The position numbers were made by a program, and so were the translations under genes. A stretch of DNA of 45,285 bases, taken from contig JASJQH010006902.1 in assembly GCA_040143965.1 (NCBI GenBank), forward strand, positions 1 to 45,285, given 5' to 3'. Origin of the DNA: Basidiobolus ranarum (taxonomy: Eukaryota). The notes below the pieces were generated by a model. That model was given only the letters and a program-made list of their open reading frames with translations, was not told the DNA's origin and ran no database searches. Positions within the stretch are counted from its first letter, which is position 1, and each line of letters starts with the position of its first letter. Below, in pieces: positions 1-45,285 of this stretch.

Positions 1-38
1 TGAAAACATCCTGGTGGGTAGCTAGAATGACGGATCGG

Positions 39-329
39 CTAATAGTAATATTCCGGTGGATAGTAGGGATAATATCCTGGGTAGTAATAGGGACGACGCC
101 ACCAGAATGGGCGGAAGCGTCTATGGCGTCTCCATCTGCGGAGTCGCAAGTCGGACTCTTCATCATCATTATCTGCAGAAATATCACCAATGTCATCAGG
201 TTGAATGTTGTTCAGTTCCCCAACGGCATTACCGGAATCCAAAGCAGTCGCGTCGGGAGAAGCCTCTTGAGCTGGAAGAGCACTTGCTAGCAGGAAAGCA
301 GTAGTTAAGAGAACTAGTTGGATTTTCAT
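39..329 (-). CDS. Small secreted prepropeptide (96 aa): signal peptide, acidic pro-region, Arg/Trp-rich then Tyr/Pro-rich C-terminus
   Basis: From ATG at 329: MKIQLVLLTTAFLLASA (hydrophobic signal), D/E-rich middle, then RLRRWRRHRRFRPFWWRRPYYYPGYYPYYPPEYYY*. TATATATA about 55-63 bp upstream on the minus strand. Confidence 0.75.
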   Translation of the reverse strand: MKIQLVLLTTAFLLASALPAQEASPDATALDSGNAVGELNNIQPDDIGDISADNDDEESDLRLRRWRRHRRFRPFWWRRPYYYPGYYPYYPPEYYY

Positions 330-840
330 TTTAGCGATGAAGCAACAATGTTTGCGATACTTTTTTGGAGGGAAGTAGTTTTCATATATATAGGAATATT
401 TCAATTTAATTGTCTTCTCCATAACTTTCCTCCCTACCATTACTAATTGTATTTTTTGACGACAAACATGAGCTCATTCATTAGTAAGATATCTTACATT
501 TGGCCGAAGCCGAATTTATGTCACAACTAAAGCGTTTCTGTGAAATCAGTACTGCCACAGTGACAGCAAGTAATAAGGTAAATAAATGAGCATCAAGAGT
601 TTATTAAGGTGTTTCTCAGGTTATTACGTATGTATGAGAATAGTAAACATTAAATACCGAATGAACAATGTGAAAATAACTCGCATTGCGCTAGGTTGGA
701 ATCATTAGTAAGACTCATTTATTCCTCGAGATGTACACCAAGTGAAAGTGGTCACTCATATCAGCAATAATGATATGAACACAGTACTCTCATTCTTCTC
801 CGGAAATAAAAGGCAATACTGACTAGATCATAGAGACTTT

Positions 841-896
841 TACATCTTAAGCTACATACTAATGAAGGAATACATCTTAGGCTACATACTAATGAA
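841..896. repeat. 30-bp-period tandem duplication
   Basis: TACATCTTA(A/G)GCTACATACTAATGAA at 841 and 871. Confidence 0.9.
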
Positions 897-1320
897 TGTT
901 GGTTTTCCATTTCATTTGAAGTGGCTTATTGAGTGATTTTTTAGATTCAATAGATCTTGTTCTCGATTCCTAGGGTAGAAGTGGCTGGAGAAATTAACCT
1001 GAATCCAAATATTTGTCAATCACTTCATAAATATTTCTATTGTTTGTCAATCACTGGATATTTCTATACAGTTGGCACATTGATGTGTAGCGACATGATA
1101 ATACCAAATAAATCACTGTATTAGCTTGTAATAACGATAAACTAATCCTACTCCTATTACTTGAAATCTTCGCAAGATAAACAACTGAACTTTTCCAAAA
1201 TATCAGTAATACAAGATGAATTCCAAAAATTTATGACTATTATTGTTGTGGGATAGTTCTCACCATTAGATTACTAGTTACGCAATAACCCTTCCATAAT
1301 GCTCGTAGAATTCCCGGGAT

Positions 1321-1328
1321 TCACGTGA
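1321..1328. promoter_or_regulatory. Palindromic TCACGTGA E-box (bHLH/Cbf1-type site) upstream of the hydrolase gene
   Basis: Exact TCACGTGA about 70 bp before ATG 1393. Function is inferred only. Confidence 0.35.
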
Positions 1329-1392
1329 TTGAGAAATCTCAAGTTATCGCTGATTCTATTTAACTTAACCTCTATCCATTGTAAGGTTAAAT

Positions 1393-3235
1393 ATGTTTCG
1401 GTATATTGGTAAGAGAGCAAGCTTGGCGGGGCAAGCGGGCGTCAAGGTGAGCATTGTTGTATTTATTCATACCCGAACATGGATCCTTTTTCTTCTAACT
1501 CTTATCCCAACGTAGAATTGTAGATGGTACACCAACTTTCGTACTCAAAACGTTGGCACCAATCTTGTGGTTACCCTAGATAAACCCCAGTCTCTGAATG
1601 CTCTTGGTTTGGATATGTGTCGGGACCTTGGTGAGATTATTAGGGTATGTTTAAGAGCGGACGAGAGGATCTCTTGGATATTCTCGCTCATATACTTTTG
1701 TAGGAAAGCAACCAATCTGATATTGGAATGATACTACTAAAGTCCAGTAGTCCCAAAGCATTCTGTGCTGGTGGTGACGTTAGGGGTACTTTATGTTGAA
1801 TTCTTCTTTGGTCTCAGCTCATACTGACGTGAGGATATTTTTTTACTAGAGCTGATAGGTGCAATTGCAGAGAATAAAGAAAAGGGCAAAGAATATTTCC
1901 AAATGGAATATGGTTTGGATTATGCTATTGCTACCACCAAAACTCCGATTGTAGCGTTTATGAATGGCATCACCAGTAAGTGATTTATGTAGGATTCTGT
2001 TGACAAAAGAGCACTATTTAATCAATGTATCAGTGGGTGGAGGTTGCGGAATATCAGTTCATGCTCCATTCAGAATAGCCACCGAAACTACACTTATGGC
2101 TATGCCAGAAACGCGTATTGGTTTGTTCCCAGATGTAGGGAGTACCTTTTTTTTGTCTAGAATGGACGGAGAATTGGGTGTCTATTTAGGTCTTACCGGA
2201 GAGCGTTTAAAAGGAGAGGATGTATTGTAAGTGATATTTGCTACTGAACTTGCGATGTATGCTCATGATTTCTTATTTCTATAGTCTTTCTGGTCTTGCT
2301 ACTCATTACGTACCCTCTGCGCAGCTGTCGAACCTCGAAAAGGATCTATGCGACTTGGATATACCCGAACCAGAAGTGATTGGTCAAGTAATCCAAGAAT
2401 ACTCGGAAGAAAGCAGTAGTCAATTCAGTCTTGACAATGTTAGACCAATAATAGACGAGTAAGTTGACAAACCATCTTAGAGAATCGTCACAGAAACTAA
2501 GACCACACACTTTAGATGCTTCAAATATAATACCATGGAAGAGATCGTTCAAGCGTTAACAGATGAACGCTCAGAATTTAGCAAGCAAACTCTTGAAACA
2601 CTCAACCAAATGTCGCCTACAAGCTTGAAGGTAAGTCAATTGTCAAGTTGATGAAAATATTGGGAACTTACCCGGCCTTTTACCAGATAACTTTGAAAAG
2701 TATCAGGGCAGCCAAGACGTTGAGTATCTCGGATGCATTCAAAATGGAATATAAGCTGGCTCTGAAATGTCTGGTAAGTGGAGTTTCTTTCCTATAGCAA
2801 TAGCCAAACCACTCACAATGTCACAAGGAGGGTCATGATTTTACAGAAGGAGTCACGAAGCAATTGATCACCAAGACACGAGATCCATCCTGGGTGCCCG
2901 CGAAACTCTCAGATGTCTCATTGTCGGAGATTGAAAAGACCTACTTCAACTGGGAGCCCGAAACTCCGCTAAGCATCCCTGAAGAGCTGACTTACATGGA
3001 ATATCCTCATCGTAAGAATACGCTGCCTAGTGAGCGCGAAGTACAACAATTGCTGAGTGGAGAAAATCCAGATGCTGGCTCCATGCAACTAGACAGAGCC
3101 GGTATAGTCTCATGGTTCGAGTCAGATCGTATGGAGAAGCCAGGGGTTACCAAGAAAGTGTTGGAAATCTTATCCCGAAAAACGGTAGTGATGGAAGATG
3201 GTCAACTCAAGTGGGCCTCAGCACATCAATCATAA
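1393..3235 (+). CDS. EHD3: 3-hydroxyisobutyryl-CoA hydrolase, mitochondrial (enoyl-CoA hydratase family), multi-exon
   Basis: Spliced exons give [11 protein letters not shown]..., [93 protein letters not shown] introns lie between them. Confidence 0.92.
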
Positions 3236-3279
3236 TACCCTTTTATCCACATCATTTGTCCATCAATATAAATATTTAT

Positions 3280-4086
3280 TTAACTAACAACTTTACGAAA
3301 AGTCAAATTAATCCTACTTTTGAAATTGGCTTTTGGTCGCTTGGGTAACGCATGTTTCCAATACTTTTGCGTTAATCCTGACATAATCAATGTAGATCCA
3401 TGCTCTAGATTGTATTCCACTTTTTTATTTTTGTCTGTTTTGTGTTTGAAAAAGAACGGTCGGGCCTGGCCGAAAGTCGTCGAAGCAATGATAGGTCTTT
3501 CCCCTAGCGGTTTTTCGTTATCTAAAAGTAATCAATGGCTTTAACATATAGACATCATTTACGAAGTAGATATACATCAATCACCTGAATGATAACCCAT
3601 GTATTCTTCACCATGCTCGTATCTATTACACAAAACGAAATTGAAATAGTCTCTTGGCAAACGTAGAGTGTCTTCCAGTTGGTAGCTAATCTCTCTAACA
3701 ATAGGATCCCACTCAGTAGGTCCTAAAGTTAAACCTGAGTAGGTGTACTCTTTATCACCGATATAAGCGATAGTTCTAGGTTGCTGTATCACTTTACCAA
3801 ACATAGTAATTGGGTATCTTTTCCAGGAGAGGTTCTCTTCCAAATACTTCAAGTACTTATCTGCTTGAGCTTGAGTGAAGTATCGTGGATAGTAAGCTAA
3901 TGTACCAGTCCCACCATGTAACTCACGTATTATAGGATCTTTTGTGGTGGGGAATTCAAAGTCATTCTCTAGAGCTTCCTTTTCAGTTATCGGTGTAGTG
4001 TCTGCTTTTCTAGGTTTCTTCTTGATTGAATCAGTAATAGTTGTTTGTACCAATTTTCTGGGTGACTTACGCCATGTATCTGACAT
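3280..4086 (-). CDS. AlkB-family 2OG-Fe(II) dioxygenase (ALKBH2/3-like DNA repair), 2+ exons
   Basis: Exon 1 ends ...FNFVLCNRYEHGEEYMGYHS. After an intron (~3584 to ~3521) it reads DNEKPLGERPIIASTTFG...LEHGSTLIMSGLTQKYWKHALPKR...RINLTFRKVVS*, giving the HxD...H and RxNLTFR motifs. An upstream exon is possible (acceptor-like TTTTCAG at ~4124). Confidence 0.9.
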
Positions 4087-4396
4087 GTTTGAAATACTCT
4101 CGCAGAGAAACAACTGCTCCACCTGAAAAGTACATCATAGTTGCTTGCTGCGGTCCCAACGATCGTATGGACTTTTTTAAGGCCAGTCATGTAAATCATC
4201 AATACTATATTTTGACTCAGATATAGTTTAAACATAATCGAACACCTTCCAGCTTAATCAACTACATAATTGAAATCAACAAAAAAGAAAAAAATCCACC
4301 CGAAGATGACTTGTAGGGGAAGATATGGATGGAACCCTTCTTGCTAGTATTAATTGATTAGTGAATTAACCATAGATACGGTTATATACAGGCAAG

Positions 4397-5549
4397 ATGG
4401 CCAAGTCAAAATATGAATATGTGAAATTTTTTGAAAAAGAGGACACTTTGTTGAAAAATACTTGGGCTGTAGTACGTATTGACGGTCGTGGATTTCACAA
4501 GTGAGAATTCTATATCTACAAGTTGAACCAGTGTTGAATACTCATTCTTTGAATAGGTTTACCGCCGCTCATTGTTTCGAAAAACCCAACGATCCACGTG
4601 GTTTATCTTTGATGAATAGAGCGGCTCAAGAGGTCATGCTACAAATTCACGATATTATCATAGGATATGGAGAGAGTGATGAGTTTAGGTGAGAGTGAGC
4701 ATTTCTACTTTATTAATATTCAGGCTAATAGTTATTTACGTTACATATTTTTAGTTTTGTTATTTCAAAAAAATCCACGTTATACAACCGACGAGAAAGG
4801 TTTGTTATTTCTTCTAAAAGAATGACGCGAAAGTTGCATTGTTTTTTTAACTTTTCTTTGAATACAGTAAAATTTGTTCTACCATCGTGAGTATATTCAC
4901 GGCGAATTATGTATTTTACTGGAATGAGTATATGCCCGATGTACCACTTCAGTATCCTCCATGCTTCGATGGACGCATAGTATTATACCCTTCAGACGAG
5001 AATCTTCGAGATTACTTAAGCTGGCGCCAGGCAGATTGTAAATATAAAACTTATGGATATATGGATACTACTTCAATCTCTTACTCACCCATGATAATAC
5101 CAACTCTAGGTCATATCAATAATCTTTACAACACATGCTTTTGGACCATTGTACAGTCTGGAGTGACAGAAACAGAGGCAGAAGCCAAACTACGCGTAAG
5201 ATAAATACAAGACATGGTGATTCCGTACAACTTTCATTCAATTGTTATCATTAATAGGGAACTGTCTCGGCCCAAAAAAATGAAATGCTTTTCACTGAAT
5301 ATGGAATTAACTATAGTAACCTTCCAGCAATGTATAGAAGAGGCAGTGTTCTTATCAGGGATAAGGTTAGTTCACATTAGAATTCTCTTGATATCTTCAA
5401 TGACTAATAATCTTCGATAGATCGAAGTTAAAAGTATCAACACCTCGGGTAAGGAAGTGACTCGTCAGAAATCCACCATCCTGATCATCCATGATGATAT
5501 CATAGGAAGTAAATTTTGGAAGGAAAGAAAGCACCTCCTCTCATCATAA
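4397..5549 (+). CDS. THG1: tRNA(His) guanylyltransferase, multi-exon
   Basis: [73 protein letters not shown]. Confidence 0.95.
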
Positions 5550-5886
5550 TGATCATGGATGTGATCCTATTGTTCTTTTTACCGTTAGCTTGTCGGGATA
5601 ACCGTCACAATTTGAGCAAACCAATTGATTTTATTAAACATTGAGAATTGGTAACGCTAAATGCGAACAATGGTATCCGTTATTCCAACATTTTTTCCAT
5701 CATTCCAATCCATTGGTTTGAAGGTTTCTATTATGTATAGTTAAGGGGAATGAGAATGGAAATTGTATTGAAAATATATAAATATTCCTGGAGAAACAAG
5801 TGATTTTTAGCAACGAGCTTTAATATCATCTCTTCAACTCCAACCTACTTATTGAACTCCTCTCTACCCCCCCCCATTTAACTGAG

Positions 5887-6339
5887 ATGACTTACATTTT
5901 CAAAGCACTTTTCACTCTCATATTCATGGTTCAATTAGGGATGTCTATCAAGCTATCCCGGGATTGTGAGGATTGTTTATATCAACACCTAGAACGTATA
6001 CCAGGATGTAGTCAAACGAATCTAGTCATTCCATTTCTACCTTCGAACGCTCACTTGGATCAGCAATGTCAATGCAATCTGATAAAGAATGAGAAATGGT
6101 CCACTTCCTGTGAAAATATATGTAAAAATTCCAACGCAGTGAGATTATTACAATCCGAATTAATAGCTAATCCACCGGTGGATTGTGAGAAAAATGTAGA
6201 TCAAATCGTCAATACTATATCGAAAGATCCTATTCTCGTGGAAGTAGAGGTGGCACAAATTAATCGGGCGGAAAGTGTTCCTGCATTAACTTGGATTTCT
6301 CTATTTTCTTTTACCTCCATCATTCTATGGTGGATCTAA
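5887..6339 (+). CDS. Secreted 8-cysteine protein with hydrophobic C-terminus (putative GPI anchor)
   Basis: N-terminal signal peptide; Cys pattern Cx2C-x10-C-x19-CxC-x11-Cx3C-x20-C; C-terminal LTWISLFSFTSIILWWI; TATATAAA at ~5775. Confidence 0.7.
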   Translation: MTYIFKALFTLIFMVQLGMSIKLSRDCEDCLYQHLERIPGCSQTNLVIPFLPSNAHLDQQCQCNLIKNEKWSTSCENICKNSNAVRLLQSELIANPPVDCEKNVDQIVNTISKDPILVEVEVAQINRAESVPALTWISLFSFTSIILWWI

Positions 6340-6803
6340 CTAGAATCACTACTATACCCGCACCCGTACAAGTATTCATTCTACTCTCGTATCAGTAACC
6401 ATAACCATATCCCCCATTTTTTCTCTTTAGATTATAGCAAGAGTGAAACAATATGTAGGATTTGCAGGATTTCATTTGTTTAATTAAATAAAAAAAAGCA
6501 GACCATCGTGAGGGAAAATACAAAAAAAGAAAAGAAAATATACTTTTGAAGATCATCTCAAATTTAACATGTCCAGAAATGTCCCCCCTCCTCTCCTCTT
6601 TCCTCCTCTCCCCATGAGATTTCATTCCTATAAGCCGGTAGAAGTTGGAGAGATGGGGATTGGGATTTAGGGGCTACATATTTTGGTTAATGTATATAAC
6701 GTGAACGTGGAGAAAGGAAAAGGGAAGGGAAGGGAAAAAGATATCGTGAAGAATTGGATTTGAATTTGGATAAATGGTCGGATATCACAAATTACTTGCG
6801 ATT

Positions 6804-11753
<4,950 letters not shown>

Positions 11754-12654
11754 ATTTTTGTTTCTATTATAGTACTTAAAGACGAGATGAATGAATACTA
11801 AAAAGCAGGCAAGAACTACTGGATGTGAAAGTGGTAAATCGATAATGTGGATAAGGAATTCAATTGTTGCGAATAGAAACCGAACCTACTACGTTCAGTC
11901 GTTATTCAAACAAACAGTGGGCCAGAAATTGATTTGATTTATTTAAAAGGGACCGGGAAGATCTCCTCGTTATACGCAAGCTCTCAACAATTGATTTAAG
12001 AATCAATTCTATTAGTATATTTCATCAAGTGTAAATACCTTGATTGCGTGCCCCAGAATCGTAGTGGAAATGGTCTAGTATAAATGATTGGATTTCCCTG
12101 GGGAGCCAATTACATGATTCAGGAGAGAGGAATTTTGATAATTATATCAAAATGCCGATCGTTTGTTGATTCCAGGATGGCACCGCACAACATAAAATAA
12201 AATATTGCTGCGACCAGTCTGTCGTATTCAAACATGTCCTATTTTATTGAAGTCACTGATGTCATATTGTGAATAATACTCGTGAATGATTCTTGCCATC
12301 TCTAGATAACCAGCTGCTGTAATTCTAGCTAGCATTCAGATTTGTTACTGCTTACGTCATCTATCCATGAGTCTGTCTAATTAGGATCTAAATTGGGTTG
12401 GGATGAAAGCTCATCATCATTCACATGTCCAGCGATATCATAGCAATATCAGGATTCGAATGGTGATTTCTGCTTTCTGCCCTTCGAAATAGATTTCAGT
12501 ATTGTACAAATCCTACACAATAGACTTGGATCTGGAATACTGTATGAAGCAATAGACGCTGTTTAATGGTATGTGGTATTATATTATAATATTATAATGT
12601 TGAGCATAATATTCTCAAAAACATCTTGCAAACGAAATGAACATGTTTGCAGTC

Positions 12655-14100
12655 TTAAAAATCCTCCATGTCTAAATGTGGCACTTCAACAATGGATTTA
12701 TCGTCCAAGTACATCCCATCCGAGTCCGAGCTCATGTCGTCTTCACTGCTCTGGCCATCGTCGTATTCTGGGTGCTTGCTGTGTAAATGCCTCTTCATAT
12801 CGTATATGCGCATGAACATGTATTTACAACCGGGAGCTGCACATGGGATTTCTCTGTTGCTTTCTGGTGTAATGTAGTTATGTCCTGTGAAGATATCTAG
12901 CAAGGACGGGGCCTCGTTAACCTTGCGCCTCTTCGGAGTAGGCTCTTCCTATAGAAATCTACTTTTAAACCGCATTCAATATTCTTTTGGCATGGTAAAA
13001 TCACTTACTGAGGATTTGAGATGAACCTTCTCGTGCCGTACCAGCAGATATTTGTGAGCAAATCTCTGACCGCATCCTTGAATCTCACATACAAAAGGGC
13101 GCTCAGTCGAATGCTTGGAGAGAATGTGGGATTTAAGAGCAGATTCCTAATGTATGCAATGTATGCATTGTTAGAATCATATAATAAATGATGAAATGTG
13201 TTGACTTATTACACTGAGGAACTCCTTGTCACACCCATCATGGGTACACGGGAACTTTGGGCGATTCGGATCGTGAATGTTCAAATGATCAGTAAGTATG
13301 TCCTTTCTCTTGAACTCCTTACTGCAAAAAGGGCATATAATTTTATGAGCTTCTCTCGAGTGAACTTGTAATTCAGACCATTTGGAGAATCCACCATCAC
13401 AACCCTCATGTCCACAGAAATATCTCTGCTTTTCTGTATGGATGAGTATATTGTGAGTGAGAAGTCAATATATCACTTTAACATTAGCACCTACCTGTAT
13501 GTGTTAGTTTGTGTTTTTTAAGTTTGCTTGCAGTTGGAAACCCTTTGGAACAACCGTCAACATCGCATGCAAAAGGGTGTTCTCCAGTATGCGCACATAA
13601 ATGCTTCCGCAGTTGAACATGTTTGGCAAATGCTTCTTCACAACCTTCATGAGAACACTTGAAAAAAAACCAAGTAAATAAACCGATTTTCATCTATTTC
13701 AACCAAGTGGAACTTTATAAAAATTACTTGATAAGGCTTCGGTGTTTCGTGAATCAACATGTGTCTTTTGAGATGCTGATTTGTCATAAACTTGGCGTCA
13801 CAGCCAACATAATTGCAAATATATTTTTTAGTAGCTTCGGGATCGTGAGCTCTAGCGTGAACTGATAAGTGGCTTTCTCGGTAGTAAGCCTTGCTACAAC
13901 CAGGAAAAGGACATACAAAAGGACGCTGGAAACATACTCGGTTTAATATGAGAGAAAAAAAAATGAAAATCAGCATTATACCTCGAAAATTTAACACTTA
14001 CCTCACCAGTATGGGTTCTCTCATGCTCTTTTAATCGACAAGGTTTCTTGTAAGATTTCTCACAACCTTCGAATGAGCATGTATATGGCTTGTCATTCAT
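12655..14100 (-). CDS. PZF1: Transcription factor IIIA-like C2H2 zinc-finger protein (10 fingers), multi-exon
   Basis: Nine tandem C2H2 fingers read across exons ([25 protein letters not shown] ... [25 protein letters not shown]), a spacer with LDIFTG, a tenth finger and an acidic tail. A short extra exon from ATG 14261 (MSKSTEF) is possible. Confidence 0.8.
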
Positions 14101-14662
14101 TTGTTCTATAAAGTTTTACATTAGAAATGGACATACGCGAACATATATAAATATTTTTCTCGAAAACCAGATATTTGAGGTTAGATTTGTAGTGAGGGTA
14201 TCAAGTAATAGGTCCCTGAATTAATCAGTTTTCTTTAACCGAATTCTGTGGACTTGCTCATTGGTCCAAGAGAATAGTTTTAATGGGGGAAATCGAGTTC
14301 ATTGATTAGTTCATGTTTAATAACACGAATTGGTGAGTTATTCTATATTTCCACCTAATCAGGTTTACTGCGCTCAACCTGTAGCCAGGTAAGTGTGAAC
14401 AAGAACCACAAAAATGTGACTTGGAAAGGCACACATGGTGGTTGGTGATATAAGCCAATGAAATCAAGATCTGCATAGTTAGAAATAAAGTAAACAGTGT
14501 TTGATCACAACAAAATTCCCATTTAGAAAAATGTTATCAGAAATCAACAACGAATTAAGTACAGTTTTATTATTGTCCGTTAATTTAGAAACGTCTGGTT
14601 TAAGCAAAGAAAGTGGTAGTAATTGTTGTAGGTGATCTCTTCAAGTTTATTATACTCTGAAA

Positions 14663-17600
14663 ATGCCTTCCAAGAGCGCCCCAAATACTCCTAAAAAGAG
14701 TGCTCGGAACTTACTAAGCTTCTTTTCCACTTCACCTTCATGTACTCCCGAAGGTATTTCTAACTGTTTGGTTTTGTTTATTGTTATATATTGACGTTCT
14801 TTCATATCATTTAAGCATCAAAAATCCAGGAAAAAGATAAATCTCAATCCCTCGACAGTGCTCCAGGTATCTAGCGCGTGATACCATATGTATTTCGAAG
14901 ATCGAGAACTAACTTGAAAATTAACTATAGAAAATCCCAATTTTTCACAACCTTTAATAGAGAAACCTTGTTCACCAAAGAATGAGGAGCTAGTAGGTAA
15001 AGTAATAATACCTAAGCATCTGTGTCAAATTTCTCTTATTTACACATCAAATATACCTAGATAAAGAGCATTCTGTCAATTCCACAGTAATTACTATATC
15101 GGAGGATGAAGACCAGATTCAGGTAGACAGTAAAGAAGAAAAAAGTATGCGAGGATTTATAGAACTTGCACTTTATCTAAAATACTAATTCGCATTTCAG
15201 ATACGAAGATGACGCCATATGTGTACATTGTTAAACGAGCTCCCAAAGATTTGGAAATTGAAACGAATGCAAGTGAATTGAGTCCACAAAGTGAGTTCTT
15301 AATCGTTAACCTCAAATTTATAGTATTATTGACCATTCAAATATTTATTATAAAGAGGCTAATTTGGAAAACACCGAAGCTCCTTCAGAAGTTGATACAG
15401 AAATATCAGTAGATCCTTTAAACGTGGAGCCTAAGGATACATCCAACGAAGCGACTACACCATTGTCACCTAAACCTCTAGAATGTGCCAAGGTAGTTGC
15501 AGCAGAACTGCCAGGAATTCCAAAAGTAAAGGCGTTATGATAAATGTTGGCATTTTATTCTAGCTGATTTTAATATGCCTTGCATCAAATGAAGTGTCAG
15601 CTAGTAGAATTGAAAAATGAACGTTTGATTTTTCACGAAAAGAAGATCTCGTTTCTACTTCATCCAACTACGATAATTGGTAAGCTTTGTAATCCAAGTC
15701 GATTATCAACGTAGTACCAATGAAACTTACTCCAAACCATAGAATTGGCCTCTTTCCACGTCTCATTAGAGGGAGTGTCCGGTACACTTTTACCTTTCCC
15801 TCTCGACTTCCACCCACTTTTATGCAAGCTAATTCAAGATAGGTACATAGTAAGATACAGTATATGACCAATTCGCTTCACTTGATAACTGTATTACCTT
15901 AGTGATCTGGCACTTTCGTCGTTAGTGACGCACGTAATGGATGTATTGTGTCCTACGGGATATAAGGATGAGGATTCTCCTGTAGGTTAGTATATCTACC
16001 GACACCCTTGTATCTTCAGAGCCAAATAGACTAAAGCTATCCGTGACAGAATTGCCAAAGATGAATCCAAGGAGTGTAGAAAACGCAATCCTATTGTTGG
16101 CTCGACATCATAATTACATTGATTCCAATTCTATTTTGGGTATTAGTCATGAGGATGAGCGCCCTTGTTCAGTAAGTTAAAGCTATCACTTGTTGGTTAG
16201 TTGAGAATTAAATATTGATTCATTTTACTTTTGAAGAATTTAGCTATCGTTCGTTGGGAAGTTCAAAATCTGATCTCTGCATTTTCTCCGGACTTGATAC
16301 AAATCATTGAAAGAAGGAGAGAAAAGCGTAAACAGGTAATCTTGATTTCTTTATCTCCTCCTATCGATTGGCATTGACCAGTCTCTTTCAAGGCATCCTT
16401 GGAGGTAAAATCCTTGTTCGACTCGCTGCCTGACGATCAGAAAGAGAAAATACGAACTATCGCCCAATCTTCAAAGAGAAAAAGAAAAGCACAGGATGTA
16501 ATTGATGAGGTAAGCACTCTATTTCAGTTGACCATTCGTGTCTCAACCTTCAATATCTAATGCAAGGATATTGATTTTGACGAAATGAAACGTAGGAACT
16601 TAGAAAGCAAGAGAAAGAGGAAAGAGAAGCGAGAAAGCGCAAAATTAAAGAGCAAAAAGAGGCGGAGAAAAAGCATCTCAGAGAACAGAAGGAGGTTGAA
16701 AAGAGACTCCAGAAAGAAGAAGAAAGGAAGAAAAAGGTAAAATCCATAAACATCGGAGATCATCGATACTGGGATAATCTTTATAATACTCGTCTAGGAG
16801 GATGCCCAGAAGCAAAAAGAACAGGGACAGACCCGGCTCCAAGGATTCTTCTCTTCTATCAAGAAAGATCGAGCAACTACTTCTCAGCCAGAATGTATGC
16901 GTAGTTATACGTCATTCTTTATCGACACTTTTTCTAACAAATTTGGCATACAGCATATTTCGATGAGTTATTTCGACCATTCCACGTCAAGCAATATACG
17001 TCGTTGGCTCCGGTCAATCGATTTGCGAAGGAACTCTCGGTTGACTACGAAGACGTTCTTCGCGCGGAGCAACCTGCATCAGACATCGAATGTAAGGAAC
17101 AAATTAGTTAAAGGGATTCAGTAACGTTTTAACCCTTTTTTGTATTTCAAGTGAAAGATCTACTTGATCAAAATGTCAAAACATGGAAATCGAATACAAA
17201 CTGTACTAGCCGTCAAGTCCGTTCCAAATGGCTTGGGGACGACGACTGCTCCGTGTTGGTGGATTCTGAACCCCCAAAAACTAAAGCCAGAATGAAATTA
17301 TTACAGTTCGCAGAAAACCATCGACCTGCCTACTACGGTGATTATAACCTCTTCTTTCTTGGAGATGTGATTAGCATTTATTCAGTTTTTATTGATTAGG
17401 CACCTGGTCTAAGAAAAGCCAAGCAATATCCGGCCGAAAATGCTTTGCCAAAGACCCAAATATGTTTGACTATGATTATGATAGTGAGGCCGAATGGGAA
17501 GAGGATGAGGAGGGAGAGGAGTGCAAGAGTGATGATGATGATAGCGAGGATGATCCGATGGATGTCGAAGAGGATCAGGAAGACGGATGGCTAGTTCCTA

Positions 17601-18363
17601 CCGGTTATCTCTCAGAAGATGAGATGGATGAAGACTCTATTTCAGGTTATTTTTCTTTGAAAATCCAACTTGATTTCTTAATATTGACAATGACCTTATA
17701 GGCTCTAAAGACGTCAAAGATAAAAACGAGAGAGTAATCAAATCGATAGTTCCTCTTACGCCAGTCATTTTAGGACCTGTCTTTGAATCAAAAGAGAGTA
17801 ATGACACTGCCTTCTTCCCAGGATTTCGCATTCAGGGGATGTACGGTGAGTAGTGGCATAAGATTATTAACAGGACCTGTCCAGCAAGTTCTCACATAAT
17901 ATTCCAACTTTTAGGTGTCCAGTTTTCGGTCAATCCCTTCGAAAAAATCCACTATCCTCTGTACGATGATAATGACGGAGGTAACGACGAAGAACCCGAC
18001 ACTCCACACAAAGTAACCAAGAAACTGTTCCCAGAGGAACGTGTTGAAGAGTTGCTCAAGGTAGGAAATGCCAGATGTTCTTTATTCTTTGAATACTACT
18101 AATGGGGAATCATGTAGATTGTAAGCGGTAGTACCAAGAGTGTGAGTAAATTGGTAGAGGAGCTCAAGAGTTCTTTCACGGATGTATCCAAAATTCAACT
18201 TGAGGTTAAGCTAAAGGAAATTGCTAGCAAAGAGAGGTGCATCGTGACCTCTAAGCAGATATGGCGGATCAAGGAAGATATTGCGAAGCTTTACAACTTT
18301 GACCAAACCAAGTCTCAGAGCCCTAGTATAGCGCAAAAGATCCTCAACACTGTCACTAAATAG
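14663..18363 (+). CDS. RLF2: Chromatin assembly factor 1 large subunit (Cac1/p150), many exons
   Basis: K/E/R coiled coil (~16597-16736); PIP box QTRLQGFF (16828-16851); KLLQFAENHRPAYYGTWSKKS; DYDYDSEAEWEEDEEGE; GWLVPTGYLSEDE; C-terminal winged-helix-like segment. 5' exon structure is approximate. Confidence 0.88.
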
Positions 18364-18456
18364 TTTATCTCGAATTCATTTGCACTACAAGAGTTTTTTG
18401 TATTATATATAATTTATTTCCCTTTTCACCTTCATAATAAACAGTTTACAATTAAG

Positions 18457-19788
18457 TTAACCAGTCTTTGGCTTCTTTCTTACTAAGGAGCCGCCTAGTA
18501 CATTGACTGTAGGCTCCGTTTTACCCTTTCTCCTGATAAGAGAGCTGGAAAGTGTGTTAACTTCAGATCCATCAATGGGTGCTTTTCTCTTGGAACTCTC
18601 CTGTGAAGGTAGTTTTTCTATCTCATCGGGAATAATTTCGATGTATTTAACACGAGCTTTGACGAGCATATCGCTAAGGCGGGTAGTAGATTCAACACAT
18701 TCCTCGTAAGTAGAAAAGTCTAAATAAAACAGTTGCTCCTCTATATCACGGAATTGTTCATTGCTCATCATTTCGCAGGTATCTTGAGTGGCTTCGTTAG
18801 ATTTAGATGAGCTCAAATGGAGAACAAAGAATCCTGCTCGACGACCAGAGCCACACTCCTCACTGATGCTTAATAATTCGAAAAACTCCCAAACAGTAAT
18901 ATTCTCCATGTCTTCCTTTGCTAGAAGGCGAGACTTGGCATCATCAGGAAACTGAGGAATAACGTGTTGAGCTTTATCTTTGTCATTGTATGGCCATCCC
19001 CATTTCCAGGAAAGTCGATTGTTATCTTCAACCGGATTCATTGACTTTTGCATAATATCTTCTAAACCAGGCACATACCAGTATCCTTTCAGCTTGGAGT
19101 GTTCTGAATCGAGTGTAGAAATAGTATGAAGGCTTTTCTTCCACCACTGAATCAACTCTTTATCATTTAAGATTTGTTTCTTTGGATTTTTAGCTGATTC
19201 AGCAAAAAGATATTGAGGTTGTGCACGAGCAAATACGTGAAGGAAAATCTCCTCCTTAGAAGTACCCAAGTACTCCTTTTCACAGTAGTTGAGGTAGCCT
19301 TGTACAAGAGCTCGAGCGACAGTCAATCTTCCCTCTGTAACCACACTTTTTCTTTCGGGAAAAACTCCATACCCAGAAGAATCTAATTTATCTATGTAGA
19401 TGGTTTTGATAAGTTTTTCTTCGTTTTCTACTTTCTTAATCGTCTCATATTCCAATACTGATAAGCCTAAGATGTAGACCTCGTGGTTCTTGTTTGTTGA
19501 TATTGAGCTGTCTCTTTGTTCCAATTTACTTTCTGTATCCTGAGGTTCTATCGTGGCAACTTCTGTGCTCTCCTTTTTCTCGGAAGGTTTTGGGTCTGGA
19601 CAATCGGTGACTTGACTAACAAATATCAAACGCTGACGCCTCTTACATTTTGGTACGGAATCCTCACTTGGTGAAGGTTCGTTGTAAAGCGGTTCAGTAT
19701 CTTCCCACTCCTGAGTAGAAACATAAACTCTAAGGGGAAGAGAACTCAACGAGATTTTTAAAGCTTGAGAGAGAAAGGTCTCCAACAT
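18457..19788 (-). CDS. RTT109: Histone H3K56 acetyltransferase, intronless
   Basis: IYIDKLDSSG, FARAQPQYLFAESAKNPKKQIL, LIQWWK, IPQFPDDAKSRL, FFELLS.SEEC, C-terminal VNVL..SLVRKK repeats. Likely ATG at 19788. Confidence 0.9.
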   Translation of the reverse strand: MLETFLSQALKISLSSLPLRVYVSTQEWEDTEPLYNEPSPSEDSVPKCKRRQRLIFVSQVTDCPDPKPSEKKESTEVATIEPQDTESKLEQRDSSISTNKNHEVYILGLSVLEYETIKKVENEEKLIKTIYIDKLDSSGYGVFPERKSVVTEGRLTVARALVQGYLNYCEKEYLGTSKEEIFLHVFARAQPQYLFAESAKNPKKQILNDKELIQWWKKSLHTISTLDSEHSKLKGYWYVPGLEDIMQKSMNPVEDNNRLSWKWGWPYNDKDKAQHVIPQFPDDAKSRLLAKEDMENITVWEFFELLSISEECGSGRRAGFFVLHLSSSKSNEATQDTCEMMSNEQFRDIEEQLFYLDFSTYEECVESTTRLSDMLVKARVKYIEIIPDEIEKLPSQESSKRKAPIDGSEVNTLSSSLIRRKGKTEPTVNVLGGSLVRKKPKTG

Positions 19789-20184
19789 GTTTACCTCGTT
19801 AATGATACAACAATCAACGATAGTTTTGATATAAATGATCTTACTGAAATCCCTCAGAACATTAATGCCTAGCAATTCTAACAATAAACAAACACCAAAT
19901 TCATTTCGTTCCAAAGATTCGTCTGTTGTATAGGTTTAAAATATCGATATAATGAGATGGCACCGATTAAAATGGAAATAAAATATCGAGAAAAGTATTT
20001 CAGGGATTTATTACGTTATTGGAAATCTTGGTTAAACGTTATAGAAATGGATTTCGAAGTGATCGAAAATGAAAGTGTGGTTTGTTATGCCAAAATGCGG
20101 GGAAGAGAAAATAATCCGGGAATCATTTTAAATAGAGTAAAAAATGTACCAAGAGAATCTTGTAATAGTAAATGAATATACTGC

Positions 20185-20789
20185 TTACAAAATGGACAAG
20201 TTTCCGAACTTCTCGTTGTAACCAGGAACGGTCCAGTTACCCTTCTTGACCATATCTTCGACGATGGTAGGAATCTCTGGCTTAGCTTGGATAACATCAT
20301 CAACGGTAAGATCTTCAATAGGTCTGGCGGTTTCAATGTTGGTAATAGTTTGCTTCAAGTCAGCTACCTCAGCATCCAATTGAGCGGCGGTGCTCTTGGC
20401 TTTCTCAACCTAAAAAAGCAAATAATTAATCATAAAGTTCGTCTTGGTGTTCGCATTAATACCCCCCAGTACGTAAGAATTGAAAAAATACATACAGCCT
20501 TAACTTCGAAAGCATCGATAACTTTAAGTTGAGCGGCCAAGTTGTACTTGACAGGAGAGAAAGAGGTGAAGGCCTTCTCAGCTTGTTCAACAACACTCTT
20601 GTTCTTGAGAACAGAACGATAATGAGCAAAATCAACATCGGTCTTCTGCTCCTTCAAAGCATCTACAGTACGTTTGAGTTCATCATAACGCTTACGGAAA
20701 GAGGTAAGAGATGCTTGAGTGTCTTTTCTGAGACCCAAGCTAGCAAGCTTGCTCCAGTCAATATGGGTAACGGCGGCACGAGCAGACAT
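20185..20789 (-). CDS. ATP7: Mitochondrial ATP synthase subunit d, 2 exons
   Basis: MSARAAVTHIDWSKL, VDFAHYRSVLKN, intron 20495-20410, NIETARPIEDLTVDDV, GNWTVPGYNEKFGNL. Confidence 0.95.
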
Positions 20790-21221
20790 GATGTATAAAA
20801 TCGATAGAACGAGCAGGAGTTAAGGCGAAGTTCAGGCCAGACAAATAAAATTGTTATCCGTTGGGTTGCAGTAAGATTCATGGAACTTTGGGGCAACCCA
20901 ATTATTGCATGGGCGAAAGAACCCCGAAAAAGGGGGACCTGATAGTGAACAAGATAGTTGGCCCCAAACCTATGTATCCTCCATGATCTAAGATGGATCA
21001 CTTGGGGTGTTTTAAATCAACATCTCTTCAGTTATGCCAAATGATGAGATTCGGTGCTTATGTTAGTCACGCTTTTAGTTTTCTTCACCTGACTATGCCA
21101 AGTGCTAAAATAAAGAATTGTTGCAGTGATGCTCTGATTTTCATATGATAATTTAGTCGGTCTTTGTTATACAATTTACCCATAACGTAGCTGGTAGATT
21201 TTCTTGGAATTCCGGGTATTC

Positions 21222-21238
21222 TGACGTAACATATATAA
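21222..21238 (+). promoter_or_regulatory. CRE-like TGACGTAA next to a TATATAA box upstream of the acyl-CoA synthetase
   Basis: CTGACGTAACATATATAAC about 40-55 bp before ATG 21276. Confidence 0.35.
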
Positions 21239-21275
21239 CAGATATTCAACACAACGGTCTCTCTTGGCTAACAAG

Positions 21276-23641
21276 ATGGCATTCGATTTACTATCCTACG
21301 TTTTATTGGCCATTATTGGGCTGTTTGTATTTCTCTCCCTTCGTGGGGGAGTTCTTCCAGATATTCACCCCTTCATTCTTAACAGACAATCAGACGTTGC
21401 TCCAGTTCGAAAAGAGGGCGAAACTGCTGTCTATCGCAACCGATTCGCTGGTCATCAAGGCCCATTGATGTCAACTTTAGAGAAAGACGTCAAAACCATC
21501 TACGATTTATTTCACCGTGGTAAGAAGATTGGCTCGAAATTCTTGGGTCACCGCATCAACGACAATGGACCTTATCAATGGGTATTTAACCTGTTCTATT
21601 ACTCCCTTCTTTCACCGGAAAAAGCAAACTAATTTATTTTGAATGTAGGAAACCTATGGTATATTAGTTATCAATCAATTGTTTATTTTTCGAAGGTATT
21701 AAATAATCTCTGATAGAAACGGTCTCCAAGAGAATCCTTAACTTCGGAAGTGGGTTATTGGCCATGTGTGGTCTAAAGTCTAAAGTAGAACAACCTGTTG
21801 GTGTTTTCATGAGAAATTGCGCAGGTAAATTTTCATGAGCCTGTGTGTTTGCTGCGTTTTTTCAGAATCTAATCCGATGTTACCAAAATTCTTTAGAGTG
21901 GATTATTACTGATCTAGGTAAGTTACTAATATATCTACATTCTTTTGCCAATTCGCGCTGATTGAACTCTGTATAGCTATCGCTCATTATAGCTTTGTAT
22001 GCGTACCCTTGTATGACACTTTGGATTTTGATGCCATCAACTATATCATCAACCAAACAGCATTGACTACTATTGTTGTGTCGGTCGACACTCTGCCCCG
22101 CATCTTGAATTCCATCCCCAACTGTCCTACCTTGAAAAATGTGATCATTACCGAGTCTAGTGTAGAGGAGGAATACGTAGAATTGGCTAAAAAACTCGAA
22201 ATCAACCTTCTTCCATTCTCTGAAATCGAAAAGATCGGGTCTGAGCAGCCTACAGAGCCTTGCCCACCTGATGCCGATGATCTTGCGGTGATTTCGTATA
22301 CTAGTGGTACTACCGGAAAGCCCAAGGGTGCCATGCTAACACACAAAAATGTTGTATCTGTCGTTTCTTCATTTATTGCCAGTATTCCCCAGAGCATACC
22401 TATCACGAAGACGGAGAGGCATCTATCCTACTTGCCTCTTGCTCACGTATTTGAAAGAATTGTGTATAGTGCGGTGATGTACGTGGGTGCATCCATTGGT
22501 TTTTATCGTGGAGATATATTGAAATTATTCGAGGACGCCTATGACTTGCAACCTACAGTCTTCATCAGTGTTCCCCGAATTCTCAATCGATTCTACGAAA
22601 AAGTCAATGAAGTTATTCAACAAACAGGTGGGCTCAAGTCCAAAGTTTACGATCTTGCTTACAGCAACAAGAAGGCTCAACTAGAAAAGGGTATCCTGAG
22701 AAACGATACCATCTGGGATAAACTGGTTTTCTCTAAGATTAGCAGCCGACTTGGTGGCAAGGTTAAGCTTGTTGTAAGTGGTTCCGCTCCCATCTCTTCT
22801 CATGTGTTGGAGTTTTTGAGAATTTCATTAGGCTGCCAAGTACTTGAAGGATATGGACAAACTGAGAGCTCAGCAGTAATCTCTTTGGCCACCATCTTTG
22901 ATTATGGAAATCCATTTGGTAGACATGTGGGTGTGCCTATTGCTTGCAACGAAATGAAACTGGTAGATGTTCCAGAGATGGCCTATTCTGTGGAGGACAA
23001 GCCCAACCCCAGAGGAGAAATATGTGTCAGAGGTAACAACGTAATGAAGGGATACTACAAGCAGCCTGAAGAAACTGCCAAGGTTATTGACGAAGATGGC
23101 TGGTTGCGCACTGGTGATATTGCCACCGCCCTACCCAATGGTACCTTCCAAATTATCGATCGCAAGAACTTCATCTTCAAGCTTAGCCAAGGAGAGTTTG
23201 TTGCTCCAGAGAAAATCGAGTCAATATACGAGAATAGCATCTATGTGCAGCATATCTTCGTCTATGGAGACCCATTGAAGAGCTATCTCGTTGCTATTGT
23301 TGTTCCTGAAGTTGAATCCTTGATTGATTGGGCTAAGGAAAATAATGTTCCATGTGAACTATCCTCCCTATGCCAAAGTGATGCTTTAAATGCTTTAATT
23401 CACAAAGATTTGATTCGTATTGGACGTGAATATGATCTTCTTGGCTTTGAACAAGTTAAAAGAATCCATTTATATGATGTACCTTTTACCACCGAAAACA
23501 ACCTATTAACTCCCAGTTATAAGTAAGTAGGTTTCTCAATTCTTTTTTATGCATTTTACTAACTGTCCCAATTTTTGCAGGTTGAAGAGAACAGTAGCCA
23601 AACAATTCTTCGCTGATACTATCGAGACTCTCTATGCTTAA
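21276..23641 (+). CDS. Long-chain fatty acyl-CoA synthetase (AMP-binding) with N-terminal membrane anchor, multi-exon
   Basis: YTSGTTGKPKGAMLTH, SYLPLAHVFER, EGYGQTES, PRGEICVRG, GWLRTGDI, IIDRK..FKLSQGEFVAPEKIE; last exon LKRTVAKQFF...LYA* ends at 23641. Confidence 0.95.
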
Positions 23642-25237
23642 CTTACCCCACCTATGTACTCTTCGTGTATTTCATTGTTACTTCAAATTACGAAATTCTA
23701 GAGATTTATAAAGTTGTTCTAAAATTTATGGATAGTTGCCGTACTTCTCTAGTTTAAAGAGGTTTATTATATATTAAATATAGCTCCTAAAACTATAAAT
23801 TCGTAAATATATACATAAAACTGACACTCCTTCCGTATTAGTTAACACTAGAATTCATACAAAAAGCAAACAGTGGTTAGAAGCTAGTTTGAAAATTAGG
23901 TGTAGAAGGTAGATAATATGGAGGATCAGTCACGCCTAAAATCGTCTTGTTCAACCTTAAACCTGTTGAACGAAGTATGAAAGTAGCGGTTACATCTTTA
24001 GTACTCTTTGTAATAAAAGTAGATAAACCTTCCAGCTATCAACTTTCGCTCAACCTTGGTGCTCCGTTAAGAGATAAGGTGAATCATGCGTTTACCAAAA
24101 ATATCAATCATCTCCCCTAAAAATAAGTGATTTGAAAATAATAAAGATCTTTTCTTACCTCTAACAGCACACTTGGAGAGTCATTATTCCTTATGACATA
24201 TAGTATTGCACACTAGAACGCCTCACTGCTGAAGTTATAATCTTTCACACCCTCTCATCTCCCCTGATTAAGCACGCGAAAAAAAGCTTGAAATGGAAAT
24301 ATAAACAAACATAAATTAAGCTGATTCGTCATGGTCATGATATTATCGTGGTTTAAATATCGATATCTTATGTGGATTGGATATCCTCGATATTTACCTC
24401 TCACCAGTTGAACTACGTTAGAGTGAATAATAATTTGTGTAGCTATGAGTTACCCATGTTTATATGTCTTAGCTTACACCAATTCCAATATTTTCTATTG
24501 TATACAAAAGTATCGAATTTGTACAATTATATCCTAAATCTTGTCTAATTTGAGTTCAATAATAATTCACTTATGTATTACCCAACACTTGATGTATTCC
24601 TCTGATCCTTGGTTTTAACAAAGCAAATTGGCCTTGAACATTTCATAATCTAAGTTAAAATAGAATTTCGGATCTGTACCTCAAAATCATCCTGATCCAG
24701 ATTAAATTGAAACATACGAGATCAAATCAATATTCCGATGCCAAACATTCAATGTCAACAGGATGTTTCATGTATCGATTACTGTGTAGATTGGTAAAAG
24801 TTGTATTGGCGCCAGGGAAGGCAATTCGAAAGAACTTGGAGTGATTTATGTAGTATCGCACATTAAAGGTCAGCATCATAATAACGACATTCTGAATTTC
24901 AATCAAATCTTCCTGATCAGTGGAATGTACTGTGGCCTTAGCTATGACGATCAGACAGGTCATAATGCTCCGCCTCAAAGATGTGAATCAATGGTTTGAG
25001 TGTGTTTCATTCGGTTCAGATTCTTTTTAACTTCCTCAGACGAGTATTTTGGTTGAAAGAAATCCAACTTGCTTTCCCCATTCTTTCTCTTCTAAACATT
25101 ATATATATTCCTTATCCACTTTCTTCTTAACCGTAATTTCTTGGAGGACTACGTGGCCCAGTACTTCCCTTCCCCTCACAAAGTACACCGAGGATCAATC
25201 ACAATAAATTGAACTTTGGTATATTCAACATATCAGT

Positions 25238-26653
25238 ATGTTGTACTTGACCGCTGATCTTTTCCCAGTTTTTATTCCTTTCGGTATCATCGGACTCTAC
25301 CGTTACTTATGGTATGTGATAAAGCTCTTGGCTTATGTTACCTACAAGCCTCAACAGCCTTTACGTAATCCAACTTACCGTGCTCGGCACGATGTTACAA
25401 TCGTGGTACCAACCATTGACGCCGGTGAAGAATTCAAGGAGGCTGCTCACTCATGGTTACTAAACGACCCAAAAGAGATTCTGATCATTACCGAAACCAA
25501 GATGGTGGGTCCTTTACAAGAATTGGCAAACTCAGTGGATCCAGATAAGATTCGAGTCTTCTCCGTACCAAAAGCCAACAAGCGCTTGCAGATGGTAGAG
25601 GGGATTAGACATACCAATACTGAAATCTTAGTATTCGCTGATGACGATGCTATCTGGCCTCCAACATTACTAGAATATACTTTGGCATGCTTTGAAGATC
25701 GTAAAATGGGTGGGGTTGGTACCTCTCAGACAGTAAAAGCTATTGGTAGATATCAAACGGTTTGGGAGGTGATGGCCGGGTTCCGTTTGACGCAAAGAAA
25801 TATCGAGGTGGCTGCTTCTACCCATATAGATGGAGGAGTTTGTTGTTTGTCCGGAAGGACAGCCAGCTATCGTACGTCCATTTTAAAGGATCCCTCGTTC
25901 ATCCACAGTTTTACAAATGACTTCTGGTTAGGAAAGTATCAACTCAATTCTGGTGATGACAAATTTCTCACTCGCTGGGTAGTGAAGCACGGTTGGAATA
26001 CTTACATACAGGCTTGTCCAGAGGCCGAGTTACAATCAACGTTTAAAAATAATTGGCGCTTTCTTAAACAGGTTTTACGTTGGACGCGCAACACTTGGCG
26101 ATCTGATATTCGATCTTTGTGTACTGAACGAGTCATTTGGTACAGATACCCATATGTTGCGTTCACTATGTTGGATAAATTCTTCAATCCAATCACTTTA
26201 TTGGCAGGCCCAGTGCTAGTTGGGCTTCTTTGCTACAAATCTTACAAGGGGAACTACCATTTGCCGTTGTGGAATGTGCTTGTATCGTATATCATCTGGC
26301 TGTTGATCACTCGCTGTATCAAGCTTTTACCACATTTCTGGCGTAGGCCACAGGATATCATCCATGTTCCTGCATTCTTAATCTTTAATTATTATTTCTG
26401 TATCATGAAAATATATGCATTGTTTACTCTGCATGTTACCGCCTGGGGCACTCGCCAAGGTGTAGATACAGACCCCAATGAAATCTATGCTGAATTGAAG
26501 GGTCTTGATGAAAAAGAATTCGTGGCTCAGGACATACCTGAGCTTAGGATAGAAATGACACATGGGGTAAACTCACCTACGGGACTTTCTCCTCCACCTC
26601 AGCCTCTATCTCGCTCGATCCCCTCTAAACAGGCGAATTATATGGTAGTATAA
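25238..26653 (+). CDS. Processive family-2 glycosyltransferase (fungal Cps1 / hyaluronan-synthase-like), intronless
   Basis: N-terminal TM helix; FADDD (DxD), CLSGRT, SGDDKFLT, QVLRW (QxxRW); three C-terminal TM helices ending TAWGTR. Confidence 0.85.
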   Translation: MLYLTADLFPVFIPFGIIGLYRYLWYVIKLLAYVTYKPQQPLRNPTYRARHDVTIVVPTIDAGEEFKEAAHSWLLNDPKEILIITETKMVGPLQELANSVDPDKIRVFSVPKANKRLQMVEGIRHTNTEILVFADDDAIWPPTLLEYTLACFEDRKMGGVGTSQTVKAIGRYQTVWEVMAGFRLTQRNIEVAASTHIDGGVCCLSGRTASYRTSILKDPSFIHSFTNDFWLGKYQLNSGDDKFLTRWVVKHGWNTYIQACPEAELQSTFKNNWRFLKQVLRWTRNTWRSDIRSLCTERVIWYRYPYVAFTMLDKFFNPITLLAGPVLVGLLCYKSYKGNYHLPLWNVLVSYIIWLLITRCIKLLPHFWRRPQDIIHVPAFLIFNYYFCIMKIYALFTLHVTAWGTRQGVDTDPNEIYAELKGLDEKEFVAQDIPELRIEMTHGVNSPTGLSPPPQPLSRSIPSKQANYMVV

Positions 26654-27651
26654 AGGTTTTAAGCCCCTCCTATCAGACTATCACATTACCTATCTTATCT
26701 CGAAGGCAATCTTAGCCTTCTATTTAATGTAAATTATGGATTCCATCTACCGTCTCTAACACCACAACGGCCCTATATAGATTTTGAGCTAATCTTTAAC
26801 TTATAAAGGTGAACTAATATATAACATCCATCTAAATATCGATAATTTATCACGTTTTCTCGGTGGTAAATGTGAGTTTTTTTGCCACCTTCTCGACACT
26901 CCATTTTCGGTTAGTTACAATTTGGGCAGCAATTTACCTAGATCTGTCTCTTCGAGCATACTAGTAGATGTGGATTCGTGTCTAGTATTCGCCTTTTCCG
27001 TAAGAGTTGAGTTGTGAGTCTTTTGTAAAGTGCTGCTCACTCTCACATATCATTGGTTTGTTTAGTATGCCTACGAAAATAAGAATCAAGTTAAGTTCAG
27101 TGAATGAGAGTAGAAAACTCACACGGTTAGGTAGTGAAAGAGTGGTTTCTTAGTACAGATTTAAACACTCATTTTTTATGGTTGATTGAAACATGCATCC
27201 GAATTAGTTGTGGAATGAAGCATCTATGAAACTCCGATTACCAATTGCTGACAATGCGGGGTAACTTTAACTTGACGCGTGGGATTTCAGATGCACCAAT
27301 CGAGTAAGTTACCATTTATACGTCTGAATATCTAATTCTGTATAACAGTTTGACAATTAATTGGCTGTAGATTGATTCTATGATGATCAAGCTAAATGTT
27401 CGATATACCTCATTTGACCCGAGGAATTTCCATTTACAATAAACGAAGTTTCTTCACTCTTGAAATAAAGATTATGGAGCTTCTGAAATGTATGGGCCTT
27501 GAATTATTACTTCAAATCAGTCCTATCTTTGCCTAGAATTTGCCTTCAATTTTGTTCTTCATTGTAAATAGAATGATGCTTGCTAATAGCATACCAAGGT
27601 TTCAGAGGATATTTGTACTTGCATGGCGTTACCAAACTAGGTAGATTACCT

Positions 27652-27657
27652 GCGGGG
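27652..27657 (+). promoter_or_regulatory. CreA/Mig1-type SYGGRG site (GCGGGG); a second site at 27256-27261
   Basis: Matches the carbon-catabolite repressor consensus upstream of a sugar transporter; retained as GCGGAG in the duplicate (35893). Confidence 0.4.
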
Positions 27658-27780
27658 AGTGGAGTGGATTCCATAAGCAAAGTAAGCCTTCAAGCCATCG
27701 TCTAGCCTTTTTGACGATCTAGTACATAAGGGCGAGGTAGATGTCAGGTAATTTCATTAAACCTTTCCATTTTCTATACT

Positions 27781-29172
27781 ATGGGCGTACTAGTATATCT
27801 CGCTGCTTCAGCTGCCGCTATCGGAGGCTTTCTCTTTGGTTACGATGTGGGTGTTATCAGTGGTGTACTGATTATGGATCCCTTCGAAGACCGCTTTGGT
27901 TATGCTCACAATTCATTGTTGAAGGGCTTCATTGTCAGTAGTCTCGTGCTGGGCTGTTTCTTCGGTTCATTAGCTGCATCATATTTGGCTGATCGCTTTG
28001 GTCGTAAAGTCAGTATTATCATTGGAGGCATTATGTTCACCATTGGTGGAGCTCTCCAAGCTTCCTCATTCGAGATTGGACAGTTGCTCGTTGGACGTAT
28101 CGTTGCAGGTTTAGCTATTGGCGTGTTGTCTATGGTAGTTCCATTGTATCAATCAGAAATCGCACCCAAAGAAATCCGTGGTACTCTTGTGTCGATGCAA
28201 CAACTAGCTATCACCATTGGTATCTTTGTCAGTTTCTTGATCAATCTTGGGTGTGCCAAGATCGAAGGAGGAGCCAGTTGGAGAATCCCACTTGGTATTC
28301 AGTGTGTCCCTGCTGTTACCTTGGCTTTGGTCATGTTGATTCTACCAAAATCCCCACGTTGGCTCACATCTAAAGGGCGTACTGATGAGGCCATGGAAGT
28401 ATTGCGCAAGGTTGCCACTAATCCAGAGGAAGAGATGGAGGAAATGAATGATGCCATCCGTATGGAACAAGAAATGGAGAAGCCCTCTTGGTTGGAACTT
28501 TTAGGACCTAATCTTCGTCGTCGTGTTCTTATTGGAATCGCCATCCAAGTCTTCCAACAACTTACCGGAATCAATGCTGTCATGTACTATGCTCCTACTA
28601 TCTTCAAAACTGCCGGATTCGTTGGTAGCACTGCTCAACTCACCGCTACAGCCATCAATGGAGCTGTGAATGTATGCATGACCATTCCAGCTGTCATTTA
28701 TGTTGATCGTTTAGGTCGTCGCCCACTTTTGCTCGCTGGTGCCGCCTTGATGGCTTTGGCCATGATCTTGGTTGGTGCTTTGATTGCCATTTTCGCCCCT
28801 CGAAACTTCGACGACAAGTCAGCTGGTTATGCTACCATTGCACTGATCTATATGTTCGTCGCATTCTTTGCCTGTACCTGGGGACCTATTGGTTGGATTT
28901 ACCCATCAGAAATCTACTCTACCCGTGTCCGTGCCAAGTGCATGAGTATTACCACCGCTTCTAACTGGGCCTTCAACTTCATCATTGCTCTTGTCGTTCC
29001 ACCCTTGATCAACTCTATTAGCTGGGGGTTGTATATCATCTTTGGAGCATGTGGTGTCCTCATGTTCCTGTTTGTGTACTTCTTTGTACCTGAGACTAAA
29101 GGAAAGAGTTTGGAACAAATCGATCATATGCTTGGTGGTCGTGTAAATCTCGAAGAGAAAAACAAAGTCTAA
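27781..29172 (+). CDS. MFS sugar porter (hexose transporter), intronless
   Basis: GGFLFGYDVG, ADRFGRK, YQSEIAPKEIRG, PKSPRWL, FQQLTGINAVMYYA, VDRLGRR, PETKGKSLE; about 12 hydrophobic segments. Confidence 0.95.
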   Translation: MGVLVYLAASAAAIGGFLFGYDVGVISGVLIMDPFEDRFGYAHNSLLKGFIVSSLVLGCFFGSLAASYLADRFGRKVSIIIGGIMFTIGGALQASSFEIGQLLVGRIVAGLAIGVLSMVVPLYQSEIAPKEIRGTLVSMQQLAITIGIFVSFLINLGCAKIEGGASWRIPLGIQCVPAVTLALVMLILPKSPRWLTSKGRTDEAMEVLRKVATNPEEEMEEMNDAIRMEQEMEKPSWLELLGPNLRRRVLIGIAIQVFQQLTGINAVMYYAPTIFKTAGFVGSTAQLTATAINGAVNVCMTIPAVIYVDRLGRRPLLLAGAALMALAMILVGALIAIFAPRNFDDKSAGYATIALIYMFVAFFACTWGPIGWIYPSEIYSTRVRAKCMSITTASNWAFNFIIALVVPPLINSISWGLYIIFGACGVLMFLFVYFFVPETKGKSLEQIDHMLGGRVNLEEKNKV

Positions 29173-29428
29173 AATGATTTGACAATCTGTGATTATGTCA
29201 ACAGAAACCCTTGTAATCATAAAATGTATATATATTCACTTTTTATCCATTTCAATAAACATATTTCATCAGAGTATTTTCCTAGTATGTGTTAATGAAT
29301 CTGTTATTGGATTATGATTGCTTGTTTATTCGGCAATAGGTGCCCAATCTTATCTACTTCCCTGGAAAGATAGTGACAGTCACAAACATTAGACTTTTCT
29401 TTATACATTTTGAATAGCTGTATTTCCA

Positions 29429-30010
29429 TTACTCTGGCGGTTTTACAAGAGCGGATACGGCTTTCCCAAAAAAGATTCTCCAGTTCTGGCAATGAATATG
29501 AATTAGTTGAAAGATTGCGACAAAAGCATATAGCTGATCAAGTACCTCCCATATGTAACCTACGATACCATCGCCCTTGAATCTTAGAGGCCTATCGTTC
29601 CAGCGTTCTTCATGACGCACGATCTCCTCGTTGCTATTGAAGTGAATATCGATCACACTGCGCATCAATTTTTGACTACGGAATATCGGCATCGTGTATC
29701 GCTGTCGAAGTTCAAAACGTAATAACTCGGGTCTATTCTCCAGTATTTGCTTCCCTTCAGTAACTGATTCTGGGAATAATTTGGCCAAACCGTAGAATTG
29801 TGATTTTACTGCTCGGATTCCACGAGCTTGTCCCAAAGGGTCTTCGAATACTGCGGTTTTGGAGTAATTTTTAAAGCAGCTAGGTGATGCTTGACCACTG
29901 TAGAGCTTTAGTAGAGATGTTAGCGCTTTCCTAATAGAATACTGTTAGATTCTTACTTTGATTATATTCTCCAGGATCTCCTGTCGTTGTGAGTGAAGTT
30001 TGGTTGCCAT
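29429..30010 (-). CDS. Small NTF2/SnoaL-like fold protein, 3 exons
   Basis: ATG at 30010 (MATKLHSQRQEILENNIK), intron with GCTAAC branch point, then LYSGQ...YSKTAVFEDPLGQARG...IVRHEERWNDRP. The AVFEDP and HEERW motifs are typical of SnoaL/NTF2-like proteins. TATATAA at ~30062 on the minus strand. Confidence 0.7.
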
Positions 30011-30539
30011 AAGAGTGAAGTTTGTAAGTTATATCATCAGTGTAGGGTTTTCAGTCACTGCTTATATACTCCCGCAATGATGTCACACGCGTAGAATGAC
30101 TCCGTTCTTTTTAATCCGAATCGGGTTAAACCTACAAAGTATCTATCTTCATGATGACTTCAGATGGCTAAGTTCAACTGATGATCGAGAATGTGACTAA
30201 TCAAAGTCATACCAAGAGCATCGAGATCGAGACTTATTCATCACTAAATGCTTGGTAAATTATGTATTTATTATTTGCAATACTAGAGGGTATGCTATTC
30301 AAAATTCTACCAAAATTTGATCATTTATTCATGCTATTCTAGGAGTTATTATAGTCTTGTCTAAGTGTTAACAATATATCTAAATAAATTGCTTCTTGGA
30401 ACGCGGAAAAAGAATACTATTTTCATGTTGTTTTGGGTGGTCATAAGGGAGTCTCAAGTCATTTCGAAACCCAAAGAGAGACCTATTGAAAAAGTTGGGA
30501 AATTCTCTTCTCCCATCAGCAAAAAACACTTTTTGTCGC

Positions 30540-32436
30540 TTACATCTGTTCAAGTACACTCTTGATGAATCCACGAAACAAGCGGAATTGTTTCTTATCT
30601 CCAGTTAATCTTTTGATCACAACGGCAGTTTTATTCGTCCTTGGTACTTCAGATAGCTTGATTTTAGCTGAAAAGGTTTTCTTCTCTACCAAACTCCAAT
30701 GAGCCTCGGTTAAAGAAGGTGAATGCTGACAAATAAGCTTTGACTTGGCATCTAGTATGTAAGCAAGCTGATGCTGGTCTAAAAACTGAATCATTTTCGT
30801 TAGCAGTAACGGGGCTTTCTCGTTGGAAAAAGTGACAACACAATGATTGAGGTAGATGAATAAACTAGCTTCGTTTATATATCTAGTTTGTAAGCCAACT
30901 GTACTGTCATCATCGTCGCTTTCCTCAGCGTCCAAAAGTTCAAGACTACGTGAAATAAGCTCATACAAAGAAGTTACTGGACTTCTTTTGACTAGTACCC
31001 GTTCTGGAAAATTCTTGTCTTCTTCACCCAACTCCAGCTCCATCTCTAACGATAACTGTATTTGTGTTTCTCCCTGATATAGACAAGCACTCATCTCTAT
31101 CAGTACTTGGGGATCAATTTCTCGTGGAAGAGAGATACTCTCAAATGGATCAAAAAACGGCATCGATATTGGCGGTACATTAGAAAGGAATAAATGCTTA
31201 TATACATCGGCGATACTGATGCGGCGTTTGCGGTTGGGATCTAGACAACGGGCAAGAATGCTTTTGCACTCTGAGAAACTCATTTTAGTTCAAACGGAAT
31301 GTTGATTTTATATCTTAGTCATACTATGCTTACCAAATGATATATTGCTTGGGTATTTCACTTTCCCAGTCATTACACGCTCCAAATTCTTTGGTTTTGA
31401 CGGATCTCCAAAGGGTAAATATCCAGCGATCATTACGAAGAGTACTACTCCTATTCAGTACAATTGTACCCTATCTTAGATTCTATAAAGAAAAATGAGT
31501 CGAGAATGTCGAATAAACTTACCAAGGGACCATATGTCTACTTCAGGTCCTGGATAATCGAAACGTTAGCTTTTGCTTCTAATAATTTAGACACTCCGTA
31601 CTCACCAACATAGGATTCTCCACGTAAAATTTCGGGGGCGGTGTAGGGAAGTGATCCACAGGCAGTTTTAAGAACTGCATTTCGATTGTAGAAATTGGCC
31701 AAACCAAAGTCGATTAGTTTAATGTTATCGTCTTTATCGACCAGGATGTTCTACGTAGAAACGGGAGTTAGTCCTTGGCAGTAATGTGGTAACAACACAG
31801 ATGCGTATTCAATGAATAGATACCTCAATTTTGATATCACGATGAGTAATATTGTAACTATGACAATAGCCTATTTGTAGTCCAAAGTTAACGTCATGTA
31901 GATGAATCTCATTTGGATTAACAAATTACTCACTCAAAGCTGCCACAATCTGATGAAAATACCGCTTTGCTCTTTCTTCTGACAGACCTCGCTTGCCGAT
32001 CTTTTCAGCCAGCTGACAGCCATCAACATACTCGTAGAATAGGTAGTAATGAGTATCAGTTACACGAAAATTCTTGAGCGTGACGATGTTTGGATGGGCA
32101 AGTAAGCGAGCCATGTTAGCCTCACGCACAACTCGTTTTTCCATCGATTTTGTTCTCTTTGTATCATGTTCGGCGCCGCGTCTGATCTGCCTTTGAATGA
32201 TCTTTACTGCATACTAAGCATTAAATGGCATTGTTAGTTCAGTTGCGTGGAGAAATCTCCATAACTATCCGTTGAACAAAACTCACTTTCTCTTTGGTAG
32301 CCAGACTCATAACTAACTTCACCTTCCCATAGCTTCCTTCGCCTAAAGATTTTATTACCGAAAATTCCCCTAACGGTGTCCTCAGAATGCCGCGACTAGC
32401 ACTCTTCAACGATAAAGCGATTCGTTTGGAAACCAT
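30540..32436 (-). CDS. Ser/Thr kinase of the Kin1/MARK (CAMK) group with C-terminal KA1-like domain, multi-exon
   Basis: LGEGSYGKVK, AVKII, RVVREANMARLLAHPNIV, HRDIKIENIL, DFGLAN, TACGSLPYTAPE, GPEVDIWSLGV; C-terminal CQHSPS...VVIKRLTGD....FR. Confidence 0.88.
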
Positions 32437-33340
32437 GTAAGGGGGAGGGAATTTTCCTTGAAAGAAAGATTTTAGGGTTTTCAATGGTAAATCAGGCTTT
32501 CGTAGGTTGGGTAAATGGTGGCGGAAGTTCGTGAGATCTGTTCTAACAAAAAAAGAATCAATCTTCGTCGATGTATATATCCTCTTCAGAGAGGATGTAG
32601 AACCATGAACACTTCACAAAAACTCCCTAAATGCCGATGGTAAAATGGAATCACCGATAAAATGAGAGCAGAGATTTGTGGGTCCATCAATGGTGTGTTC
32701 TGCCAGTTGGTGCATAACTTTGTGAGAAAGAATCTAGGCAATTCAATGCTTTCAGAAACAATGGCAGCAATTGTATTTCACATAGCTGCTAGCAATGAAC
32801 AAGCGGCAAATCATCTTAAATCTCCATCCTTGCTTTTGCTATTATATATTTCTACAGTTATTGTCCTTAATCTTCTATGACATATCTCTATGGTTATTCG
32901 ACCTCAAATAAACTTACCTAAGTAATAGTCATGGATGTTTATACTGCACACACTATATAATACACTACATAAAATACAAAATCCATTGGATATTTAGCTT
33001 TCGGTTCATCATACTAGATATGGTCTAAATTAGGATCAGTTAATCTATGTCATGACACGTGGGATATTAAAGGTGAGCCTAAGGAAGGAAGAACACTATA
33101 TGCCATGCCCACCCTAACCCTAGAGTGAGACTAAATGTAGAGTTGAAAGCATAAATTAATGAGTTCTTTATGTAATATGTACAGATTACACATGATGAAG
33201 TCATTCGAAAGGTGTCACAGATTACGAATGACTTTATTCATATGAGTAGTAAAGTTGTCGTTGGATATTAACTGCGAGCGCAACGGTAGCCATATCAGTT
33301 AACGGGATATCAGGTGCGAAAGAGAACACCTTGTGAGTGG

Positions 33341-33658
33341 TCACAGTCTCTTTGGAGTCCACTGAAGTCGATTCATACTCTCTCGATGTTGAAGTTTCTT
33401 AATTAAGTTGTCGCGATCGGTGATGATAGGCATATAGGATCGTGTAATATCTCGACCGAAGCGATGTTGACTTGGTGGCGAAAAGAGAAGTTTATCAGAT
33501 CGGTGCTTGCCATCACCTAGCTTGGGTTTTGGTGAGGTCCAATGGATAGTGCTGCTGGGCAATATCACCCAATCTTCAGATAGTCCATTGTCCAGTGTGC
33601 TCTTGCGTTCTCTACGTCCGCCAAATACCTGACTATTGATCCAGGAAAGCATAGCCAT
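33341..33658 (-). CDS. Hypothetical 105-aa basic protein
   Basis: ATG-initiated ORF; TATATA at ~33783-33788 and two CCAAT boxes (ATTGG on + at 33841 and 33855) upstream on the minus strand; no recognisable domain. Confidence 0.4.
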   Translation of the reverse strand: MAMLSWINSQVFGGRRERKSTLDNGLSEDWVILPSSTIHWTSPKPKLGDGKHRSDKLLFSPPSQHRFGRDITRSYMPIITDRDNLIKKLQHRESMNRLQWTPKRL

Positions 33659-34618
33659 GACCCTTGTTCAGTAGAGGCGACCTTTGTGAAGAGTAATAAT
33701 ACCAGGATGTATAATAAGCAAAGGAAAAGAGTTGTGAGGGAAGTTGGGACCAAGATGAAGCAGAATGAAGTGCCACAGGAGGTATATAAATAGTAGCTCT
33801 AACAAATGGCTTTATTTGTTCAGACCTGTCACGCCCCCAGATTGGGCAGAGATGATTGGCTCGCTGTTGGCTCAGTGTTTTGTTATTAATGGACTCTAAT
33901 AATTCAGTTATTTATATCTGACCCTATCGCCTAGCCAACAAAGGAGCACTAACAAAGGCGTCAACCCTAACCCAGATTTCCACCTCAGCCCCTATAATTA
34001 CACATTACACAGTACACTTCTCCTTAACTCTCAGCTTATTACAATCTCGTATCGCAAGTCCCGTATGGTGCACGCTATATTCTACCCTAACCCTAGGCTC
34101 CAGATAAGGTAGTTGGGGTGTTATTGCTGTCTCAAAGTGCACATCAATGTATGACTATGATCTTCTAGCATGCCAAAGTTTCCGACACTTGATAAGTACC
34201 TTGGCAATGATTGGGTTGATGGATCTGGTGACCTACTATGGCTTACAAGCCCATTGCTTAACCATCTCTTACAAAGATGTAAGGAAGGGCATGAGCGCAT
34301 GAGAACTCAATTGATTTGTGGCAACGAACCTTAAGCCAATTTTAGGGTGCATACACGTGATCTATTATATACATAGGCCTGTCATCTGATTCATGTGTAT
34401 GTGTGTGTGTATTAGGCTAATAACAGTTCTAACTGAGCTTGTAGCAACCTCCGACTAACCCGAACCCCAATCCTACGATAAGGCTACTATACGATGATAT
34501 GATATGATAAGAACATAATATATATATATGATGGGTTTATCTTTAGCAAACATAAACTGCTACGTAATGGACTTTATGGTTAATTATCATGTAGTAAGCA
34601 AGAGACCAAATAAAGCCT

Positions 34619-34682
34619 GCATACAGCTCTAGATATACATACAACTCTAGATATACAGCTCTAGATATACATACAGCTCTAG
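34619..34682. repeat. Minisatellite of 16/20-bp units (ATACAGCTCTAGATATAC)
   Basis: Four CTCTAG-containing units are visible in tandem. Confidence 0.85.
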
Positions 34683-34857
34683 CTTGGGTAGTTACTTTGT
34701 GGCAGTCAATTTCGATTCCTTTTCTGGAAACATGATTTGCATCAACATCAATCCCCATTTTTTATTATGACTAATGCGCCACTTGCAATATACTTTGGAT
34801 GTATCCAAATGGTGATCATTTTGATTGAAAATAGATACTGAAAATGTCAATTCTCGG

Positions 34858-34915
34858 TGCAGAATAAAGAAGAAATCGGATGTTTATGCAGAATAAAGAA
34901 GAAATTGGATGCTTA
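34858..34915. repeat. 29-bp tandem duplication
   Basis: TGCAGAATAAAGAAGAAAT(C/T)GGATG(T/C)TTA x2. Confidence 0.9.
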
Positions 34916-35581
34916 TGGTTGCATATCATCGTTAAGAAGACAAGGTATTAAAAGCATCAAGCTGTCTTAACAGGTTTGAGAATTCCAACTGGTAGTCTAA
35001 CTGATTGCTTAAAACGTAGTAGAGTAGAGTAGCTTAAATACTATGTTGATCTAGCTTCGCCATGGTTTGTGGCAATATGTATATATATAGAGAGATTTCA
35101 CAGTTTCAGTAGAAAGTATTATTAGGCTCAAATCTGTTGCACACATTTGGAGTATAGAGCAAAGACACTTCGACTACTCTGGAGAGGTTTTTAGAAGGTT
35201 TCTGTAAATGACAATTTCACTAACTAAACTACATAGTATAAATAAATATAGATCTCATCCGTGATCATATTGCTTGAGCATGCTACGATAATGAGTGCTG
35301 GGAAGAGGAATTCATAATGTGTTCAAATATCTAAATTGGAGAATATTGCAGTAGATATTTTCGTAACATGAAAGCATTATATATATGGCTCTTTCTACTG
35401 TTTTACTCCTCCAATGAAAGGGGCATGTTTCAACAATATTCAACAACAAAACCTGGAGTGAGGGGCATTAATTGCAAACAAAGTCACTATAGGATCAATG
35501 CAACCCATATGCTACTGAAGACAGATACTAGAATACTCTCACCCTAAGAATCTTTTGTCACTTTGCCATAGTCTTTTAAGT

Positions 35582-35648
35582 ATTCTATGAGCGATTCTAT
35601 TGAGATCAAACTTGAGCATTCTATGAGCGATTCTATTGAGATCAAACT
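35582..35648. repeat. 36-bp-period tandem duplication
   Basis: ATTCTATGAGCGATTCTATTGAGATCAAACT exact at 35582 and 35618. Confidence 0.9.
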
Positions 35649-36021
35649 ATGTTGAGTTTGTATAGATATGGCATAAGTTTAAACAACTTTGTCTGTTGGT
35701 GCACAACACTGAGTTATTTCTATTTGCACAAAACGAATATTCTAATTTGTTCAATAAAATTCAATCTTCAATTTTGCTTCAGTTTTGCTTCAATTTTGTT
35801 CATCGTAAATGGCATGATGCTTGCTAATAGCATACCGAGGTTTCAAAGGATATTTTTTCTTGTATGAGATTACCAAACTAGGTAGATTACCTGCGGAGAG
35901 TGATGTAGATTTCATAAGTGAAGTACGCCTTCAAGCCACCGTCTACCCTATTTGACGATATAGTGCGTAAGAGCGAGGTAAATGTCTAGCAAATTCATCA
36001 AACCTTTCCATTTTCTATACT

Positions 36022-37051
36022 ATGGGCGTACTAGTATATCTCACTGTTTCAGCTTCCGCGATCGGAGGCTTTCTCTTTGGTTGCGATGTGGGTGTTATCA
36101 GTGGTGTACTGATTATGGATCCCTTTGAAGACCGCTTTGGTTATGCTCACAATTCATTGTTGAAGGGCTTCATTGTCAGTAGTCTTGTGCAGGGCTGTTT
36201 CTTCGGTTCATTAGCTGCATCGTACTTGGCTGATCGCTTTGGTCGTAAAGTCAGTATCATCATTGGAAGTATTATGTCCACTATTGGTAGCGCTCTCCAA
36301 GCTTCCTTATTCGAGATTGGACAGATACTCGTTGGACGTATTGTTGCAGGTTTGGCTATTGGTGTGTTGTCTATGGTAGTTCCATTGTATCAATCAGAAA
36401 TTGCACTCAAGGAAATCCGTGGTACTCTCGTGTCGATGCAACAGCTTGCTATCACTATTGGTCTAAGTGGCAGGTCCCACTATCTTCAAAACTGCAGGAT
36501 TCGTAGGTAGCACTGCTCAACTCACCGCTACAGCCATTAATGGAGCTGTGAATGTACCCACGACCATTCCAGCTGTCATTTATGTCGATCGTCTAGGCCG
36601 TCGCCCACTTTTGCTCGCTGGTACCGCCTTGATGGCTTTGGCCATGATCTTGGTTGGTGCTTTGATTGCCATCTTCGCTCCTCAAAACTACGACGACAAG
36701 TTAGCTGGCTTTGCTATCATTGCACTAATCTATATATTCGTCGCATTCTTCGCCTGTACCTGGGGACCTATCGGTTGGATTTACCCATCAGAAATCTACT
36801 CCACTCGTGTCCGTGCCAAGTGCATGAGTATTACTACCGCTTCTAACTGGGCCTTTAACTTCATTGCTCTTGTCGTTCCACCCTTGATCGACTCCATTAG
36901 CTGGCGATTGTATATCATCTTTGGAGTATGTGGTGTTCTCATGTTCCTATTTGTGTACTTCTTTGTACCTGAGACTAAAGGAAAGAGTTTGGAACACATC
37001 GGTCATATGCTTGGTGGTCGTGTAAATCTTGAAGAGGAAAATAAAGTTTAA
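36022..37051 (+). pseudogene. Duplicated sugar-transporter pseudogene (internal deletion and frameshift)
   Basis: Highly similar to 27781-29172, including ~235 bp of promoter; lacks ~28222-28593; split into two ORFs at ~36461-36473; substitutions at conserved residues (GYD>GCD, APKE>ALKE, VLG>VQG). Confidence 0.9.
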
Positions 37052-38682
37052 AATGATTCGACAATCTTTAGACAGTCTTTGAAATTACTTCGACAGTAAA
37101 CTTAGAATGTACATATGAGTAAAAGTCACTCGAGTAATTGTCTATTTGCCATTTCTATAACTAAAGCTACTATTGAACTATTTATCAGGACAATTAAAAT
37201 TCAATTAAAATTCAATATTCCAAAATCCTCGAGTATAAAAGTTTGATATGGAGTATTCTACAGCATCGAGGTTTTTTGTGATAACCACAATTCCTGGATT
37301 TTGAGAGCTACATACATGCTTGGTTAAAATACGGCTCTTTAAGTAATACATGATTCATTGTCAGTCTATTTATTTAGTAGCTGGGTAATGTTCATTTATT
37401 CATCTTCAGAAAATCATACTCAAAATCAACTCTGGGCAGCAAAAAATAAGCATAGTAATGGTGAGGCAGAATAGAATAAATAGTGACAAAACTTAACAAT
37501 CTAAATATCAGTTTGTGGATTCTCTTTGAAGGCGAAATACTATAATCAATAAGTTTCCAGTTTCAAACGTCATTTTTAAGTATAACCAAAGGAGCATGCA
37601 ATATTTGTTTTCTGATTCGACAGCCCGTGTTCATTACACACTTACGCATAATATCCATTGATTATTTCATTTGAGATTTTGAGTTTGAGGGGTCAGAAAG
37701 TTTCAGTGTTTGTTCGTAACAAGGTAGGAGCCAAACACCTAGTATCACCGTCTTTCCTCACAAAGAGGAATGAGTAATCAACTGGAAACATTCATCATGA
37801 TTGTTGAACTTCTAAATAGAAGGACATTAACATCGATTACCTATTAATCAATGTGCTTTTATATTCCAATCCTTAATGTGGGATTGTGAAAAAGGCTCTC
37901 ATCTTACTTTTTCTCATAAATCAGCATAGTGGCCATATGCCAAATAGTGTGATTTATACGAGCTATTTCATCATATACGAGTTATTTCATCACAATACTG
38001 TTGATGCATCTTGATTTATACCATTTGATTCTTACCATTGAATTTATGCTCAACCCTAAGTGTCATCGCTTTGATAAATTTAAGCGACTATGTCTAATAT
38101 AATTCTTGTTAAAGTTATAACGCTGATCAACATTCATGTTGTCAATCGAGGAGCTCTTATTCTACGCAGCTTATACCTAACCGTTTCTGCTTAGGATACA
38201 ATAGTTAAGAATACAGTGAATGTAGGTAAGGTTGTGCCAGGCGGATCACTCGACACCAAAAGTTCATGAGGTTTGTATTGCATACCAAATCGGTTTGTTT
38301 CAATTTATTTTCATCAATACTCACGTGTAAATGGATATTCGCTATGATGAGAACATCTAGAGCCAAGTTGGATTCATTATATCATATCATATATACTCTA
38401 AAAGAATTCATTATAGCATATCATATACACTCTAAATTTTATCTAGAGAATCACACACAGCAGTAACACTAGTACCATTCCCATGATTTCATTGCTTACC
38501 GACCCATCAATGCCAAGTGATAACCGAATCAATCGTATTAACTCCTATTTCCAGTACATACGAAGAGCCCCTTGTATTACGAACATTAGATCATTGTTTC
38601 TATTCACAAGACCTTATTAGATACGTTGACTATCATGCGGAAAAGTGAGTAAACGTAACTGCAGTTGAGTTTTATTTGTTAT

Positions 38683-38737
38683 TACAACTACTACCAACAT
38701 ACAACTACTATTAACATACAACTACTACTAACATACA
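38683..38737. repeat. 17-bp tandem repeat x3
   Basis: TACAACTACTA(CC/TT/CT)AACA. Confidence 0.9.
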
Positions 38738-39125
38738 GATTGCCAGTCTCCATGATATTGCAACGGTCATATATATCAAAGTCAATTTGCTATTCCACAA
38801 GTTGATGGGTTTAGTGTTAATCTAACTGTGGTGCTAGATCGGTGTTATGCGGGTTAGTGGTCGATAGTGGCCATTGTTGATAATGTTGGCGCAATGTGGT
38901 GGTCATAATCAGCATGAAGACCGAACCAGAACTTGGTTACAGCCTCTTCTTCAAGTAACGATTGTCCCCTACTTTGGCAATGACACTAGTTAGTTAATGA
39001 GGGGATCAAGTTCATATTATCCGCTTGGTCCAATAATCAGAATTACCAGCATACTATTAGCCATAGATAGTTTCCTTGGGGATTGAGCGGTGACACGAAG
39101 CTATCTATCCACATACGATTCTTGC

Positions 39126-39190
39126 GAACACAATACTTCTCGATAGAACACATGAACACAATACTTCTCGATAGAACACATGAACACAAT
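39126..39190. repeat. 28-bp tandem repeat x2.3
   Basis: GAACACAATACTTCTCGATAGAACACAT at 39126, 39154 and partial at 39182. Confidence 0.9.
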
Positions 39191-39449
39191 TCTTCTTGTA
39201 ACAGGGCTCAGAGTCGTTTGTATAACAACAATGTTGATCGTTTCCCTTTATGTTAATGCGACATGGCATCGATTGAACTGAAACATGATATTTCAATAGT
39301 TAAGTCAACAAACTGTCCCCTGTACTTCTATCATCACTTACGTGGCTTAGCTTCTGGTTAAGATATATGCCACAATATCTATACACAGTTAAGAGATATC
39401 ATTCGCATATCTATTTAAACGTGCAGACACATCTTCCTAGTTATCAACA

Positions 39450-39902
39450 ATGAAGTCTATAATCCTGCTCTTCGCTTCACTGGCCTCGGCCGCATCTGTA
39501 AGTCAACGCTTCGGTAATCAAGAGATTCTGAAGGTGCAGAATCCTATCGAATTCTTGGAACCAGCTGATGTTCAGGATCCTCTTCAGGCATACGCTCCTG
39601 ATTGCATAAAGACAGTTAATGCTGGTGCTGCAACTGTTCTAAATGCCATCTATGAGCAAGAATGTGCCTTGATTACCTTCTCCTCTGGAGTGATCACCCG
39701 TGACTACAAATACAACTGTTGTGGAGCTAGTACATGGATTCGAGTCAATATGGTGGACTGGGAGAGGCTTCGGGAAGCTGGGAACTTGGACGGCTTTAGA
39801 TATCAGCACGTTACTTCCAAGGACAACACTTATTCCATCAACTTCAGGAAAATGAGCGGGAAAACTCCCGGAAATATTTCGCCAGAAGAATTTCTTCCTT
39901 AA
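39450..39902 (+). CDS. Small secreted protein of unknown function (150 aa, 4 Cys), intronless
   Basis: Signal peptide MKSIILLFASLASA; TATTTAAA at ~39412; TCAACAATG start context; the degenerate paralog at 43774 supports a real gene family. Confidence 0.8.
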   Translation: MKSIILLFASLASAASVSQRFGNQEILKVQNPIEFLEPADVQDPLQAYAPDCIKTVNAGAATVLNAIYEQECALITFSSGVITRDYKYNCCGASTWIRVNMVDWERLREAGNLDGFRYQHVTSKDNTYSINFRKMSGKTPGNISPEEFLP

Positions 39903-40110
39903 GTACGTTATTCCATGCTGTACTGGAATTTCTAAAATAAATCATTACCTGTTTGACAATGCGTCTATTACTCTTATTAAACACTCAAAGCTATTACCAA
40001 AATGGTACTCGGGTATAGCATATGTGTATTTTTAGTGTACAGCATTGGATTGAAACTCCATATAACGAATTATTCCACCACCCGTTATGTAGTTCTAAGC
40101 ACCGATGAAT

Positions 40111-40164
40111 TCAGTAGGCACCTTTACTTGAAGTGAATCGAACTCAGTAGGCACCTTTACTTGA
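40111..40164. repeat. 21-bp direct repeat, 33-bp period
   Basis: TCAGTAGGCACCTTTACTTGA at 40111 and 40144. Confidence 0.9.
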
Positions 40165-40240
40165 TTTTATGTACTTCTAGAGTAGTACACAGTTAAGATA
40201 TCATAATCATCATCGAGATCCAAGCTTCATTATATACTTA

Positions 40241-40480
40241 GAAGCTTGTTTCATTGCATTCATCATAAGCATAACCTGACTCACCACTTCTATCATAAAT
40301 ACAGCCTGACTCATTGCTTTATATCATAAAAGTACAATCTGGTCCATTGTTTTCATTATAAACATAATTTTATTCCTTGCTTTCATCATAAATATAACCT
40401 GATTCATGACCTTCATGATAAGCATAACTTGCTTCATTGCCTTCATCATAAACTTATTTTGATTCATTACTTTCACCAGG
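40241..40480 (-). repeat. Degenerate ~30-bp tandem array (~8 units); minus strand reads as a decayed decapeptide repeat
   Basis: AT(C/T/G)ATAA anchors at 40262, 40292, 40323, 40355, 40385, 40415, 40445; minus translation ...VYDEGNEASYAYHEGHESGYIYDESKE*... Confidence 0.8.
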
Positions 40481-40672
40481 CCTAACTAGTGGTGACACGG
40501 TACAAGATAGATAATGACTCGCACAAAGAGCAACACAAGGTCATAGGAACTAAGCCACAGTAAATCCAATGCTATATAATCAGTGAAGCGTAGGAAACAA
40601 AGATCAAGATAGAAAATTACTTGCTACTTTTCTATTTAATAGCAAGCAGCGTTCTCCCGCCAGGTTCCAAAT

Positions 40673-43069
40673 ATGAACGATAGCGACTTCAGCACGTTTG
40701 CCAAGATTTCCACTAGTCATCTTATGGGTCAAAACAAGCGCGACTTCATCCTAGGAGAGGGGAACAAATGCCTTGAACCTAAAGAAGCAAACTTCAGTAT
40801 TAAATCAATATTCCCGGAGCATTCAGCATCGGATATTATACGAATTGCAAATTTGGCGAGAAAAGAGCGGAATGGTGCGATATATGACGAAGGAAAGGTC
40901 AAATTGAAAGGTGAAGATTGTGGTAAGGTGATTGAGGAGTCGAGGTATGATCCTGAGACAGAGCAAGAGGAAATCTTGAAAAATGAATATCTAAAACTTT
41001 TAGGGTGTGCCCGTGAGGACCTGGGCAGCATCCTGAATATGACGAGCCCTTTGAAGCAGCTGTTGCGTGGCGAGAAAGAAGGTGGAGTCACGTCAGAAGA
41101 GTATGAAAAGATGAGAAAGCTCCGAAAAGGCGAGTCAGAAATGGTTGGTGGTGCTCGGAAGAAGCAATCATGGCCGGTTCTAAAACTGCAACAACAAGAA
41201 CTAGCCTGCTACCTAATCAAAAGTCTTCACGAAACAGAAGAGGTGAACCCAAAATGGCTTGAGTTGGCTAAGTTCCCAGAACAAGTGGAAGAGCAGGACT
41301 ATATTGATATGTTGAACGGCATCGCAAGCTTGGCATTGGATCCAACATCAGACACTGAGAAGCGGTATTTAGTCGATACAGACTATCATCCACAACACGC
41401 AGAGACATGGTGCGAGAAGTGTCAAGTAGGATCTAGCAGGATGAAACAAAATAGCAGATTAGATGTAATTGAGTTTGAGAAAACGGAGTTTGCAGAGCTG
41501 AACAAGCCAAGTAAGTGTCCAGGATGTAATGGAGCGTTAACAATAAGGAAGATCGGAGCAGGAGTGTGGAACTGGGATAGGTGTCGTCCGGCAACACTCT
41601 CTGTTACATCGGCCCTACTCAAAATGTGGGATAAACACGCCAATGAACAAGAAGGTGGGCAGCAGGTTGTAGCGATTGGCAACCATCTCGCGGCTGAGTT
41701 CATATATTACAGCAGGGTAATAGCTCAGTTGATTGCATCGAAACATATGCCGTTAAACGGTAGGCCAACGAGCTTGATAGAGTCAGCCAGATGGCCAGTG
41801 AAATGGGGAATCCTCCCGGATGATCTGCAGCAAATACTTTCTGATGCCGAAGGGGCAACTAGCCGGTATTGCACTGATGACTGTGGGATTTGCATCTCCC
41901 GAAGATCGGACTCATGGGGTGACATCGCGATCAATATGGGCAGAGCGGACTTGTATGGCAGGCTTCACCCATTCGCTGATGAGGAGAGCGTGTGGTGGAT
42001 CGGTGATTGCATGATTATGGCAAGCTATCTAGACACTCTCGGGAAGCTCAAAGGAAATGCCGCGAGCAAGGCACTAAAGTACGTTGCTCACACCCTTGCA
42101 AACCAGACGAATATGGCGACGATGGGAACTGCTAATCTGGCTGTACTCACTCGTACATTGCTCAACACCGAAACGTACTTTGCTCGGAGGCAGATGTGGG
42201 ATCGACCGCCCAAAGTATTCAAGCAAGATGAAGGCATCGCAGTGGAGTTAGAGGTCCCATTAGGCGATGCCGTGTTTGCCAGATTATACGAAGGTATGAC
42301 TTTGCCCTATAACGAGCTTTTCAGTATTAGTACAGGGTGCATGGAATGTGTGGACTGGGTTAGGTTCGGTGGAACGTTGAGTATCGTGGCACATGATGCC
42401 ATGGATTTCACAAATGACATTCTGTCGGGTGAAAATATGAACATTTTTAGGATGGTAGCAAGTAAAGGTTTCGCCGTACTCAAGGCGTTTGCAATCGGGG
42501 TGAATGAGATAATAAGAGTGTTAACATCCGTCGACGTGGTGCACAAGAAGTGTAGTGGAGTGATACGTGCTAGCATTGGCGCGTCATTAAGTTGGTATTT
42601 CTGTTGTTGTCGATACCGACTAGGCGAGTGTTGTGCAGTTGTTATGCCAGCAACCGAGGGGTGGGCAGGCGGTCGAGGAGAGGTGGCTTTAGCTTGCAGG
42701 ATCTTGCAGGTACCGTCACGCATTGAAAAAACGTTATGTGATTTAGTAGAAACGAACCTGGTCGTCAAAGATGTGGAAAATTGGTGCTGTCCGGAGCCAG
42801 TCAAGATGGATGACATGACAACAGATCGGATCAAGAGGATGATTGCTGGTGAACTTGATGCTAAGGAAGCATACGAATGCATAGCCTTGAATTATGGATG
42901 GCACTGTTCTAGATCGGTGCATGCTAACTACGATGCAGGTGAATGCTCAAGTTGCACTTTCAGCCAGCTCTGTGCACAAGAGATGTTGAAGTGTGGGACA
43001 TTAACTAGATTTGTTGAATTTGGTGCGTTGTATGGGTCATATAACTGTTTTTCTGAGAAGGACAAGTAA
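40673..43069 (+). CDS. 798-aa intronless protein: unknown N-terminal region with CxxC/CxxC zinc ribbon fused to a putative non-canonical class I terpene cyclase domain
   Basis: The long clean ORF is directly visible. The functional call rests on motifs: GRADLYGRLHPFA...GDCMIMASYLD454TLGK, R537LYE, H574DAMDFTNDILSGENMN, W641YFCCCRY648; Cys clusters at C400/404/407 and at the C-terminus. Confidence 0.65.
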   Translation: MNDSDFSTFAKISTSHLMGQNKRDFILGEGNKCLEPKEANFSIKSIFPEHSASDIIRIANLARKERNGAIYDEGKVKLKGEDCGKVIEESRYDPETEQEEILKNEYLKLLGCAREDLGSILNMTSPLKQLLRGEKEGGVTSEEYEKMRKLRKGESEMVGGARKKQSWPVLKLQQQELACYLIKSLHETEEVNPKWLELAKFPEQVEEQDYIDMLNGIASLALDPTSDTEKRYLVDTDYHPQHAETWCEKCQVGSSRMKQNSRLDVIEFEKTEFAELNKPSKCPGCNGALTIRKIGAGVWNWDRCRPATLSVTSALLKMWDKHANEQEGGQQVVAIGNHLAAEFIYYSRVIAQLIASKHMPLNGRPTSLIESARWPVKWGILPDDLQQILSDAEGATSRYCTDDCGICISRRSDSWGDIAINMGRADLYGRLHPFADEESVWWIGDCMIMASYLDTLGKLKGNAASKALKYVAHTLANQTNMATMGTANLAVLTRTLLNTETYFARRQMWDRPPKVFKQDEGIAVELEVPLGDAVFARLYEGMTLPYNELFSISTGCMECVDWVRFGGTLSIVAHDAMDFTNDILSGENMNIFRMVASKGFAVLKAFAIGVNEIIRVLTSVDVVHKKCSGVIRASIGASLSWYFCCCRYRLGECCAVVMPATEGWAGGRGEVALACRILQVPSRIEKTLCDLVETNLVVKDVENWCCPEPVKMDDMTTDRIKRMIAGELDAKEAYECIALNYGWHCSRSVHANYDAGECSSCTFSQLCAQEMLKCGTLTRFVEFGALYGSYNCFSEKDK

Positions 43070-43773
43070 ATTGGATGCCGACTAAATGAAGCAGTTGTTA
43101 GCCTAACCCTAAGGTTGCATTAGTAGCCCACCTTTCTAGTACATTGAAAATCACTTATTGAAAATAACTTCCCATTTTTTGTTTCTACTATTTCATTACC
43201 ACCTCCTTGGTTGGCATGAGTAAAAGCTAACCCTAAGTTGTATGTGAAGTTGATCTAATAAAGAAATCGTTGCTATCAAGAAATATCATTGCTACCCTGC
43301 TTATAATCTATTTTAATCCTAAATCTGAATTCTTGTGTTGTGCTCTTGCTTATTTTCACCACTAATATTGAGCAAACACAAGGGTTAGGTGCGCATTATT
43401 AACAACCAAAACCTTCTGCATGCTTCCTAGAACAAATTTTTTTATATACATGTGGTGAATGCAATATAATATTACTATGTAGTTCAGGTTTGTTTGTATT
43501 ACAGACATGCTGATCATATACATTTATATCAATATACCAGGTCAAGTTGAACCATATTATTTTATTGGCTATAGTCAACAAGTTGTCTTATTATTCTGTT
43601 GGTTATAGTTGACAAGCTGTCAGTTGTACTTCTATCAGTTCACCTCACCTCACTTCACCTACATAGCTTAGCTTGGGGCTATGCTTAATTACTTATGATA
43701 CAATATCTATGATTGGGGGAGGGTAGTATTCACATATCCATATCAGCATGCTTAGAAATCTTTGCTATCAACA

Positions 43774-43970
43774 TTAAAGTATATAATTCTCCTCTTTGCC
43801 TCACTTGCCTCAGCTGCATCTTTAGGCCAAAGTTTTGGTAATTCAGAGATTCTGAAGGTGCAGAATCCTTCTGAATTTTGGGAGTCAGCTGAGGTTCAGG
43901 ATTCTCTTCAGCAATATGCTCCTGATTGTACAGAGACAGTTAATGCTGGCACTGTAATTGTTCAAAATGT
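43774..43970 (+). pseudogene. Truncated pseudogene copy of the 39450 secreted protein
   Basis: Aligns with 39450-~39645; ATG replaced by TTA (TATCAACA-TTA-AAG); similarity ends after ~65 codons; upstream promoter (~43570-43773) is also homologous to ~39296-39449. Confidence 0.85.
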
Positions 43971-45285
43971 ATCTTGAATTTGTATCCTCTGATAGGAGAA
44001 ACACTTAGGGTTTCTTTCTATTAGCTGATATTGCAGCTTGGCCTGCAGTAAGGGAAAAATCCCACCCTTGCACTCTAAGGAATCTTTGCTTAGCTGTAGA
44101 ATACTATGAGGTGAATATCTACATTGCAACATGCCATTCCTGTGTGCATATGACAAGTAACTGCTTGAAAACATGCAGGATAAGTCTTTTGAACAAGCCA
44201 TTGAATAACCTTAACCCTACTCTTGTACATATATATTGAAATAATATCAAGTATTGATTTTATAAGCAGTTGTTGGTTTTAATTACTCAAGATAATATGC
44301 ATTATGGCTAAGGCAGATTTGATGTATATAGCTGACTATACAAGGCCTAAATGAAAGCTTGAATTACTAAAAATCATTCCCTAACAAAAATAAAATTGAT
44401 TTGATCCGGATTGGATCCACCCTTGTGAATTGCAAAACCATCAGAGAACCATCACAATATTGGTGGCTTGCCTTCTGCCAGGGATCTTGATGGTGAGATC
44501 ACAGCTTCTTGATGGCATTCTTACATGTTAAAGTAATGATCCTCATATTGGGCAAGCATTATTTAATTTCTGGCAATTTTTGAAAAAATCTAATTTTGAA
44601 TGGCAAATTACTGGGTTTACTGCTGTAGGAATTTGATTTAATATGCATGCTTTATTTAGATATTTTAGGCTTTGTATTCCAGCCATAATGAGAATCAAAA
44701 AATGCAAGAATCTTGATGTGTTTGGTCTCCACATATGCATATACTTGACTGATCAGATATAATGCAATAACATCAATATGCTTAACCAGCAAACTAATGG
44801 TGGAAAATGAGAAGTTTATTGTCTTTATTGTATTTGTTATCTCTATCTTTATATACCTAACTATTATATTTATCACATAGAAGTTAATTAACATTACTTA
44901 GTCAATTATTGTCATGATTCTGATCTTGGCATACTGATCCACTTCAAATAGAACTCTTCTATTACTAGATTATGACATCATATCTGCTGTGCCATCTCTT
45001 CTCGGCAATCTTGCATTAGTTTGTCCAGATTACCTTATATGGAAGTCATGTTCTTTGGAACATTCCATGAAACCTAACCAATCATATCATCCCACACATA
45101 GTGTATTTCTGCCAAGACCTTTCATGGAAGGTCACCTGATCATCCTTACATCATCACTCTTTGTATTGGTCTTTGCAGTCCCTAACACCCCAACTCTCAA
45201 ACTTGCCACAGTATATTCCCTATTCAGTATATTATGTTTCACCTTGCAATATCTCTATAAGCCCCATGTATTCCTTGATCAGACC

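What the first reader, a model, noticed from the sequence alone, without database searches (positions are those of the whole stretch)
40673..41860. Unknown ~390-aa N-terminal module with zinc ribbon fused to the cyclase-like domain
Seen: the region before the cyclase-like domain is charged and probably helical, with C247EKC250...C282PGC285 (zinc-ribbon-like pair) followed by GAGVWNWDRCRP. The extreme N-terminus has ISTSHLMG, faintly like the 'SH/YVWG' start of fungal HET (PF06985) domains, but the W.D..C motif is not convincing. Inference: a two-domain enzyme, or a regulator/defence protein in which terpene-fold activity is coupled to a sensor or degenerate HET-like effector. I do not recognise this architecture as characterised.
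Basis: inference. Interest (0 to 1): 0.7.

Follow-up and report, generated by a model that had tools for sequence, protein, structure and literature searches.

The report
Zinc-ribbon head on orphan cyclase-like protein
A fungal gene encodes a very rare, uncharacterised protein whose zinc-binding ribbon belongs to its small family, while the first 240 residues are unique to it; the helical body may be an unusual terpene-making enzyme, but that is not shown.

Summary
The "~390-aa module" is three different things.

- **aa 1-~240:** a charged, lineage-specific extension. It has no relative among 1.84 billion representatives, but it is coding-like in frame.
- **aa 245-301:** a CxxC...CxxC zinc ribbon followed by V-x-N-W. 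It recurs collinearly in 4 of 5 assessable family lineages, so it is a family feature and not a foreign fusion.
- **aa 302-395:** a weakly conserved helical linker.

HET likeness is not supported: Pfam, PADLOC, PHROGs, plasmid and phage searches gave nothing.

The family is tiny, with 6 other 50%-clusters: a Basidiobolus paralogue, Acytostelium, and metagenomes. It has no Pfam, NCBIfam or PDB sequence match.

The "cyclase-like" reading of aa 396-798 rests on three things only: protein-language-model features (ABA3 cluster, 0.92), an all-helical prediction, and conserved D454, R537, HDxxDxxND 574-582 and R647-Y648 spaced like the catalytic residues of BcABA3. The only structure model was poor (pLDDT 44.9). 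The second structure job failed, so the fold is unconfirmed.

The parts
40673..43069 (+). Whole ORF, 798 aa plus stop (P0001)
   Evidence: It is the only match to itself at the 90% level.
40673..41392 (+). aa 1-240: lineage-specific charged extension, probably largely disordered. Contains ISTSHLMG (aa 12-19) and a bipartite-NLS-like RKLRK...RKK (aa 148-166, window 41114-41170).
   Evidence: No relative by phmmer in 1.84e9 representatives. z = -1.06 against the P0002 N-terminus. pLDDT <50. Frame-0 coding score is best of six frames. NLS-like pattern; the NLS reading is inference.
41405..41575 (+). aa 245-301: zinc ribbon. Knuckle 1 is C247-C250 (41411-41422), knuckle 2 is C282-C285 (41516-41527), then GAGVWNW 295-301 (41555-41575).
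   Evidence: pattern in P0001, P0002, P0006, P0007; shuffles with both features 0/5000, 0/5000, 0/5000, 9/5000. Predicted strands 269-274 and 290-296. Only sub-threshold Pfam matches: DUF7101 E 0.0094-0.058, Zn_ribbon_8 0.11.
41576..41857 (+). aa 302-395: helical hairpin (predicted helices 301-323 and 329-356) plus linker, weakly conserved in the family
   Evidence: Identity to relatives is 9-21% here against 20-39% in core segments 396-660. Shuffle z is 0.5-1.5.
41858..43066 (+). aa 396-798: conserved all-helical Cys-rich core (cyclase-like lead). The C400-x3-C404-x2-C407 cluster is at its start.
   Evidence: phmmer hits cover aa 355/397-784. Alignment. Atlas features: ABA3 cluster 0.92, 199/256.
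42023..42043 (+). SYLDTLG aa 451-457, with near-invariant D454 at the end of predicted helix 437-456
42281..42310 (+). RLYEGMTLPY aa 537-546, with invariant R537 and E540
42392..42451 (+). HDAMDFTNDILSGENMNIFR aa 574-593: the family signature HDxxDxxND...E...N...R, a candidate metal- and diphosphate-binding helix face
   Evidence: Near-invariant H574, D575, D578, N581, E587, N590, R593. HDxxDxxN[DH] found in 8 of 8 members tested.
42611..42616 (+). R647-Y648, a near-invariant RY pair following W641-Y642
40245..40581 (+). Upstream region: a 30-bp tandem array at 40245-40475 and TATATAA at 40575-40581. No ATG lies between the TATA-like site and 40673.
   Evidence: Promoter function is inferred.

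Best explanation
The 396 N-terminal residues are a composite of three parts.

1. aa 245-301 are a four-cysteine zinc ribbon: CxxC, about 31 aa containing a beta-hairpin, CxxC, then G-x-G-V-x-N-W.
2. aa 302-395 are a helical hairpin and linker. Parts 1 and 2 are ancestral, collinear parts of a very small uncharacterised protein family, not a module fused onto it.
3. aa 1-~240 are a charged extension found only in this gene. It is translated but probably largely disordered, and variable in the family: absent in the Basidiobolus paralogue P0007, and replaced by an unrelated ~140 aa in the metagenome clade.

The conserved body (aa 396-798) is most likely a divergent non-canonical class-I-type, ABA3-like isoprenoid diphosphate cyclase. 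It has no DDxxD or NSE motif. Instead it conserves a single acidic residue at a helix end (D454), R537/E540, an HDxxDxxND...E...N...R helix face (574-593) and an RY pair (647-648). These would bind Mg2+ and diphosphate and start ionisation.

I infer that the ribbon binds structural Zn2+ and braces the N-terminal helices against the helical body or its cap. This would parallel the Cys4 zinc site of BcABA3, which lies far from the active site but is needed for full activity.

What is shown: the ORF, the motifs, their conservation and collinearity, the orphan status of aa 1-240, and the absence of HET. What is inferred: zinc binding, the cyclase fold, the catalytic roles, and the structural role of the ribbon.
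For: ORF and motifs.

Family size: 7 proteins at E<=0.001 among 1,835,955,588 representatives, the query included. Their sources are Acytostelium subglobosum, Basidiobolus ranarum and metagenomes.

Ribbon conservation:
- BLASTP HSP 2 runs collinear from q161-648 to s61-576 of P0002 and pairs both Cys knuckles and VxNW.
- Both an L-INS-i alignment and MAFFT alignment A3 put CxxC, CxxC (CxC in P0002) and VxNW in register.
- The pattern is present in 4 of 5 assessable N-termini, with 0-9 of 5000 shuffles matching.
- AF2 places two strands between the knuckles.

Orphan extension: no hit to aa 1-354, z = -1.06, Atlas 'no usable hit' for aa 1-395. It is coding-like.

Core:
- Atlas features give the best cluster as 'alpha-ionylideneethane synthase aba3' at 0.92 with 199/256 shared features, followed by TRI5/Terpene_syn_C_2 clusters at 0.85-0.87.
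- DSSP is all-helical over 383-787.
- Near-invariant residues are listed, and HDxxDxxN[DH] occurs in 8 of 8 members tested.
- Spacing in this protein is D454 -> R537 (+83) -> H574/N581 (+120/+127) -> R647Y648 (+193). In BcABA3 it is E124 -> R202 (+78) -> Y242/H250 (+118/+126) -> R312Y313 (+188). The BcABA3 residue numbers come from PMC11695735, section 5 parts 1-2, read. The comparison is my inference, not an alignment.
- The same paper reports that ABA3 N-termini are diverse and dispensable, and that ABA3 has a structural Cys4 zinc site.
- Here C706, C758 and C761 are conserved in the C-terminal part.
Against: - No sequence-level link to any terpene synthase or to ABA3. Pfam gave 0 families at E<=10, NCBIfam 0. 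The PDB copy of 2026 should include the ABA3 entries 8ZAC-8ZAG named in the paper, and it gave 0 hits with the protein, with profile A2, and with P0003 and P0007. Profile A3 gave only two chance zinc-finger rows, E 1.5 and 6.1.
- The only model is poor: mean pLDDT 44.9, pTM 0.45.
- Foldseek against PDB found nothing at E<=0.001, best 0.054.
- By the tool's own note, shuffled proteins reach an Atlas score of 0.9 or more 4-10 times in 100.
- Pairwise similarity in the ribbon is weak: z 2.2-2.7, with 11-22 of 500 shuffles reaching it.
- Acytostelium P0003 lacks the cysteines.
- D454 is followed by T here, not the E of most relatives.
- No terpenoid-pathway neighbours (P450, prenyltransferase) were seen in ORFs of 29.5-45.3 kb.
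- No expression data.
Confidence: 0.5

Rival explanations
1. The body is not a terpenoid cyclase. The family is an unrelated Cys-rich helical metalloprotein, for example a metal-dependent hydrolase or a binding protein that uses the HDxxDxxND face, and the ABA3 resemblance is a language-model artefact. The ribbon is still a family feature.
For: No HMM or PDB sequence hit. Fold searches on the one model were uninformative. An Atlas score of 0.92 is reached by 4-10% of shuffled proteins, according to the tool. There are 32 Cys in 798 aa with several conserved pairs. No pathway neighbours were seen.
Against: 199 of 256 shared features, which the tool says is typical of true family members. All ten best named Atlas hits are terpene-synthase families. 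The residue spacing is close to that of BcABA3. An RY pair and a single acidic helix-end residue are what ABA3-type enzymes use. The fold is predicted all-helical.
Confidence: 0.3
2. aa 1-~212 are not part of the protein. Translation starts at an internal Met (M213 is the last one before the ribbon; also M123, M147, M157), and the long open frame upstream is 5' leader or a recently dead exon.
For: aa 1-240 have no relative and pLDDT <50. The paralogue P0007 starts four residues before its ribbon.
Against: P(open 240 codons by chance) is about 1.6e-7. Frame 0 has the best codon score of six frames for aa 1-120 and aa 121-240. A TATA-like TATATAA lies 92 bp upstream of 40673 with no intervening ATG, and A is at -3. 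P0002 also carries a pre-ribbon extension of about 140 aa.
Confidence: 0.15
3. The N-terminal part is an autonomous functional domain. One version is a nucleic-acid- or protein-binding zinc ribbon with a nuclear-targeting extension, making the protein a regulator or sensor that uses the helical body to bind a ligand. The other is the first reader's HET-like or defence effector.
For: Zinc ribbons often bind nucleic acids (general knowledge). A bipartite-NLS-like RKLRK-x11-RKK lies at aa 148-166. The extension is highly charged.
Against: No HET or any other Pfam domain at E<=10, only sub-threshold ribbon models. PADLOC none. PHROGs only E 0.17. The ribbon always sits at a fixed distance before the body and never occurs alone among the hits. 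The extension is not conserved even within the family.
Confidence: 0.08

Closest known systems
ABA3-type terpenoid cyclases (BcABA3, RuABA3, SkABA3; PDB 8ZAC-8ZAG as named in PMC11695735)
   Same: Both have an all-helical body without DDxxD or NSE. Both have a single conserved acidic residue, an Arg, a His/Tyr position and an RY pair at nearly the same spacing. Both carry Cys-based zinc sites outside the active site and a diverse N-terminal extension. ABA3 is the best Atlas feature match.
   Different: No detectable sequence homology. The zinc ribbon here is N-terminal, while the ABA3 Cys4 site is C-terminal on loop a13-a14. The helix motif here is HDxxDxxND, where ABA3 has Y242/H250. This protein is 798 aa, against 458 aa for the Atlas ABA3 cluster representative. 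Activity is untested.
Other non-canonical class I terpene synthases: class IB BalTS, IC AsR6, ID PeuTPS, IE and IF (PMC11234867, parts 1-2 of the text read)
   Same: They are unrecognisable by sequence, found only through 3D similarity, carry new acidic/ND/R motifs in place of DDxxD and NSE, and are often not in gene clusters. An ND dipeptide is part of the motif both in class ID and here.
   Different: Class ID spacing is D95N96...N289D290...R338xxK341D342 (+194, +49). Here it is D454...N581D582...R647 (+127, +66), with no RxxKD. No N-terminal zinc ribbon is described in the parts of that paper I read.
Zinc-ribbon domains (Pfam DUF7101 PF23392, Zn_ribbon_8 PF09723, zf-IS66 PF13005, TFIIB Zn_Ribbon_TF PF08271)
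   Same: Two CxxC knuckles flank a short predicted beta-hairpin.
   Different: All Pfam matches are below the gathering score: best is DUF7101 at 16.4 bits against 27, E 0.0094 on the 87-aa piece. The trailing G-x-G-V-x-N-W motif is specific to this family.
Fungal HET domain (PF06985)
   Different: No PF06985 match at E<=10 for the whole protein or for aa 1-396. aa 1-240 have no relatives of any kind.
[quoted passage not shown]
   Same: Precedent for a terpene synthase that carries a non-catalytic, low-complexity N-terminal extension affecting solubility or activity.
   Different: That extension is proline-rich, not charged; it has no zinc ribbon; and the enzyme is a bacterial canonical one.

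Membership tests
HET domain (PF06985) | Match to the Pfam HET model | tested here: not met
   hmmscan at E<=10 gave 0 families for the whole protein. For aa 1-396 it gave only DUF7101 and Zn_Ribbon_TF at E about 0.06. HMMER filters drop most matches above about 0.1.
HET domain (PF06985) | Conserved HET sequence blocks (recalled from memory, not from a call) | not tested
   No HET reference alignment was fetched. aa 1-240 had no relative at E<=0.001 in 1.84e9 representatives.
ABA3-type terpenoid cyclases | Sequence homology to BcABA3, RuABA3 or SkABA3 | tested here: not met
   The PDB sequence copy of 2026 gave 0 hits at E<=10 with P0001, profile A2, P0003 and P0007. Profile A3 gave only two zinc-finger rows at E 1.5 and 6.1. 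No ABA3-like protein appeared among the phmmer hits.
ABA3-type terpenoid cyclases | All-alpha class-I-like fold | tested here: inconclusive
   DSSP of the model is all-helical over 383-787, but mean pLDDT is 44.9. Foldseek best E was 0.054. VIA-wide matched only 298-363. The second model failed.
ABA3-type terpenoid cyclases | Conserved Glu-chelated Mg2+ site, Arg, Tyr/His and RY pair (E124, R202, Y242, H250, R312, Y313 in BcABA3) | tested here: inconclusive
   Near-invariant D454, R537, H574/N581 and R647-Y648 lie at +83, +120/127 and +193, against +78, +118/126 and +188 in BcABA3. This compares spacing only; there is no alignment or superposition.
ABA3-type terpenoid cyclases | C-terminal Cys4 (or Cys3Ser) zinc site | tested here: inconclusive
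   C706 is invariant. C758 and C761 are near-invariant, and C767 is present in most rows. The geometry is unknown.
ABA3-type terpenoid cyclases | Mg2+-dependent cyclisation of FPP | not testable with these tools
   Needs an enzyme assay.
Canonical class I terpene synthases (PF03936, PF19086, PF06330) | DDxx(D/E) and (N/D)Dxx(S/T)xxxE motifs, and a Pfam match | tested here: not met
   Regex found no DDxx[DE] in P0001; it occurs in only 2 of 8 members tested, at non-equivalent sites. No NSE/DTE was found in 0 of 8. Pfam gave none.
Zinc ribbon (structural class) | Two CxxC knuckles separated by a beta-hairpin | tested here: met
   C247xxC250 and C282xxC285. Predicted strands at 269-274 and 290-296, at low confidence. 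The pattern recurs in P0002, P0006 and P0007. Actual zinc binding was not tested.
Zinc ribbon (any named Pfam family) | Score at or above the gathering threshold | tested here: not met
   The best match is DUF7101 at 16.4 bits against a cut-off of 27.

The most novel reading that the evidence does not exclude
This is the founding member of a new non-canonical class of terpenoid cyclase, unrelated in sequence to ABA3 and to classes IB-IF. Its catalytic helix uses HDxxDxxND in place of NSE/DTE, and its activity depends on an N-terminal zinc ribbon. The family is scattered by gene transfer or extreme divergence across Basidiobolus (two paralogues about 20% identical), a dictyostelid and unknown environmental organisms, and it makes an undescribed terpenoid.
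Probability: 0.3. Interest if true: 0.7.

Novelty: new variant of a known kind. Interest (0 to 1): 0.5.

Why it matters
Non-canonical terpene synthases are missed by every sequence-based genome-mining tool, and each newly recognised class has led to new terpene skeletons. This family has 7 clusters among 1.84 billion representatives and no Pfam or PDB anchor. Its signature (zinc ribbon + VxNW, D454, R537xxE540, HDxxDxxND, WY...RY) is clear enough for mutagenesis.

If the protein is active, it would add a class in which a zinc ribbon is built into a cyclase. It would also add to the unusual secondary metabolism reported for Basidiobolus (PMC7466969, passages read).

If it is not a cyclase, it is still an orphan Cys-rich metalloprotein family with a very patchy distribution.

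For the finding itself, the practical result is that deletion constructs should be cut at about aa 240 and about aa 395, not treated as one 390-aa module.

Tried and rejected
- **Word-index protein searches.** They found only the query itself (with region 1-798; with alignment A1, where only the 8000 candidates sharing most words were scored). A third search with P0004 added two metagenome fragments, P0011 and P0012.
- **The search for related loci with A1.** Metagenome, viral and genome contigs had 46, 24 and 7 pattern matches, and none was confirmed.
- **Own genome.** Not held.
- **Structure.** The full-length AF2 model with 9 sequences was poor. Foldseek PDB and VIA-wide on it were uninformative. 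A second job on aa 240-798 with 11 sequences was interrupted.
- **Complex prediction.** No job was ever accepted. I tried aa 240-365 against aa 380-798, and the queue was full. Whether the ribbon docks on the body was therefore not examined.
- **HET.** Rejected.
- **Defence system.** PADLOC gave none for P0001, P0002 and P0007.
- **Phage, plasmid or transposon origin of aa 1-396.** tblastn found no match in 72,556 plasmid or 50,697 phage records. PHROGs gave only E 0.17. zf-IS66 scored E 0.059, below threshold.
- **Similarity of aa 1-240 to the N-terminal extension of P0002.** None: z = -1.06, with 460 of 500 shuffles at least as good.
- **Internal repeats in aa 1-400.** None.
- **Class ID motif spacing.** Does not fit.
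- **ML tree of 8 core sequences.** Only the metagenome clade is resolved and all other branches are very long, so there is no inference on transfer. P0006, P0009 and P0010 were left out of that tree.
- **Earlier findings of this scan.** None, by place, sequence or words.
- **Literature.** The searches 'terpene synthase' + 'zinc ribbon' + 'N-terminal domain' + 'non-canonical' (none of the 10 papers listed, of 55 holding at least 3 of the 4 terms, combined 'terpene synthase' with 'zinc ribbon') and 'Acytostelium subglobosum' + 'terpene synthase' gave no description of this family. Supplementary alignments of the ABA3 papers were not seen and could bear on the motif comparison.
Full report
**1. 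What is in the sequence**

Window 40673-43069(+) is one uninterrupted 798-aa ORF, P0001. The frame opens only ten codons upstream, at 40643, so 40673 is its first ATG. A TATATAA lies at 40575-40581 with no ATG between it and 40673, and a degenerate 30-bp tandem array lies at 40245-40475.

The finding's range is aa 1-396.

The stretch is coding:
- With the local stop frequency of 0.063, 240 open codons have P of about 1.6e-7 and 390 open codons about 9e-12.
- Frame 0 has the best codon-usage score of all six frames in each of four segments.
- GC rises from about 0.33-0.38 in the flanks to 0.42-0.53 across the whole ORF.

**2. Context**

The other ORFs are eukaryotic and fungal in type: Rtt109-type HAT, an AMP-binding enzyme, GT2, sugar transporters and a kinase fragment. 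Two neighbour proteins fall in >=90% clusters with Basidiobolus ranarum records. The window therefore comes from Basidiobolus or a very close relative.

The gene sits between two copies of a small secreted-protein gene. One is intact at 39450-39902. The other is a degenerate copy at 43759-43969: 81% nucleotide identity, ATG changed to ATT, diverging after about 65 codons.

No P450, prenyltransferase or other terpenoid-pathway ORF was seen in 29.5-45.3 kb. The contig ends 2.2 kb downstream.

**3. Relatives**

Pfam, NCBIfam, PADLOC and PDB sequence searches give nothing for the whole protein.

An exhaustive phmmer search of 1,835,955,588 representatives finds 7 proteins at E<=0.001, the query included:
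- P0002: 727 aa, metagenome.
- P0003: 549 aa, Acytostelium subglobosum.
- P0004, P0005, P0006: metagenome fragments.
- P0007: 537 aa, Basidiobolus ranarum (names).

All best-scoring stretches start at query residue 355 or later. P0007 is thus a paralogue in the same genus at only about 20% identity. A further search added two metagenome fragments. Scans of metagenome, viral and prokaryotic contigs found nothing.

**4. The N-terminal 396 aa are three things**

*(a) Zinc ribbon, aa 245-301.*
- BLASTP against P0002 gives a second HSP from q161 to q648. It is collinear with s61-576 and pairs WCEKC with YCANC, KCPGCNG with TCE-CDG, and GA-GVWNW with GTRTVVNW.
- L-INS-i and MAFFT alignment A3 put the two knuckles and V-x-N-W in register in P0001, the P0002 cluster, P0006 and P0007. 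Acytostelium P0003 keeps GEGVANW but has no cysteines.
- The pattern C..C-x15-45-C.{1,2}C-x5-20-V.N[WV] occurs in 4 of the 5 N-termini that can be assessed. It occurs in 0/5000, 0/5000, 0/5000 and 9/5000 shuffles of those four.
- P0004, P0005, P0011 and P0012 start downstream of the ribbon and cannot be assessed. P0009 and P0010 are cluster-mates of P0002 and are not independent.
- Pairwise similarity in this stretch is weak on its own: z 2.2-2.7. Pfam ribbon models stay below threshold, the best being DUF7101 at E 0.0094 on the 87-aa piece.
- AF2 puts two strands (269-274, 290-296) between the knuckles, at low confidence.

*(b) Helical linker, aa 302-395.* AF2 predicts a helical hairpin (301-323, 329-356) plus a linker. 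It aligns with relatives at only 9-21% identity, against 20-39% in the core segments 396-660.

*(c) Unique extension, aa 1-~240.*
- It has no relative anywhere.
- It shows no similarity to the unrelated ~140-aa pre-ribbon extension of P0002 (z = -1.06).
- The Atlas gives no usable feature hit.
- There are no internal repeats.
- aa 61-170 are 40% charged, and pLDDT is <50.
- P0007 has no such extension.

So the ribbon and linker are ancestral family parts, and the extension is a lineage-specific add-on.

**5. HET, defence and mobile-element readings**

- No PF06985 match at E<=10 for the protein or for aa 1-396 alone.
- PADLOC gave none.
- PHROGs gave only E 0.17.
- tblastn of aa 1-396 found nothing in the plasmid or phage collections.

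It is not met, and for the ribbon the opposite holds.

**6. The body, aa 396-798**

Alignment A3 gives these invariant or near-invariant residues:
- D454, within SYxDxLG, at the end of predicted helix 437-456.
- R505.
- R537 and E540, within RLYEGMTLPY.
- C556 and C559.
- H574, D575, D578, N581, E587, N590 and R593, on and just after helix 560-585.
- C627.
- W641-Y642 and R647-Y648.
- C706, C758 and C761.

HDxxDxxN[DH] is present in 8 of 8 members tested. Canonical DDxx[DE] is absent from P0001, and NSE/DTE is absent from all 8.

The ESM Atlas feature search puts the protein nearest to the cluster 'alpha-ionylideneethane synthase aba3' (0.92, 199/256 features), followed by TRI5/Terpene_syn_C_2 clusters at 0.85-0.87.

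I read section 5 parts 1-2 and the introduction of the ABA3 structure paper, PMC11695735. It describes ABA3 proteins as follows:
- An all-helical, class-I-like fold without Asp-rich motifs.
- One conserved Glu (E124) chelating Mg2+.
- R202, Y242 and H250 at the place of the NSE motif, and an RY pair (R312, Y313).
- A Cys4 zinc site far from the active site, whose loss lowers activity.
- A diverse N-terminus that can be deleted.

The conserved residues of this family are spaced almost identically: +83, +120/127 and +193 here, against +78, +118/126 and +188 in BcABA3. That comparison is my inference from residue numbers, not an alignment.

Against the cyclase reading:
- No HMM-level link to ABA3 or to any terpene synthase exists.
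- The only model is poor: mean pLDDT 44.9, with only about 560-790 reaching 50-80.
- Foldseek and VIA-wide on it gave background matches only.
- The tool warns that 4-10% of shuffled proteins reach 0.9 in the Atlas search.
- A second, cropped model failed for technical reasons.

**7. Most likely mechanism**

Confidence is about 0.5 for the whole chain and about 0.8 for the anatomy of the N-terminus. All of the following is inferred; nothing functional was tested.
- The body is a non-canonical, ABA3-like, Mg2+-dependent prenyl-diphosphate cyclase.
- D454 and the HDxxDxxND...E...N face hold Mg2+.
- R537, R593 and R647-Y648 hold the diphosphate.
- The N-terminal Cys4 ribbon binds structural zinc and fixes the N-terminal helical hairpin to the body or its cap.
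- The first 240 residues are a disordered, dispensable extension, possibly carrying a nuclear-targeting-like basic pair at 148-166.

**8. Novelty and score**

The architecture is not described in the literature I could search. The family has no Pfam or PDB anchor.

I file it as a new variant of a known kind: a candidate non-canonical class-I-type cyclase with a built-in N-terminal zinc ribbon. It is not a member of the ABA3 family, because the sequence-homology test was not met.

Interest is 0.5. It is a clear, testable orphan family with a distinctive motif set and very patchy distribution, but its enzymatic identity rests on weak evidence.

Noticed in passing
window 39450-39902 and 43759-43969: A small secreted-protein-like gene (150 aa, signal-peptide-like N-terminus, no Pfam) clusters at >=90% with a B. 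ranarum record. It has a degenerate second copy 4.3 kb downstream: 81% nucleotide identity, ATG changed to ATT, diverging after about 65 codons. The 798-aa ORF lies between the two copies.
   Followed up: partly
window 36022-37048 vs 27781-29169: A second sugar-transporter copy is about 92% identical to the intact one but lacks aa 149-271 and changes frame. It looks like a truncated, pseudogene-like paralogue, so this part of the contig carries several local duplications.
   Followed up: partly
window 40245-40475: A degenerate 30-bp tandem array (7.6 copies, 67% matches) lies 200-430 bp upstream of the start codon. Shorter tandem duplications lie at 40106-40164, 39126-39196 and 43555-43621.
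   Followed up: no
window 41870-41893 (aa 400-407): A third Cys cluster, C400-x3-C404-x2-C407, is shared with the metagenome clade (CEKDCIIC) but not with P0003 or P0007. The protein has 32 Cys in 798 aa, and C556xxC559, C627, C706 and C758xxC761 are conserved, so there may be several metal sites.
   Followed up: partly
P0007 (B. ranarum, 537 aa) residues 223-227: The paralogue carries DDDME (DDxxE) about ten residues after the position equivalent to D454. No other member has a DDxx[DE] there.
   Followed up: no
window 41114-41170 (aa 148-166): RKLRKGESEMVGGARKKQS fits a loose bipartite nuclear-localisation pattern inside the orphan extension.
   Followed up: no
whole window: No tRNA genes and no Rfam family at gathering score were found in the 45 kb.
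   Followed up: yes
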